Below are positions 1-64,000 of a stretch of DNA of 64,000 nt, piece after piece. The stretch lies in NCBI GenBank assembly GCA_003224755.1, contig QHZR01000017.1:1887-65886 (forward strand), given 5' to 3'. The DNA comes from Acidobacteriota bacterium (lineage in GTDB: Bacteria > Acidobacteriota > Terriglobia > Terriglobales > Acidobacteriaceae). Each line of letters starts with the position of its first letter. Position 1 is the first letter of the stretch. Below the pieces are notes generated by a model. The model saw only the letters and a list, made by a program, of their open reading frames with translations. It did not search any database and was not told the origin of the DNA. A program made the position numbers and the translations under genes.

Positions 1-1
1 A

Positions 2-2023
2 GCGGAAGCCGCGGGCGGAAAACCTAATCAGTGGTACGAGCGTGCCTACTCCGAGGATGCGACAGATGAAACGATCGCCATTGGTTACGCCAAATGCCTG
101 ATCGCGGACCAGCAGGTTGGCGCCGCCATCTTCGTGCTTGATCCGCTCGCCAGCTCGGAAAATACTTCGGTGGAGTTTCGCGAGTTGTATGCGAAGGCTC
201 TGTTGAGCGCTAACCGCTTGACCGAAGCGGCGCCGCTGGTCTGGCAAATTTTTGAGCAGAACCCATCGCGAATTGAGCAGGTGCGCGACTTAATTGGCGC
301 TTTTTTGGATTCGCAACTCGACAAAGAAGCCGTGACTCTTGCGGAGAAGCTGGAGCACTTTCAGCGCCGCAAGGGGGAACGGCGTGCTGTGCTATCCATG
401 ATGCAGGACATTGTGGCGGGGCATCGGCCATCCGTTGAGATGCTCGAATTTCTGGCCGACCAGTTCAACACCGCGAATCGGGAGGCCGATTATTGCACCA
501 CGCTTCTGAAGCTGTTCGATCTCTACTGCCAGCAAGGCAACTATATGAAGGCAGGGGATGCGTTGGACCGTGCGGCGGAGATTGACGCTTATGAGCCCGG
601 ACATCAGAAACGCCTGGCGGCATTGAAGGGGAAGATTGACCAAAACCGTTACGAGGTGATCGCGTCACGTTTTGGTGCCGCTGCGGAAGCGCAACCCACG
701 CGCAACAATGTCGAGGAAAAAACGCTGGGAGCGGGCACTTTACAGGACCTGATGTTACAGGCTGAAATTTTGGTGCAGTATGGCATGCGCAACAAAGCGC
801 TGGAGCGTCTGCAGAGAATTCAGCAGCTATTTCCTCACGAGGAAGAACAGAACGGGGAATTGAAACAGCTCTACTTGTCCGCCGGAATGACTCCACAGTA
901 CGCCGGTGGCACCGCTCCGGCGCTTGCTCCGACGGTATCGAGCCCCGCATCGCCTGCGGCTCCTGGTGCTGTGGCGTCAGAGGCGCTCGATATGAGCAGC
1001 TTCGCGCGTGTGCCGGACATCACTCGCAAGCTGAACCGGCAGAGCACGGCAGAGACGGTATTAAGCACGGCCGCAAACGAGATTGGACAGCAATGGAACC
1101 TGGGCCGCTGCATTGCCGCACTGCGAAAGCCTGGACTTGCGACCACCGCCTTCAAGGAATTCATCGCCAATGGGCATGAACCAACAAAGCGGGAAGTGAT
1201 CGAGCCGGTAGTCGTGACCTCACATGAATTGGCCGCCAGCCAGGGCGCGCTGGTTTGCGCAGACGTCACGGCTGTACCGGATTTGGAGACGGTTGCTCCG
1301 CAGCTGGCATCCTTAGGCGCAAGGTCATTGCTGGCACTGCCGTTAACCGATGGCAATGAACAGCTCGGCGTTTTGCTGCTCATGGATGGCACGTCTCGCG
1401 CATGGGCACCGAATGATGTGCTCGTCTTCAAGATGATCGCCGAGCAAGTGGCAATCGCATTGAACAATGCGGGCCTGCGCCGGTTGGTCAAGAATCTTTC
1501 TGTAACAGACGAGAATTCCGGATTGCTGAAGCGGGCTTCCTATGTTGATCTGCTGATGGGTGAAGTCCGGCGTGCAACTCAGCAGGCGACGCCCGTAAGC
1601 GTGTTGCTGATGCGATTTGGCGACCGTGCAGCGATGATAAGAGAACAGGGAGAGGCTGCCGCTGATAGCGCGATGCAACGCCTGGGGCAACTTGTGGCTG
1701 CGAACATCCGGCAGAATGATTTAGCGTTTCGCTATGCGGCCAATGCGATCGCGATTGTTCTAGGTGAGACGGCGGAAAAAGAAGCGCTGATGGTGGTCGA
1801 AAAGATGCGCCGCCTGATTTCGACCGCGCTCGACGATAAGCAGGCCGCCGCTTCACTCAACGCCGGCGTCGCGGAAGCGGTCCTGCGGCAGCAGTTCGAT
1901 GCAGTGGACATCGTCACCGAAGTGATCAACCGCGCCGAACATGCACTGGAGAAAGCCGTAACTGAAGGCACAGGTAAGAGCGTAGCGCTGGCGGCGGGGC
2001 TGACCGCGGCGGCTGTGGCATAG
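2..2023 (+). CDS. Signalling protein with TPR-like N-terminus, GAF domain and degenerate GGDEF domain (5' partial; frame open to window start, GTG at 134 is only the first in-window start)
   Basis: ORF 134..2023 translation contains a GAF-like block (LLALPLTDGNEQLGVLLLMDG) and a GGDEF-like C-terminus in which the GGEEF position reads RYAANAI. The frame has no stop back to position 2. Confidence 0.55.
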   Translation, partial: AEAAGGKPNQWYERAYSEDATDETIAIGYAKCLIADQQVGAAIFVLDPLASSENTSVEFRELYAKALLSANRLTEAAPLVWQIFEQNPSRIEQVRDLIGAFLDSQLDKEAVTLAEKLEHFQRRKGERRAVLSMMQDIVAGHRPSVEMLEFLADQFNTANREADYCTTLLKLFDLYCQQGNYMKAGDALDRAAEIDAYEPGHQKRLAALKGKIDQNRYEVIASRFGAAAEAQPTRNNVEEKTLGAGTLQDLMLQAEILVQYGMRNKALERLQRIQQLFPHEEEQNGELKQLYLSAGMTPQYAGGTAPALAPTVSSPASPAAPGAVASEALDMSSFARVPDITRKLNRQSTAETVLSTAANEIGQQWNLGRCIAALRKPGLATTAFKEFIANGHEPTKREVIEPVVVTSHELAASQGALVCADVTAVPDLETVAPQLASLGARSLLALPLTDGNEQLGVLLLMDGTSRAWAPNDVLVFKMIAEQVAIALNNAGLRRLVKNLSVTDENSGLLKRASYVDLLMGEVRRATQQATPVSVLLMRFGDRAAMIREQGEAAADSAMQRLGQLVAANIRQNDLAFRYAANAIAIVLGETAEKEALMVVEKMRRLISTALDDKQAAASLNAGVAEAVLRQQFDAVDIVTEVINRAEHALEKAVTEGTGKSVALAAGLTAAAVA

Positions 2024-2087
2024 TCTCGCGGTCTTAGGAATTCCCCTGTTATGCCGATTCGCTTCGGCTATGCAATCTGAGAGTCGG

Positions 2088-2471
2088 CTATGGGCTCGAC
2101 GTATTGTTGACCATGCGCTTGAGACCATCTTTCAAAGTCACCACATGGAAATTGATGAGCAATCCGATAGGCAGATTCAGCAGCCGCAGATGCGAGAGCA
2201 ACTGCGCCTCGTCTACAGGATGTAGCGCCTCTTTGCACTTCAATTCGAGCGCGACCGTATTATCAACGACCAAGTCTGCGCGAAATTCGCAATCGAGCTT
2301 CACTTCTTCATAATAGAGTGGCACTGCCTTCTGACACTCAACTCGTCTGCCCCGCTTCTGCAATTCGTACGTTAGACAAGCTTCGTATGCAGACTCGAGC
2401 AGCCTGGGGCCAAGCTTGCGATGGATTTTGATCGCGCAGGCAATGATGTCGGAGGTGAGTTGAATGGACAC
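2088..2471 (-). CDS. GxxExxY family protein (PD-(D/E)XK-like fold)
   Basis: 127 aa with the characteristic GPRLLESAYEACLTYEL motif of the GxxExxY family. Confidence 0.55.
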   Translation of the reverse strand: MSIQLTSDIIACAIKIHRKLGPRLLESAYEACLTYELQKRGRRVECQKAVPLYYEEVKLDCEFRADLVVDNTVALELKCKEALHPVDEAQLLSHLRLLNLPIGLLINFHVVTLKDGLKRMVNNTSSP

Positions 2472-2709
2472 CGCGAAAGATTTTTACCGTAGAGTAAACA
2501 GCGTCGAGTTTCATTTCCGGGGAAAAATCTTTGAAGTTCGAGTTCTTCTCCGCGTCCTCAGCGAGAACTCTGCGACCTCTGCGGTTAAAGGCTTTTGAAG
2601 TCGGTGACAGCGCCGAAATCATCGTGTGCCCGTGCGCTGGCGGAGCTCTTCGTTACGCTGCTAGACTAACCAGTTCGGAACAGGCCGCCGCGCCATTCTG
2701 ACGGAACTC

Positions 2710-3909
2710 ATGCTCAAGCCAGGTGACATTGCGATCGTTAGCGGCGCACGCACGCCGTTCGGACGTTATTGCGGCAAGCTGAAAGACTTTACGGCGCAGG
2801 AACTCGGCGCGATTGCCGCCAAAGAGGCGATCCAGCGCGCGGGCGTCAAGGCGGAAGAATTCGATCACGCCGTTTTCGGCAATGCGCAACAGACTTCCGG
2901 CGACGCACTGTACGGTGCCCGTCATGTGGGACTGCGAGCGGGGTTGCCGATTGAAACGCCAGCGCTGACGGTCAATCGCCTGTGCGGTAGCGGCATGCAG
3001 GCAATCGTAAACGGCGCGCACATGATCATGACCGATGAAGGCAGCGTTGTCTTGGCGGGCGGCATGGAAGCCATGTCGCAAGCGCCGTTTGTGATTCGCG
3101 GGCGCGATGGATTCACGCTGGCTCCCGGCGGCAAGCTCGAAGATTCGCTGATGGTTGCGCTGCTCGACAGTTATTGCGGTTCGTACATGGCAAACACCGC
3201 AGAACTGTATGGCTCGCAACACGGAATCACGCGCGAGATGCAGGATGAATTTGCTCTGCGTTCACAAAAATGCACTGATGACGCTTACAAAGCCGGACGC
3301 ATTCAGGAAGAGCTGGTCCCGGTGCCGCTGAAGAGTTCCAAAGGCGAATCAACCGGAGAGTCGCTGACCGAGGACGATCATCGGCGTCCGCAGACCACGA
3401 TGGAAGGGCTGGCCAAGCTGCGTCCGGCGTTTGGAAAAAGCGGAACTGTTACCGCGGGGAACGCCAGCGGCATTGTGGACGGTGGCGCGGCTGTAGTCAT
3501 GATGTCCCTCGAAGATGCAGGCAAACGCGGAATCCAGCCGCTCGGCCGGATTGTGAGCTGGGGAGTTGCGGGAGTTGATCCAAAGATCATGGGCAGTGGG
3601 CCGGTTCCGGCGTCTAAGATCGCTCTGCAAAAGGCTGGCATGACGCTCGAGCACATTGACCTGATCGAGGTGAACGAAGCGTTTGCTGCGCAGTATCTTG
3701 CGGTCGAAAAAGAGTTGGGCCTGGATCGCGAGAAAGTGAACGTAAACGGTGGCGCGATTGCCTTGGGGCATCCGCTGGGCGCAACCGGTACTCGGCTGGT
3801 GATTACGTTGCTCTACGAGTTGCGTCGCCGCAAAAAGAAGTATGGTCTGGCAACGGCGTGCATTGGCGGCGGACAGGGGATTGCGATGGTGGTGGAGAGC
3901 TTGAATTAG
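2710..3909 (+). CDS. acetyl-CoA C-acetyltransferase (thiolase II)
   Basis: 399 aa with thiolase signatures: N-terminal IVSGARTPFG, active-site NRLCGSG, C-terminal GLATACIGGGQG. Confidence 0.9.
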   Translation: MLKPGDIAIVSGARTPFGRYCGKLKDFTAQELGAIAAKEAIQRAGVKAEEFDHAVFGNAQQTSGDALYGARHVGLRAGLPIETPALTVNRLCGSGMQAIVNGAHMIMTDEGSVVLAGGMEAMSQAPFVIRGRDGFTLAPGGKLEDSLMVALLDSYCGSYMANTAELYGSQHGITREMQDEFALRSQKCTDDAYKAGRIQEELVPVPLKSSKGESTGESLTEDDHRRPQTTMEGLAKLRPAFGKSGTVTAGNASGIVDGGAAVVMMSLEDAGKRGIQPLGRIVSWGVAGVDPKIMGSGPVPASKIALQKAGMTLEHIDLIEVNEAFAAQYLAVEKELGLDREKVNVNGGAIALGHPLGATGTRLVITLLYELRRRKKKYGLATACIGGGQGIAMVVESLN

Positions 3910-4079
3910 ATTTTCACCACGGAGACACGGAGTCATGGAGAAAACGACGCTCAAGGCACGAGCGGGAAGGGCAGGGCACGGCTTCAGCCGCCGAATAGGT
4001 TGTCAAACTAATAGCGGCTTTATAGCCGCTGAGGGCGTCGAGGTACCGAATTCGGAGCACATTTAGCGGGGGTGCAGGT

Positions 4080-4418
4080 ATGAAGGCTGGAGCGTTGGTT
4101 CTGTATGAGGTTTGCTGGGCTCTCTTCTTCACCGTTGGGATTGTGCGCGGGTCTGTGCTGGATAGTGATTTTCTCGCTGGGCTGATGGTAGGTGTGTCAT
4201 TGGGATTTTTCGCCTTGACTGTACGTGAAAGAGATGGGTGGCCTTGTTGGTTCCAGAGTTTCGCCACCACATTTTCTGGAGCAAGTTTCCTGAGCGGTCA
4301 ATGGTGGCTGGCATCTCACGGGAAAGGCTGGCAACCCGTATTCATAAGTTTTGGCCCGGTTTTTCTGTTCATGGGACTGTATTCCTTCATCAAGCAGCGT
4401 CTTGCTGCAAGAACTTAG
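4080..4418 (+). CDS. hypothetical small membrane protein
   Basis: 112 aa with 3-4 hydrophobic segments; no recognisable motif. Confidence 0.3.
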   Translation: MKAGALVLYEVCWALFFTVGIVRGSVLDSDFLAGLMVGVSLGFFALTVRERDGWPCWFQSFATTFSGASFLSGQWWLASHGKGWQPVFISFGPVFLFMGLYSFIKQRLAART

Positions 4419-4440
4419 GTTTCGTCGATGGAGGCATCGA

Positions 4441-4660
4441 ATGGAAACTAAAAAAGTTGGCGTTCTGGGTTGCGGGCTGATGGGGTCGGGGATCGTTCAG
4501 GTTTCCGCAATGGCCGGATTCGACGCCGCTGTCCTCGAGGTCGAACAGAAGTTTCTCGACGAAGGTTTTGCGGGAATCGAAAAGTCGTTGTCCAAGTATG
4601 CTGCGCTCGACGGCATTGTCAAGGAAGACGCCATCTTCGCCTCGAACATCATCATGGATC
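4441..4660 (+). pseudogene. truncated 5' duplicate of 3-hydroxybutyryl-CoA dehydrogenase (hbd fragment)
   Basis: METKKVGVLGCGLMGSGIVQVSAMAGFDAAVLEVEQKFLDEGFAGIEKSL aligns with the N-terminus of the full hbd at 6651. It carries an internal ~50-aa deletion and loses similarity after ASNIIM. A tandem ccgtttactgc repeat sits at the breakpoint. Confidence 0.6.
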
Positions 4661-4844
4661 CCGTTTACTGCAATCATGGACCCGTTTACTGCCTACGTAG
4701 TGCGGCAGTCGTAAGGTCCCTCTCCCGTCCTCCTTCGGCGGACGAGTTCGGGATGACAAGATTTTAAGGTTTTTCTCCGTGCCGGAGCCTACCCTGAGCG
4801 AAGTCGAAGGGTGTCTCCGTGGTGAAATGAAGTGATCCTCGTCA

Positions 4845-6581
4845 ATGCGCGTTAATCGCGATATTGGTGGACTGATTTTCTCAATCATGAACAGAGCCTT
4901 CTGCGTTTTGAAAATTCTTCTGTCAGCCGCATTCGTATTTTTTTCAGTCCATTCGTTTCTCCTAGGCCAGGAACCAGTAATCATTCAAGTTCATGCGGAC
5001 CACACTCTCGCCCCGCTCAAGCCGGTCTGGGCCTACTTTGGCTACGACGAGCCAAATTACACGTATGCGCCGCATGGTCGCGAGCTGATTGAGGAAATTG
5101 CCGCACTCAGCCCCGTGCCGGTGCAGATCCGGACGCACAATCTCCTGACTACGGGAGACGGAACTCCGGCGCTGAAGTGGGGATCCACCAACGCCTACAC
5201 CGAAGACGCTTCCGGTCATCCGGTGTATGACTGGAAAATCGTGGACCGCATACTCGACACTTATTTGCAGGCGGGTGCGAAGCCATTTGTTGAAATCGGA
5301 TTCATGCCCGAGGCGCTTTCCACGCATCCACTGCCCTATCAGCATCACTGGCCCAAAGACGAGCTGTATGTCGGCTGGACGTACCCGCCGCGTGATTACC
5401 AGAAGTGGTCGGAGTTGGTCTATCAGTTGGTGTCACACTGCATCGCTCGTTACGGCAAAACGGAAACTGAGTCATGGTCATGGGAGGTATGGAACGAGCC
5501 GAATATCGGATATTGGCATGGAACTCCTGAGGAGTATGACCAGCTCTATGACTATTCGGTTGACGCGGTGCGCCGAGCATTGCCGAACGCACGGGTCGGC
5601 GGACCTGCGACGACGGGCTCTGCTTCAACTACCGCCGCAGCCTTTCTGAGACAGTTTCTCGAGCACTGTGCGCGCGGCAAGAATTTCGCGACGGGAAAAA
5701 ACGGCGCCCCACTCGACTTCATCAGCTTTCATGCAAAGGGCTCGCCCCAGGTCGTGGATGGCAGGGTCCGCATGGGGCTGGCGAATAACCTGTGCGACGT
5801 GGACGAAGGACTTGCGATTGTAGCGTCGTTTCCGGAGTTCGCCCACTTGCCAGTGGTGCTCAGCGAGTCCGACCCGGAGGGTTGTGCCGCCTGTTCGGCC
5901 CGCGTCTATCCGCAGAACGCGTATCGCAACGGTCCCCTGTATCCTGCCTACACTGCCACGGCAATCCGCAACATGCTTGATCTGAATCAGCGCCACAGAA
6001 CCAACCTGGCCGGCATTCTAACCTGGGCCTTTGAATTCGAGGACCAGCCCTACTTCGACGGATTCAGAACGTTGGCAACAAATGGAGTTGATAAGCCGGT
6101 ACTCAATTTGTTTCGCATGCTCAGTTTGATGTCCGGCGACCGCGTTGAAGCGAGTAGCAATGGCAGAGTTGATTTGGATGAAATCCTCAAATCAGGCGTG
6201 CGAGCCGCAGCCGATGTAGATGCAATGGCAGCGCATTCCGAGCACGGCATGACCGTATTGCTATGGAATTACCATGACAATAATGATGAGGCCGCACCCG
6301 AGTCATCCGTTCAATTGAATATCGCCGGCTTGCCTGCCTCGTCAGAGAAGATTGTGGTGCACCATTATCGGATTGACCGCGACCACAGCAACGCATACAC
6401 GCTATGGAAAAAGCTGGGCTCGCCACAGGACCCTGATGCGGAACAGTACGCCGCTTTGAAAGCTGCCGGCCAACTACAATTGCTGGAGTCGCCTCGGTGG
6501 GTGCAGAGTAAAAACGGTGACTTAGTCTTGAGCTTCCCTTTGCCGCGGCAAGCGCTATCGCTGGTGAAGCTGGAATGGTGA
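4845..6581 (+). CDS. secreted glycoside hydrolase, GH39-like (clan GH-A)
   Basis: 578 aa with an N-terminal hydrophobic signal-like segment and a WSWEVWNEPN catalytic acid/base motif typical of GH39/GH5. Confidence 0.65.
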   Translation: MRVNRDIGGLIFSIMNRAFCVLKILLSAAFVFFSVHSFLLGQEPVIIQVHADHTLAPLKPVWAYFGYDEPNYTYAPHGRELIEEIAALSPVPVQIRTHNLLTTGDGTPALKWGSTNAYTEDASGHPVYDWKIVDRILDTYLQAGAKPFVEIGFMPEALSTHPLPYQHHWPKDELYVGWTYPPRDYQKWSELVYQLVSHCIARYGKTETESWSWEVWNEPNIGYWHGTPEEYDQLYDYSVDAVRRALPNARVGGPATTGSASTTAAAFLRQFLEHCARGKNFATGKNGAPLDFISFHAKGSPQVVDGRVRMGLANNLCDVDEGLAIVASFPEFAHLPVVLSESDPEGCAACSARVYPQNAYRNGPLYPAYTATAIRNMLDLNQRHRTNLAGILTWAFEFEDQPYFDGFRTLATNGVDKPVLNLFRMLSLMSGDRVEASSNGRVDLDEILKSGVRAAADVDAMAAHSEHGMTVLLWNYHDNNDEAAPESSVQLNIAGLPASSEKIVVHHYRIDRDHSNAYTLWKKLGSPQDPDAEQYAALKAAGQLQLLESPRWVQSKNGDLVLSFPLPRQALSLVKLEW

Positions 6582-6606
6582 TGCGTGCTCCGCTGGTGGC
6601 CAGCGT

Positions 6607-6636
6607 TAATCCGTGTTCATCCGCGTTGATCCGCGG
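6607..6636 (+). promoter_or_regulatory. array of three ATCCGYG heptads at 10-bp spacing immediately upstream of hbd
   Basis: aatccgtgttcatccgcgttgatccgcgg. Inverted copies lie at 7553..7583 and 8881..8907, and a two-heptad copy at 8056..8073 upstream of crt. Confidence 0.4.
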
Positions 6637-6650
6637 CGAAGGAAGTTGAA

Positions 6651-7544
6651 ATGCAAATCAAAAGAGTTGGTGTTCTCGGTTGTGGATTGATGGGTTCCGG
6701 CATCGCTCAGGTTTCAGCGGCCGCCGGATTCGACACGACCGTGCTGGAAGTCGAGCAGAAGTTTCTAGACAAGGGCTTCGCGGGAATCGAGAAGTCGCTG
6801 GCGAAGTTTGCGGAGAGGCCGCCGGAGAAGGGCGGGATCACGTCGCGACAGAAAGATGAGATTCGCGCGCGGCTGGATGGCACGACCCGGAAAGAAGACC
6901 TCGTCGATTGCGACATCATCATCGAAGCCATCATCGAAAACGTTCCTACAAAGAAAGAAATGTATGCGGCGCTCGATGGCATCGTGAAGAAAGATGCCAT
7001 CTTCGCTTCGAACACTTCGTCCATTTCGATCACCGAGCTGATGACTGCGACCAAGCGGCCGGAGAGGTTCATCGGGCTGCATTTTTTTAATCCTGTCCCA
7101 CTGATGAAGCTTGTGGAAGTGGTGCGGACGATTGCGACTGCAAGCGACGTTTACGAAACTGCATACGATTTCGCGAAGAAGCTTGGCAAAGTTCCGGTAC
7201 GCGCTAGCGACAAAACCGGATTCATCGTGAACCGACTGCTGGTGCCGTATCTGCTCGATGCCATCCGCGCCTACGAAGAAGGCGCGGGCTCGATCGAGGA
7301 CATTGACAGCGCCATGAAACTCGGCTGCGGCTATCCCATGGGGCCGTTCACGCTGCTCGATTTCGTCGGCCTCGACACGACCTACTACATCACGCATGTG
7401 ATGTACGACGAATTCAAAGAGCGCCGCTTCGCCTCGCCTCCACTGCTGAAGCGGCTGGTGATGGCGGGCTGGTACGGGCGAAAGACGGGGAAGGGATTTT
7501 ACGATTATTCGGACCCGAATAATCCGAAGCCGAATAAGCTGTAA
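6651..7544 (+). CDS. hbd: 3-hydroxybutyryl-CoA dehydrogenase / 3-hydroxyacyl-CoA dehydrogenase
   Basis: 297 aa with an NAD Rossmann GVLGCGLMGSGIAQ motif and a 3HCDH C-terminal domain. Confidence 0.9.
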   Translation: MQIKRVGVLGCGLMGSGIAQVSAAAGFDTTVLEVEQKFLDKGFAGIEKSLAKFAERPPEKGGITSRQKDEIRARLDGTTRKEDLVDCDIIIEAIIENVPTKKEMYAALDGIVKKDAIFASNTSSISITELMTATKRPERFIGLHFFNPVPLMKLVEVVRTIATASDVYETAYDFAKKLGKVPVRASDKTGFIVNRLLVPYLLDAIRAYEEGAGSIEDIDSAMKLGCGYPMGPFTLLDFVGLDTTYYITHVMYDEFKERRFASPPLLKRLVMAGWYGRKTGKGFYDYSDPNNPKPNKL

Positions 7545-8089
7545 CTTCTTCGCCACGGATTTACGCGGTTGAACGCGGATTAGACTTGCGAAAAACGGAG
7601 CAAACACTATGAGTCGCACGAGTTCGCTTGGCACCATCATTACGATGCAACTCGTTAACGCTTTACTGGTCTTTGCATTCTCTGTTTACTTGGGCGTGAC
7701 CGCCTACCCTCTCGTAGCCTTCTTTCAGGAACGTGAGGTGACCGCCACATATGTCTCGATGTGGCCGTATTTGTTACGTTGGGGTTACTTGTCCTCGTCG
7801 GTTGGTCGTCCCTCCGGAAGGGAAAACTGTGGGCTTGGTGGTTCGCCGTATCTTGTGACGCCCTCGTCTGCCTCTTTACGGGCTACGACTTTCTGTCTTG
7901 TGGACGCAGGACCGTGATTGTGTGGTGTTTGCGGCTATGAGCTTGTCATCCGGAATCGTTTGCGCATTTCTGTTCATCCCTGACGTACGAGAACGCTATC
8001 GACGAATTCTGCCAAATGCAACTCATCTAAATAGAATTTGAAATGATCGGTTTTTATCCGCGTAAATCCGTGGCAAAGAATTTGATCTT

Positions 8090-8872
8090 ATGATCTTCTC
8101 CAACATTCTCTGCGAAAAGAAAAATGCGATTGCTTACGTCAGCGTGAACCGGCCGAAGGTGCTCAATGCGCTGAATATGGCCACGATGGAAGAGCTACGG
8201 ACGGCGTTTCATAACATTAAGAATGATGCGGGTGTGCGCGTGGTCATCCTGACCGGGGCGGGCGAGAAGGCGTTCATTGCCGGCGCGGACATTGGCGAGC
8301 TGGCGCAGCACGACGCGGTATCGGGCAAAGAGTACACGCACCGCGGGCAGAGCGTGCTCAACCTGATCGAGAACCTGGGCAAGCCGGTGATCGCCTGCAT
8401 CAATGGATTCGCACTCGGCGGCGGATGCGAGATCGCCATGGCCTGCACCATGCGCCTGGCCAGCGAAAATGCCAAGCTAGGACAGCCTGAAGTGAAACTT
8501 GGAATCATTCCCGGCTACGGCGGCACGCAGCGCCTGCCGCGGCTCGTAGGCAAAGGCATTGCGATGCAACTTTTGCTGACAGGCGAGATGATCAGCGCAC
8601 AGGAGGCGCATCGGATTGGGCTGGTGAATGAAGTACTTCCTGCGGCGGATTTGATCCCGCGCGCGGAAGCTATTGCGCAGAAGATCATTGCCAATGCGCC
8701 ACTTGCGGTGCAGTACACGATGGAGGCGGTAAATAAGGGCATGGAGATGACGCTGGCCGAGAGCCTGTATGTGGAGGCGGTGTTGTTTGGCGTGGCTTGC
8801 GCGACGGAAGATAAGAAAGAGGGGACGACGGCGTTTCTGGAGAAGAGGCCGGTGCAGTTCAAGGGACGTTAA
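8090..8872 (+). CDS. enoyl-CoA hydratase (crotonase family)
   Basis: 260 aa with crotonase-fold motifs: AFIAGADI oxyanion region, GGGCEIAMAC, GIIPGYGGTQRLPRLVG. Confidence 0.9.
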   Translation: MIFSNILCEKKNAIAYVSVNRPKVLNALNMATMEELRTAFHNIKNDAGVRVVILTGAGEKAFIAGADIGELAQHDAVSGKEYTHRGQSVLNLIENLGKPVIACINGFALGGGCEIAMACTMRLASENAKLGQPEVKLGIIPGYGGTQRLPRLVGKGIAMQLLLTGEMISAQEAHRIGLVNEVLPAADLIPRAEAIAQKIIANAPLAVQYTMEAVNKGMEMTLAESLYVEAVLFGVACATEDKKEGTTAFLEKRPVQFKGR

Positions 8873-8998
8873 CTTCATCTCCGCGGATGAACGCGGATTT
8901 CACGGATGAAAAACCTTTCACAAGAGAGACATCCTTCGACTTCGCTCAGGACAGGCTCCGACACGCAGAAATCCACCGACGAAAAGATTCGGCGGAAA

Positions 8999-9538
8999 AT
9001 GCGTGCCGGAAACCTTGACGCGTCGGGCATCCGCTTCGGAATCGTTGTTTCTCGGTTCAATGAGTTCATCACTGATCGTTTGCTTCGGAGTGCCTACGAT
9101 GCGCTTTTGCGTTCCGGTGCGAAGGAGAAAGACATCGAGATCGTCCGCGTCCCGGGCTCTTTTGAAATTCCATCCGCCGCTCGCACCCTCGCTGAGACCA
9201 AGAAATGCGATGTCATCATTTGTCTCGGGTGCTTGCTGCGCGGGGACACTGCGCATTACGACGTCATCGTCAACGAAGTCGCGCGCGGGATTGGGCAGTC
9301 GGCGCAGGAAACTGGAGTGCCGCATGCGTTCGGCGTCCTCACCTGTGACACGCTGAAACAGGCGATTGACCGCGCCGGGCTGAAAATGGGCAACAAGGGA
9401 TTCGAAGCGGCACTGGCGGCGGTAGAGATGGCGAATCTGAGAAGAGCCGTCGTTGGTCGTTCGTCGTTGGTCGTTCGCCAACCCAAGAAGCAAGGCGCGA
9501 AACGGGGCATGCGCAAAACTCGTCGCAAAGAGCGTTAG
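8999..9538 (+). CDS. ribH: 6,7-dimethyl-8-ribityllumazine synthase with repeat-derived C-terminal extension
   Basis: Internal ATG at 8999 gives IRFGIVVSRFNEFITD...GVLTCDTLKQAIDRAG, the canonical RibH core. The last ~25 codons overlap a tcgttggtcgttcg repeat. Confidence 0.8.
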   Translation: MRAGNLDASGIRFGIVVSRFNEFITDRLLRSAYDALLRSGAKEKDIEIVRVPGSFEIPSAARTLAETKKCDVIICLGCLLRGDTAHYDVIVNEVARGIGQSAQETGVPHAFGVLTCDTLKQAIDRAGLKMGNKGFEAALAAVEMANLRRAVVGRSSLVVRQPKKQGAKRGMRKTRRKER

Positions 9539-9676
9539 CCTCTGAATCTTGATTTTTTCTTCCTGTAAACTGAAGCTGTTCGTCAGCCAGTCGGGTCGAT
9601 GGCCAAGTGGCCTATGACCGGCGACGCGTTTGTTTTTGCCAACGACCAACGACGAATGACCAATGACGGTTTTCCC

Positions 9677-10108
9677 ATGGGTACCCGCCGCAAATCTCGT
9701 GAACTGGCTTTACAGATGCTGTTTCAGGCCGATCTTGGCAAGCAGCCGATTGATGACGTACGCAAGACTTTCTGGAAAGGACGAGGTGAGGTTACGCCGG
9801 AGGTCAAGGGATTTACGGAAGACTTATTTCGAGTTGCGCAGGACCGCTCCCCGGAAATCGACAAGCTGATCGAAGAGCATGCCGAGAATTGGCGCATGGA
9901 CCGCATGGCCGCAGTTGACCGAAACATTCTTCGCGCCGCGGTTGCGGAACTGCTTGGTTTTCCGAAAACACCGCGGGCGGTTGTGATCAACGAAGCCATT
10001 GAAATAGCGCGCAAGTTTTCCGCGCCCGAGTCGGTGCAGTTCATCAATGGAGTGCTGGACAGTGTGGGCAAAGAGATTGAGGCTCAAGCGTCGGGCTCCA
10101 GGATCTAG
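9677..10108 (+). CDS. nusB: transcription antitermination factor NusB
   Basis: MGTRRKSRELALQMLFQADL... matches the NusB family. It lies downstream of ribH, the conserved ribH-nusB pairing. Confidence 0.85.
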   Translation: MGTRRKSRELALQMLFQADLGKQPIDDVRKTFWKGRGEVTPEVKGFTEDLFRVAQDRSPEIDKLIEEHAENWRMDRMAAVDRNILRAAVAELLGFPKTPRAVVINEAIEIARKFSAPESVQFINGVLDSVGKEIEAQASGSRI

Positions 10109-10317
10109 CTGTCGCGGGTGTTGCAATTCGGTCGTCCCTACGGGACTTGAATCATGTCTCGCTCCTTCCCAGCGCTGAAGCGCTGGTTGCTAAGATCGTT
10201 CGCCCCTATCGGGGCTGGCGAATTCCGACGTCCACGCGCCTTTCCTTGCGGCCAGAAGGCTATGGGTTGTGGACACGCGCCGAGCTTAGCTAGCTAAGCT
10301 AGGCGCGTGTCGTCGGA

Positions 10318-10356
10318 GAAAGCAGGTTCCTCATCCCTGAAGGGATTCGGAATGAC
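10318..10356 (+). repeat. copy 1 of AAAGCAGGTTCCTCA-hairpin-TTCGGAATGACA repeat
   Basis: aaagcaggttcctcatccctgaagggattcggaatgaca. The internal hairpin is tccc-tgaa-ggga. Confidence 0.6.
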
Positions 10357-10521
10357 AAGAGTGCTGCGGCGGATGCGATGTATGTCAGCGTGAGCCGAAG
10401 CCGACAGCCTAAATCCCAAAAGCTGAAGGCGAAGGTGAAAACCAAAAGTCGAGGGCCAAAGCCAAGCCCGAAAGGTGAAAGCCCAAAGTCTGAAGCCCAA
10501 AGCCCAAAGCCTGAAGCTTCC

Positions 10522-13047
10522 TTACGGCTTCACTGCCACCAGGTCTGGATTGCAGGTGATGGAAACGGTACCGCTGCCGTTCTGCGCAGATGTGGTAGTG
10601 ACGCCGGAATTGTTAGTCACTGCAAACGTTGCGGGTCCCAACGACAGAATCGTATAGGTACCGTCGTTTCCCCCGTCCTTCATTCCTGCGATCACGATCG
10701 TTTCTCCGACTGCGAGCGGCGGCCCCGAATTCACGACGTAACTGTAGGTTGTGTTGGATCCATTCTGCGAAACGGCGGAAATGGCAACCACGGTCTTTGG
10801 AACTGCGGTCGGGGGATTGCCCGGCCCAAAGCACAGAGGAGTCTGCGCGGGAAATGTGACCTGCTGCAAATCGGAACCTGATGACGTATCAATAATGTGA
10901 ACCGCACCGTCATCAGCGCCGACGAACAGCAGATTACTAGCCGGACTCAATGATGCACTCAACGGAATCGCATTTCCTGTCAACGAAATCGCCGAAGTCG
11001 TATGATTGCCAATATTGAATACCATGATGAACGGCAGGCGCGCAGAGCCCGACGGCTGAGTTTCGCCCAAAATGTAAGCGGTGGCGCCATCCCCTGAGAT
11101 GATGAACTGAGTGGGGATGAATGTGCCTTGGCCCAGATTGACGGTGTTGGCCGAATCTGTAATCGTCCCGGAACACCCGGCGGCCGAGAGTGCCGTGATG
11201 CTGACCAGGTCAATGTTGGGCGGCTCAAGTGCAAGAAGAGTTGTGGCATCTGGCAGGGCGCGAATCATGTTCGGAATCGCCGCAGTGCTCAACGTGGCGG
11301 ACGGGTCCGGGGCATTGTCACAGGTCCTGCGAACGGTAATGGAGGATGGGGCACCACCCGCCAGGTAACTGAACCCGCCTTCCTCCGCAAACACAACGTC
11401 ATTTGCCGCCGCGTTCAAGGATATCTTCTGCAGCGCGTCCACTTTGGAATAAATGTAGAGTGTGCTTACCTGCGGAGCCGGAGGTGGCGGCGTCGCCACA
11501 ATGTAGGCCTTCAGGTTATCTGGCGAAAACGCAGCGGCTGTTGCTCCCGTGATGAGAAGTGATGTGATCGTGCGCGACGCTGCGCTGCAGCTGTTGCAGA
11601 TGAAAACCTGGTTCGGTGTGTCAAACGTATCGGAGAAGATGACCGTAGAAGTATCGGGTGAAACTGCCAAGACTTTCCCGAAGGCGCTGTTGAACTGGGA
11701 AGCGGCAGAACCGCTGAAGACCATCGCGCCATTCTGTCCAAAGTGCGAGGAATCTACTCCCAGGTACGCGTTGGTTCCTCTCTCATCAAAAATTATGGAG
11801 TTGGGCGAGGCTGGCAAGCCCACTGGCGTACCCGCGACGAACGTGGACGTGTTTGAAGACTTCGTAAGCGGAACGATCGTCGCATTGCATGTCGCTTTAG
11901 TCGGATTTGCCGTAACGCATGCAGTCGTGGTCACGTATGCGGTTGGGCTGGTAGGTGCCGTGCTGCTGCTCACGTCAAAGCTGATTGGCGATGTTGGATA
12001 TATCGGCAGCGATGGCTTGAAGCCGGTGTTGCAAGTTGGCGGAGTGCAGGAGGCGATAACTGATGCCGCGCCAACGGCGGAGGCTGACACGGTTCCTACG
12101 CTGCCATAAACTGTGCTGGCATTGTTTGGCGAGACCGTTGCTGAGATTGGGTTCGAAGTGTTCCAGCTTAGCGGCACCCCGGTGAGCGTCATTCCTACAC
12201 TGTCCATCACTGTAGCGTTCAGCGTGGTGGTCGTGCCGGTATTCATCAGAAGGGAAGTGCTGGGATTGTTGGCGGCAGTAACCGAAATCGACTGGACTGG
12301 GCAGGTTTGAACCGGCACAGTTTGACTGGTGAGCCCGCTTGCAGAAGCGAAAATCATGCCCTGACCAGGTATGCTGGCGCTGACGATTGCCTGGTTCAAC
12401 GCGGTGGTTGTCGGCGGAGTTGAGGTCAAGTTCACAATGCTCGAGCCGCCGGTAGGATTTACCTGTTGCCAGATGAACGGCCCGACGCTCGGTGTGATGT
12501 CTGTGGAGCCACTCATCGCAGTCGCCTGATAGAGCCCGCTCTCCGGTCCGAGCGGTGCACCCTTCGAGAGACAGGTATTTGAGAGCGTTGGTGCCTGCCC
12601 TGGCACCTTGCTTACCGCTATGTTGGTAATACGCGCGTGAACATAAACCGTAATCGGAGGACTGCTGACGCCTTGGGCAGTGGCCGCCAGCTGTGCTGTC
12701 CCTACCGTTCCGGGGACGCAGACTTGCGGATTGGTGAGCGAATCCCAGGTGCCGGCGCACGCCACTCCATTACCCGCAATCGTGACCACAGTAGGGTTGC
12801 TGGACAAGAAGGAAAAAGTCTCGTTGATAGTGTTATTTCGCGCGCCCTTGGCTGTAGCAGTAAAAGACAGCGTTTTTCCCACCTCAAGCGATACGTTCAA
12901 GCCGACCATGGAGGAATTCGTCAGCGAAACGCTGGTAGGCACCGGGTTCGTAATGATATTGGTCGCCGTGGTATGACCGCAGGACGCCAAGAAACAACAA
13001 CTCAAGAATATGGAGGCTAACGCCGCGAGGGAAACGAACCTACCCAT
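10522..13047 (-). CDS. large Ig-like/beta-propeller surface protein, probable lipoprotein
   Basis: ORF 10522..13092. Internal start MGRFVSLAALASIFLSCCFLASCG is a lipobox-like signal. The protein is Ser/Thr/Asn-rich with repeated Big_2-like segments. Confidence 0.55.
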   Translation of the reverse strand: MGRFVSLAALASIFLSCCFLASCGHTTATNIITNPVPTSVSLTNSSMVGLNVSLEVGKTLSFTATAKGARNNTINETFSFLSSNPTVVTIAGNGVACAGTWDSLTNPQVCVPGTVGTAQLAATAQGVSSPPITVYVHARITNIAVSKVPGQAPTLSNTCLSKGAPLGPESGLYQATAMSGSTDITPSVGPFIWQQVNPTGGSSIVNLTSTPPTTTALNQAIVSASIPGQGMIFASASGLTSQTVPVQTCPVQSISVTAANNPSTSLLMNTGTTTTLNATVMDSVGMTLTGVPLSWNTSNPISATVSPNNASTVYGSVGTVSASAVGAASVIASCTPPTCNTGFKPSLPIYPTSPISFDVSSSTAPTSPTAYVTTTACVTANPTKATCNATIVPLTKSSNTSTFVAGTPVGLPASPNSIIFDERGTNAYLGVDSSHFGQNGAMVFSGSAASQFNSAFGKVLAVSPDTSTVIFSDTFDTPNQVFICNSCSAASRTITSLLITGATAAAFSPDNLKAYIVATPPPPAPQVSTLYIYSKVDALQKISLNAAANDVVFAEEGGFSYLAGGAPSSITVRRTCDNAPDPSATLSTAAIPNMIRALPDATTLLALEPPNIDLVSITALSAAGCSGTITDSANTVNLGQGTFIPTQFIISGDGATAYILGETQPSGSARLPFIMVFNIGNHTTSAISLTGNAIPLSASLSPASNLLFVGADDGAVHIIDTSSGSDLQQVTFPAQTPLCFGPGNPPTAVPKTVVAISAVSQNGSNTTYSYVVNSGPPLAVGETIVIAGMKDGGNDGTYTILSLGPATFAVTNNSGVTTTSAQNGSGTVSITCNPDLVAVKP

Positions 13048-13180
13048 GAACACTTCCAATTTAGAATGAGACGCGCTGGTTCTGGAAAACAATCAGTGTA
13101 GAGGCTGTGCATTATTTGAGCAACTTCGGACGCCCCGCCTCCGAAAAGTTACTGAAACGTGAGATGCGTTCGAAACACGG

Positions 13181-13209
13181 TTGACGCATGGTTTTGTGGT
13201 TGTTATATT
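13181..13209 (+). promoter_or_regulatory. near-consensus sigma70-type promoter (TTGACG-17 nt-TATATT) ~400 nt upstream of rpsL
   Basis: ttgacgcatggttttgtggttgttatatt. Confidence 0.4.
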
Positions 13210-13605
13210 TATTAGGTTCCGCGAGTTGATCCTGACTTGCCTGCAATGCCTGTGTTTACGCTTGCCAAGCGCGCGGCGGGCACTGGAATCGGCAGTTGAG
13301 TTTTTGTACCATGTCTTCAGAAGTGAAGACCCCTCGCTGAAACGTTCCGCGAACGCCTCCCGGCAAGGGAGAATATGCGGAGCGATGCTGGCGAAACGGA
13401 GCGCCTCCCGAACAGGGCTTGGAGCCACCGTCGTCAGACCTGTCATAGGGACAAAGCGAATCTCCGGCGATGGTGTGGCCGGAAGTATGGATGCCGAAGG
13501 CATCCAGCCCTGAATCCTGGTTGAATCCGGTAAAGTTGGATCCGGGAAATTGGATTAGGTTTCCGATCTGCATGAGTTGTGCGGACGGGAATAGGAGCGC
13601 CAAGA

Positions 13606-13983
13606 GTGCCTACTTTTAATCAGTTGGTCCGCGCGGGAAGGAAGCATCCGCGATATAAGACGGCGAGTCCGGCGTTGCAATCGTGTCCGCAGAAGCGCGG
13701 TGTGTGCACTCGCGTGTACACACAAACGCCGAAGAAGCCGAACTCGGCATTGCGCAAAGTTGCCCGCGTGCGCTTGACCAACGGAATTGAAGTCACAACC
13801 TATATTCCTGGCGTTGGCCATAATCTGCAGGAGCACTCGATTGTGCTGATCCGCGGCGGCCGTGTGAAAGATCTGCCCGGAGTTCGCTATCACGTGATTC
13901 GCGGAACGCTCGACGCGGTGGGCGTCGCGAACCGCATGCAGGGACGCTCAAAGTATGGAGCAAAGCGTCCGAAGAAAGCATAA
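13606..13983 (+). CDS. rpsL: 30S ribosomal protein S12
   Basis: [18 protein letters not shown]...[11 protein letters not shown]... A GTG start at 13606 is preceded by GGAG. Confidence 0.9.
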
Positions 13984-14006
13984 GAAGCGAGTTTCAGAAA
14001 CCCTGA

Positions 14007-14498
<492 letters not shown>

Positions 14499-14570
14499 AA
14501 GAGCAGCTCTTAGCTAGAGCTAAGGGTTCAGGCCGAGAGCTAAAGGCTAATAGCTAAACGCTGGTTTTTG

Positions 14571-16718
<2,148 letters not shown>

Positions 16719-16727
16719 TTAAGATCG

Positions 16728-16795
16728 CGGGCGAGGGCGCCCGCGCCACACGAGGAAAAGCAGGTTCCTCACCGCTGAAGCGGTTCGGAATGACA
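16728..16795 (+). repeat. composite repeat: GCGGGCGAGGGCGCCCGC hairpin plus copy 2 of AAAGCAGGTTCCTCA-hairpin element
   Basis: gcgggcgagggcgcccgcgccacacgaggaaaagcaggttcctcaccgctgaagcggttcggaatgaca. Confidence 0.6.
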
Positions 16796-16877
16796 GCGGT
16801 TTTGGTTTCAAGCTAAGAGCTAAAGGCTAACAGCTAAAAGCTGGGCAGCTGCAAGCTGATGGAAGAGGAAATAAAGC

Positions 16878-18065
<1,188 letters not shown>

Positions 18066-18120
18066 GGCAGTGGTTGGCTGTTGGTCGTTGGTCTTGGGCC
18101 CGTTGGCAAGAACAAAGACA

Positions 18121-18159
18121 AAAGCAGGTTCCTCACGACTAAAGCCGTTCGGAATGACA
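18121..18159 (+). repeat. copy 3 of AAAGCAGGTTCCTCA...TTCGGAATGACA repeat
   Basis: aaagcaggttcctcacgactaaagccgttcggaatgaca. Confidence 0.55.
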
Positions 18160-18248
18160 AATGGTTAGGGTTGGGTGGCTTGCAGGGTCACTGAACACCT
18201 CAAGTTCTTTCCTTCCGGAGAAGCCGGAAGGGGTCAGGAAAACGAAAC

Positions 18249-18578
18249 GTGATAGGAAACGAAAAAATTCGCATCCGGCTGAAGGCATACGATTACCGCG
18301 TGCTGGATCAGTCGACAACGGAAATCGTGGCTACGGCGAAGCGTACCGGCGCTCAAATCGCTGGTCCGATTCCATTGCCCACGATGAAGAACAAATACAC
18401 GGTATTGCGGTCGCCGCACGTGGACAAGAAATCGCGCGAGCAGTTCGAGATCCGCACGCACAAGCGTTTGCTGGACATTCTCGATCCGACGCCGCAGACC
18501 GTGGACGCGCTGATGAAGCTCGATCTTCCGGCTGGAGTGGATGTGGAGATCAAAGCATTCGGGAAAGAGCATAAATAG
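18249..18578 (+). CDS. rpsJ: 30S ribosomal protein S10
   Basis: [17 protein letters not shown]...; S10 family. Confidence 0.9.
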
Positions 18579-18671
18579 ACCATGTGGGGACAGCCGCACC
18601 TCGGCTGTCCGGCGGAGCAAGTTTCGCCACTTTCGCGGGCGAAGCGCCCGCGCCACACAGGACGTGAGGAA

Positions 18672-19391
18672 ATGGCAAAAGTAGCAGGAATTCTGGGCAA
18701 AAAAGTCGGCATGACGCAACTCTTCGATTCGAAGGGCGATGTACGCCCGGCGACCGTGCTGCAGGCTGGCCCCTGTGTGGTCACGCAGCACAAATCGCAG
18801 ACCAAAGATGGATACGATTCCGCTCAGATCGGTTTGGTTGAATTCGTAAAAGAGTCACGGCTGACGCAACCTATGCGCGGGCACCTGGCGAAGAACAATG
18901 TTCCGCCGGTGAAATTCATCCGCGAAGTCCCAATCGAAGCCGATGGCGACGCAGCGGTGAAAGCGGGAGATCGCGTGCTGGTAGAGATTTTTGAGGGCGA
19001 GCGATTTGTAGATATCGTCGGTGTGAGTAAGGGCAAAGGCTTTCAGGGCGTAGTCAAGCGCCATCATTTTGGCGGCGGCCCAAAGTCGCACGGTTCGATG
19101 TTCCAGATCACGGGTTCGATCGGTTCATCGGCGTTCCCATCGCGCGTGTTCAAAGGCATGCGGATGTCCGGACACATGGGCAACGAGCGCGTGACCGTGC
19201 GCAATCTGCGGATTTTAGGCGTGCAGAGAGATGACAACCTGCTGGTGGTAGAGGGCAGCGTGCCAGGGCCGAATGGCGGATATCTGGTCATCATGAAGGC
19301 GAAGAAGGTACCCAGAGAGCGTCGCGGATTTGCCGGCGCAGCTACGGTTGATCCGTTGAAGGCGGCGAAGAGGGCAGCCAAAAAGGGATAG
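18672..19391 (+). CDS. rplC: 50S ribosomal protein L3
   Basis: Internal ATG; [19 protein letters not shown]...; L3 family. Confidence 0.9.
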
Positions 19392-19431
19392 CGGAACGCG
19401 GGCGAGGGCGCCCGCGCCACACGAGATAAAC

Positions 19432-20131
19432 ATGGCGACTATCGACATTCACGATTTAAGCGGCAAAAAAGTTGGCACGCTGGATCTCGCTGAGGAGGTC
19501 TTTGGCGCAATCAACGAGGACCTGCTTTGGGAAGCGGTGAAGCATTACCGCGCCGGACAGCGTGCGGGAACTCACGCAGAAGCTATGGAAGCAGAAGGGC
19601 ACCGGTCGCGCCCGGGTTGGTTCCATCCGTTCGCCTCTGTGGCGCCACGGCGGCACAGTGCATGGTCCGCAACCGCGTTCATACGATTACAGTTTTCCGC
19701 GCAAGAAGCTGTTGGGTGCTCTTCGCTCAGCGCTGGCGGCTAAATTGAACGATGGCAAGCTGATCGTGGTGAACGCGTTCGATGTGAAAGAGCCGAAGAC
19801 GCAGCCGTTCCGCGAAGCGCTGGATGCGTTGAAGGTTGACAAGACAGCCTTGCTGGTTGAAGTGGCGAACCACGGCAATCGCAATTTGGACTTGAGCTCG
19901 CGCAATCTCGAGGGCGTGGAACTGGTTGCCAGCAACGAGGTGCATCCGTTTCACCTGTTGCGGTACGACCGCGCGATTTTCTCGCAGCCGGCAATTGAGA
20001 AGCTGCAGCTGTCTTTGAAGAACTCGGCGTCAAAGCGCACTCACGAGGCGTCTGAAGGCGAAGGCAGAGCTCCGAAAAAGACGACGCGGGCGCCGCGGAC
20101 CCGAAGCAAGAAAGCGGCGGAGGTGGCGTAG
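19432..20131 (+). CDS. rplD: 50S ribosomal protein L4 with apparent frameshift near 19575-19590 (no intact single frame found)
   Basis: Frame 1 encodes the L4 N-terminus up to RAGTHA. Frame 2, from ~19580, encodes KLWKQKGTGRARVGSIRSPLWRHGG and the rest of L4. No single frame spans the extended-loop region. Confidence 0.7.
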
Positions 20132-20425
20132 TTGAAAACGGCATACCAGATCATTCGCAAGCCCGTGATTACCGAGAAGGGGCTCGGCATCAAGGAAAAC
20201 CAGAACACGTTGGTTTTCCAGGTTGCGCCAAAGGCGACGAAAACAGAGATTAAAGAAGCGGTGCAGGCAATCTTCAAAGTGAAAGTGAATTCGGTACGTA
20301 CAGCGAATTATCCAGGCAAAGAGCGGCGGCGCGGTAAGTTTGCCGGTTATCGTGCGGATTGGAAGAAGGCATACGTGCGATTGAAAGCCGGCGAAAAGAT
20401 GCCGGAGTACGCGCAGAATTTGTAG
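20132..20425 (+). CDS. rplW: 50S ribosomal protein L23
   Basis: TTG start directly after the rplD stop; KTAYQIIRKPVITEKG. Confidence 0.85.
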   Translation: MKTAYQIIRKPVITEKGLGIKENQNTLVFQVAPKATKTEIKEAVQAIFKVKVNSVRTANYPGKERRRGKFAGYRADWKKAYVRLKAGEKMPEYAQNL

Positions 20426-20517
20426 GACGGCAGTTAGCACTCAGCATTCAGCATTCAGCCACTGCGGCTCAGTGCAGAAGCTAAGAGCTAACGGCTAAAA
20501 GCTAAGAGCTGATTTTT

Positions 20518-21339
20518 ATGGCAATCAAAACTTACAGACCGACAACGCAGACGTTGCGCTACCGGACCACGCTTTCGAGTGCGGACCTGACCACCGACCG
20601 GCCACACAAGCCGCTGACCGAGCCGAAATACCGGCAGGGCGGGCGCCGCAACTCCGGCGACACCACGATGCGGTTTCGCGGGGGTGGGCACAAACGCAAG
20701 CTGCGCATTGTGGATTTTAAGCGCGACAAGACCGGTATCCCGGCAACGGTGATCTCGATTGAGTACGATCCGAACCGCTCTGCGCGAATTGCACTCCTGG
20801 CGTACGCCGATGGGGAGAAGCGTTACATCCTGCAGCCGGACGGGTTGAAGGCGGGCGCGAAAATTGTCAGTGGGCCGGATGCAGACATTTTGGTCGGTAA
20901 CGCGCTGCCGCTGAAGAATATTCCGCCGGGCACTACGATCCACAATCTGGAGCTTCGCCCTGGAAAAGGCGCGCAGATGGTGCGTTCGGCGGGTGGAGCG
21001 GCGCAACTAGTCGCAAAAGAAGGCGAGTATGCGCTGGTGAAATTGCCTTCTGGCGAGACCCGTAAGATTTCGCAAGATTGCATGGCGACGATCGGACAGG
21101 TCGGCAACATTGACCACGAGAACATCACGATCGGTAAAGCCGGCCGGTCGCGCTGGCTGGGCAAGCGCCCGCACAATCGCGGCGTTTCCATGAACCCGGT
21201 GGACCATCCGCACGGTGGCGGCGAAGGCAAAACTTCAGGCGGCCGGCATCCGGTGACGCCGTGGGGCCAGCCGACACGGGGATACAAGACGCGTAACAAC
21301 AAGCGTACGGACAAATTCATTGTGAGCAGGGCGAAATAA
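20518..21339 (+). CDS. rplB: 50S ribosomal protein L2
   Basis: 273 aa L2 family protein. Confidence 0.95.
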
Positions 21340-21341
21340 AT

Positions 21342-21698
21342 ATGGCACGTTCAACAAAAAAGGGCCCGTTTATTGACGGCTATCTGGCGTCACGCATCGA
21401 GGGTATGAACTCGCGCAACGAGAAGAAAGTTCTGCGCACCTGGTCGCGGCGCTCGACCATCATCCCCGAAATGGTGGGACATACGATCGCGGTGCACAAC
21501 GGGAAGAAATTTATTCCCGTGTACATCACCGAGAACATGGTCGGCCACAAGCTGGGTGAATTTAGCTTCACGCGCCAGTTCAAGGGCCACTCGATGAAGG
21601 CGGCCACCGAAACCACAGCGCGTCCGGCGGGCATACCCGGCGGACCGGGAGCAATTGCCCCTGCTGCGGGCTCAGCACCGGCGGCTCCAAAGGCATAA
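21342..21698 (+). CDS. rpsS: 30S ribosomal protein S19 with Ala/Pro-rich C-terminal tail
   Basis: S19 core plus tail [30 protein letters not shown]. Confidence 0.9.
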
Positions 21699-21701
21699 GA
21701 C

Positions 21702-22193
21702 ATGGAATTTCGAGCTCAAACCCGATTTGTTCGCGTCTCGCCACAGAAGGCGCGTTTGGTGCTGGACTTGATCAAAGGTCGGCGAGTGGAAGATGCGCTG
21801 AACACGCTGGCATTCACGAAGAAGAGAGTTGCCGCGAAAGTCGAGAAGCTGGTGCGCTCGGCGGTTGAGAATGCGAATTACCTGAGCACAGAAAAGAATG
21901 TTGATGTGGATCTCGACAATCTTTACGTGAAGCACGCGGTGGCGAATGACGGCCCGCGCATGAAACGGATCCGTCCGGCGCCGATGGGACGCGCTTTTCG
22001 CTATGTGCGGCGTATTGCCCACATCGAGATTGCTTTGGCCGAACGTGGCAAAAACAGCGCGGGAGATCTGGCGACGGTTGTCGGAGAAGAGCGCCCGGCG
22101 ACGAAAGCGGCCGCGAGTAAGTCCCGGAGCAAGCCGACGAAGAAAGCCGTGGCAAAGAAATTTTCCGGGAAGAAGACGGCGGGGAAAAGATAG
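21702..22193 (+). CDS. rplV: 50S ribosomal protein L22 with Lys-rich C-terminal tail
   Basis: L22 core plus Lys/Ala-rich extension. Confidence 0.9.
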   Translation: MEFRAQTRFVRVSPQKARLVLDLIKGRRVEDALNTLAFTKKRVAAKVEKLVRSAVENANYLSTEKNVDVDLDNLYVKHAVANDGPRMKRIRPAPMGRAFRYVRRIAHIEIALAERGKNSAGDLATVVGEERPATKAAASKSRSKPTKKAVAKKFSGKKTAGKR

Positions 22194-22196
22194 TGT

Positions 22197-22245
22197 TGTA
22201 GAGACGTAGCTCGCTACGTCTGAGGCGTTCGAAGCAACGCTTCTA
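22197..22245 (+). repeat. 50-nt double-hairpin element, copy 1 (abuts rpsC RBS)
   Basis: gtagagacgtagctcgctacgtctgaggcgttcgaagcaacgcttctac. Confidence 0.7.
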
Positions 22246-22255
22246 CAGGAGTTTT

Positions 22256-22918
22256 ATGGGACAGAAGGTACATCCATACGGATTTCGGCTGGGATATACC
22301 AAGCCGTGGAAGTCGCGCTGGTTTGTCGAACGCGATTACGACAAGCTGCTGCTTGAAGACGTCAAGCTCAAGGGCGAACTCAAGGAGAAGCTCAAGTCGG
22401 CAGGTGTGAGCTCGATTGAAGTCGAGCGGCCCGGCAACAAGCTGCGCGTGATCATCAAGACGGCGCGGCCGGGAATCATAATCGGTCGCAAGGGCGCTGA
22501 GATCGACAAGCTGAAAGGCGAGATGCAAAAGCGCACCAACCGCGAAGTGTACATAGACATTCAGGAAGTGCACAAGCCGGAGCTCGATGCGCAACTGGTT
22601 TCTGAATCCATCGCGCTGCAGCTTGAAAAGCGCGTGGGATTCCGCCGCGCCATGCGGAAGGCAGTGGATTCGGCTTTGCGCTTCGGATGCAAGGGAATCA
22701 AAGTTCGGGTGAGCGGACGCCTGAACGGAAACGAAATCGCGCGGTCGGAGTGGTACCTGCAAGGTCGCCTGCCGCTGCACACGCTGCGCGCCGACATCGA
22801 ATACGGTTTCAGCGAAGCGCGTACGACATACGGCGTGATCGGAGTGAAGTGCTGGATTTACCGCGGAGAGATTCTGCCGACGAAGAAGCGCGAGTCCCAG
22901 GCGGTGGGAGCGTTTTGA
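22256..22918 (+). CDS. rpsC: 30S ribosomal protein S3
   Basis: 220 aa S3 family protein with KH domain. Confidence 0.95.
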
Positions 22919-22990
22919 AGATCGGGTGATCTGATGATCGGGTCATCGGGTGACCTGAAGATTGTAGGCTAAGAGGCAAGAGCTGATTTT

Positions 22991-23407
<417 letters not shown>

Positions 23408-23419
23408 GAACGGCTTTTT

Positions 23420-23469
23420 GTAGAGACGTAGCTCTGCTACATCTCAGATGTTGCAGGAAACGTCTCCAC
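23420..23469 (+). repeat. 50-nt double-hairpin element, copy 2 (abuts rpmC RBS)
   Basis: gtagagacgtagctctgctacatctcagatgttgcaggaaacgtctccac. Confidence 0.7.
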
Positions 23470-23477
23470 GAGGATTT

Positions 23478-23681
23478 ATGAAAGCAGAAAAGATCAGAAA
23501 TCTTACTGACGAAGAACTTCGGCACCAGGAACAAGAGATGAGCGATCAACTGTTCAAGCTGAAGTTTCAGATGAATATGGGTCAGACCGAAAGTTTGAAA
23601 AAGCTGCGCGGCCTGCGCAAAGACATTGCCCGCGTAAAGACTGTCGCCCACGAGCGCGCGGCGGCCGGGGAGAAGAAATAA
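23478..23681 (+). CDS. rpmC: 50S ribosomal protein L29
   Basis: Internal ATG; MKAEKIRNLTDEELRHQEQEMSDQLFKLKFQ. Confidence 0.85.
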   Translation: MKAEKIRNLTDEELRHQEQEMSDQLFKLKFQMNMGQTESLKKLRGLRKDIARVKTVAHERAAAGEKK

Positions 23682-23983
23682 TGGCGGAAACGCAAACTGC
23701 CGGAAGGCGCAAAGAAGTGATCGGCAACGTGGTTTCGAACCGCATGAATAAGACGATTGTGGTCCAGGTAATACGGCGCAAGTCACATCCTCTTTATTTG
23801 CGAGTGGTTTCGAAGGCCAAGAAGTTTTACGCACACGACGAGAAAAACGAAGCACACGTGGGCGACGTTGTTCGCCTGGAGGAAACGCGGCCACTTTCGA
23901 AATTGAAGCGCTGGCGGCTAAAGGAAATCGTGCGGAAAACTGCGCTGGTGCCGGAAGTGGCTGGAGCAGAGGAGCAGAAGTAG
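23681..23983 (+). CDS. rpsQ: 30S ribosomal protein S17
   Basis: 100 aa S17 family protein. Confidence 0.9.
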   Translation: MAETQTAGRRKEVIGNVVSNRMNKTIVVQVIRRKSHPLYLRVVSKAKKFYAHDEKNEAHVGDVVRLEETRPLSKLKRWRLKEIVRKTALVPEVAGAEEQK

Positions 23984-24081
23984 GCAGTATTGAGTCGTGA
24001 GCTTTCGAGCAGTGAGCAAACCCGGTCCGAGTAAGCTCAAGGTTCATTGCTTGCAGCTGATTGCTCGCACGGAGAAACTTT

Positions 24082-24453
24082 ATGACTGTCATGATGCGAA
24101 GCATGCTCGAGGTGGCCGATAACAGCGGTGCACGCAAGCTTCAGATGATATTGCCGCTGGGCGGAGCGACTGGCCTGCGCGCGGGCTTGGGCGATGTGGT
24201 CACTGCCAGCGTGAAGGAAGCTGCACCGGACGGCCAGACGAAGAAAGGCACAGTTGTGAAAGCCGTCATTGTCCGCACCCGCAAAGAGCATCGGCGAAGG
24301 GATGGCACTTATATCCGCTTCGACCAGAATGCCGCGGTGCTGATCAATGACGCAGGGGAGCCGGTTGGGACGCGTGTTTTTGGTCCGGTGGCCAGAGAGC
24401 TGCGTGAGAAGAAGTTTTTGAAGATTGTGAGTTTGGCGCCAGAAGTATTGTGA
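24082..24453 (+). CDS. rplN: 50S ribosomal protein L14
   Basis: ATG at 24082 after GGAG; [12 protein letters not shown]... Confidence 0.9.
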
Positions 24454-24500
24454 GTATTGAGTAATTGGGAAATTTTGTAATCGGGTAATTTGAAACACGA

Positions 24501-24851
24501 TTGGAATTCTTTATGGGTACTGCAACTGAGACGGCACACAAACGAATTGATATCCGCCGCAACGACACGGTCAAAGTGTTGAGCGGTCGCGACAAGGGTA
24601 AGCAGGGACGCGTACTCCGCGTGTTTCCGGACACCGGGCGCGTGCTGGTTGAGCACGTAATGATGGTAAAGAAGCACTTGCGCCCGACGCAGAAATCGAA
24701 GGGCGGTATCGCCGAGCAGGAGAGCTCGGTTTCGATTTCGAAAGTGCAACTGGTGTGCTCCACCTGCGGGCCGGTGCGAATTGGCCACTCTGTGCAGGGA
24801 GACCGTAAGGTCCGGGTATGCAGGAAATGCGGAGCGACGCTGGACAAATAA
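24501..24851 (+). CDS. rplX: 50S ribosomal protein L24 with C-terminal Cys4 zinc-ribbon-like extension
   Basis: KOW domain IRRNDTVKVLSGRDKGKQGRVLRV, then ...CSTCGPVRIGHSVQGDRKVRVCRKCGATLDK. Confidence 0.85.
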   Translation: MEFFMGTATETAHKRIDIRRNDTVKVLSGRDKGKQGRVLRVFPDTGRVLVEHVMMVKKHLRPTQKSKGGIAEQESSVSISKVQLVCSTCGPVRIGHSVQGDRKVRVCRKCGATLDK

Positions 24852-24952
24852 TTGAGTAACTGGGAAATTGGGTAAGTTTGTAATTTGACCCTTAGTTGCA
24901 GTATTCAATTACCAAATTACCCGATTTCAAAATTACCAAATGGATTTTTTTA

Positions 24953-25582
24953 ATGGCTAGAGACAAAAAAGATAAAAAGGGCGGAGCGCAGCAGGAAGAG
25001 CAGCGTACGCCAGAAACAGCTCGGCACAGCGCGAAGGAAGCGCCTCGGCTCAAAGACCGCTTCCGCAAGGAAGTTGCGCCGGTGCTGATGAAAGAGTTTG
25101 AGCTCAAGAACCCGATGGCGGTGCCGCATCTGCACAAGATCGTCGTGAACATGGGTATGGGCGAAGCAACGCAGAATGCCAAAGTCCTTGATCCGGCGGT
25201 GAACGAGCTCGGCCAGATCACGGGACAGAAGCCGGTGATCACGCGCGCGAAGAAATCCATTGCGGCCTTCAAGGTCCGCGAAGGCATGCCGATTGGCGCC
25301 ATGGTCACTCTGCGTGGCGACCGCATGTACGAGTTTTTCGACCGGCTGGTAAATATTGTCCTGCCACGCGTGCGCGATTTTCGTGGGGTTTCGACCAAAG
25401 CATTCGATGGTCGCGGCAACTACACCATCGGCCTACACGATCAGCTGATTTTCCCCGAGATTGACTACGCGAGGGTGGACAAGCTGAAGGGCATGAACGT
25501 CACTATTGTGACCACTGCCCGCGACGACAATCAGGCACGGGCATTGTTGAAGCATTTGGGAATGCCGTTTAGGACGCAGTAA
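24953..25582 (+). CDS. rplE: 50S ribosomal protein L5 with Lys-rich N-terminal extension
   Basis: ATG at 24953; [11 protein letters not shown]... then the L5 core [13 protein letters not shown]. Confidence 0.85.
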
Positions 25583-25620
25583 GGCGTTCAAAAGTTTGGA
25601 CTAAGACGATAAAGGATTGC

Positions 25621-25869
25621 ATGACTACAGCAAAACGAGTTAAAGACACCGAGATCCAGGCAAAGTTCGACAAGGTGTATGAGGCTAACAAGGGTAAGGC
25701 GCAAGCTGACAAAGAGCCGCGTCCCAAGTTTTCCACGCGCAAGCACAACCGCTGCAAGATTTGCGGGCGTCCGCGCGCGTATCTGCGTAAGTTCGGTATT
25801 TGCCGGCTGTGTTTCCGTGGGCTGGCCTTGCGTGGCGAGATTCCTGGAGTTTCGAAGTCGTCCTGGTAA
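25621..25869 (+). CDS. rpsN: 30S ribosomal protein S14 (zinc-binding type Z) with N-terminal extension
   Basis: C-terminal [38 protein letters not shown]. Confidence 0.85.
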
Positions 25870-26019
25870 TGGATCTAAGTCCCCACCCTAAATTTCGCAA
25901 CAGACGCGAAATTTAGAATGGGGCACCCGAGTTGGTTTTTACCGAGTTGGAGTTACACGGGTCGTTGCTGGTTCTCCGCTGAGGCGGAGAGAACGGACGG
26001 CTGAGGAGAAGCAAAACGT

Positions 26020-26418
26020 ATGAAGTTGACCGATCCGGTCGCAGACATGCTCACGCGAATTCGCAACGCGATTCGTGCGCGGCACCAGAAGGTAGATGTT
26101 CCCGCTTCCAACTTGAAGACGGAGATTGCCCGCATTTTGAAAGAGGAAGGCTATATCTCGAACTTCAAGCCGACGGAAGAGGAAGGCCATAAGGTTATTC
26201 GCATCTATCTGAAATACGACAGCAACAACGAAGCGGCCATTTCAAATGTGGCGCGAGTGTCGCGTCCCGGCTGCCGCGTCTATGTGCGCCGGACAGAAAT
26301 TCCACGCGTGCTGGGTGGCTTGGGAATTAATATTCTGACCACGCCGCGCGGCGTTATGACCGGGCGGCAGGCGCGCAAGCAGGGACTTGGCGGCGAGCTG
26401 CTGTGTGAAGTTTGGTAA
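26020..26418 (+). CDS. rpsH: 30S ribosomal protein S8
   Basis: 132 aa; MLTRIRNA... Confidence 0.95.
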   Translation: MKLTDPVADMLTRIRNAIRARHQKVDVPASNLKTEIARILKEEGYISNFKPTEEEGHKVIRIYLKYDSNNEAAISNVARVSRPGCRVYVRRTEIPRVLGGLGINILTTPRGVMTGRQARKQGLGGELLCEVW

Positions 26419-26503
26419 GACAGCTTTGAGCAATGAGTTATGAGCGAGCAGGCTCGCGGCTCACCGCTCAAAGCCGATCAGCTAAAAGCTAAGAGCTTCT
26501 TTT

Positions 26504-27043
26504 ATGTCACGAATTGGAAAAAAGCCGATCGCATTGCCTAAGGGCGTGACGGTCAAAATTGAAGGCAACACGGTCGCGGTGCAGGGACCCAAGGGCAAGC
26601 TGGACACCGTGGTGCCGCGCGGAATCAAGGTCGAGCAACAGGACGGCCACCTCGTCGCGCTGCGCGAAAACGATTCGCAGGCGGCGCTGCACGGACTGAC
26701 CCGCGCACTTGTCAACAACGCGGTCGAAGGCGTCACCAAAGGGTGGACTCGAGAACTGGAAATCGTCGGCATCGGATATCGCGCCGAGATGAAGGGCAAG
26801 GGCATGGTCGTGTTTACACTTGGGTATTCGCATCCGATCGAGTACCCGCTGCCGACTGGGGTCGAAGCCGCCGTAGATCCGAAGCAGACAAAGCTTACGG
26901 TTTCGGGCATTGATCGGCAGAAGGTCGGGCAAGTTGCCGCCGAAATGCGCTCGCTGCGTCCGCCCGATCCATATAAGAACAAAGGTGTGCGCTACGCGGG
27001 CGAGCGCCTGAAGAAGAAAGTTGGAAAGACGGGAGCGAAATAG
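26504..27043 (+). CDS. rplF: 50S ribosomal protein L6
   Basis: 179 aa; MSRIGKKPI. Confidence 0.95.
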
Positions 27044-27149
27044 GATTTGGCAATTGGGTAATTTTGAAATTTGGTAATTTGAAAACGCTGGCGTCGAGCG
27101 CCTTCAATTACCAAATTACTCAATCACCAAATTACAAAATGAGTTCACC

Positions 27150-27515
27150 ATGCTGACACTGACATCGAAAAACGTAACGCGCCGACGGGTGCATGAGCGC
27201 ATTCGCAAGAAGGTCATGGGCACATCTGAGCGGCCTCGGCTGAACGTGTACCGATCGCTGAACCACATTTACGTTCAGGTGATTGATGACTTGAAGGGTG
27301 TAACGCTGGTTTCAGCCAACAGTGCGGAAGGCAACAAAGAAACGCGCAGGGTGGGCGGAAATCTGGCGGCGGCCAAAAACGTCGGAAAAGTAATTGCTGA
27401 GCGCGCCAAGGCCAAAGGGATAGAAAAAGTCGTGTTCGACCGCGGTGGATACATTTATCACGGGCGCGTGAAGGCGCTTGCGGATTCGGCGCGAGAAGCG
27501 GGATTGAAGTTCTAG
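27150..27515 (+). CDS. rplR: 50S ribosomal protein L18
   Basis: 121 aa L18 family protein. Confidence 0.9.
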
Positions 27516-27637
27516 AAGAATTGGGTAATTGGGTAATTGGGTAATTTTGTAATTTGAGAGTCAGACGTTGAGGTCGCGGCGATTTCAAATTTCACAATTA
27601 CCCAATTTCACAATTACTCAATGATTGTGAGCAAATA

Positions 27638-28147
27638 ATGCCAACTGTCGTTAAGAAAATCGACGCGGGCTCCTACCAACTGAAAGACCAGGTAGTAGCG
27701 ATCAACCGCGTGACCAAAGTCGTCAAGGGCGGCAAGAACTTGTCGTTCGCAGCGCTGGTGGTGGTCGGAGATCCCTCGGCCGCAGTCGTAGGTTACGGGT
27801 CCGGCAAGGCGAAGGAAGTTCCGCAGGCCATTCGCAAGGGAATTGAATCGGCCAAAAAGAACCTGGTACGCGTGAATCTAACGCAGACCAGCATTCCGCA
27901 CGCGGTCCTGGGGCGCTTCGGTTCGGGTATGGTGCTGTTGAAGCCGGCGCCTGAAGGTACCGGCGTCATTGCCGGCGGCGCGGTGCGTGCAATCATGACT
28001 TCGGTCGGAATTCAAAACGTGCTGACGAAATCCATTGGCACTACTAACCCGCACAATGTGATCAAAGCGACATTCGACGCGCTCAAGAAACTCAAGAATA
28101 AAGAGTTCGTTGCCAGCATGCGCGGTAAGGCGGCGGAGGAACTGTGA
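27638..28147 (+). CDS. rpsE: 30S ribosomal protein S5
   Basis: 169 aa S5 family protein. Confidence 0.95.
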
Positions 28148-28347
28148 TGGCGGCGAACAAAAACGGTAATGGTAAGCTGCGGCTAAAGTGGGTGCGGTCG
28201 GCGATCTGCACGCCGGTGAAGCACAAGAGAGTTGTGCGTGGGCTTGGGTTCACTCGGTTGAATCAGGTAGTCGAGCGGCCCGATACGGCGGCAATCCGCG
28301 GCATGGTAGCCAAGGTGCCGCATTTGGTCCAAATTGTAGAGACGTAG
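28144..28347 (+). CDS. rpmD: 50S ribosomal protein L30
   Basis: 67 aa L30 family protein, overlapping the rpsE stop. Confidence 0.85.
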
Positions 28348-28385
28348 CTTTGCTACGTCTGAGACGTTGCAAGCAACGTCTCTAC
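28336..28385 (+). repeat. 50-nt double-hairpin element, copy 3 (abuts rplO RBS)
   Basis: gtagagacgtagctttgctacgtctgagacgttgcaagcaacgtctctac. Confidence 0.7.
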
Positions 28386-28394
28386 GAGAGCGAT

Positions 28395-28832
28395 ATGAAT
28401 TTATCCAACATTCGAGCACCTCGGAAGGCTTCCGGGAACAAGAAGCGTGTGGGCCGCGGCATGGGCTCTGGCATGGGCAAGACTTCAACCCGTGGCCACA
28501 AGGGCCAGCGGTCGCGCAGCGGATCGCGCATGATGCGCGGATTTGAAGGCGGCCAGATGCCGCTGCATCGCCGCATCCCGAAGCGCGGTTTCACCAACAT
28601 TTTCCGGACGGAATACAACATCGTGAACCTGGAAAAGCTGGCGGCACTAGGCGAAAGCACAATCAATCCCGACGTCCTGCGAAAGGCCGGCGTCATCAGC
28701 ACCAAGCGCCCGGTCAAAATTCTTGGCGATGGCGAACTGAAGTCCGCGATTACCGTACAGGCGCACAAGTTCTCGAAGTCCGCGCAGGAAAAGATCACTA
28801 AAGCCGGCGGCAAGTTTGAGGTCCTGCAGTAA
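28395..28832 (+). CDS. rplO: 50S ribosomal protein L15
   Basis: ATG at 28395; [22 protein letters not shown]. Confidence 0.9.
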
Positions 28833-30217
28833 TGTTTGACAAGTTCGCCAACATCTTTCGCATTCCCGACCTGCGCAAGCGCATTTTGTTTACCCTTGGC
28901 CTGCTGGCGGTGTATCGCATAGGCGGCCACATCCCGATTCCCGGGATCAACTCAGCTCTCTTTCAACAGTTCATTGAACAGAATCGCGGTACGCTGCTGG
29001 GCTTTGTGGACCTGTTTTCCGGCGGACAATTTCGCCGGATGACCATCTTCGCCCTCGGCATCATGCCGTACATCACTTCTTCGATCATTCTGCAGTTGCT
29101 GACCGTGCTCTATGAGCCCTTGGCAAGGCTTCAGAAAGAGGGCGAGCTTGGCCGCAAGAAGATCACGATGTACACCCGCTATCTGACACTGTTGCTCAGC
29201 ACGCTGCAATCGATGTTTATCGCAATAGGTTTGCAGAAGGCCGGCACCTTTGTCACGAGTCCTGGCCCGGGCTTTGTCTTGATGACGATCCTCACGCTGA
29301 CGACTGGAAGCGTGTTCATTATGTGGCTGGGCGAGCAGATCACGGAACGTGGCGTTGGCAACGGAATGTCGCTGCTGATCTTCGCCAATATCATTGTCGG
29401 TCTGCCTCGCGGCGTCGCCGACTTGGTTGACAAAGCCAGGAATGCAGCGTGGGGACCGCTGACGCCGGTGCTGATGGTTCTGCTCGTCGTCGTGATGGTC
29501 GCTGTGGTCGCATTCATAGTTTTCGTGGAGCGCAGCGAGCGACGCATCCCCGTGCAATATGCCAAGCGAATCATTGGTCGGAAAATGATGGGGGGCCAAT
29601 CCACGCACCTGCCTTTGCGGGTGAACTCGGGCGGTGTGATGCCGGTGATCTTTGCGTCATCTATTGTCACGATTCCGCAGACGGTGCTCTACGGACTGCG
29701 CGACAACCGCTATTTCGGATCGGTAATTGAGGCGCTCAGGTGGGGAGAACCCCTTTACACCGTGTTGTATGCGGTCGGAATCATCTTTTTCGCGTACTTC
29801 TATATCTCGATTGTGTTTAATCCCAACGAAGTTGCCGACAACATGCGAAAGTATGGCGGTTTCATTCCTGGGATTCGGCCCGGTAAGCGTACTGCCGATC
29901 ACATAAACGAGATTTTGACGCGGATGACACTGGTGGGGGCGCTGTACCTCATCATCATTTCGTTTATTCCCGAGTGGATGATGGTCGGAATTCATTTAAA
30001 CCATCTGTTCCGTCCGCTAGGGCCATTTTTCGAGAAGTTGCCGAACTGGATATTGAACGGACTGAACGTGAATTTCTACTTTGGCGGCACGTCGCTGCTG
30101 ATCGTGGTCGGAGTGGCGATGGACACAGTGAACCAGATCGAGTCGCAGCTCATTATGCGGCACTATGACGGATTTACTCCCAAGAGCGGGCGGATTCGCG
30201 GCCGCCGCAGCTGGTGA
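28832..30217 (+). CDS. secY: preprotein translocase subunit SecY
   Basis: 461 aa with 10 TM segments and canonical SecY motifs. Confidence 0.95.
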   Translation: MFDKFANIFRIPDLRKRILFTLGLLAVYRIGGHIPIPGINSALFQQFIEQNRGTLLGFVDLFSGGQFRRMTIFALGIMPYITSSIILQLLTVLYEPLARLQKEGELGRKKITMYTRYLTLLLSTLQSMFIAIGLQKAGTFVTSPGPGFVLMTILTLTTGSVFIMWLGEQITERGVGNGMSLLIFANIIVGLPRGVADLVDKARNAAWGPLTPVLMVLLVVVMVAVVAFIVFVERSERRIPVQYAKRIIGRKMMGGQSTHLPLRVNSGGVMPVIFASSIVTIPQTVLYGLRDNRYFGSVIEALRWGEPLYTVLYAVGIIFFAYFYISIVFNPNEVADNMRKYGGFIPGIRPGKRTADHINEILTRMTLVGALYLIIISFIPEWMMVGIHLNHLFRPLGPFFEKLPNWILNGLNVNFYFGGTSLLIVVGVAMDTVNQIESQLIMRHYDGFTPKSGRIRGRRSW

Positions 30218-30224
30218 TTCCGTT

Positions 30225-30390
30225 GCTAGTGGCTAGTTGTTAGTGGTAGTAGAGCGGGTTTCAAGAAATAGTTTTGGGAAGGGCACGGCTTCAGCCGTGC
30301 AGCTAAGCACCACCAAAAATCCGGGCTTTAGCCACCGGGGTTGCGCTTCCTAAAACGCGAACGAGTTTGAAACCACTTCTAACCACTAGC
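30225..30390 (+). repeat. ~166-nt intergenic element bounded by imperfect inverted repeats (gctagtgg.. / ..ccactagc) between secY and adk
   Basis: Left arm at 30225..30252, right arm at 30373..30390. Contains the GGGAAGGGCACGGCTTCAGCCGTGC hairpin, also present at ~3951. Confidence 0.45.
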
Positions 30391-30452
30391 CGGTGGGTCG
30401 GAGATTGGTGGTGTCAGTAATCTTGGAACGGGAGCGGGCTGGGGCCAGTTCG

Positions 30453-31172
30453 ATGGCGGAGCAGGTTTTGCGGAACATCGGACCGATTGTGCTCCTCGGG
30501 CCACCGGGCGCAGGGAAAGGCACCCAGTCGAAGAGGATCACAGAGCATTACCACATCCCGCAGGTTTCAACCGGGGACTTGCTTCGGGAGCACGTGAAGC
30601 AGGGAACGGCGCTGGGTGAGCAGGTGCAAGCCCTGATTGCAAGAGGCGAACTGGTTCCCGACCACTTGGTTTGCGATATCGTCGCCTGGCGATTGCGGGA
30701 ACCGGACGCACAACGAGGATTCGTGCTGGATGGATTTCCGCGGACACAGAAGCAAGCGGCCTGGCTGGACGCGTTTTTGAGGTTTGAATTCTTTGAAAGT
30801 GGGCAATGGGCGGCATGGCTGCCGATTGTGATACGGATTCAGGTGGATTATAATAAGTTGTTGCTCCGGATCACTGGACGACGGACTTGTCCCACCTGTG
30901 GACGGATCTACAACGTCCACTCTCAGCCACCGCGCGTTGATGAAATCTGCGATGTAGATGGTTCTAAACTGGTCATCCGCGATGATGATCGTGATGAGGT
31001 CATACGCGAGCGACTGGAAACGTATGAGCGCCAGACCACGCCGGTTGCTGAGTACTATAAGCGGCTGGGGCGAGTAGTAACAATTGATGGCGATCAGCCG
31101 GTGGATGTGGTGACGGCGTCTGTGTTGAAGGAAATTGACGGGCACGCGTGCGGCGCGGCCGAGGGAAGCTAG
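30453..31172 (+). CDS. adk: adenylate kinase (zinc-lid type)
   Basis: ATG at 30453; LLGPPGAGKGTQ P-loop; lid with CPTCG...CDVDGS. Confidence 0.9.
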   Translation: MAEQVLRNIGPIVLLGPPGAGKGTQSKRITEHYHIPQVSTGDLLREHVKQGTALGEQVQALIARGELVPDHLVCDIVAWRLREPDAQRGFVLDGFPRTQKQAAWLDAFLRFEFFESGQWAAWLPIVIRIQVDYNKLLLRITGRRTCPTCGRIYNVHSQPPRVDEICDVDGSKLVIRDDDRDEVIRERLETYERQTTPVAEYYKRLGRVVTIDGDQPVDVVTASVLKEIDGHACGAAEGS

Positions 31173-31175
31173 AAC

Positions 31176-31928
31176 GTGGCGATTGTCTGCAAGTCGCAGT
31201 CGGAAATCGAAAAGATGCGGCGCAGCGGCCACATTGTGCGCCAGGTCTTGGATGAGCTTCGAAAGATGGTTGCGCCGGGCGTGACCACGATGGACCTGGA
31301 AAAAGCCGCCGAGCAGAAGATCAAAGATGCGAGTGCGAAGCCGGCGTTTAAGGGTTATTACGATTATCCCTGCGTGCTGTGCACGTCGGTGAATGAAGAA
31401 ATCGTTCACGGGATTCCGTCGGCGAAGCGCGTATTGAAGGCTGGCGACATTGTTTCGATTGATTGTGGTGTAGTGCTCGATGGCTATTACGGAGACGCCG
31501 CTATAACGGTTGCAGTGGGCGAGACGGTTTCAACCGAACGGCAAAAGTTGCTGGAGGTCACCGAAAAATCGCTCTACAAAGCGATTGAGCAGGTGAAGAT
31601 CGGCAACAGCATCAGCGATATTGGCGCGGCGGTGCAGGAATACGTTGAAGCCAACGGCTTCAGCGTGGTGCGCGAGTTCGTCGGCCACGGTATTGGAACC
31701 AAACTGCACGAAGAGCCGCAAGTACCGAATTTTCGCTCGCGTGGCGCGGACACGCGGTTGCGGGAAGGCATGGTTCTGGCGATCGAGCCGATGGTGAATT
31801 CCGGGCGCCCGGAAGCGAAGGTTTTGGACGATAAGTGGACGGCGGTTACGGCGGATGGCAGTTCCAGTGCGCATTTCGAGCACTGCGTGGCAGTGACGAG
31901 AAACGGGCCTTTGATTTTGACGCAGTGA
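31176..31928 (+). CDS. map: type I methionine aminopeptidase
   Basis: 250 aa MAP family protein. Confidence 0.92.
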   Translation: MAIVCKSQSEIEKMRRSGHIVRQVLDELRKMVAPGVTTMDLEKAAEQKIKDASAKPAFKGYYDYPCVLCTSVNEEIVHGIPSAKRVLKAGDIVSIDCGVVLDGYYGDAAITVAVGETVSTERQKLLEVTEKSLYKAIEQVKIGNSISDIGAAVQEYVEANGFSVVREFVGHGIGTKLHEEPQVPNFRSRGADTRLREGMVLAIEPMVNSGRPEAKVLDDKWTAVTADGSSSAHFEHCVAVTRNGPLILTQ

Positions 31929-32014
31929 GAAGCGAGTTTCGAGCTCTGAGCGGTGAGGCAAACTGAGATTGCTCGAAGCCCGCCGCTCATTGCTCGCTGC
32001 TGACTTAGGAGCGA

Positions 32015-32233
32015 ATGAGCAAAGAAGACGCGATTGAAGTTATGGCAACGGTTGTAGAGCCGCTGCCCAATGCCATGTTCAAGGTGGAGCTGGAAAACAG
32101 GCACCAGGTACTGGCGCACGTTTCCGGTAAGATGCGCAAGAATTTCATTCGCATACTGCCCGGAGACAAAGTCGCAGTCGAGCTCTCGCCGTACGATTTG
32201 AATCGCGGACGAATTGTGTATCGCTACAAGTAA
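32015..32233 (+). CDS. infA: translation initiation factor IF-1
   Basis: 72 aa with S1-like fold; [31 protein letters not shown]. Confidence 0.92.
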
Positions 32234-32236
32234 CGG

Positions 32237-32286
32237 GTAGAAACGTAGCTTTGCTACGTCTGAGACGTTGCAAGCAACGTCTCTAC
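32237..32286 (+). repeat. 50-nt double-hairpin element, copy 4 (abuts rpmJ RBS)
   Basis: gtagaaacgtagctttgctacgtctgagacgttgcaagcaacgtctctac. Confidence 0.7.
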
Positions 32287-32301
32287 ACGGAGATTGGGTT
32301 T

Positions 32302-32415
32302 ATGAAGGTACGAGCATCGGTAAAGAAGATTTGTGATAAGTGCAAGGTCATCCATCGCAAAGGCGTGGTGCGGGTGATCTGCGTGAATTCGAAGCATAAG
32401 CAGAGACAAGGTTAG
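32302..32415 (+). CDS. rpmJ: 50S ribosomal protein L36
   Basis: Manual translation (below the ORF-track size cutoff): [37 protein letters not shown]. Confidence 0.9.
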
Positions 32416-32512
32416 CTGTGAGCGTCGAGCACTGAGCACCGAGCAAACAGCGATTGCTCACGGCTTACCGCTCAAAGCTCACTGCTAAGATCAGCAGGAA
32501 GGATCAGAAAAC

Positions 32513-32899
32513 ATGGCACGCATTGCAGGCGTCGATCTTCCGCGTAACAAGCGGTCGTTTATCGCGCTCACTTACATCTATGGGATTGGGCAGCCCCGGG
32601 CCACGCGCATTCTTGACGAGGCCAAGGTGGATCCGATGAAAAAGATCCAAGACTTGGGCGAGGACGAGGTCAACCGCATCCGCCAAGTCATTGAAGGCGA
32701 AGGGCTTGTAGAAGGTGATCTGCGGAAGGAAGTCCAGATGAGCATTAAGCGGCTCATCGAAATCGGCTCCTACCGTGGATTCCGTCACCGGCGCAATCTG
32801 CCGGTCCGCGGACAGCGTACCCACACCAACGCTCGCACCCGCAAGGGTCCGCGTAAGGGAACAGTCGCGCAGAAGAAGAAGGCGACGGCAAAGACGTAA
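32513..32899 (+). CDS. rpsM: 30S ribosomal protein S13
   Basis: [14 protein letters not shown]... Confidence 0.95.
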
Positions 32900-32980
32900 A
32901 AGCAGTGGCTAGTGGTCAGTGGTTAGTGGTCAGTTAACCAGTGCACCGAAACTAGCAACTGACCACTGGACACTGAACTT

Positions 32981-33412
32981 ATGGCAAAACCCGCAGCAGC
33001 AGCTGGCGCCGCGGCGCCGGAGAAAAAAGGCAAGAAGAAGACTTTCAAGAAGAAGGAACGCAAGCACGTCTCGTTTGGCGTGGTGCACATCCAGGCTTCT
33101 TTTAACAACACGATCGTGACCATCTCAGACCAGGCGGGGAACGTGCTCTCCTGGAAGAGCTCGGGCTCGCTCGGTTTTCGTGGATCGCGCAAAGGCACCC
33201 CGTTCGCCGCGCAGCAGGCCGCCAGCAATGCAGCGAACATGGCTCGCGACCACGGTGTGCGGACTGTCGAGGTACGGGTCAGCGGTCCGGGATCAGGACG
33301 CGAGTCGGCGATCCGGGCGCTTGCCGCCGCAGGCATTGAAGTCCGAAATATTAAGGATGTAACGCCGATTCCGCATAACGGTTGCCGTCCACCGAAGCGG
33401 AGAAGGGTGTGA
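32981..33412 (+). CDS. rpsK: 30S ribosomal protein S11 with Ala/Lys-rich N-terminal extension
   Basis: S11 core preceded by [28 protein letters not shown]. Confidence 0.9.
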
Positions 33413-33584
33413 TTTAAAAACAAGCTCTTAGCCATTAGCTAAGGCAAAACGGTTTAGGCTAAGAGCTAAAGGCTAAGAGCTAAAGGCTAAAAGGTAAGAA
33501 CCAAAACTAAACCGAAGCCGCCCAGGACGAAGGGTTCAGCCAAACCCGTAAACTGGACGCGAAGTGAACTAAGGAGAAGAAAAC

Positions 33585-34214
33585 TTGGCGCGTTACAAAG
33601 ATGCAGTGTGTCGTTTATGCCGCCGCGAGGGCATGAAGTTGTTCCTCAAGGGGCCAAAGTGTTTCACCGATAAATGTGCGATTGAGAAGCGCAACTTTGC
33701 TCCCGGCCAGCATGGCAAGGACCGCAAAGCTAAGATCGTAGGCTACGGTCTGCAATTGCGCGAGAAGCAGAAGGCCAAGCGTATTTACTTCACGCAGGAA
33801 GGCCAGTTCCGCAACTACTTCGAGAAGGCAGCACGGTCGAAGGGTGTGACCGGCGAGTTGCTGTTGCAGCAGCTTGAGCGCCGCTTGGATACAGTGGTTT
33901 ATCGCATCGGACTCGGCGTGTCCCGTCGTCAGGCGCGCCAGCTAGTTCGCCACGGCCACGTCAACGTGAACGGACGCAAGGTGAATATCCCGTCGTTCCA
34001 AGTCAGCGTTGGCGACGAGATCGTGATTCGCGAGGCCAGCCGCAAGTTGGCGATTCTCGAGCAGGCAAAGGAATTCGCCGCGCACGGCAGCCCGCCCACT
34101 TGGCTCGAAATTGATCGCGACAATTACAAAGGGCGTGTCCTGGCTTTACCCAAGCGCGAAGATATTCAGCTGCCGGTCAACGAGCAGTTGATTGTCGAAC
34201 TCTATAGTAAGTAA
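33585..34214 (+). CDS. rpsD: 30S ribosomal protein S4
   Basis: TTG start after AAGGAG; [22 protein letters not shown]. Confidence 0.92.
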
Positions 34215-34402
34215 GGCGTCGTGCATCGTTGGTCGCTCGCAAGATCACTGTTTGCACGATGTGGTTTTAGCGAACGACGTACGGCCAACGACCAACGACG
34301 ATTTCGGTCCTTTTTTCGTGCCAGATCAGCCTTTGCTGACATTGACCTGAGTCGGACCACTCAGCGAGTCAGCTTTGAGCCACATGGCCGAAGGAGAAAT
34401 AA

Positions 34403-35437
34403 ATGCTTTGGAAGGGTTTTCAAAAACCAAAACGCCTCGCAGTTGACACTTCAACTCTCACCGACAAGTACGGAATTTTCTGGGCACAGCCGTTTGAGCG
34501 CGGCTTCGGCACCACCATCGGCAATGCGCTTCGCCGCGTTCTGCTGAGTTCGATCGAAGGCGCGGCAGTTACTGCCGTGAAGATCGAAGGTGTATTGCAC
34601 GAATTCCAATCTATCCCTGGCGTTGTCGAAGATGCGACCGATATCATCCTGAACCTGAAGCAGGTTCCGTTCAAGTTGAGCGGAGATGCGCCGAAGGCGA
34701 TCTATCTGCGTTCCGATCAACCAGGCGTTGTCACCTCGGGCATGATCGAAGCGGACGCCGATGTCGAAGTCCTCGACAAAGACGTTTACATCGCAACCGT
34801 GAGCGAAGGCGGCAAGCTCGACATGGAAATGCGCCTTAAGCGCGGCCGCGGCTACGTCTCTGCCGACAAGAACTTCGACGAAGACCTCGGAATCGGATTT
34901 ATTCCGATTGACTCCGTCCATTCGCCGGTGCGCAAGTGCAATTACACGGTTGAAGCCGCGCGTCTCGGTCAGATTACCGACTATGACAAACTGACGCTGG
35001 AAGTCTGGACCAACGGATCCATCACTCCGGCTGACTCGATCGGTCTTGCGGCAAAGTTGTTGAAGGACCACATGAATATCTTCATCAATTTCGAGGAAGA
35101 TATCGAGACCGGGACAAGCTCCGAGGAGCGCAAGCCGGAGATCAAGAACGAGAACCTGAACCGCTCGGTCGAAGAGCTTGAACTTTCGGTGCGCAGCTAC
35201 AACTGCCTGAAGAACGCCAATATTCAATCGATTGGCGAACTGGTGCAGAAGACCGAAGCTGAGATGCTGAAGACGAAGAACATCGGCCGGAAGTCGCTGA
35301 ACGAGATCAAGGAAATTCTCGGCACCATGGGCTTGAGCTTGGGGATGAAGATTGATGAGCACGGGAATGCAGTCCCCGGCCCGACTTCGAACCAGGTGCT
35401 GCCGGCGTCGGCGTACGGCCCGGACGATAACTACTAG
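34403..35437 (+). CDS. rpoA: DNA-directed RNA polymerase subunit alpha
   Basis: 344 aa with N-terminal domain and alpha-CTD. Confidence 0.95.
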
Positions 35438-35569
35438 ATTGTGGAGGCACGGGCGTCTCGCCCGTGCGTGCCTTCACAACTGCTACTGAGGTTTCGAAGT
35501 TTCGCAGGTTTCAAGGTTTCGCGAATTCCTTGGAACTTTGAAACCTTGAAACCCGAAACTGGGGTTCAC

Positions 35570-36070
35570 ATGCGTCACAAAGTTGCTGGATACAAACTCG
35601 GACGTACCACATCGCACCGCCGCTCGCTGCTGCGGAACATGGTCACATCACTCATCATTGAAGAGCGGATCGAGACCACTGTTCCCAAAGCCAAGGCCCT
35701 GCGCCCATCCATCGAAAAGATGATCACGCTGGGCAAACGCGGTGATCTCGCCGCGCGCCGCCAGGCCGCATCCTACTTGATGACCGACGAAGCCGTGCGC
35801 AAGTTGTTCGATACCATCGGGCCGCGCTTCGGTGAGCGCAATGGCGGCTACACTCGCATCGTTCGCACCATGTGGCAAAAAGGCGACGGTGCTGACAAAG
35901 CCTTCATCGAACTGCTCGGCAGCGAGCAGGTGCTGGACGAAAAGCGCCAGAAACGCGCCGAAACCCGCGCCAAGAAAGCCGAAGAAACCAAGAAGGCGAT
36001 GGAAGAAGCCGAAGCCCAGCGGCGTGGCGAAGCCACCGCCGAGACCGGGGCAAAAGAAGAAAAAGAGTAA
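35570..36070 (+). CDS. rplQ: 50S ribosomal protein L17 with Lys/Glu-rich C-terminal tail
   Basis: ATG at 35570; [23 protein letters not shown]. Confidence 0.9.
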
Positions 36071-36106
36071 GCTTCGGCAAGTCAGAATTCAGCGCAATCC
36101 ATGTGG

Positions 36107-36137
36107 GTCGGACATTCCTGTCTGACCTTTTTCGTTT
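36107..36137 (+). terminator. intrinsic terminator-like hairpin plus T-tract after rplQ
   Basis: gtcggaca-ttcc-tgtctgac followed by ctttttcgttt. Confidence 0.5.
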
Positions 36138-36277
36138 ACCCTTAATCAGACGGACGTGCACATCCACGCACATCCACTTGCCATCCTGAAACATTCAAGG
36201 TGTCGGTGAAGCGGCCGTGGTGCTCGAGTGCAAGAGGATGACATACATATATGTCTAGTGGACATGCTTTGACATGT

Positions 36278-36406
36278 ATGCGAACCACAATCCGCCTCTC
36301 CGATGACCTATTGCGCAAGGCAAAGAAGCTGGCGGAGAATCAGAATCGAAAGAAGACAAGGCCTAGCATTCCTTTGCTCGATCGCGTGGGCGCTCGCTCG
36401 ACTTAA
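36278..36406 (+). CDS. 42-aa ribbon-helix-helix-like small ORF (VapB/Rv0623-type antitoxin-like), no cognate toxin seen
   Basis: Manual translation: MRTTIRLSDDLLRKAKKLAENQNRKKTRPSIPLLDRVGARST. A catatatg palindrome lies upstream. Confidence 0.4.
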   Translation: MRTTIRLSDDLLRKAKKLAENQNRKKTRPSIPLLDRVGARST

Positions 36407-36438
36407 GTTGAAGCGGGTGTCCGCTTTTGAATTTGGAA

Positions 36439-37569
36439 TCAGCGATTCGGAGTAACGGCCTGCGGAGCCGCCGCCACAATCGAAAGCTGGGTCAAGCGGA
36501 GCGTCAGCAACTCAAAGCCGGCGGCATTCAGTCTTGATCTCGCCACGTCCGTAAGCGCCGCCACTACGGATTCCTTTTTCAACTTGAGTACATCGCTGCT
36601 GTAGGCGCTGAGCACAAATCTCGATACAGCCAGGAGAACAAACCCGAGTAGATGATTGATGTTGGTTGTTGCATAGATGGCCTTACGGACGTCCCGAATT
36701 TCGGCGGTAGCTGAGAATCCATAAACCACGGTCACGCCGTCCTGAAGCGTGACGGCGCGATTTTGAAAGCTGACCGGCGCCTGACGAATGTCAAGAAAGA
36801 AGATCTTTTCCGGCCAGTCCAAACCATGTGCCGACCTGCGCCTAGTTCGCGGACGGGCCTGCCTTTCCGATACAAAAGACCTCTGTGGTAAGGCATTAAG
36901 GTGAAAAATGTCATATGCCCAGTTGAACTCCGGGCCAAGAGGATCGAGACAAATGCGGAGAAAAAGATGCTCAGTGCGAAAATTTCCATAATTAGTTTGC
37001 CGTTGCTGCGATGCCCGCCGGTACATGCTGCGACCACAGCTCGGTAATTTCCAGATGAGCGATTTTGACCCCGACCTGCGCCAACTGGAGGTGACAGATT
37101 GGATGATGCTATCAAGGACCTTGTGACGACCTTCGACTGTTACATCTGTTATGCGCTGCGTTACTACGGCCAGTAGGGCTTCCCGAACAGTCGGAAATGT
37201 GTCATTGACCGGATCCTTCAGCTTGGTTGCAGCGAGGTAGGCGTCCTGAATTAAGAGCTCGCCGGCAACCCTGATGAGCGAAGGGTTTTGTAGAGCGTCT
37301 TGATACGGAAGGCGCTCGAGCAAGACCGGCCGAGGACGAAGATCCATAATCACAATTTGCTCTTTGACGGTGTCAATGACACAGCAGCCCGCCCCAAGCA
37401 CATCGCGAAACGCTTCTTTCGAAAATCGCACGCCCTTCTGATGATCTGTCGCAAAGATGTGCTTCGTCCTTTTGATGCGTGCAACTAGCGCGACGAGCGC
37501 CGGAACTGCTGCCATAATGACAAGGGTTGCGAGAGTCGCAGTGGACATGGTGAGTGTCTCTTGTCGCAT
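36439..37569 (-). CDS. SPFH/band-7 domain membrane protein
   Basis: N-terminal TM helix, then segments resembling HflC/stomatin SPFH blocks (…GVRFSKEAFRDVLGAGCCVIDTV…; …GFELLTLRLTQLSI). Confidence 0.45.
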   Translation of the reverse strand: MRQETLTMSTATLATLVIMAAVPALVALVARIKRTKHIFATDHQKGVRFSKEAFRDVLGAGCCVIDTVKEQIVIMDLRPRPVLLERLPYQDALQNPSLIRVAGELLIQDAYLAATKLKDPVNDTFPTVREALLAVVTQRITDVTVEGRHKVLDSIIQSVTSSWRRSGSKSLIWKLPSCGRSMYRRASQQRQTNYGNFRTEHLFLRICLDPLGPEFNWAYDIFHLNALPQRSFVSERQARPRTRRRSAHGLDWPEKIFFLDIRQAPVSFQNRAVTLQDGVTVVYGFSATAEIRDVRKAIYATTNINHLLGFVLLAVSRFVLSAYSSDVLKLKKESVVAALTDVARSRLNAAGFELLTLRLTQLSIVAAAPQAVTPNR

Positions 37570-37669
37570 TGTGACGCGGAACGCGTGACTGCTTCAAACG
37601 TTTTGGCGGGAATCGGATTACCACCGTTACAGCCTGGCGTCTGCGGACAGCTTTAGCGAAGAAGTAACT

Positions 37670-38863
37670 TTGCTGCCTCGCCCGTTCGGGTTCTATATTG
37701 GCCTTGTGAAGATACCCTCGGAAATCACGGAGCCGGCGGATGGCGCACTCGTGTCGGCTCCCTTGTCTAAATTCTGCTTCTATTTCCTGTGGCTTGGAGC
37801 AACCGGCTTCGGCGGCCCGATAGCGCTCGCCGGATACATGCAGCGTGATCTCGTGGAACGACGCCACTGGGTGACAAAGGAAAACTACCTGGAAGGCCTG
37901 GCGCTGGCGCAGCTTGCGCCGGGTCCACTGGCGGCGCAACTAGCAATCTATCTCGGCTATTTGCGCGCAGGCATTGTCGGCGCTTCGCTGGTTGGTCTCG
38001 CATTCGTCGGACCATCATTTCTCATGGTGCTCGTGATTTCTGCTGCCTATGTCCGTTTCGGCGGTCTTCCCTGGATGCAGCCTGCTTTCTACGGGATTGG
38101 CGCCGCAGTGGTTGCGATCATCGCGCGCTCGGCATGGAAGCTGGCGAAAATGGTCCTGGGCAGGGACTCCGTGAAATGGGCGATCTTCTTCGGGCTTGCG
38201 GTATCCACCGCTGTTACGGGACACGAACTGGTCTGGTTATTCTTGCTCGGTGGCGTCGTTGGCTATCTCGCGAAAGCGGTTAAGGCTCCCCAGCCCCAAG
38301 TTGGCATGCTCTTTGTTCTGGCAGGTGCCGGAACCGCCGCACGTGGCAAGGTCGCTGAACTGCTGTGGTTTTTTACGAAGGCAGGAGCTTTTGTCTTCGG
38401 CAGCGGATTGGCGATTGTTCCTTTTCTCTATGGAGGCGTTGTCGAGCAGCACCACTGGCTCACCGACCGCCAATTTCTCGACGCGGTTGCCGTCGCTATG
38501 ATCACTCCCGGTCCGGTCGTCATCACGTCTGGCTTCATCGGATATCTTGTCGCGGGCCCTTGGGGAGCAATGGCCGCCGCTGCCGGAGTATTCGTTCCGG
38601 TCTATCTGGTCGTTCTCTTCGTGAGTCCGTATTTTGCAAGGATCGCCAGGAACCCACAGGCGCGCGCGGCTCTCGAAGGCGTCACTGCCGCTGCGACCGG
38701 TGCAATTGCCGGCGCCGTGTATGTGCTTGGCCGGCGGGCGATTCATGACTGGACAACCGCATTGATCGCTGTCGTCGCACTGTTGATTACCCTTCGTTGG
38801 AAGGTGCCCGAGCCGTTGCTGATCGCCGGGGCAGCGGTTGCTGGCGTACTGCTCTACCGCTGA
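37670..38863 (+). CDS. chrA: chromate transporter (CHR family)
   Basis: 397 aa, polytopic, with duplicated FGGP / PGP CHR-family motifs. The true start may be internal. Confidence 0.7.
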   Translation: MLPRPFGFYIGLVKIPSEITEPADGALVSAPLSKFCFYFLWLGATGFGGPIALAGYMQRDLVERRHWVTKENYLEGLALAQLAPGPLAAQLAIYLGYLRAGIVGASLVGLAFVGPSFLMVLVISAAYVRFGGLPWMQPAFYGIGAAVVAIIARSAWKLAKMVLGRDSVKWAIFFGLAVSTAVTGHELVWLFLLGGVVGYLAKAVKAPQPQVGMLFVLAGAGTAARGKVAELLWFFTKAGAFVFGSGLAIVPFLYGGVVEQHHWLTDRQFLDAVAVAMITPGPVVITSGFIGYLVAGPWGAMAAAAGVFVPVYLVVLFVSPYFARIARNPQARAALEGVTAAATGAIAGAVYVLGRRAIHDWTTALIAVVALLITLRWKVPEPLLIAGAAVAGVLLYR

Positions 38864-38869
38864 ACGCTG

Positions 38870-39319
38870 CTAGTTCTTGCTGATCAGATTAGTGTGTGAG
38901 GCCACGCAAAGCCATTTGCGGTCCTGATAAACCCAGGTATCGGTGAATCGTCCGATATGATCGAACGGCTTGCCCTTGTAGGTCCCTTTCGAATGATAGG
39001 TTCCGATCACAATCGCGGCGTTCGAATAAGGAAATACTTGCAGGTCTTTGTTGGTGAGAGCCGTCGCATGATAATTCGGATCTTTCAAATCTTCCAGAAA
39101 TCGTGCCTTGTTCATGACCGTGCCGTCGTAGTCGGTATAGATGAAGGTTTCCGGCAGGAGCTGCGCCACGGCATCGGAGTCGTGATGTAGTTGCGCCTGG
39201 TTCCACGCATTCTCAAGTGCGAGCAACTTGGTGCGGTCCACGTCCACTTCGGTCGTGGTTCGTTGCGCGGTCAGTATAGCCGTCACCAACAATAGGCAGA
39301 AAGCAATCGCAGTTTTCAT
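38870..39319 (-). CDS. secreted NTF2-like / SnoaL-like (DUF4440-type) protein
   Basis: MKTAIAFCLLLVTAILTAQ signal peptide; ~130-aa NTF2-like fold composition. Confidence 0.5.
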   Translation of the reverse strand: MKTAIAFCLLLVTAILTAQRTTTEVDVDRTKLLALENAWNQAQLHHDSDAVAQLLPETFIYTDYDGTVMNKARFLEDLKDPNYHATALTNKDLQVFPYSNAAIVIGTYHSKGTYKGKPFDHIGRFTDTWVYQDRKWLCVASHTNLISKN

Positions 39320-39511
39320 TCTTCGTTCCGGAACAGAGTCTCGCAATGAGTTTACAAGCAGGGACGATCTCTGCGAAACGTTTGAGAGCGCGGAACCTTC
39401 CCCGCTATCAACTAGGGCAACGCCACTTCTCGTAGGAAATCGCGGCGTCCTGCCCGAAAATCCGGCAATGAATTACTCTGGTAGCCAAAATTTCCAGGAG
39501 CCGGGGAACCC

Positions 39512-41140
39512 ATGGGCAAAGACAAAGACGCGCGGGGGCAGAGAAGAGAGTTTCTAAAGTTTGCGGCAACCGGCGCTGCGTCGGCTGCTGCGATCGGAGT
39601 TTTTAGCCTGCCGTCCGCCGCGGCGGAAAGTGGCGCTAAATCGAAAAGTGAAATTCCTTTCTTCAATGTTCGCCGCTTTGGCGCCAGAGGTGACGGCACA
39701 ACCATTGATACTCCAGCGATCAACAATGCCATCGCAGCCGCCGCAGAAGCCGGTGGAGGCACGGTCTTCTTTCCTGCAGGGATGTACGCAAGCTACTCGA
39801 TTCACTTGAAGAGCAACGTCTCCTTGTATCTGGAGTCGGGTGCCGCTATCCTCGCTGCTTCCACATCGCTCGAGGGAACAACGACTGGCGGCTATGACGC
39901 GGCCGAGCCGCAAGGATCTTGGGAGCCCTATCAGGATTACGGCCACAATCATTGGCACAACAGTTTGATCTGGGGCGAGGACATTCACGACGTCGCGATT
40001 CTTGGTCCAGGCTTGATTTGGGGGAAAGGACTCAGTCGCGGACACGTCGACGACATTGATCTTCCTAAGACTGATAGACCGGGAGTCGGAAACAAAGCGA
40101 TTGCTCTGAAGAATTGCCGCAACGTCATTCTGCGTGATTTCTCGATGCTGGCTGCAGGCTGGTTCGCCATTCTCGCCACCGGCGTGGACAATCTCACGAT
40201 TGACAACCTGAAAATTGATACCAACCGTGACGGCATGGACATTGATTGCTGCCGCAACGTCCGCGTTTCAAACTGCAGCGTGAACTCGCCCTGGGACGAT
40301 GCCATCTGCCCCAAGAGTTCGTTTGCTCTCGGCTACTCGCGGGCCACCGAAAATGTGACCGTCAACAACTGCTACGTGACTGGCGGGTATCAGCTAGGGA
40401 CGCTGCTGGACGGCACGTTCAAGCGATTAGGAGCCGAATTCAAACATCCGACCGGCAGAATCAAATGCGGGACGGAATCGAATGGCGGCTTCAAGAACAT
40501 CACCATCTCGAATTGCGTTTTCGAAAGCTGCCGCGGCTTTGCGCTTGAGACCGTAGATGGCGCGCTGTGTGAAGACATCACGTTCACAGGAATCACAATG
40601 CGCGATGTCCGAAACTCGCCGCTGTTCTTGCGGCTAGGCACGCGGATGCGCGGGCCGAAGGATGCACCCGTCGGCCGCCTGAAGCGCGTTCTCATCAGCA
40701 ATGTGGTCAGTTCCGCAGCGCTGCCCGAGCTTTGTTCCATTGTGAGCGGAGTGCCGGGTCATCGAATCGAGGACATCAAGATCAGCGACGTGTATCTGCA
40801 GCAGCTCGGCGGTGGCACAACTGCAATGGCGGAATTGAACCCTCTCGAAAAAGAGAGCGAGTACCCCGAACCCAGCATGTTCGGCGGCCTCCCATCTAGC
40901 GGCTTCTTCCTGCGACACGTCAAAAACATCGAGATGTCGAACGTAGAGATTGCCACTGAGCAGCCGGACGCGCGACCGGCATTCTGGATTAACGATGTCG
41001 AAGGCGCTGATTTCTTTCGCGTCAACGTTCCAAGGGCCTCACGCGCCTTCGCAATGCGCGACGTGCGCGAGTTTCGCGTCTTCGGCAGTCGGAAGATAAA
41101 AGAGACCACATTGGAGCAGGCCGCCCATCAGGAGCTCTGA
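39512..41140 (+). CDS. Tat-secreted right-handed beta-helix glycosidase (pectate-lyase superfamily, GH28-like)
   Basis: RREFLKFAATGAASAAAIG Tat motif; FNVRRFGARGDGTTIDTPAINNAIAAAAEAGGGTVFFPAGMY pectate_lyase_3-type N-terminus; repeated beta-helix coils. Confidence 0.65.
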   Translation: MGKDKDARGQRREFLKFAATGAASAAAIGVFSLPSAAAESGAKSKSEIPFFNVRRFGARGDGTTIDTPAINNAIAAAAEAGGGTVFFPAGMYASYSIHLKSNVSLYLESGAAILAASTSLEGTTTGGYDAAEPQGSWEPYQDYGHNHWHNSLIWGEDIHDVAILGPGLIWGKGLSRGHVDDIDLPKTDRPGVGNKAIALKNCRNVILRDFSMLAAGWFAILATGVDNLTIDNLKIDTNRDGMDIDCCRNVRVSNCSVNSPWDDAICPKSSFALGYSRATENVTVNNCYVTGGYQLGTLLDGTFKRLGAEFKHPTGRIKCGTESNGGFKNITISNCVFESCRGFALETVDGALCEDITFTGITMRDVRNSPLFLRLGTRMRGPKDAPVGRLKRVLISNVVSSAALPELCSIVSGVPGHRIEDIKISDVYLQQLGGGTTAMAELNPLEKESEYPEPSMFGGLPSSGFFLRHVKNIEMSNVEIATEQPDARPAFWINDVEGADFFRVNVPRASRAFAMRDVREFRVFGSRKIKETTLEQAAHQEL

Positions 41141-42156
41141 GCCAAGAGGTTGGCTGGCGATTCCCATCTCCCCGACTCCACCGAGCGAAAAATGGCTTCG
41201 ATCACCGCCATATTCCTGATTGCATTTTCCAGTGGGACTGGAGCTTCGCGGTTTTCGCGAATCGCACGAGAAAAGATGTCGCCTTGGATGGTGTACTGAT
41301 CGCACGTCGGAAAATTCTCGGAGCTGATATCCTTTCCAAAAAGATCGCCACCATCGTCAATGAAGATTCGGCAGGGCCGGTCGTTCGGGGCGTTGAATGG
41401 AATTTCGATTTCAATGCGGCCCTTTGTCCCCAGACAATGCATATGCTGGTATGGCACAAGCTGTGTGCTGCAAGTAAATACGGCTTGTCCGGAAGGGAAG
41501 TCGAGGATGGCCGAGGCGAGGCGGTCGGTTTTCATGTCCGGATCACGCTCGATAATTCCCAGCACCCGCGACGGCTCTTCGTCGAAGACGAACCGCGAAG
41601 TAGTAATTGGATAGCAGCCGATGTCCATGAGCGCCCCGCCACCAGCCTCCGGTATGTTGCGGATGTTGCTTGCGTCACGATTGAAATAACTGAACACACC
41701 GATGATCGAGCGAAGCTCGCCGATTCGACCGGACCGGACCAGTTCACGCGTCCGCAACCACTGCGGATGCGTCCGTACCATGAAAGCCTCCCCAATCTTC
41801 ACGCCAGCACGATTGCTCGCCGCAATCAACTGCTGAGCTTCGGCCACGGTCATGCTCAGCGGCTTTTCGCATAGCACATGCTTGCCTGCCTCAGCGGCTT
41901 TGATGGACCACGGCACATGCATATGGTTCGGCAGCGGATTGTAAATCGCTTCGATCTCTCCATCCGCCAGAAGCTCCTCATAGCTGCCGTAACTCTTGCG
42001 AATACCGAGACTCTTGGCCGCCTGCGCCGCGCTGCTCTTATCTCGTGAAGCGATCGCGATCACTTCACTCCATTCGCCCTTCTGCATGGCCGGCACGGCT
42101 TTGGCGAGTGCAAAGTGCGACGTACTTAAAACTCCCCAACGGACTTTGTCTGACAT
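41128..42156 (-). CDS. Gfo/Idh/MocA family oxidoreductase
   Basis: 342 aa; N-terminal Rossmann VRWGVLSTSHFA...; EKPL motif. Confidence 0.8.
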   Translation of the reverse strand: MSDKVRWGVLSTSHFALAKAVPAMQKGEWSEVIAIASRDKSSAAQAAKSLGIRKSYGSYEELLADGEIEAIYNPLPNHMHVPWSIKAAEAGKHVLCEKPLSMTVAEAQQLIAASNRAGVKIGEAFMVRTHPQWLRTRELVRSGRIGELRSIIGVFSYFNRDASNIRNIPEAGGGALMDIGCYPITTSRFVFDEEPSRVLGIIERDPDMKTDRLASAILDFPSGQAVFTCSTQLVPYQHMHCLGTKGRIEIEIPFNAPNDRPCRIFIDDGGDLFGKDISSENFPTCDQYTIQGDIFSRAIRENREAPVPLENAIRNMAVIEAIFRSVESGRWESPANLLAQSS

Positions 42157-42180
42157 TCAACCTTCCTAATGCTGAAGTAT

Positions 42181-42246
42181 CAGCCGCGAAGCGGCGCAAG
42201 AATGCAGCCCGGGCGTCAGCCCTGGGCAAGAGCAAAATGAGCAAGC
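42181..42246 (+). repeat. two-hairpin intergenic element, copy A
   Basis: cagccgcgaagcggcgcaagaatgcagcccgggcgtcagccctgggcaagagcaaaatgagcaagc. Confidence 0.55.
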
Positions 42247-42520
42247 TCTGAACGGCCGAAAGAATCTGGCAACCGTGCGGCGCGCGCACTCTTGGCCGCG
42301 CAACATCGACAGCGGCATAGAAGAGATCGTCCTACTCTCCCGCGGACAAAGCATCCCCGACCCATCCTGTGTCGCCTCACTTCAACCTCGTCTCCCCTCT
42401 GATCGGCATCTGCAGTGCCGGAATCCGAAACGCGCGCTGATCCGCCGATGGATGATTCACCTTCGAGGTCCTTCCCAGCATCTGCATCTTGTCGCGCGCT
42501 TCGGGCCAGTCGGGCGGCCG

Positions 42521-42805
42521 CTATGAATCCTGAGTCCAATGCACCAGCGCCGCCTCGTCGCACCAGTTCAGCAGCTTGCGCATGATTCCGCGGTGCGCCC
42601 CAGTCAACATAAAGGCCTTCATCGCCGATTCCGATGTCCACACGGTCCGCGTCCAATACGTATTCTGCGGTTGCCGCAGCAACGCCACAGCCAGACTTCC
42701 CTCCGCCGACTTCGCCTGCTGCGCCGCTCGAAACGACTGGATGAGAAACATTGGCAAAAATCTCCACGACCGCACGCGCAGCCGAGTCACCGAAGCGAAA
42801 GCCAT
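42521..42805 (-). CDS. short DUF3291-like (ABM-fold) protein
   Basis: 94 aa; TVWTSESAMKAFMLTGAHRGIMRKLLNWCDEAALVHW resembles the DUF3291 VWES...H..IMRRR.EWF...VLWW block. Confidence 0.4.
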   Translation of the reverse strand: MAFASVTRLRVRSWRFLPMFLIQSFRAAQQAKSAEGSLAVALLRQPQNTYWTRTVWTSESAMKAFMLTGAHRGIMRKLLNWCDEAALVHWTQDS

Positions 42806-42826
42806 CCCAATATCCTAAAATGGAGA

Positions 42827-43921
42827 TCATCGCAAGAGCGCCGAAGCGCTCCACAAAATAGGCGCCTCCCCGTGCAGATCGCCGGTGTTGCGCTTGCGGG
42901 CTAGATAATACTGAAGATTGTTGTTCTTGCCCGTGCCTTCGCAAACCTCGCGAATGTCGCCATTCGGTTCGATGTAGCTGACCAGTCCAAGCCAGCCTTT
43001 GCGCGCTGCAGACGCGTAAGCTTTGCTATCGAGCCAGCCGTTCTTTACGCCGGTTACCATCGCGAACGTGAACATTCCTGTGGATGATGTTTCCGGCCAG
43101 GCCTCAGGATAATCTATAAGTTGTCGCCACATGCCGTCACTTCCCTGATATTTCAGAAGCGCAGCCATCATCTTGCGATAGCCTTCCATGATGCGCGCGC
43201 GGCGAGGATGATTCGCAGGCAGCCAGCGCAGCAGCTCGGTCATTCCCGCAGCCACCCAGCCGTTACCGCGTCCCCAGAAAAATGGCGCGTCGGGCGCATG
43301 ATAAAAAAGTCCGTTCGGCTGTTGCAGCTTGTCGAGGTATGCGGACATTTCAAGGGCCGCGTGATCAAGGTACTTTGAATCCCCGGTGGCGCGATAGGCC
43401 TGCACCTCGACGGCGGTAATCATGTACATGTCGTCTATCCAGAAACGGGTCTGGTTAGTAAGGCCTTCGGGGGTAGGATTGTTCCACTGCTCGTCTGCCA
43501 ATTTCCGGCCGAGGTCGAGATACACCTGTTCCTTCGTCTGGATGTAGATTTCGAGGGGCACGACCCCAAACACAGTTAGGTCAACGTGGGTTGGGCGCGG
43601 CACCATCTTCGCGTCTTGGTTCAGGAGTGGTTGAAACCGTTGGATGAGGCGAGCGCTGAGATCCTTGTTGCCGCTCAATTGCGCAAAGGTCAGCGCCCCA
43701 TACCAAGTGACCGACTCCGGATACGTGATGAACGGCTGACTATCCTGCGACAAAAGATGTGGCGTTGCCAGAAACCGTTCCGTGACGCGTTTGCCGATCT
43801 CCTGAGGAGACGCACCCGCGGGCCACTTGCGAAACTCTTTCGGCGGCGAGCTTGAACCCGCATTGAGCGCCGCCGAAAACGCGAGTAAGAATGTCAGAAC
43901 TCTCGGAAACCGTTTGCCCAT
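42827..43921 (-). CDS. unsaturated rhamnogalacturonyl hydrolase (GH105, YteR-like)
   Basis: Signal peptide; WIDDMYM and GRGNGW motifs typical of GH105/GH88. Confidence 0.8.
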   Translation of the reverse strand: MGKRFPRVLTFLLAFSAALNAGSSSPPKEFRKWPAGASPQEIGKRVTERFLATPHLLSQDSQPFITYPESVTWYGALTFAQLSGNKDLSARLIQRFQPLLNQDAKMVPRPTHVDLTVFGVVPLEIYIQTKEQVYLDLGRKLADEQWNNPTPEGLTNQTRFWIDDMYMITAVEVQAYRATGDSKYLDHAALEMSAYLDKLQQPNGLFYHAPDAPFFWGRGNGWVAAGMTELLRWLPANHPRRARIMEGYRKMMAALLKYQGSDGMWRQLIDYPEAWPETSSTGMFTFAMVTGVKNGWLDSKAYASAARKGWLGLVSYIEPNGDIREVCEGTGKNNNLQYYLARKRNTGDLHGEAPILWSASALLR

Positions 43922-44034
43922 GTATTTCCTCGTAATTTTTGATAATCCGCCGATGCTGCACGCTTGCTGTTCAGCGGCTTTCCATTATCTCGCCTCCTCG
44001 TAGATAATCAACGATTCCGCTGCCGAGCGATTCC

Positions 44035-45342
44035 ATGAATTCTATGCCAGAACCCGAGACGTTTGCCGCCGGACCACCTCGTCAGGCCTTACCGAGCACG
44101 GTTGGTAAATTTCGCTGGGTCATCTGCGCAGTCCTATTGCTCGGTGTCACCAAAAACTACATGGATCGCCAGGTCATCGCGGTCCTCAAAGGGACGCTGC
44201 AGCACGATTTAGGCTGGAGCGAAATTGATTACGGCAATCTGGTTTTCACGTTTCAGCTCGCCTATGCCGCCGGCCTGTTGTTGGTCGGCCGTCTCATAGA
44301 TCTGCTCGGCACTCGGCTGGGCTATGCGCTGTCGATGATCGCCTGGAGCCTGGCCTCCATGGCGCACGGTTTCATGACCGCGCTGAACGGATTTCTGGCC
44401 GCGCGCTTCGCACTTGGTTTCGGAGAAGCAGGCGTTTTTCCCGCCAGTATTAAGGCGGTCGCTGAGTGGTTCCCAAAAAAAGAACGCGCATTCGCGACTG
44501 GAATTTTCAATGCAGGGAGCAACATCGGCGCAATCCTCACCCCCCTTCTCGTGCCGTGGATCACCGTCCATTGGGGATGGCGCGCCGCTTTTTTCATCGT
44601 CGGAGGCATCGGAATCGCCTGGCTTTTCGGATGGCTGGCGGTTTACAGATCGCCTGAGGTCCATCCCCATTGTTCGCCCGCCGAACTCGCCTACATTCGC
44701 AGCGATCCGTCCGAAGCTCCGCGAAAAATTCCCTGGCTTCGCCTTCTACCACATCGCCAGAGCTGGGCATTCATTTTCGGGAAATTTCTCACCGACCCCA
44801 TCTGGTGGTTCTACTTGTTCTGGGTGCCAGATTTTCTTCAGCGCCAGCACGGCCTGGCGCTGTTACAACTCGGGCCGCCCATCGTGGTCATTTATCTCAT
44901 GGCCGACATCGGCAGCATTGGTGGCGGCTGGATCTCGTCGCATCTCATCCATCGTGGTGTAAGTGTCAATGTCAGCCGCAAAACCGCAATGCTGATCTGC
45001 GCGCTCAGCGTTCTTCCCATCGTCTTCGCTCCGCACCTTGCATCCACGTGGAGTGCCGTTTTCGTCATCGGACTCGCCGCCGCAGCGCACCAGGGCTTCT
45101 CCGCAAACATCTTCACCATCACTTCCGACATGTTCCCCGCGCAGGCCGTCGCCTCGATCGTTGGCCTCGGCGGCATGGCCGGTGCGATCGGCGGCATGCT
45201 AATCGCAAAACTCGTCGCTCACATCTTGCAGCTCACCGGCAGCTACATCGTCCCGTTCGCCATCGCCGGCTCAGCTTACTTGCTCGCGCTCCTGATCATT
45301 CATGGCCTCGCGCCCCGCCTGGATCCAGTGAGCCTTGACTGA
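44035..45342 (+). CDS. exuT: MFS hexuronate transporter (ExuT-like, ACS family)
   Basis: 435 aa with 12 TM segments; KNYMDRQVIAVL... ACS-family N-terminus. Confidence 0.75.
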   Translation: MNSMPEPETFAAGPPRQALPSTVGKFRWVICAVLLLGVTKNYMDRQVIAVLKGTLQHDLGWSEIDYGNLVFTFQLAYAAGLLLVGRLIDLLGTRLGYALSMIAWSLASMAHGFMTALNGFLAARFALGFGEAGVFPASIKAVAEWFPKKERAFATGIFNAGSNIGAILTPLLVPWITVHWGWRAAFFIVGGIGIAWLFGWLAVYRSPEVHPHCSPAELAYIRSDPSEAPRKIPWLRLLPHRQSWAFIFGKFLTDPIWWFYLFWVPDFLQRQHGLALLQLGPPIVVIYLMADIGSIGGGWISSHLIHRGVSVNVSRKTAMLICALSVLPIVFAPHLASTWSAVFVIGLAAAAHQGFSANIFTITSDMFPAQAVASIVGLGGMAGAIGGMLIAKLVAHILQLTGSYIVPFAIAGSAYLLALLIIHGLAPRLDPVSLD

Positions 45343-45393
45343 ATACCTGCAATAAGGCTCATTTCGTTTTGAGCGACATGGATGTCACGAGTA

Positions 45394-45460
45394 CAGCCGC
45401 GAAGCGGCGCAAGAATGCGGCCCAGGCCGCAAGGCCTGGGTTCAATGGCGATGAGCAAGC
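45394..45460 (+). repeat. two-hairpin intergenic element, copy B
   Basis: cagccgcgaagcggcgcaagaatgcggcccaggccgcaaggcctgggttcaatggcgatgagcaagc. Confidence 0.55.
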
Positions 45461-45627
45461 ACCGAAGGTGCGAAAGAAAATTCACCAGAGAGTACTGCGC
45501 GCGCATTTCAATGCCGGATTACCAGCGCGTTACCAAGGGTCGACCGCACTTTCCGTGAAGACAAACCCGAATCCCTGAAATCAACGGCACAAACCATCCA
45601 TCCTGTGTAAAATTCCGTTTCACCCCC

Positions 45628-46719
45628 ATGCCACTGAATATCAAACCCAAATCCCAATGTCGTTGGGACGAGCTCAGCCTCGGCGAGGTCATGCTGCGCT
45701 TCGATCCTGGCGATCACCGCATTGCAACGACGCGTAAGTTTGAGGTTTTCGAAGGCGGAGGCGAATATAACGTCGCGCGCGGGCTTAAGCGGTGCTTCGG
45801 TCTCGAGACTGCCCACGTCACCGCCCTCGCCGACAATCCCGCAGGCCGGCTGGTCGAGGACCTGATGTACCAGGGCAGCGTGCACCAGATCGTTCACTGG
45901 GTTCCCGATGACGGCGTCGGCCGCACCGTGCGCAACGGATTGAACTTCGTCGAACGCGGTTTTGGGGTGCGCGCCGCGCTCGGATGCTCCGATCGCGGCC
46001 ACACCGCCATCTCGCAGATGAAACCGGACGATGTGGACTGGGAGCAGATGTTCGGGAAATACGGAGTCCGCTGGTTTCATACTGGCGGCATCTTCTGCGC
46101 GCTCTCGGAAGGCACGCCCGAGGTCGCAATCGCGGCCATGAAAGCCGCCCGCAGGTACGGCACGATCGTTTCTTACGATCTGAACTACCGCGATTCTTTG
46201 TGGAAGTCCATCGGCGGAAAGAAGCGTGCGCAGGAAGTGAACCGTCGGCTGGCTCCGTTGGTGGATGTTATGCTCGGCAACGAAGAGGATTTTTCTGCGG
46301 CTCTTGGTTTCGAAGTTAGTGGGATGGACGAGCACATTTCGAAAATTGAAACCGAAGCCTTCAGGGAAATGATCAAGAACGTAGTCAAAGAGTTTCCGTT
46401 TAAAGTCGTCGCGACAACGCTGCGCAAGGCAAAGACCGCAACCGTGAATGATTGGGGCGCGATCTGCTATGCGGACGGAACGTTTCACGAAGCAAAGTAC
46501 CGCGAGAGCCTTGAGATTTACGACCGCGTGGGCGGCGGCGATTCGTTTGCCTCAGGCTTGATATATGGATTCCTCAGCGGGCAGGACCCGCAATGGGCGG
46601 TGGAATGTGGAGCGGCACATGGCGCGCTGGCAATGACCACGCCCGGCGATACGACCATGGCGACGCTGAAGGAAGTTCTGCAACTAATGAAAGGAGCCGG
46701 CGCCCGCATCGCGCGCTGA
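45628..46719 (+). CDS. kdgK: 2-dehydro-3-deoxygluconokinase (PfkB family)
   Basis: 363 aa with PfkB signatures including DRVGGGDSFASG. Confidence 0.8.
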   Translation: MPLNIKPKSQCRWDELSLGEVMLRFDPGDHRIATTRKFEVFEGGGEYNVARGLKRCFGLETAHVTALADNPAGRLVEDLMYQGSVHQIVHWVPDDGVGRTVRNGLNFVERGFGVRAALGCSDRGHTAISQMKPDDVDWEQMFGKYGVRWFHTGGIFCALSEGTPEVAIAAMKAARRYGTIVSYDLNYRDSLWKSIGGKKRAQEVNRRLAPLVDVMLGNEEDFSAALGFEVSGMDEHISKIETEAFREMIKNVVKEFPFKVVATTLRKAKTATVNDWGAICYADGTFHEAKYRESLEIYDRVGGGDSFASGLIYGFLSGQDPQWAVECGAAHGALAMTTPGDTTMATLKEVLQLMKGAGARIAR

Positions 46720-46824
46720 AAAGCTTTTAACCGCAGAGATGGCAGAGAAGACGCTGTAGCGTCCTCTGCGAAGCCCGGCGCTCTCTGTGGTCAAAAAGCT
46801 TTGAAGTTGAGGGGAAAGAGATCA

Positions 46825-47496
46825 ATGACTCGCGAAGAGATCAGCAAGAGAATTGTCGAAGTCGGAATCGTTCCGATCGTAAGAGCAACGTCGTCCGCGC
46901 AGGCGAGACGAGCTGCAGAAGCGGTATGCGCCGGCGGAATTCCGATTGTCGAAGTGACCATGACTGTGCCCGGTGCGATTGAGCTGATCAAAGAATTAGT
47001 CAAGAGCCTGGGTGCCGAGGTGCTTATTGGCGCCGGAACGGTGCTCGATGCGGGTACGGCACAGCGATGTATTGACACAGGGGCAGAGTTCATCGTCGCC
47101 CCTGGATTCGACTCAGCCACGGTCCAACTCGTAAAGAGCCTCGGCAAACCGATGATGTCCGGTGCGCTGACGCCAACCGAAGTCATCGCCGCATGGCGAG
47201 CTGGTAGTGATTTTGTGAAGATATTTCCGTGCGGGACAGTCGGCGGGCCCAAATATATCAAGGCCCTCAAAGCGCCGTTGCCGCAGATTCCCATGATTCC
47301 AACCGGGGGAGTGAACCTGAACACCGCTGCGGAATTTATTCAAGCCGGAGCGGTCGCGCTCGGTATAGGTGGCGAATTGGTCTCTACCGCGGCACTGAAG
47401 GCCGGCGACATGAAGGTGATCACCGAAGCGGCGCAGCAGTTCATCAGAATTGTCCGCGAGGCTCGCGCCAGTGCCGTCAATTCTGCCGCTTCGTAA
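46825..47496 (+). CDS. eda: 2-dehydro-3-deoxyphosphogluconate aldolase (KDPG aldolase)
   Basis: Internal ATG; IVPIVRATSSAQARRAAEAVCAGGIPIVEVTMTVPGA TIM-barrel aldolase family. Confidence 0.8.
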   Translation: MTREEISKRIVEVGIVPIVRATSSAQARRAAEAVCAGGIPIVEVTMTVPGAIELIKELVKSLGAEVLIGAGTVLDAGTAQRCIDTGAEFIVAPGFDSATVQLVKSLGKPMMSGALTPTEVIAAWRAGSDFVKIFPCGTVGGPKYIKALKAPLPQIPMIPTGGVNLNTAAEFIQAGAVALGIGGELVSTAALKAGDMKVITEAAQQFIRIVREARASAVNSAAS

Positions 47497-48037
47497 ACGC
47501 TTTGCCTATCACTGCGGCGGTGTCTTCTGGAAGCGTTAGCCCACTCACTTCTTCCTGTGTAAACCAGCGTGCGTCCGCGGCATCGCCTGATGCCTGCAGC
47601 TCTCCCGAAATGTTTACGCAGAGGAAGTCAACGAGCAAATAGTGATAGCGCATGCGTTTGTCATCGTCTGGGACAAGCCGATCAAACACTCCCAGCAATT
47701 CAGTTGCGCAGACGACAAGCCCGGTTTCCTCCAACGCTTCTCGTTCCGCACCTTGGCGTATGGTTTCGCCCAACTCAAGCAGGCCACCCGGGATCGACCA
47801 CTCACCCAATAATGGAGCCTTACCGCGCTTGATCAGCAGCACACGGTCGTGCTCAACAATGACGGCTCCGACTCCAACCAGCGGACGATCCGGATATTCG
47901 CGCACCATGAGGGATGTTGCCCTCCAGAAAAGCCGAAGAGGAGCATTATAGGCCCCCTTTGAAATCAAATGTCCGGCAAGATAAGTCTGCGTTTTTTCCA
48001 GGAACTGAGGTACAGAGGCCATTGGTAACCAGGCCAT
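47477..48037 (-). CDS. NUDIX hydrolase
   Basis: NUDIX box GEWSIPGGLLELGETIRQGAEREALEETGL. Confidence 0.7.
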   Translation of the reverse strand: MAWLPMASVPQFLEKTQTYLAGHLISKGAYNAPLRLFWRATSLMVREYPDRPLVGVGAVIVEHDRVLLIKRGKAPLLGEWSIPGGLLELGETIRQGAEREALEETGLVVCATELLGVFDRLVPDDDKRMRYHYLLVDFLCVNISGELQASGDAADARWFTQEEVSGLTLPEDTAAVIGKAFTKRQN

Positions 48038-48061
48038 GTACTTGTTATTCTTGCGCGCCAG

Positions 48062-49240
48062 TTGAGGGCTGTTTATGGTGGGTTCAAGAGTATTTGCTCT
48101 TTCGCCGCGCCCACTAAGCACGTCCATCTGATGTATTTCGCACCACGCGTCATCTTGGAAGTGTGCGAGACGAAAAAAACTGTTGTGGAGGATTTGTTCG
48201 TGCTGAGGTTCTTACGCAGTCTCACCCCGTTTGTACTTCTACTCGCAGCAACCGTCGCTTTCGCGCAAAACGTAACCATCGTTTCCCCGAGCGCCACCAC
48301 TGTAAGCTCGCCAGTCCACGTCGTGGCAAATTTTTCACCCTCCGCGCCGATCGAGTCGATCAGCGTTTTAGTTGATAACGTAGAAGTAAACCAGCAGCCC
48401 GATGCAGTTACACCCCTCGATCTTTATGTTTCGATGCCGTCAGGCAATCACCTTTTGACCGTCAATGCGGTACAAGCGGATGGGCTTCAGCTTACCGCCT
48501 CGCGTTCGGTGGATGTTTCCGCACCAGTGATGGCCATGAGCACTGCTACAACCTCAAGCGCCTCATCATCGGGGCCTAGCGATGAAACGGCAGCCATCCA
48601 AACGAGTACCTCCGGAGGCACTTCTTTGATTAGCCACATTGAGGAGAAGTCGGGTTGGTACATGTATCCGGACCAGGGAAACCCAAATTGCAGTTCGAAA
48701 CCGTACCTCATGTCGTCACCGTCGCTGGATGGAACTTCAGGCAGGTTCTATCTCGATCCAACTGGACAGTTCAACAACTGTTTATGGCCGATCAAGTTGG
48801 GAAAGAGCACGGCTACTCATTTCAAACTCGAGACATACTTCCAGCTAAGCAAGCCATTGGTTTCTCAGGGAGTTGAATTCTCGTCCAACAAGCACATGGG
48901 TACAAAATGGTACAAATTCTCCGTTCAGTGCTCCTACTATAAAGGGGTGTTCAGCGTTTGGGACACGGCGGGGTCAAAGTGGGTGAAAACAAGTATTCCT
49001 TGCAGGCGACCGGCCAGCAACACTTGGGAGCACGTGATCGTCCAGACGGAAATCACAAATGGAAAGGCTGTGTTTCAGTCGCTCACGCATAACGGCGTGA
49101 CCTACACGATCAACAAATCGTTCTACCCCAAAAAAGGCGTAAGCTCCTACAGTTTCGGCGTCCATTTTCAGATGAATGGAAATCGATCGGGCGACTCCTA
49201 CTACACGTGGCTGGACAATCTCAAGTACACGTATTGGTGA
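48062..49240 (+). CDS. secreted protein with Ig-like N-terminal domain and a ~200-aa Cys-containing C-terminal domain of unknown function (paralog A)
   Basis: Signal-like LRSLTPFVLLLAATVAFAQ (start likely GTG near 48200); C-terminal domain shared with the 49425 copy. Confidence 0.5.
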   Translation: MRAVYGGFKSICSFAAPTKHVHLMYFAPRVILEVCETKKTVVEDLFVLRFLRSLTPFVLLLAATVAFAQNVTIVSPSATTVSSPVHVVANFSPSAPIESISVLVDNVEVNQQPDAVTPLDLYVSMPSGNHLLTVNAVQADGLQLTASRSVDVSAPVMAMSTATTSSASSSGPSDETAAIQTSTSGGTSLISHIEEKSGWYMYPDQGNPNCSSKPYLMSSPSLDGTSGRFYLDPTGQFNNCLWPIKLGKSTATHFKLETYFQLSKPLVSQGVEFSSNKHMGTKWYKFSVQCSYYKGVFSVWDTAGSKWVKTSIPCRRPASNTWEHVIVQTEITNGKAVFQSLTHNGVTYTINKSFYPKKGVSSYSFGVHFQMNGNRSGDSYYTWLDNLKYTYW

Positions 49241-49424
49241 AGATCGGGACGAAGTGCGGCGCCCAACTGGGCGCCGGCTGCGTGGAAGATGCCCGATTAT
49301 GTAAACTTCCTGTAGATACTTTCTCTGCAAGAGTGCTGCCGAAGCACGTTACCAACTTAAGGCTCCGGAATCCGGCGTCGATTGCGCATTAGAATATTTC
49401 CATAACGCTTGCCGGAGTTTCACG

Positions 49425-50203
49425 ATGTTTCACTGTCTAAAGACATTCCTAGCAGCAACTGTTCTCCTGGTCGCGGCTACAAACTTGACCGCTCAGGAGT
49501 CAGAATCCAGGAGTAGTGATGAACCTCCAGACGCTCAGGTGAGTGCTTCCGAAGGCGGTTCTTCGGTTAGTCATATTGAGCAGAAGTCGGGCTGGTACAC
49601 ATCCCCGGACCAAGGCCACCAGTTTGCAGCGAGAGGCCGGAACTCACGTCCTCACCATCGGTGGATGGAAATTCAGCAAGGTTCTCTCTTCGTCCGACCG
49701 GTCAGTTCGACGATTGCTTATGGCCGATCAAGCTGGGAAAGAGCAGAACCGCCACTCACTTTACACTCGAGGTGCAGTGCCGGCTAAGTGATCCTTCGCT
49801 TTCTCAAGGAGTTGAATTCTCGTCCAACAAGCACGTGGGCACAAACTGGTACAAATTCTCCGTGCAGTGCTCCTACAACAAAGGCGTTTTCAGCGTCTGG
49901 AACACAGCCGGCAGGCATTGGTCAGCGACAGACATTCCTTGTAAGCGGCCAGCGCGCGACAGCTGGGACCACCTGACGGTCCAAACATAAATTAGCAAAG
50001 GGAAAGCCGTGTTTCGCTCTCTTACCCTCAACGGTGAGACACACGAGATCAACAAGTCGTTCGACCCAATCACCAAGGAAGATGCCTACAGTTTCGGCGT
50101 TCATTTCCAGATGAATGGAAATCGACGGGGCGATGCCTGTTACGTGTGGGTAGATAATCTAAAGTTCACGCTTTGGCGAAGACCCGCGCCGTTCAGAGGC
50201 TAA
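49425..50203 (+). pseudogene. decayed tandem paralog of the 48062 gene (one frameshift near 49620-49670, in-frame TAA at ~49988)
   Basis: Three ORF pieces (49425, 49661, 50009) align in order to the C-terminal domain of 48062: SVSHIEQKSGWY, RPTGQFDDCLWPIKLGKS, FGVHFQMNGNR. Confidence 0.55.
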
Positions 50204-50252
50204 AATCCTTCAATAAAGAGCGAGCTCGGCGCAAGTGTAAGACGCGGGTTTG

Positions 50253-52085
50253 CTAGAAAGTTCCATACACGACCAAATGGCCTTTCGTCCCGATATACAC
50301 CTTCCCATTGATCACCAGCGGCGGCGCGAACTTTATCGCACCCGCCAAGGCATCACGCGTAGCGTTCTGGTTGGTGTTGTACAACTCCGTTGAAAGCTTA
50401 GTCGCATCATAGGCGTGGAGAACGCTCGCACCTTTTTCTACTGCCCATACGATACCGCTGCCATTTCCGTTGCCCGACACGACCGGATTACTGCCGGGAA
50501 AGGCGTAGGTAGTGGGTGAAAGGTCAGCGGGTGTTGTGGTCAGTTTGCTGGTGAGTGTATTCAAGCGAAACCGTTTTATCGAATCATTGGTTCCGGAAAA
50601 ATAAACGTTCCCGTTCCAGTACGGCGGGGTACTGAAATTACGCTGCAAATCGCTGGTATTTAACGCCACGCCCACGGCATTCGGTATCGATTGCACAATT
50701 TGGCAGTCGCAAGCGGAATTGAAGTGCCCCATGTTGTCGCGGTTGACCACATAGATGCGCCCCTCTTTCCCGGCTCCAATCATTATGTGGGGGAATGGAC
50801 TGGATCCAAATGTCGGCAACAGAGTTGCCAGCGCCGAACCGAGGTCCCGGTCATTCGCATCGAGGACGGATGCATTGAAGGGGGTAAAAAAATCCGCTTC
50901 CGAAAGAGTGCCGCTGACCGGCGACAACTTTAGATACGAGTTGCCCCAGTCCGGACCGCCGTCCCAAGTACCGTTGCCCGTCGCCGCATATACGAAAGTT
51001 CCATCTGACGCTAAAGGACCGCCCCAAATCCCGCCGTGTTGTCCGTTTGGAGTGAGGTTAAAGACGGCTGTCTGCGCCAAATTGCTCGCGGAATATCCGA
51101 AAATCCATCCGTGATATGGATCGGCATCACCGTAGGAAGCGTAGGCAGCGTAGATCGTGCCGTTCATTTCGAGCAGGGCCGGGCGGCCGCTGGCGGTTTG
51201 TGGGTTGAAGGTGACCATGCCGTTTACTGCGTCATATCCAGTTCCCGCAACGCTTCCAGTAATAGTCACAGGACTCCCAGGGTTCTCAGCCCCCGTGAGG
51301 AGATTAAGCGAATGAAGGCTATGCGAGTAAACTCCGGTGCTGGAGTTGAATTGGCGACTGGCGACATAGATGTTTCCAAGTGTCGAATCAATGACGGGAG
51401 TTGGCGTAATGCCGACGACCGGGGCTACACCGCAACCATGAATGTTGCCGCATGGTATCGCTGAGCCGAAGCTCTTTTTCCACAATTGTCCGCCACCATC
51501 TGCATCGAAGGCGAACACGCTGTTGTTCTCGGTTGCCACATAGACAACGTTGTGGGTGGCCCCATTCACCTTCAGCTGGGGTACAAATAATGGTTGTCCA
51601 TAGACATAGCCGTCAACCGAGTACGAAAACATCTTTTTGAAGGTCGCGAGACGGACGTTGGTCGGAGTCAATATGTACTCCGTCGCGTTCACATTGTTGC
51701 GCTGAGAGCCGTAGCCCCAAGTAGTCACAGCAGGGGGCGTGGGCAGCGATCCTGTCACTGTAATACTGATAGAAACTTTGGAACTGCCTCCACATTTATC
51801 CCATTCCTTAACAATGAAAGTGGGGTACTTGCCGGGATTCAGAATGAACGACCGGCTGAAACTGTTGGCAGATACCTTGTACAGCAGATTGCCGGCAGTC
51901 GGATAAATTCCCATGGCGGAGATTCCCGCCGGACACGTTGGAGGGGTAACCGCATTGGCCGTGACGGTCACAGGAGTCGCGACCGAGCTGCCATTGGCCG
52001 GAGCAGTGATCGTGACAATTCCATTGGAAGTGGAAGCAGACGCAAAAGAGGCGAGTAGAAACAGAGTGAGTGCGGACCACTTCAT
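50253..52085 (-). CDS. secreted PQQ-like beta-propeller repeat protein with N-terminal Ig-like domain
   Basis: Signal peptide; repeated VYVATENNSVFAFDA, GNIYVASRQ, GTIYAAYAS, GRIYVVNRDN, GKVYIGTKG blades. Confidence 0.6.
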   Translation of the reverse strand: MKWSALTLFLLASFASASTSNGIVTITAPANGSSVATPVTVTANAVTPPTCPAGISAMGIYPTAGNLLYKVSANSFSRSFILNPGKYPTFIVKEWDKCGGSSKVSISITVTGSLPTPPAVTTWGYGSQRNNVNATEYILTPTNVRLATFKKMFSYSVDGYVYGQPLFVPQLKVNGATHNVVYVATENNSVFAFDADGGGQLWKKSFGSAIPCGNIHGCGVAPVVGITPTPVIDSTLGNIYVASRQFNSSTGVYSHSLHSLNLLTGAENPGSPVTITGSVAGTGYDAVNGMVTFNPQTASGRPALLEMNGTIYAAYASYGDADPYHGWIFGYSASNLAQTAVFNLTPNGQHGGIWGGPLASDGTFVYAATGNGTWDGGPDWGNSYLKLSPVSGTLSEADFFTPFNASVLDANDRDLGSALATLLPTFGSSPFPHIMIGAGKEGRIYVVNRDNMGHFNSACDCQIVQSIPNAVGVALNTSDLQRNFSTPPYWNGNVYFSGTNDSIKRFRLNTLTSKLTTTPADLSPTTYAFPGSNPVVSGNGNGSGIVWAVEKGASVLHAYDATKLSTELYNTNQNATRDALAGAIKFAPPLVINGKVYIGTKGHLVVYGTF

Positions 52086-52329
52086 AGAATCTCCAGGATG
52101 AACGGCTTATTCCTGTCTTGGCAAGCTCGCGCCGGGCGCGCCGTTCAAGGTATCGCCCCTTGCGACAGGCTGCATCATAGGAACAGACGTTCATAGCAAC
52201 TGTCAAATCCTTGATTCGCGACATCACGCCTATTTCTAGGCCTATCTTCTAGGGCCATCGCGACTGTCTCTTGGGAAGCATCCCCCAAGTCATGCACCGG
52301 CTTCACGCTACCGCGGTCACAACGTCAGG

Positions 52330-53030
52330 TCATAGAGTTGAGACACCTCCAATCGGTAGGGTGATTCTCACAAGGCAGCCTTGGCGATCGGGACGGTTCT
52401 CCAGTTCCAACGACCCTCCATGTGCTTCTGCAATTTGGCGCGACAGCACAAGTCCCATGCCGCTTCCCGCTGGCTTCGTCGTATAGAACGGGACGAAAGC
52501 ATTGGCGGGATTCATCAGGCCCGGTCCATTGTCTTGGATCGAGATGATCACGCTCGGCAGTCGATTTCCAGGAGAACACGATCTGCTGGTCGGTATCCGA
52601 GCTCTTCGATCCATTTGAATGCCTTTCTACCTCCTGCACCTGAAGAACGGCGTCCGCAGCATTGCGGATGAGATTGAGCATCTGCTCTAGTTGGTCTGGG
52701 TCGGCCGGAAAGTCTATTTCCGGGCCGGGAATTACGGCAACGGGGCTCGCGTTTCTAGCGCGGCGACACGTTTCGCAATTGGTGCGATCGAACACCTTCG
52801 TAAAGCCGGAGGGGGCATCTGCGACAGTTGGCGATAGCCTTGCAAGAAACGGTTGAGCGAAGCTGCGCGGCTTTCGATGATGCTGAGCCCCCCGTTCGGA
52901 AGTCCTGCTGTTCTTCGTTTCTAATCCCGCTACCCGTGAGTCGTGCATGAAGGCTGCCCGCGATGGATTTAATCGGAGCCAGAGAATTATTCAACTCGTG
53001 TCCTAATACCCGAATCAATCGCTGCCACTA
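52330..53030 (-). pseudogene. frameshifted 3' fragment (HisKA plus HATPase_c) of a sensor histidine kinase, duplicate of the gene at 57737..59212
   Basis: ORFs 52330..52614 and 52755..53018 align to the C-terminal ~220 aa of the 59212 kinase. About 90% nucleotide identity, e.g. 52951-53030 vs 58381-58460. Confidence 0.6.
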
Positions 53031-53560
53031 CGTCACAATTCAGAAGAGAGTTGAGGCTGCTACCGAGTTCGGTCACGTCTTGTACCTGGTTTCAAACCAT
53101 GATCTCCTGTTGTTCCTGGTGCGGGAGTTTTGCGAGTGTAATCGAGCTGTGTACTTCGGTTTGCGAAGCGATTTCCTGTGCGAAGCCCTGAGCCTCCCGG
53201 TGCGAAGCAATTGCTCGCCTCTCTCCATTACGTTTCGCTCTCTGCTGACGGGAGGCTCGCTGGCGCCAAAGAGCAGTCGGAGCAAGCCATCCCAGGCTCC
53301 TCTCTTTACCCATTGACGTGTGATTGCGGTACTATTGCGGTGACATTGCGGTGAAGGGACCCGGCGTAAGCAATTCATCCGCAAGTTCTTGGCTTCTGGC
53401 TACCTGCTCTGTGTGCTCGAAGAGGAAAAAAGTGACTGTCCATTTGCGGAAGTGCGAAGCGTGACTCTGCCATTTAATCAGCAAACTCTAGGGCGGCTAG
53501 TCTTCGTTCCTTCATGCAGAATGATTACTGCCGGTTGGCCCGTCATCCCGCCAGAACCGA

Positions 53561-54163
53561 TCATCGCTGTGCTGGAATAAGGCGGTGGAACTGCATAATC
53601 CAGTTGGTTTCCCATGTCTTTCCGGCGTCGTCGGAGAAGGCCTGTTGCCATTTTGCCGAATTAGGTGTGATGTCTGACCAGATGTAGCGCACAACGATTG
53701 GCCGGCCGTTCAAAGTGTCGTTGGCCAAGAATGTGCCGACTCCGTTGCGAAATCCACCCATCACCGGCGGGTCGAGTTCATGGGGATGCCGGCTATCGAG
53801 CCACCAAATCGACCACGACTTCATCCGCGGATCAAAGGAGCGCAACGTGACCGCTCTGTAGGTTCCTGCCGGAGCTTGCAGAACGTTATCGTCAACATCG
53901 CCCTGGCCGCCCAGCACTGGCGAGGTTCGACACGTGCCAGAGAATGTCTCCCATTCGCCGCCGTGCACCAGGCGGTGCTTCAACCGGCGGTGTTGTACCG
54001 TCCAGCTTCCCACCAGGAAATCGAAATCATGTTCCGACGAGACGCCGCCCGCCTGAGCTTTAGGTTCGGATGGTTGTGCTTCATTCATGGGCGTCGATGC
54101 GGCCACGGCAACGAGTACGAACAACAGAACAAACACAAAGTAGCAAAGGGGGCAGAATCGCAT
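53561..54163 (-). CDS. secreted DUF1579-like protein
   Basis: Signal peptide; FDFLVGSWTV motif typical of DUF1579. Confidence 0.45.
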   Translation of the reverse strand: MRFCPLCYFVFVLLFVLVAVAASTPMNEAQPSEPKAQAGGVSSEHDFDFLVGSWTVQHRRLKHRLVHGGEWETFSGTCRTSPVLGGQGDVDDNVLQAPAGTYRAVTLRSFDPRMKSWSIWWLDSRHPHELDPPVMGGFRNGVGTFLANDTLNGRPIVVRYIWSDITPNSAKWQQAFSDDAGKTWETNWIMQFHRLIPAQR

Positions 54164-54170
54164 GGGTTCC

Positions 54171-55031
54171 TCACTGCAGCGGCGAGCGGGTAGTCGGCCT
54201 TAGTCGCAACTGTTCCGGTTTGCGCATTAACGCGGGAAGTACCGCTTCCGGAGCTTTGTCCCGCCAACCGCTCCAAGCCCGCATCTGCGCCGCGAACGAG
54301 GCATAATTCTCCTCGCTGGGCCAGCGAGCCATCCAGAGAAAGACACGGTCGTGCTCCCGGATGGCAAGCCGGGGGAAGTTATTGGGCATTTCGTTCGTCG
54401 TCAATATTGCGATGGGATGCGCCCCCAAGGCAATCATGCGCGGCAGGAGGGCCTGGTCGAAGAAGGCTGCGAACTGCGCCTCGTCCACGCCGTCGAGGTA
54501 GTAGATCGTCACGCCATACAGAACACGCGAACCCGGCATCGGCGCGCTGCTACGGAAGCTTGGCGGAGACGACATCGGACGGAGCAGCAGGACGTTGTCC
54601 GAATCGAGCATAGTGGCGTTGGCTTCCTTTTTGTGGGTCAGCCATGCCGGGCTGCTGCCGTAAAAAGCTTCGAGGGCTTGCGGCCGCGCCTGTGTGTCGC
54701 GGAAACCTCGGAGCCAGACGAAACGGTCGGGATCGTCGAGATCGCGGAAAGTTCCGATGACGTGTGCACCCACAGCATCTTGCGATTCGATGAAGTTCTT
54801 CTCAAACAAAGAAATCAGGGTGTCGCGCCTGCCCCCGTAAAGCGTGTATTGACGCATCTCGAATACGGTGTCTTCGGCAGTGTCTCCCATGACGGCTAGC
54901 GTTGGCGCGGTGAGTTCGAATGATAGGACCGCTGCGCCCGCAAGAAACGAGCGGCGCGTCACCGGCTCTGTGCGTGTGGAGATCTGCATCGCGTCCTTCA
55001 TGACCGCACGATAACGGATAAAACTTGACAT
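54171..55031 (-). CDS. Tat-signal NIPSNAP family protein (two NIPSNAP-like halves)
   Basis: RRSFLAGAAVLS Tat-like signal; MRQYTLYGG... and a second ...WLRGF-type half. Confidence 0.5.
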   Translation of the reverse strand: MSSFIRYRAVMKDAMQISTRTEPVTRRSFLAGAAVLSFELTAPTLAVMGDTAEDTVFEMRQYTLYGGRRDTLISLFEKNFIESQDAVGAHVIGTFRDLDDPDRFVWLRGFRDTQARPQALEAFYGSSPAWLTHKKEANATMLDSDNVLLLRPMSSPPSFRSSAPMPGSRVLYGVTIYYLDGVDEAQFAAFFDQALLPRMIALGAHPIAILTTNEMPNNFPRLAIREHDRVFLWMARWPSEENYASFAAQMRAWSGWRDKAPEAVLPALMRKPEQLRLRPTTRSPLQ

Positions 55032-55062
55032 CTTCTGTCATGTTTTCGCAGATAATTTCTAG

Positions 55063-56016
55063 ATGCGGGCGGACCGCCTTCTGTCGATCCTGATGATGCT
55101 CCAGCTTCGCACCCGAATCACGGCGGGCTATCTGGCGGAACAGCTCAAGGTTTCGGAACGCACCATCTATCGCGACATTGAGGCGCTGGAACGATCGGGA
55201 GTGCCGATTGTTACCGATCGCGGCCGTTCCGGCGGGCTCAGGCTGATGGGCGGGTACCAGACCAAGCTGACCGGCCTCTCCGTCGAAGAGGCGGAAGCCC
55301 TACCGTTTGCGCAGATTGGTATCGCGGCGTCCGCCTTGGGGTTCGCGGGAGCTGCGGAGGCGGCACGTCTGAAAGTGTTCGCGGCTCTGCCCGCGTTCGA
55401 GCGCGAGCGCGCGGTACGTGCCAGCGAGCGTTTTCATCTGGATCCGGCTGAGTGGTACCAGCGTCCCCCCACGCCCGCCTGCTTGAAAGCGTTGGCTTCT
55501 GCCGTATTGGCGGACCAAGCCGTGGCAATTGATTACGAAAGCTGGCACGGCAGGAAAGTTCGTGTTATCGAACCGGTTGGCTTGGTGCTGAAAGCAGGCA
55601 TATGGTACATGGTGGCGCGCAATCGCAACCGGTATGCCATCTATCGGGTCGAGGGCATTCACACCATTCGAATTCTTGAAAAACGCAAAGTCCAGCGCCG
55701 CAATTTCAATTTGGCCCGCATCTGGCAGCAGGAGGTCGTGCGCTTTGAGGCCAGCTTGCGACGCGACCGTGCCACGATCCGCATTTACGAATCGGCATTG
55801 TCGCGACTCGGTCGACTAGGCGCAGATGCAGCCGAGGTCATCCGCGCCGCCACGCCCGATGCCCAAGGCTGGCGCATCGCGACCATCTGGATCGAGAGTG
55901 TACAGCACGCAGCAGGCTTGCTGCTTGGTTTCGACAGCGACATTGAGGTACTGTCACCAGCAGCTTTGCGTCGAGAGCTGGCGACGCGCGCAGGACGAAT
56001 AGCGGCGCTCTATTAG
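55063..56016 (+). CDS. YafY-family transcriptional regulator (HTH-WYL-WCX)
   Basis: MRADRLLSILMMLQLRTRITAGYLAEQLKVSERTIYRDIEAL HTH_11; central WYL-like region (IWYMVARNRNRYAIYRV). Confidence 0.8.
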   Translation: MRADRLLSILMMLQLRTRITAGYLAEQLKVSERTIYRDIEALERSGVPIVTDRGRSGGLRLMGGYQTKLTGLSVEEAEALPFAQIGIAASALGFAGAAEAARLKVFAALPAFERERAVRASERFHLDPAEWYQRPPTPACLKALASAVLADQAVAIDYESWHGRKVRVIEPVGLVLKAGIWYMVARNRNRYAIYRVEGIHTIRILEKRKVQRRNFNLARIWQQEVVRFEASLRRDRATIRIYESALSRLGRLGADAAEVIRAATPDAQGWRIATIWIESVQHAAGLLLGFDSDIEVLSPAALRRELATRAGRIAALY

Positions 56017-56294
56017 ACTTAGTTTCCTTGTGGTCGCTAGACAGGAAGTTAAGCAGTCTGCTACAGTTCATTCGCCCAATTCGGACCTAAGCTGCTGAAA
56101 GCGATAGTTAAAAATCGCGCCGTTTTGCAGAAAAGTTCGAAAATCGTCTGCTAGGGCCGATTACTACATTTCTTGCACGTTCGGCTTGCTGAGTGTAGGA
56201 TTCGTCCGCGAAGTAGCCCGCACTGATTGCGGGCATTTTGGCCCACAGGCCCCAGGGCCAAAGCGCATCGATTTCAAGTTACGAGGAGGAAGGA

Positions 56295-56786
56295 ATGAAG
56301 AGATTCTGCCTGTTCCTGTGCGGTTTGTGTGTAGTGTCGGGTATTGCTTTGGCGCAAGGAAAATCAAACGTCCAGTGGAAGTGCGATAAACCGGCGGTAC
56401 AGCACACCATCAACGTCGGTGACAAGCCAGGCCATGCTTACGCCATCGACCAGATTGACTGTACCGCGATCAAGGGCGAAATCGCCGGCGTGAAAATCAA
56501 GTCGGGAACTGGAACCGAGTTTCTCGATGTCAAAGGCGACAAGACAACCGGTCACGGCGAATTCGTCGAAAGCATGGAGAACGGAGACAAGAACTACTAC
56601 AGGTACGAATTCACGGGCACATCAAAGAACGGTGCTTTCGAGTCCGGGAGCAACAAGTGGTCCATGACGGAAGGTGGCGGAAAGATGAAGGGCGGGAAAG
56701 CCAGTGGTACTTGTACTGCAAAAGGTAATGCCGACGGGTCCACGTCGTTCGACTGCATGGGTACTTACACGCCCGCAGCGAAGTAG
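56295..56786 (+). CDS. small secreted Cys-containing protein, unknown function
   Basis: ATG after GAGGAGGAAGGA; MKRFCLFLCGLCVVSGIALAQ signal; 4 Cys; Gly/Lys-rich. Confidence 0.45.
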   Translation: MKRFCLFLCGLCVVSGIALAQGKSNVQWKCDKPAVQHTINVGDKPGHAYAIDQIDCTAIKGEIAGVKIKSGTGTEFLDVKGDKTTGHGEFVESMENGDKNYYRYEFTGTSKNGAFESGSNKWSMTEGGGKMKGGKASGTCTAKGNADGSTSFDCMGTYTPAAK

Positions 56787-56945
56787 TCCGCTGAATGTTG
56801 CCGGAGAACGGGCCGCGCTGGACCACGAGCAGATCGGTGAGAAACGCGAGACGGTTTGGTTCAAGACACATAGGCTCCGATGAATCCGGTTATCGGTCCA
56901 TTTGCACGATTTGCGCAGCGTCCGAGCCTTTCGAGGTGCTAACCG

Positions 56946-57197
56946 ATGGACGCACCACAGGAACGACGCCAATACCCTCGTGTGAAAGTTAAGATTCCAG
57001 TCGAATTGCATCTTTCCGCAGGCTCGCCTCAGCATACGTCAATCGACGAGATTAGCCTGTGTGGCTGCTATATCGAGACCATGATGGGCTATTCGCAAGG
57101 TCTTGCCTGGTCAGTTGACGCGTCTGTGAAGGCACTCGTGACCACTCGAGTAGGCGACGATGGACCCACGGACGCATTGGGAAAAAATCTACGGTGA
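56946..57197 (+). CDS. PilZ-like small protein (possibly truncated)
   Basis: ERRQYPRVKVKIPVELHL...DEISLCGCYIET resembles the PilZ RxxxR...DxSxxG pattern. Overlaps the start of the next ORF. Confidence 0.3.
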   Translation: MDAPQERRQYPRVKVKIPVELHLSAGSPQHTSIDEISLCGCYIETMMGYSQGLAWSVDASVKALVTTRVGDDGPTDALGKNLR

Positions 57198-57770
57198 GAA
57201 AGCGCCAAATGCGGTCAGTTGGTATCGTCACCTTGAGACTTCGCTTTCGCTGATTGAGCGAGTGGCTTCCAGAGATTCTGCAATCATTGACGTGGGCGGA
57301 GGGGAATCGACATTAGTTGATGACCTGCTGTCACACGAGCATGAGAATGTGACGGTTCTGGATGTTTCTCAAACCGCGATAGAGGCCAATAAGACACGAC
57401 TGGGGAAAGCGTCGGAACGTGTTCATTGGCTTGTTGCTGACATCACAAAGGCAGAACTCGCTCAGTCTGCTTACGACGTATGGCACGACGGTGCCGTGTT
57501 TCATTTCCTTACGGCACCCAACGACCGCGTGGCGTATGTGCGCCAAGCCGCACGCGCAGTGAAGCCGGGAGGTCACGCCTTCGGGCCGGAGGGACCAATC
57601 AAATGCAGCGGTCTGATGTGGTTTGTTACGATGCCGAGTCATTGCACCGGGAGTTTGGTGTGCATTTCCGTTTGTTGGAAAGCAGTAAGGAACTGCATCA
57701 GACGCCGTTCGGAACGATCCAGCAGTTTCTCAACGTTCACTTTACGCCAAACGTCTCGTCAGAAGTTTGA
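57160..57770 (+). CDS. class I SAM-dependent methyltransferase with apparent 1-nt frameshift near 57610-57630
   Basis: N-terminus THWEKIYGEKAPNAVSWY...IDVGGGESTL...KPGGHA in frame 1. The expected C-terminus VVCYDAESLHREFGVHFRLLESSKELHQTPFGTIQQFLNV is in frame 2 (ORF 57480..57770). Confidence 0.5.
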
Positions 57771-59212
57771 TGCGCCTTCACCGGTAGCGTGATCTTAACG
57801 ATACAGCCTTGCCGATCCAGACGGTTCCCCAATTCGAGAGTTCCACCATGGGCCTCTGCAATCTGACGCGAGAGCACAAGGCCAATGCCGCTGCCGGTTG
57901 GCTTTGTTGTATAGAACGGGACGAAAGCGTTGCTGGGGTTCATGAGCCCCGGCCCGGTATCTTCGATTGAGATGATCAAATCCTCGCCGCTTGCCTTCCA
58001 GGAAAATGCGACGTGCTGCTCGCCATCCGAACGCTTCGATCCATTGGAATTGTTTCCCTCCTCCTGCGCCTGAAGAACGGCATCCGCGGCGTTGCGCAAC
58101 AGGTTGATAAGCATTTGCTCCAGTTGATCCGGGTCCGCCAGGAAATCGATTTCGGATCCGGGAGTAATGGCGACAGGGACTCGCGTTTCTAGCCCAGCCA
58201 CACGTTTCGCTAGTACAGCGATGGAGCACTGTTGCAAGACTGGCGGGGGCATTTGCGCCAACTGCCGATAGCCTTGCAGGAAACGATTCAGTGAAGCTGC
58301 CCGGCTTTCGATGATGCTTAGGCCCCGTTGAAAGTCCTGCTGTTCTTCGCTTCTAATTCCGCTTCCCATCAGTCGTGCATGGAGGCTGCCCGCGATGGAT
58401 TTGATCGGAGCAAGAGAATTATTCAACTCGTGCCCTAATACGCGAATCAACCGTTGCCAGGCCCGCCGCTCCTCTTCGCGTAACGCGCGGCTCACGTCGG
58501 ATAGTACGACTAAAGTATGTGGCACTCCCTGCTGGCGAAAGGAGCTTCGCCGGACGAACCAGCGGGCATCCGTTCCGAAATGCAGTTCAACCAGAGACTC
58601 GTTTTCACATGACAGACAACTTTCTAGCCCCAACTCAGAACAGGACTCACCAATCAATTGAGCTGCATGTAGATGAAGGAGCTTTTCCCCGGCGGAGTTT
58701 ACAAGTCGGAGCCTGTTTGCCGGGTCAAATGCAAAGATAGGTATATCCACCTCTTCGACCACGCGCTGCAGTAGTGCTGTTGCTTCCATAGCGCCGGTGC
58801 GATGCTTCGCAAGCAAGTCAGCAAGAGCGTTGACTTCGAGTGAAAGTTCCCCCAGCGCATCATTAGGAACCGCCAATCGTGCCCGGAACGAGTAATCCTC
58901 CTCGCGCAAGGCGCCGACCACGTTCGCCAGCGTCTGCAGGGGGCGAACAATGTGATCATGGAGCGCCGCGCCAATAAGCAAGCAAGCAAATGACTCAGCA
59001 CCCAAAATCATCAGTTTTGATTGAACCGACCATGGCTGCAGCCAGATCACGATGCCGCTTACCAGAAGGGCCGGTGCCACTAACAGGATTGACAATCGGG
59101 TTACACGACGCTCAAAGGGCGCTCGCTGCCGTTTTCGTCTCTTTACTGTCGAAGGCTTGTCGACCGTTGGGCTAGAGCCCATACTTTTCCATCCGCCGAT
59201 ACAGAGCCCCAC
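57737..59212 (-). CDS. sensor histidine kinase (TM, HAMP-like, HisKA, HATPase_c)
   Basis: H-box LIRVLGHELNNSLAPI; ATP lid IISIEDTGPGL...GSGIGLVLSRQIAEAHGG. Confidence 0.85.
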   Translation of the reverse strand: MGLCIGGWKSMGSSPTVDKPSTVKRRKRQRAPFERRVTRLSILLVAPALLVSGIVIWLQPWSVQSKLMILGAESFACLLIGAALHDHIVRPLQTLANVVGALREEDYSFRARLAVPNDALGELSLEVNALADLLAKHRTGAMEATALLQRVVEEVDIPIFAFDPANRLRLVNSAGEKLLHLHAAQLIGESCSELGLESCLSCENESLVELHFGTDARWFVRRSSFRQQGVPHTLVVLSDVSRALREEERRAWQRLIRVLGHELNNSLAPIKSIAGSLHARLMGSGIRSEEQQDFQRGLSIIESRAASLNRFLQGYRQLAQMPPPVLQQCSIAVLAKRVAGLETRVPVAITPGSEIDFLADPDQLEQMLINLLRNAADAVLQAQEEGNNSNGSKRSDGEQHVAFSWKASGEDLIISIEDTGPGLMNPSNAFVPFYTTKPTGSGIGLVLSRQIAEAHGGTLELGNRLDRQGCIVKITLPVKAHQTSDETFGVK

Positions 59213-60584
59213 GGCTCAGGCCGAGAGCTTCTGCCGCCTGGCTCACGTTGCCCTGAAAGCGCTGCAGCGCCTTGCGGATCAGGATACTTTCAACCGCCTC
59301 TAGACTCAATTCTTCGAGATTCTGTGATTGTCCTCTCTGCGAACCGAGACCGAGATCCCCGGTCTGGATTTGCTCGGCGCGGCACATTAGCACGGCCCGC
59401 TCCATCGTGTGCTCCAATTCGCGAACGTTACCAGGCCAAGCGTATTGAAGAAGTGACTGCAGTGCTGTGGACTCGATCCCCTTCACTGGACGGCGGTAGC
59501 GCGAAGCGTACTGTGACAAAAAATGCACGGCCAGAGCCGGGACGTCCTCCTTTCGCTCACGCAATGCGGGCAAATGAATTTCAACCGTATTGAGGCGGAA
59601 CAACAGGTCTTCGCGAAATTGTCCGGTTTCGCAAGCGATCTTAAGGTCAGCATTGGTCGCAGAGATCAGGCGCACATCAATCTTTTTGCTGCGTGAAGAA
59701 CCCACGCGTTCCATTTCTCCCGACTCGATAACCCGTAGAAGCTTTGCTTGTTGCCTGAGAGGAACATTCCCGATCTCGTCCAGGAAGATTGTCCCGTGGT
59801 CGGCCAATTCAAAGCGCCCGATGCGGTCTGTTCGCGCATCTGTGAACGCGCCCTTTACGTGACCGAATAATTCGCTCTCGAAAACTCCTTCGGCGAGACC
59901 ACCAGTATTCACGGCAATCAAAGGCTTATCTTTGCGGAGAGAAAGAGTGTGGATCGTGCGGGCGACGACCTCTTTGCCGGTTCCGTGCTCTCCGCTAATC
60001 AGGACATTGGCGTCGGAGGGCGCGATACGTGCGATCGTTTCCAGTACCGGAATCATGCTCGGCGCGGTTGCGATGAACTCCGGCCGGCCCTGCGCGTTAA
60101 GCAGACGGTTTTCCGCAGCGAGCCGCTCTGCCTGCTGCAAAGCCCGATGCAGCTCAACCTGCGTCCGCAGAATCGAAAGGAGGCGTTCATTTTCCCAAGG
60201 CTTCTGAATAAAGTCGCGGGCGCCGCGCCGCATCGCTTCGACTGCCAATTCCACATTGCCCCAAGCTGTCATGACGATGACAGGCAATGTGCTGTCCTGG
60301 ATAACGATTCCCGATAGCAGATCCAATCCTTCGCGCCCCGACGTAGTGTCTCGGGTGTAGTTAAGATCGATCAACACTGCGTCATATTGCTTGCTCAGGA
60401 GCGCATTGCGCGCCAGTTCCGGCGAACGAACAACATCTACTTTGTACCCTTGCGGCTTCAGGAGCAGTTCGATGGCTTCGAGGAGGTGCTGCTGATCGTC
60501 AGCGGCCAAGATCCGGGGCGCAGTCCCCGTTTTTGTCAGGACTGCAGGGATACTTATTTCGTGCGGTTTGGCCGAGATTGGCAT
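59172..60584 (-). CDS. sigma-54-dependent response regulator (REC-AAA+-HTH, NtrC family)
   Basis: REC with ...RILAADDQQHL...; AAA+ with GEHGTGKEVVARTIH and GAFTDA; ESELFGH; C-terminal Fis-type HTH. Confidence 0.88.
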   Translation of the reverse strand: MPISAKPHEISIPAVLTKTGTAPRILAADDQQHLLEAIELLLKPQGYKVDVVRSPELARNALLSKQYDAVLIDLNYTRDTTSGREGLDLLSGIVIQDSTLPVIVMTAWGNVELAVEAMRRGARDFIQKPWENERLLSILRTQVELHRALQQAERLAAENRLLNAQGRPEFIATAPSMIPVLETIARIAPSDANVLISGEHGTGKEVVARTIHTLSLRKDKPLIAVNTGGLAEGVFESELFGHVKGAFTDARTDRIGRFELADHGTIFLDEIGNVPLRQQAKLLRVIESGEMERVGSSRSKKIDVRLISATNADLKIACETGQFREDLLFRLNTVEIHLPALRERKEDVPALAVHFLSQYASRYRRPVKGIESTALQSLLQYAWPGNVRELEHTMERAVLMCRAEQIQTGDLGLGSQRGQSQNLEELSLEAVESILIRKALQRFQGNVSQAAEALGLSRGALYRRMEKYGL

Positions 60585-60586
60585 AA

Positions 60587-62701
60587 TTATGGTGCCGGGG
60601 CCGCCATCGGAGCGACGATCGCTGCGTTTATTGCGTCCTGAATTGCGATTCCATTATGTTCCAAAGTCGCGCCGGTCGCACGATCTACCTCGACCTTCGC
60701 TTTTTCGTAAACCGTCCTCGCGGTCACCAGGTCCAGTTCAGCGAGGGCGAGATCACGCTGCGCACTCATCGTCTGGTAAGTTGAACCTGCGCCGAGCGTC
60801 TGCTCTTTTTGGGTGATCTCAAAGGTACGCTGCGCCAGATCGCGGGCTTTACGAGCCGCCTCCACCCGCGCCGTGGTCTGTTCGAGTGCGTATTGCGCAT
60901 TACGGACCTCAATCCTGATTTGTTTTCGCAGCTCTTCGCGCCGCAGTTCAGCTTGCCTGTATTCGAGTTCGGACCGGTACTGATCAGCCTTAGCTACGCG
61001 GTTTCGGATGGGAATATTCAGGTTGAATCCGACGTAATAATCGGGCGCTGTGTTGTTGAACGCATTCCCCAGCGCCCCACTGAAATCAGTAGGGACGCTT
61101 GAGCTGTTGGGAACTCCGGGAATGTTGTAAACCGGATTTAGCGGGCCAGCCAATCCCGATCCTCCGTAAAACGCGACGAGCGAGAGCGAGGGCAGCAGCG
61201 CGTTCCTTGCAGCCTTGCGGCTGATTTGGCGATTGGCCAGGTCGACGTCAGACTCGAAAAGCTCTGGGCGATCGTGCAGGGCCTGCTGGATGAGATCCTG
61301 CACGTTCTCACCCGGAGGCGCAACTTGCGAGGACTGAAGCGTGTCCGTCGGTACGACGCTGACCGACTCAAGCACTGGATCATCCAGACTCTTCGTGAGC
61401 GCGTTCTTCATCAGTAGCTCTTGCAACTGCAGGCTTGTGCGCGCTACCGTCAAATCCTGATCGCGCTTTGAAACCTCGGCTTCGGCCCGCATGACATCCA
61501 TTGCCGGAATGCTCTGTAGCTGAAACTGCTTCTTGGCGTTATCGAGCGACTGCTGTGCGAACGCCAAGGACTGCTCGTTCACTTGCGACTGTTCGTAGGC
61601 ATTCACCAAATCCCAATAAATGTTCTCGATCTGAGTGACCGTCGCCATCACTTGATCTTTGAAGGCAATATCCGAAATGTGCTTGTTGTTCTTTGCTATC
61701 CGTAAATAACGAAGATTTGGACCAAAGCCGAATCCAGAGAGCAATTGCTGTTGGAATGAGAACCGGTACATCGATCCGAGGGCTGGAGAAAGATTGAAAT
61801 ACGGGCTGTTCGTGGTCTGGCGGTTGTTGTTGAACTCAAACGAAACGCTCGTGCCGGTCGCAAAAGCTTGGGCAAAGCCGAAATTAGCCTGGCCCGTGTT
61901 GAGTTGCAGCAATGGGACCCCGTAAATCCGCAGATTAGCGAGAGGTGTTGTTTGATGCTCCGCTCCCACCGAGGCAATGATGGCAGGGTCATACGAAGGC
62001 ACCGCCGTGCCGACGCCCAAGGTGGACTGCACCAGGCCCGAAGCGCCCGCCCCAGCGCCGCCCGCACCCGCAGTTGTACCCCCTGCGCCGGCACCGGGCG
62101 CGCCAGTCCCGAATCCACCGACGCCTCCGCCGGGAGTGCCTTGTACTACTCCCGCATTCACGCCTCGAAAAACTCCGCCAGCTTTCGTACGCAGAATGTC
62201 CATATCCGCGATCGGCAGATTGTAGCGTGCAATCGCGATGTCGAGATTATTTTCTAACGCGAGCTGAATCGCATCTTTAAGAGACAAATATAGCTTTCCA
62301 TCGCGAATGAGCTGATTCAGACGGGATGAGTTCGTGAGCTGAGGTTCGGGCGCCTGGCTCGGCGAATACGCACTGATTGGGTTGTGCGACTTCGGCATCT
62401 CGAAGGACACACCCGCGTTCGTCTGAGCTGCGGATGTTGCAGTGAGGACAATAAGGAAACAGAGCGCGAATATGTACCGAGACCAAGTGTCCCGGAGGGA
62501 CAGTCGCCAATAGCCCGGCGCTTCCAGCGCCGGGTTGGAAGCATGACGACGAAGTGCTGGAGGCACGGCTGACCCTTCAGCCGTCCCTAACGGGACTGGG
62601 CGCAGCACGTTTTTTCCCCGGCGTTGAAAACGCCGGGCTATTGGCGACTGTCCCTCCGGGACACGGTGCCCGACGAATTCGTTACCGCCGCGCTCCCTCA
62701 T
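60587..62701 (-). CDS. TolC-family outer membrane efflux protein with Gly-rich insertion. The N-terminal region carries a 56-codon in-frame repeat insertion before the signal peptide hydrophobic core
   Basis: 704-aa ORF whose ATG overlaps the stop of the upstream ABC ATPase (ATGA). OMF repeats with coiled-coil segments. Signal h-region YIFALCFLIVLTATSAAQ follows the inserted segment. Confidence 0.75.
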   Translation of the reverse strand: MRERGGNEFVGHRVPEGQSPIARRFQRRGKNVLRPVPLGTAEGSAVPPALRRHASNPALEAPGYWRLSLRDTWSRYIFALCFLIVLTATSAAQTNAGVSFEMPKSHNPISAYSPSQAPEPQLTNSSRLNQLIRDGKLYLSLKDAIQLALENNLDIAIARYNLPIADMDILRTKAGGVFRGVNAGVVQGTPGGGVGGFGTGAPGAGAGGTTAGAGGAGAGASGLVQSTLGVGTAVPSYDPAIIASVGAEHQTTPLANLRIYGVPLLQLNTGQANFGFAQAFATGTSVSFEFNNNRQTTNSPYFNLSPALGSMYRFSFQQQLLSGFGFGPNLRYLRIAKNNKHISDIAFKDQVMATVTQIENIYWDLVNAYEQSQVNEQSLAFAQQSLDNAKKQFQLQSIPAMDVMRAEAEVSKRDQDLTVARTSLQLQELLMKNALTKSLDDPVLESVSVVPTDTLQSSQVAPPGENVQDLIQQALHDRPELFESDVDLANRQISRKAARNALLPSLSLVAFYGGSGLAGPLNPVYNIPGVPNSSSVPTDFSGALGNAFNNTAPDYYVGFNLNIPIRNRVAKADQYRSELEYRQAELRREELRKQIRIEVRNAQYALEQTTARVEAARKARDLAQRTFEITQKEQTLGAGSTYQTMSAQRDLALAELDLVTARTVYEKAKVEVDRATGATLEHNGIAIQDAINAAIVAPMAAPAP
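62487..62664. mobile_element. MITE-like 168-nt element with perfect ~34-bp terminal inverted repeats and three internal hairpins, inserted in frame in the TolC-like gene
   Basis: Left arm gtgtcccggagggacagtcgccaatagcccggcg at 62487..62520. Exact reverse complement at 62631..62664. Internal hairpins at 62515..62533, 62565..62584 and 62618..62636. Confidence 0.55.
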
Positions 62702-63405
62702 TGCTTCACCGCCTCATACGGCTGAAGGTCAGGATTCGCTGTATCGCTCACCACCCAACCGTCACGTAACTGAATCGTGCGCGAGCCGTACTCGGCATTG
62801 ACTTCCGAGTGAGTCACCTGGACGATCGTTGTCCCCTGCTGATTCAGTTCGCGAAAGAGCTCCATGATCTCCTTCGCCTGAGAGGAATGCAGGTTCCCGG
62901 TAGGTTCGTCCGCCAGCAGGAGTGCGGGTCTATGGATGACCGCGCGCGCAACTCCCACGAGTTGCTGCTGTCCGCCGGAGAGCTGGCTGGGAAATAGGTC
63001 TTTCTTGGCGACAATCTGAAAACGGTCAAGCGTGTCGGCCACCATGCCCTGCCGTTGTTGGTGGGGAATGTCTGTATATGAGAGTGGCAGATCAATGTTT
63101 TCGCGGACCGTGAGATCGTCGAGCAAGTGATAGCTCTGAAACACCATGCCGATATTGCGCTTGGCGAGTTCCGCCCGCTGCTTGCGCTTCATCTCATGCA
63201 CGGCCTGATCGCGAAACCAGTATTCACCCTGCCAAGCGTCATCGAGAAGCGCGAGCACATTTAATAAGGAGGACTTGCCAGCGCCGGACGGCCCCATAAT
63301 GGTGATGAACTCGCCTTCGCGAATCTCGAGGTTGACTCGCCGGAGCACAAAAAATTGCCCCGCGGGCGTTTTGTAACTGCGTTCAAGATTCTTGAGTTGA
63401 ATCAT
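62698..63405 (-). CDS. ABC transporter ATP-binding protein (MacB/LolD-like)
   Basis: ATG at 63405 after GGAGG; Walker A GPSGAGKSS, signature LSGGQQQ, Walker B LLLADEPT. Confidence 0.88.
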   Translation of the reverse strand: MIQLKNLERSYKTPAGQFFVLRRVNLEIREGEFITIMGPSGAGKSSLLNVLALLDDAWQGEYWFRDQAVHEMKRKQRAELAKRNIGMVFQSYHLLDDLTVRENIDLPLSYTDIPHQQRQGMVADTLDRFQIVAKKDLFPSQLSGGQQQLVGVARAVIHRPALLLADEPTGNLHSSQAKEIMELFRELNQQGTTIVQVTHSEVNAEYGSRTIQLRDGWVVSDTANPDLQPYEAVKQ

Positions 63406-63437
63406 GTTCCTCCAAAAGGATCTTTCCGTCGCGTACC

Positions 63438-64000
63438 TCACTCGTCCCGCAGCGCCACCATGGGATCAACCTTGGCGGCACGGCGGGCTGGGATGTAGCA
63501 CGCCAACAACGCGATCACTCCGAAAACAATGACAACTGATGCATAGGAGACGATATCTCCCGGACTAACCTCGAACAGCAGATGCGACATCAAGCGAGAC
63601 AAAAAAACTGCTGCCAGCAGTCCAATCGCCGCTCCTGCTGCGAACAGTCGCGAGCCGCTCGCCAGCACCATGCTGAGCACATCGCCGAATCGCGCACCGA
63701 GCGCGATACGGACGCCGATTTCCCGTGTCCTCTGTGTTACCGCAAACGAGAGCACCGCATAAATTCCGAGCGCCGCCAGCAGCAGCGCGATGCCGGCAAA
63801 TCCGCCCAACAACAAGGTGTTCATTCGCGGTTGCGCGATGCTCGAATCAACTAGATCGCTCATGGTTTGGACGTTTGCGACTGGCTGGTCTTTATCTACC
63901 TGCGACACTTGCCGGCGCACTTCGTTCACAATACTGAGGGGGTCGCTTGCGGTGCGCACGGCTAGAGAATCCGGCCAGAAGAAATCGGCCTGCTCAAACG
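63438..64000 (-). CDS. ABC transporter permease, FtsX-like C-terminal domain (MacB-type), 5' end beyond the window
   Basis: The frame stays open to the window edge. TM-rich C-terminus ...LGARFGDVLSMVLASG...; ends ALRDE. Confidence 0.7.
   Translation of the reverse strand, partial: FEQADFFWPDSLAVRTASDPLSIVNEVRRQVSQVDKDQPVANVQTMSDLVDSSIAQPRMNTLLLGGFAGIALLLAALGIYAVLSFAVTQRTREIGVRIALGARFGDVLSMVLASGSRLFAAGAAIGLLAAVFLSRLMSHLLFEVSPGDIVSYASVVIVFGVIALLACYIPARRAAKVDPMVALRDE

Follow-up and report, generated by a model that had tools for sequence, protein, structure and literature searches.

Acido-Lenti-1 is annotated in Rfam (RF01687) as a trans-acting sRNA of unknown function that sometimes lies near group II introns. 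Both Weinberg et al. 2010 (PMC2864571) and the Rfam curators judged the motif to be a likely RNA on the basis of covariation. The seed alignment of the family includes tandemly arrayed copies as well as a single pair in inverted orientation, wf3_AHAI13594_y1 530-575(-)/682-727(+), which resembles the two arms of the element described here. The literature consulted on the motif makes no mention of inverted doublets or of a link between Acido-Lenti-1 and Y1 transposases.

Rickettsia palindromic elements (RPEs), attributed to Ogata et al. in 2000, are reportedly in-frame palindromes in coding genes that are tolerated at permissive sites. The peptide segment of an RPE can be encoded by either strand, as in our element, and we know of no transposase associated with RPEs. 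These elements are likewise discussed by Di Nocera et al. 2013 (PMC3733652), who define the GTAG-type tag of REP sequences and document REPs within open reading frames (ORFs), including N-termini and dimers. Among the Y1 transposases, subclass 1.2 was described as low in copy number and without IS200-type end structures (Quentin et al. 2018, PMC6006769).

We analysed a 64,000-nucleotide (nt) stretch of DNA from an Acidobacteriota bacterium (hereafter, the window), in which a long inverted repeat lies near the start of a gene for a TolC-like outer-membrane channel. Our analysis indicates that this segment is probably a REPIN-like, Y1-less derivative of a REP/RAYT-like system, tolerated in the translated and cleaved n-region of a signal peptide.

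Host gene and operon junction

The element forms codons 13-72 of a 704-aa gene of the TolC/OEP family (60587-62701, minus strand). PF02321 is recorded for this gene and for all of its homologues, OEP homologues numbering in the thousands, and membership in the family is indicated by PF02321 domains together with an N-terminal Sec signal peptide predicted from alignment and hydropathy. The called genes bear out an earlier note, made from the sequence alone, that the start of this ORF overlaps the stop of an upstream ABC transporter ATPase gene (62698-63405, minus strand) as ATGA (62698-62701); the junction is conserved in every orthologue, with or without the element.

The predicted h- and c-regions of the signal peptide, WSRYIFALCFLIVLTATSAAQ, adjoin the element on its 3′ side in the mRNA sense (62426-62485, minus strand). 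Hydropathy reaches its maximum of 3.07 at residues 77-87 (IFALCFLIVLT), and this core followed by SAAQ aligns with the predicted signal peptides of orthologues (...LTATASAQ). No start codon (ATG, GTG or TTG) occurs between the element and the h-region. As the note had claimed, the minus-strand ORF crosses the segment without a stop, in silico removal of 62492-62659 yields MRERGGNEFVGHRVDTWSRYIFALCFLIVLTATSAAQ, and the two strands encode similar peptides, the plus-strand translation being VPEGQSPIARRFQRR.

Architecture of the element

The inverted repeat is confirmed, and it exceeds the extent first noted. The boundaries proposed previously, 168 nt apart, are probably too narrow: the core palindrome spans 178 nt (62487-62664, no strand assigned), with two arms of 48 nt each (62487-62534 and 62617-62664) that are 94% complementary. 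Pairing at the termini runs for 34 nt without a mismatch, from GTGTC to GACAC. Each strand of the window contains the 29-mer CCGGAGGGACAGTCGCCAATAGCCCGGCG exactly once, where shuffled sequences lead to an expectation of 0. The folding energy is approximately -138 kcal/mol on either strand, with z-scores of -12.5 and -14.2 for the two strands relative to dinucleotide shuffles. Translation from the upstream ATG, as proposed below, would have to pass the resulting 48-bp stem, which is a reservation about that reading.

The element can be read as two inverted units of about 90 nt, each with three hairpins, the outer two of which would correspond to the Acido-Lenti-1 motif. The left Acido-Lenti-1-like arm (62488-62534, minus strand; family HMM 32 bits) consists of an outer hairpin GTCCC-GGA-GGGAC (62489-62501), a 12-nt linker that ends in an ATAG tag (62510-62513) and a P1 hairpin (62514-62534). 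The right arm (62617-62663, plus strand; family HMM 33 bits) mirrors it with a P1 hairpin (62617-62637), the linker CTATTGGCGACT (62638-62649) and an outer hairpin GTCCC-TCC-GGGAC (62650-62662). The centre (62554-62596, no strand assigned), delineated by sequence and by family architecture, contains an inner-left hairpin GTGC-TGGAG-GCAC (62554-62566), a central GGCTGA-ccc-TTCAGCC (62567-62582) and an inner-right hairpin GTCCC-TAAC-GGGAC (62583-62596). The internal stem-loops reported from the letters alone are therefore present, as the two P1 hairpins plus GTGC..GCAC, GGCTGA..TCAGCC and GTCCC..GGGAC. The whole has the layout of a REPIN, in which two inverted REPs fold as one hairpin. A scan of 62300-62850 for promoters and terminators detected nothing. 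Rfam matches to mir-B6, VA RNA and frameshift elements were dismissed as generic long hairpins with scores far below the gathering scores.

A widespread family of inverted doublets

Both arms align end to end with RF01687, over model positions 1-46 and with all stem pairs standard, and show its complete structure of an 8-bp hairpin, a GGCUA-led 12-nt linker and a 5-bp hairpin. Their scores, 33.4 bits for the left arm and 31.8 bits for the right, are both under the gathering score of 37, with E-values of 4.6e-6 and 1.3e-5 in a 351-nt search and of 8e-4 and 2e-3 in a search of the whole window. Positions 62570-62663 share 80% identity over 95 nt with positions 5764-5856 of L030, from a Verrucomicrobiota metagenome-assembled genome (MAG), and the arm of L030 scores 45.1 bits against RF01687, above the gathering score. 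The earlier statement that the sequence belongs to no recognised family was mistaken: both arms match RF01687, and the entire element follows a widespread inverted-doublet plan.

A pattern scan over 185,579 species genomes recovered at least 120 loci of the family; the phyla represented are Acidobacteriota, Planctomycetota, Verrucomicrobiota and Desulfobacterota. The P1 hairpin, which was not specified in the scan pattern, is present in nearly all of these loci; a perfect 7-bp P1 stem is found in 105 of 133, spread over 25 sequence versions. In a sample of 18 loci, 28 matches score above the RF01687 gathering score. A conserved GGGCTAYT (reverse complement ARTAGCCC) places an [A/G]TAG directly against P1, which in the window arms is ATAG; the family thus has the REP signature of a GC-rich palindrome with a 5′ GTAG-type tetranucleotide.

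Adjacent motifs show a bias in orientation and spacing, with 47 of 81 pairs in (-)(+) order and spacers centred on 100 nt. We define an inverted doublet as (-)(+) units about 100 nt apart that enclose inner GTCCC/GGGAC-type hairpins and a central GAYTGAA...TTCAGYC. Forty-three doublets, the one in the window included, follow a single order (outer hairpin, linker, P1, inner hairpin, GAYTGAA...TTCAGYC and then the mirror image), and the three central hairpins of the window stand in the correct order. The two arms of many doublets differ in P1 sequence; the local hairpins are conserved and the long-range pairing is not. Approximately 4 of the 43 lie inside open spans of more than 250 aa. L021, in a secreted-protein gene of a Planctomycetota MAG, is a second and independent case with the layout of the window locus: 10 codons follow an ATGA-coupled start, the doublet then adds 70 aa, and the h-region of a signal peptide comes after it.

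Further copies

Three solo copies accompany the doublet in the window. A half-unit with inner hairpin, P1, linker and P2 (10134-10216, plus strand; RF01687 33.1 bits) lies just 3′ of a nusB-like ORF; a solo Acido-Lenti-1 copy (42182-42226, minus strand; 44.1 bits, passing the gathering score) lies between two minus-strand ORFs; and another half-unit, with inner hairpin GCACC-TTC-GGTGC, P1 and P2 (45395-45471, minus strand; 44.5 bits), lies 3′ of the minus-strand ORF 45508-46488. The 64-kb window thus holds five motif instances, and MAGs hold several loci each.

The search for further arm copies that had been suggested succeeded at the level of the family and failed at the level of exact sequence, where it found only an orthologous copy. 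An exact arm 22-mer had 0 matches in the 185,579 species genomes, a degenerate arm 20-mer had eight in JGI metagenomes (seven chance matches and one orthologous copy), and the element had no additional match when searched with BLASTN and nhmmer against the window and approximately 150 kb of related loci. The window, these loci and the two collections thus gave no sign of recent mobility in this lineage, a point against the origin proposed below. A high-copy MITE of identical sequence is ruled out by the exact-arm scans.

Y1 transposase genes within the doublet architecture

In related genomes, Y1_Tnp genes are centred in the doublet architecture or lie directly beside it (L045, L085, L054 and L137). 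Three further loci, L139, L140 and L141-144, picked by similarity of the Y1 protein alone, are all flanked by inverted motifs that score above the gathering score, and in L140 and L141 the Y1 gene sits between GGCTGAA and TTCAGCC. A Y1/HUH gene between inverted repeats, the arrangement of a REPtron, is found at seven loci, in related genomes only. No Y1 gene was found in the 64-kb window, which counts against a REPtron-derived reading of the element.

The IS200-like Y1 (HUH) proteins of these full-length relatives are 143-148 aa long; they match PF01797 at 1.4e-27 and score 75-79 bits against NF033573 (IS200/IS605; cutoff 55). They do not score as RAYTs, reaching 21-26 bits against NF047646, for which the cutoff is 80. 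The motifs DHVH, WQ and YIxxQxxHH are the signature of subclass 1.2, placing the proteins in class 1 and not among the class 2 RAYTs (Y---NP), and their best matches of solved structure are the TnpA proteins of IS200, ISDra2 and IS608. Class 3 Y1 proteins and TIRYTs, both reported for Acidobacteria, were rejected as assignments on the grounds that their Y and W motifs differ. Where tested, the Y1 gene is kept at one conserved locus.

Orthologues, alleles and selection

The segment is present at the same site in at least six TolC variants, with carriers that include P0001-P0004 and P0121, the latter being the one additional orthologous TolC fragment found by a search with the 62-aa insert peptide. 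The expectation that orthologues would lack the segment holds for equally close TolC proteins (P0005-P0010, P0055 and others), which have ordinary signal peptides of 23-28 aa behind the same ATGA junction. Across 612 mature codons, pN/pS is 0.09 in the insertion-bearing lineages; within the inserted peptide it is 0.6-0.9. Tolerance of the element in the n-region, one of the two outcomes that the earlier note had offered, is favoured because the mature part is under this strong purifying selection, and a tolerated passenger in a cleaved n-region is the likeliest reading of the inserted peptide.

Two other interpretations of the alleles were rejected. Low synonymous divergence does not indicate constraint on the element, as the whole block 62660-62120 (approximately 550 nt) is conserved alike, and the insertion-bearing alleles do not form a clade, as the gene is a mosaic. 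Because of this mosaicism, the time of gain cannot be read from the tree. The signal-peptide region is strongly diverged between filled and empty orthologues.

Ends and flanking repeats

The inverted repeat shows no significant extension past 62487-62664 (p 0.17), and the palindrome is not directly bordered by a duplication, either in the window or in its nearest relatives (L098, L097, L063 and L057). A possible flanking direct repeat, its assignment uncertain, consists of CGAATATGTACCG on the left (62467-62479) and CGAATTCGTTACCG on the right (62674-62687), with neither copy assigned to a strand; 11 of 14 positions are identical between the 13-nt and 14-nt copies (p ~0.05 against shuffles). 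Deletion of 62467-62673 would leave an in-frame signal peptide of 24 aa. The element would accordingly comprise the 178-nt palindrome, and the inserted DNA may reach about 207 nt.

Direct repeats also bound some other members of the family, their length varying between 4 and 30 nt. A direct-repeat score of at least 8 is reached by 6 of 41 family loci, compared with 4.9% of controls (p 0.049), the clearest cases being L020 (9/9), L078 (13/14) and L110 (25/30). Variable direct repeats are unexpected from HUH transposition and count against mobilisation by Y1.

Proposed origin and alternative explanations

The origin that we propose draws on an analogy with IS200/IS605 and REP-RAYT systems: a Y1 enzyme would recognise the hairpins as folds of single-stranded DNA, cut beside the [A/G]TAG foot and move the element in trans. 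Full-length relatives hold the Y1 gene in their centre, and the window copy would be the version without the gene. Insertion would have taken place in the ancestor of one soil Acidobacteriota population, a few codons past the coupled TolC-like start of an ABC efflux operon, and the gene may have survived because the length of the element preserved the frame and its sense frame has no stop. The element is then most likely translated as a basic n-region extension of 56-69 aa, which signal peptidase would remove to leave the mature channel unchanged. The allele has probably spread and persisted through vertical descent and homologous recombination, with the element slowly decaying.

It is unlikely, in our judgement, that the element is instead kept as an RNA structure in the operon transcript, where a hairpin of the REP/BIME type, separating the ABC genes from the channel gene, may make the upstream mRNA more stable, recruit RNase III or limit coupled channel synthesis, with the ORF a mere precondition. 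Such a role would agree with the original covariation-based assignment of the motif as a likely RNA, with the extreme stability of the fold and with the position of the three solo window copies, each of which closely follows the 3′ end of a gene on its own strand. Only 3 of some 14 substitutions among the orthologous copies fall in local stems, and two of these three are G-U-compatible on the sense strand, in an alignment read by hand; the peptide of P0121 further points to paired changes that would compensate each other, with TCG becoming TTG in the left arm and CGA becoming CAA in the right. However, covariation in local hairpins is equally expected from recognition of single-stranded DNA by a Y1 enzyme, and the long-range pairing is not conserved in the family, where many doublets carry different P1 sequences on their two arms. 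Equally close relatives manage without the element, its ATAG tag and several base pairs have decayed in L002 and L003, and the promoter and terminator scan was negative. A rather unlikely reading is that the element is untranslated, an intercistronic leader whose open frame is accidental, with the start of the channel gene inside or after it. Di Nocera et al. 2013 (PMC3733652) consider many N-terminal REPs to be probably extragenic, since translation begins further downstream, and about 17% of frames across the family doublets are open by chance. In L111 the frame happens to be open although a clear lipoprotein start lies 12 nt beyond the doublet. One gene caller begins P0011 at MPKSH, and an in-frame GTG (62565-62563) is preceded by GAAGGG. 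Nevertheless, neither internal GTG codon is conserved: ATC takes the place of one in L002 and L003, and P0121 has Ala at the other. Moreover, a start beyond the element would leave no possible n-region, as there is no start codon before the hydrophobic core. The frame stays open from the upstream start, with no indel, in each of the six variants, whose peptide identity goes as low as 82%, and the ATGA coupling is conserved in every orthologue.

The earlier description of the element as MITE-like was apt insofar as this is an extra, non-autonomous repeat element; a classical MITE, the deletion derivative of a DDE-type IS moved by cut-and-paste with a target-site duplication, is very improbable. 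The perfect inverted termini and the flanking direct repeats, weakly enriched in the family and present as an imperfect 13/14-nt pair in the window, would suit such an origin. By contrast, repeat lengths of 4-30 nt fit no single DDE enzyme, and most doublets, the nearest relatives of the window copy included, have no flanking repeats. Moreover, the arms are conserved as covarying hairpins and not as sequence, and the only gene that recurs inside the architecture encodes a Y1/HUH protein, with no recurring DDE gene. Misassembly by a fold-back or chimeric join, a general risk of palindromes in short-read assemblies and an artefact that the earlier note had named as a way to refute the insertion, can be practically dismissed, and so can a dead pseudogene: the identical site is filled in three independent assemblies that differ in sequence (ENA ERZ28573530, NCBI GCA_009772735.1 and ENA ERZ27253167) and in three further protein clusters, and the gene is intact and under purifying selection. 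We also consider it improbable that doublets at gene starts are anything other than passengers, either targeting the structured or single-stranded DNA of coupled junctions or being selected there. The basis of this idea is that the TolC copy and L021 share an ATGA start, 10-14 codons, a doublet and a signal-peptide core. If it were true, selection could favour an arginine-rich extension of the signal region, or an RNA gate governing the stoichiometry of the exported partner, and the variable flanking repeats would point to a mobilisation route undescribed for HUH-Y1 enzymes.

Under our preferred reading of a Y1-less, REPIN-like passenger, the locus is a local insertion of a documented kind that shows a cleaved signal peptide to be a permissive landing site. 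More broadly, Acido-Lenti-1, an orphan sRNA in Rfam since 2010, behaves like the repeat of a REPtron-like system, and the signature of the associated transposase is that of Y1 subclass 1.2, which has been described as lacking associated repeats. Confirmation would provide a function for an orphan motif and add Acidobacteriota, the PVC phyla and Desulfobacterota to the range of REP/RAYT-like systems. It would also alert annotators that the Acido-Lenti-1 motif can lie within coding sequence and displace predicted gene starts.

Comparison with known systems

The arms span the full 46-nt Acido-Lenti-1 model, with its 8-bp P1, GGCUA and 12-nt linker, and 5-bp P2. The difference from the motif as described is that here it constitutes the outer two hairpins of a three-hairpin unit, which forms doublets and flanks a Y1 gene.

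With REP/BIME/REPIN sequences and RAYTs (Nunvar 2010; Bertels & Rainey 2011; Ton-Hoang 2012), the family shares GC-rich hairpins with a 5′ foot ([A/G]TAG here, GTAG there), inverted doublets that make a long hairpin, and a small HUH-Y1 gene between inverted repeats, as in a REPtron; it may also resemble them in a high copy number and a mainly intergenic placement, 3′ of ORFs. Each unit has three hairpins (~90 nt), whereas a REP has one, and the enzyme belongs to class 1, subclass 1.2 (DHVH, WQ, Y---Q--HH), whereas RAYTs belong to class 2 with Y---NP. Classical REPs are lineage-specific; here one repeat sequence is recognisable across several phyla.

The likeness to IS200/IS605 and its PATEs and MITEs lies in a Y1 protein above the NF033573 cutoff, subterminal hairpin ends and short forms without the gene. 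In IS200/IS605 the hairpins of both ends occupy one strand, so that the ends do not form inverted repeats, whereas the flanks here are mirror images, left (-) and right (+), both in doublets and around Y1 genes; the element accordingly lacks the same-strand hairpins, without inverted termini, of an IS200/IS605 derivative. It also departs from a classical TIR MITE, in that flanking repeats are variable or absent and no DDE gene recurs inside the architecture. RPEs differ in being an unrelated sequence family from another host group, and they occupy surface loops of mature proteins, whereas the element described here lies in what is probably a cleaved signal peptide.

The element in the TolC gene is an inverted doublet

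Repeat finding resolves the element as a 178-nt palindrome whose 48-nt arms (62487-62534 and 62617-62664) are 94% complementary and lie 82 nt apart, within the minus-strand gene for a 704-aa TolC/OEP-family protein (60587-62701, PF02321). The 29-mer singled out in the earlier note occurs exactly twice, once per strand, and in none of 100 shuffles; perfect pairing runs five bases further outward on each side (GTGTC/GACAC). Local hairpins, placed from the sequence and repeat finding, lie at 62489-62501, 62514-62534, 62554-62566, 62567-62582, 62583-62596, 62617-62637 and 62650-62662, and the folding energy is about −138 kcal/mol for either strand (z −12.5 and −14.2). The inverted repeat that the note had described within a TolC-like ORF is thus borne out, as are the stop-free frame across it, the ATGA overlap of the gene's ATG with the stop of the upstream ABC ATPase, and the similar peptide from both strands, each of which encodes VPEGQSPIARRFQRR.

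The note had recognised no family for this sequence. A permissive Rfam search supplies one: RF01687, the Acido-Lenti-1 RNA, matches each arm end to end at 33.4 and 31.8 bits (E ~1e-5), both below its gathering score of 37 bits. The further copies for which the note had proposed a search exist at the family level, in at least 120 loci; scans of genome and metagenome collections for the exact arm returned the orthologous copy only, and neither the window nor roughly 150 kb of related loci contains a further copy of the element. With the Rfam model, the window also yields three solo copies, at 42182-42226 (minus strand, above the gathering score), 45395-45471 (minus strand; match 45395-45440, above the gathering score) and 10134-10216 (plus strand; sub-threshold match 10168-10216). 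These are half-elements, comprising an inner hairpin, P1 and an outer hairpin, and each lies just 3′ of a same-strand gene, a REP-like placement.

The Acido-Lenti-1 motif was described from Acidobacteria and Lentisphaerae, sometimes near group II introns, as an RNA that probably acts in trans and has no known function (Weinberg et al. 2010, PMC2864571). The seed alignment of RF01687 from that study contains tandem arrays with 69-200-nt periods and one inverted pair, whose sequences are those most like the window arms.

The window holds other repeats as well. An unrelated AT-rich palindromic repeat with ATTGGGTAATT... arms and a GC-rich centre (27045-27140 and 27519-27622) occupies two successive intergenic spacers of a ribosomal-protein operon, flanking an L18-like ORF (27150-27515). 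Inverted 40-nt arms of CGTCGTTGGT-like short repeats (9447-9486 and 9630-9669) surround 143 nt between ORF 8906-9538 and a nusB-like ORF, and a near-perfect 40-nt palindrome (GACACGCGCCGAGCTTAGCTAGC / GCTAGCTAAGCTAGGCGCGTGTC, 10272-10311) lies about 55 nt past the solo half-unit at 10134-10216.

Family spread and doublet architecture

The pattern GGGCTAYTNNNNNNNGTCCCNNCGGGAC, which covers only the linker and outer hairpin, was scanned against one genome per species; its matches fall in Acidobacteriaceae/Terriglobia, Planctomycetota, Verrucomicrobiota, Desulfobacterota, Hydrogenedentota and others. The P1 hairpin, absent from the pattern, is present just upstream in almost every listed match; among the matches listed, its 7-bp stem is perfect in 105 of 133 instances, which represent 25 sequence versions; four positions covary in Watson-Crick fashion. 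An HMM built from the pattern instances finds 218 copies in 1.07 Mb. Adjacent motifs are arranged (−)(+) in 47 of 81 pairs, separated by spacers that cluster tightly around 100 nt, and one plan is common to 43 doublets, the window's included. The left half consists of outer hairpin, linker and P1, about 20 nt, an inner hairpin (GTCCCGNAGGGAC or GTGCCNNAGGCAC) and GAYTGAA; after a variable spacer of 3-40 nt, the right half runs from TTCAGYC through the inner hairpin GTCCCTNCGGGAC and about 20 nt to P1, linker and outer hairpin. The window element, centred on GGCTGA-ccc-TTCAGCC, has a minimal spacer and otherwise follows this plan exactly; a unit in a Verrucomicrobiota MAG (L030) matches its right unit at 80% identity over 95 nt. 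The RF01687 model confirms this set: in a sample of 18 loci it gives 28 above-threshold matches, and for several doublets both arms are among them.

Filled and empty TolC alleles

A search with the 704-aa protein returned close OEP homologues in the thousands. Four clusters (P0001-P0004; 93-95% identical, 700-704 aa) have the same extra segment in the same place; those that come next in similarity (P0005-P0010, P0055 and many more; 630-659 aa) bear normal signal peptides of 23-28 aa, such as MRERSKTLLAWLLVALAATASAQ. A search with the insert peptide added P0121, which brings the carriers to six; it is a more diverged fragment that starts differently (MKTTVLSRV...) and has an 82% identical insert. 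The 599-aa P0011, which clusters closely with the insertion-bearing P0003, has MPKSH as its start; the 5′ end with the element was probably passed over in gene calling, so start annotation at the TolC locus is inconsistent.

Carrier DNA comes from three independent assemblies (ENA ERZ28573530, the window source; NCBI GCA_009772735.1; ENA ERZ27253167). Because all three share with several empty sites both the gene order (MacB-type permeases, ATPase, OEP, sigma-54 response regulator, kinase) and an identical ATGA junction, an assembly artefact is excluded. The signal-peptide regions of filled and empty alleles are otherwise too diverged for alignment. Carriers are not monophyletic in the mature-protein tree, where the window's closest relative, P0005 (97%), is empty, and DNA identity between 60587-63441 and loci L002, L003, L004 and L005 is a mosaic of 78-100% per 60-nt interval. 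This pattern indicates that the carrier allele has been shuffled by recombination, with frequent homologous recombination in the population, and leaves the timing of its gain unreadable from the tree.

Consequences for the TolC protein

Over the 612 codons of the mature part, comparison of the window with L002 and L003 gives pS 0.41, pN 0.039 and pN/pS 0.09, values that point to a gene that is alive. The inserted peptide, with pN/pS of 0.6-0.9 on 8-11 changes, is not constrained. Its low pS (0.05-0.09) was considered as a sign of constraint on the element and rejected: the whole block 62660-62120 is conserved, and the value is therefore uninformative on the element.

The first 75 residues form a basic extension (14 Lys/Arg, 6 Asp/Glu), and the sole strong hydrophobic stretch, IFALCFLIVLT at residues 77-87, is followed by TATSAAQ, aligned with the cleavage region of the orthologues. 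No ATG, GTG or TTG lies between the element and the hydrophobic core; of the two in-frame GTGs that the element contains, neither is conserved (ATC replaces one in L002/L003, and the other is Ala in P0121), and in all six carrier variants the frame stays open from a start that precedes the element. The most economical reading is that translation would begin at the coupled ATG and cross the element, giving a precursor that would be exported by Sec, with the whole extension then removed. As open frames through family doublets are not rare (~17%), chance and then selection against disruptive insertions are enough to explain the one seen here.

An independent doublet in a Planctomycetota MAG (L021, JAIOPX010000321.1, 1561-1771) is inserted in frame within a different signal peptide and has the window's layout: an ATGA-coupled start, ten codons (MKKLEFNSPI), 70 open element-encoded residues, then TRILPPVFLVTMVLSLFSASYA. 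At L111, a doublet (2000-2184) stops 12 nt before the ATG that starts an ApbE-like lipoprotein gene (MPSGRKLGWFFALFTLALLTGC); the upstream frame is open by chance and would mislead a gene caller. Such cases, two or three out of 43 doublets, establish no preference, yet they are in line with signal-peptide n-regions being permissive sites.

An associated Y1 transposase gene

Where the two sides stand farther apart, a 143-148-aa Y1_Tnp protein is encoded at the centre, as at L045 (4004-4435; PF01797 at 1.4e-27); the copy at L085 is frameshifted. By tblastn, motif-selected loci contain four Y1 genes, all less than about 100 nt from motifs. The L045 protein has 4,793 homologues at E ≤ 1e-10, some named RayT by JGI. 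As an independent test, we fetched the contexts of three of these, chosen from protein homology: inverted units flank all three genes, with motifs above the gathering score. The L140 gene lies exactly between GGCTGAAATTT and CCTTCAGCC, and the L141 stop codon is the loop of an inner hairpin. Directly after the L140 cassette is a tandem array (3540-3800) of ~20-nt ACACACGC(A/T)TTCGA-like repeats. The P0185 Y1 gene (L141-L144) keeps one context, LptF/G, Y1 and response regulator, in five metagenome contigs, which is RAYT-like rather than IS-like behaviour. Many Y1 homologues lie on contigs of 0.5-2 kb, as expected for assemblies broken by flanking repeats.

The Y1 proteins score 75-79 bits against the NCBIfam IS200/IS605 model (cutoff 55) and do not reach the NCBIfam RAYT class (21-26 bits, cutoff 80); their closest solved structures are IS200, ISDra2 and IS608 TnpA. 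Their invariant motifs, DHVH, WQ and YIxxQxxHH, are the signature of subclass 1.2, a group reported to be low-copy and to lack IS200-type ends, with REP listed as "no" (Quentin et al. 2018, PMC6006769). Read from the opposite strand, the conserved GGGCTAYT is ARTAGCCC, which places an [A/G]TAG foot 5′ of P1; a 5′ tag of this kind is a hallmark of GTAG-type REPs (Di Nocera et al. 2013, PMC3733652). By homology, the Y1 protein would cleave and mobilise the units.

Element boundaries

No duplication directly abutting the window palindrome was found, and further out the symmetry is not significant. At 7-9 nt from the palindrome, on either side, is an imperfect direct repeat (62467-62479 / 62674-62687) that matches at 11 of 14 positions (p ~0.05); deleting 62467-62673 (207 nt) gives MRERGGNEFALCFLIVLTATSAAQ, 24 aa in frame and in the length class of the empty orthologues. 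Flanking direct repeats are weakly enriched across the family (p 0.049) and very different in length: 9/9 at L020 (GTTTATTTC), 13/14 nt at L078 and 25/30 nt at L110. In some subfamilies (L020, L037, L078, L110, L066, L052), inverted symmetry runs 15-45 nt past the outer hairpin, and the flanking direct repeats of such members also include GGAA or TTCA. L020 and L037 are from different contigs of the same MAG. To our knowledge, variable-length flanking repeats and extended symmetry are not expected from Y1/HUH transposition.

Relation to known systems

Rickettsia is the classic host of in-frame palindromic elements. REPs within genes have also been catalogued, among them dimers and copies at N-termini, with the caveat that many of the N-terminal copies may be untranslated (Di Nocera et al. 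2013, PMC3733652), so the TolC insertion itself is a further case of something already known. What appears new, relative to the literature searched, is the picture at the level of the family: the Rfam Acido-Lenti-1 motif as the repeat of a REPtron-like system, this repeat as a three-hairpin unit forming discrete inverted doublets, and a Y1 transposase of subclass 1.2 as its partner. Set against REP/REPIN-RAYT systems, the Acido-Lenti-1 family would work alike, with the doublets as its transposase-less form.
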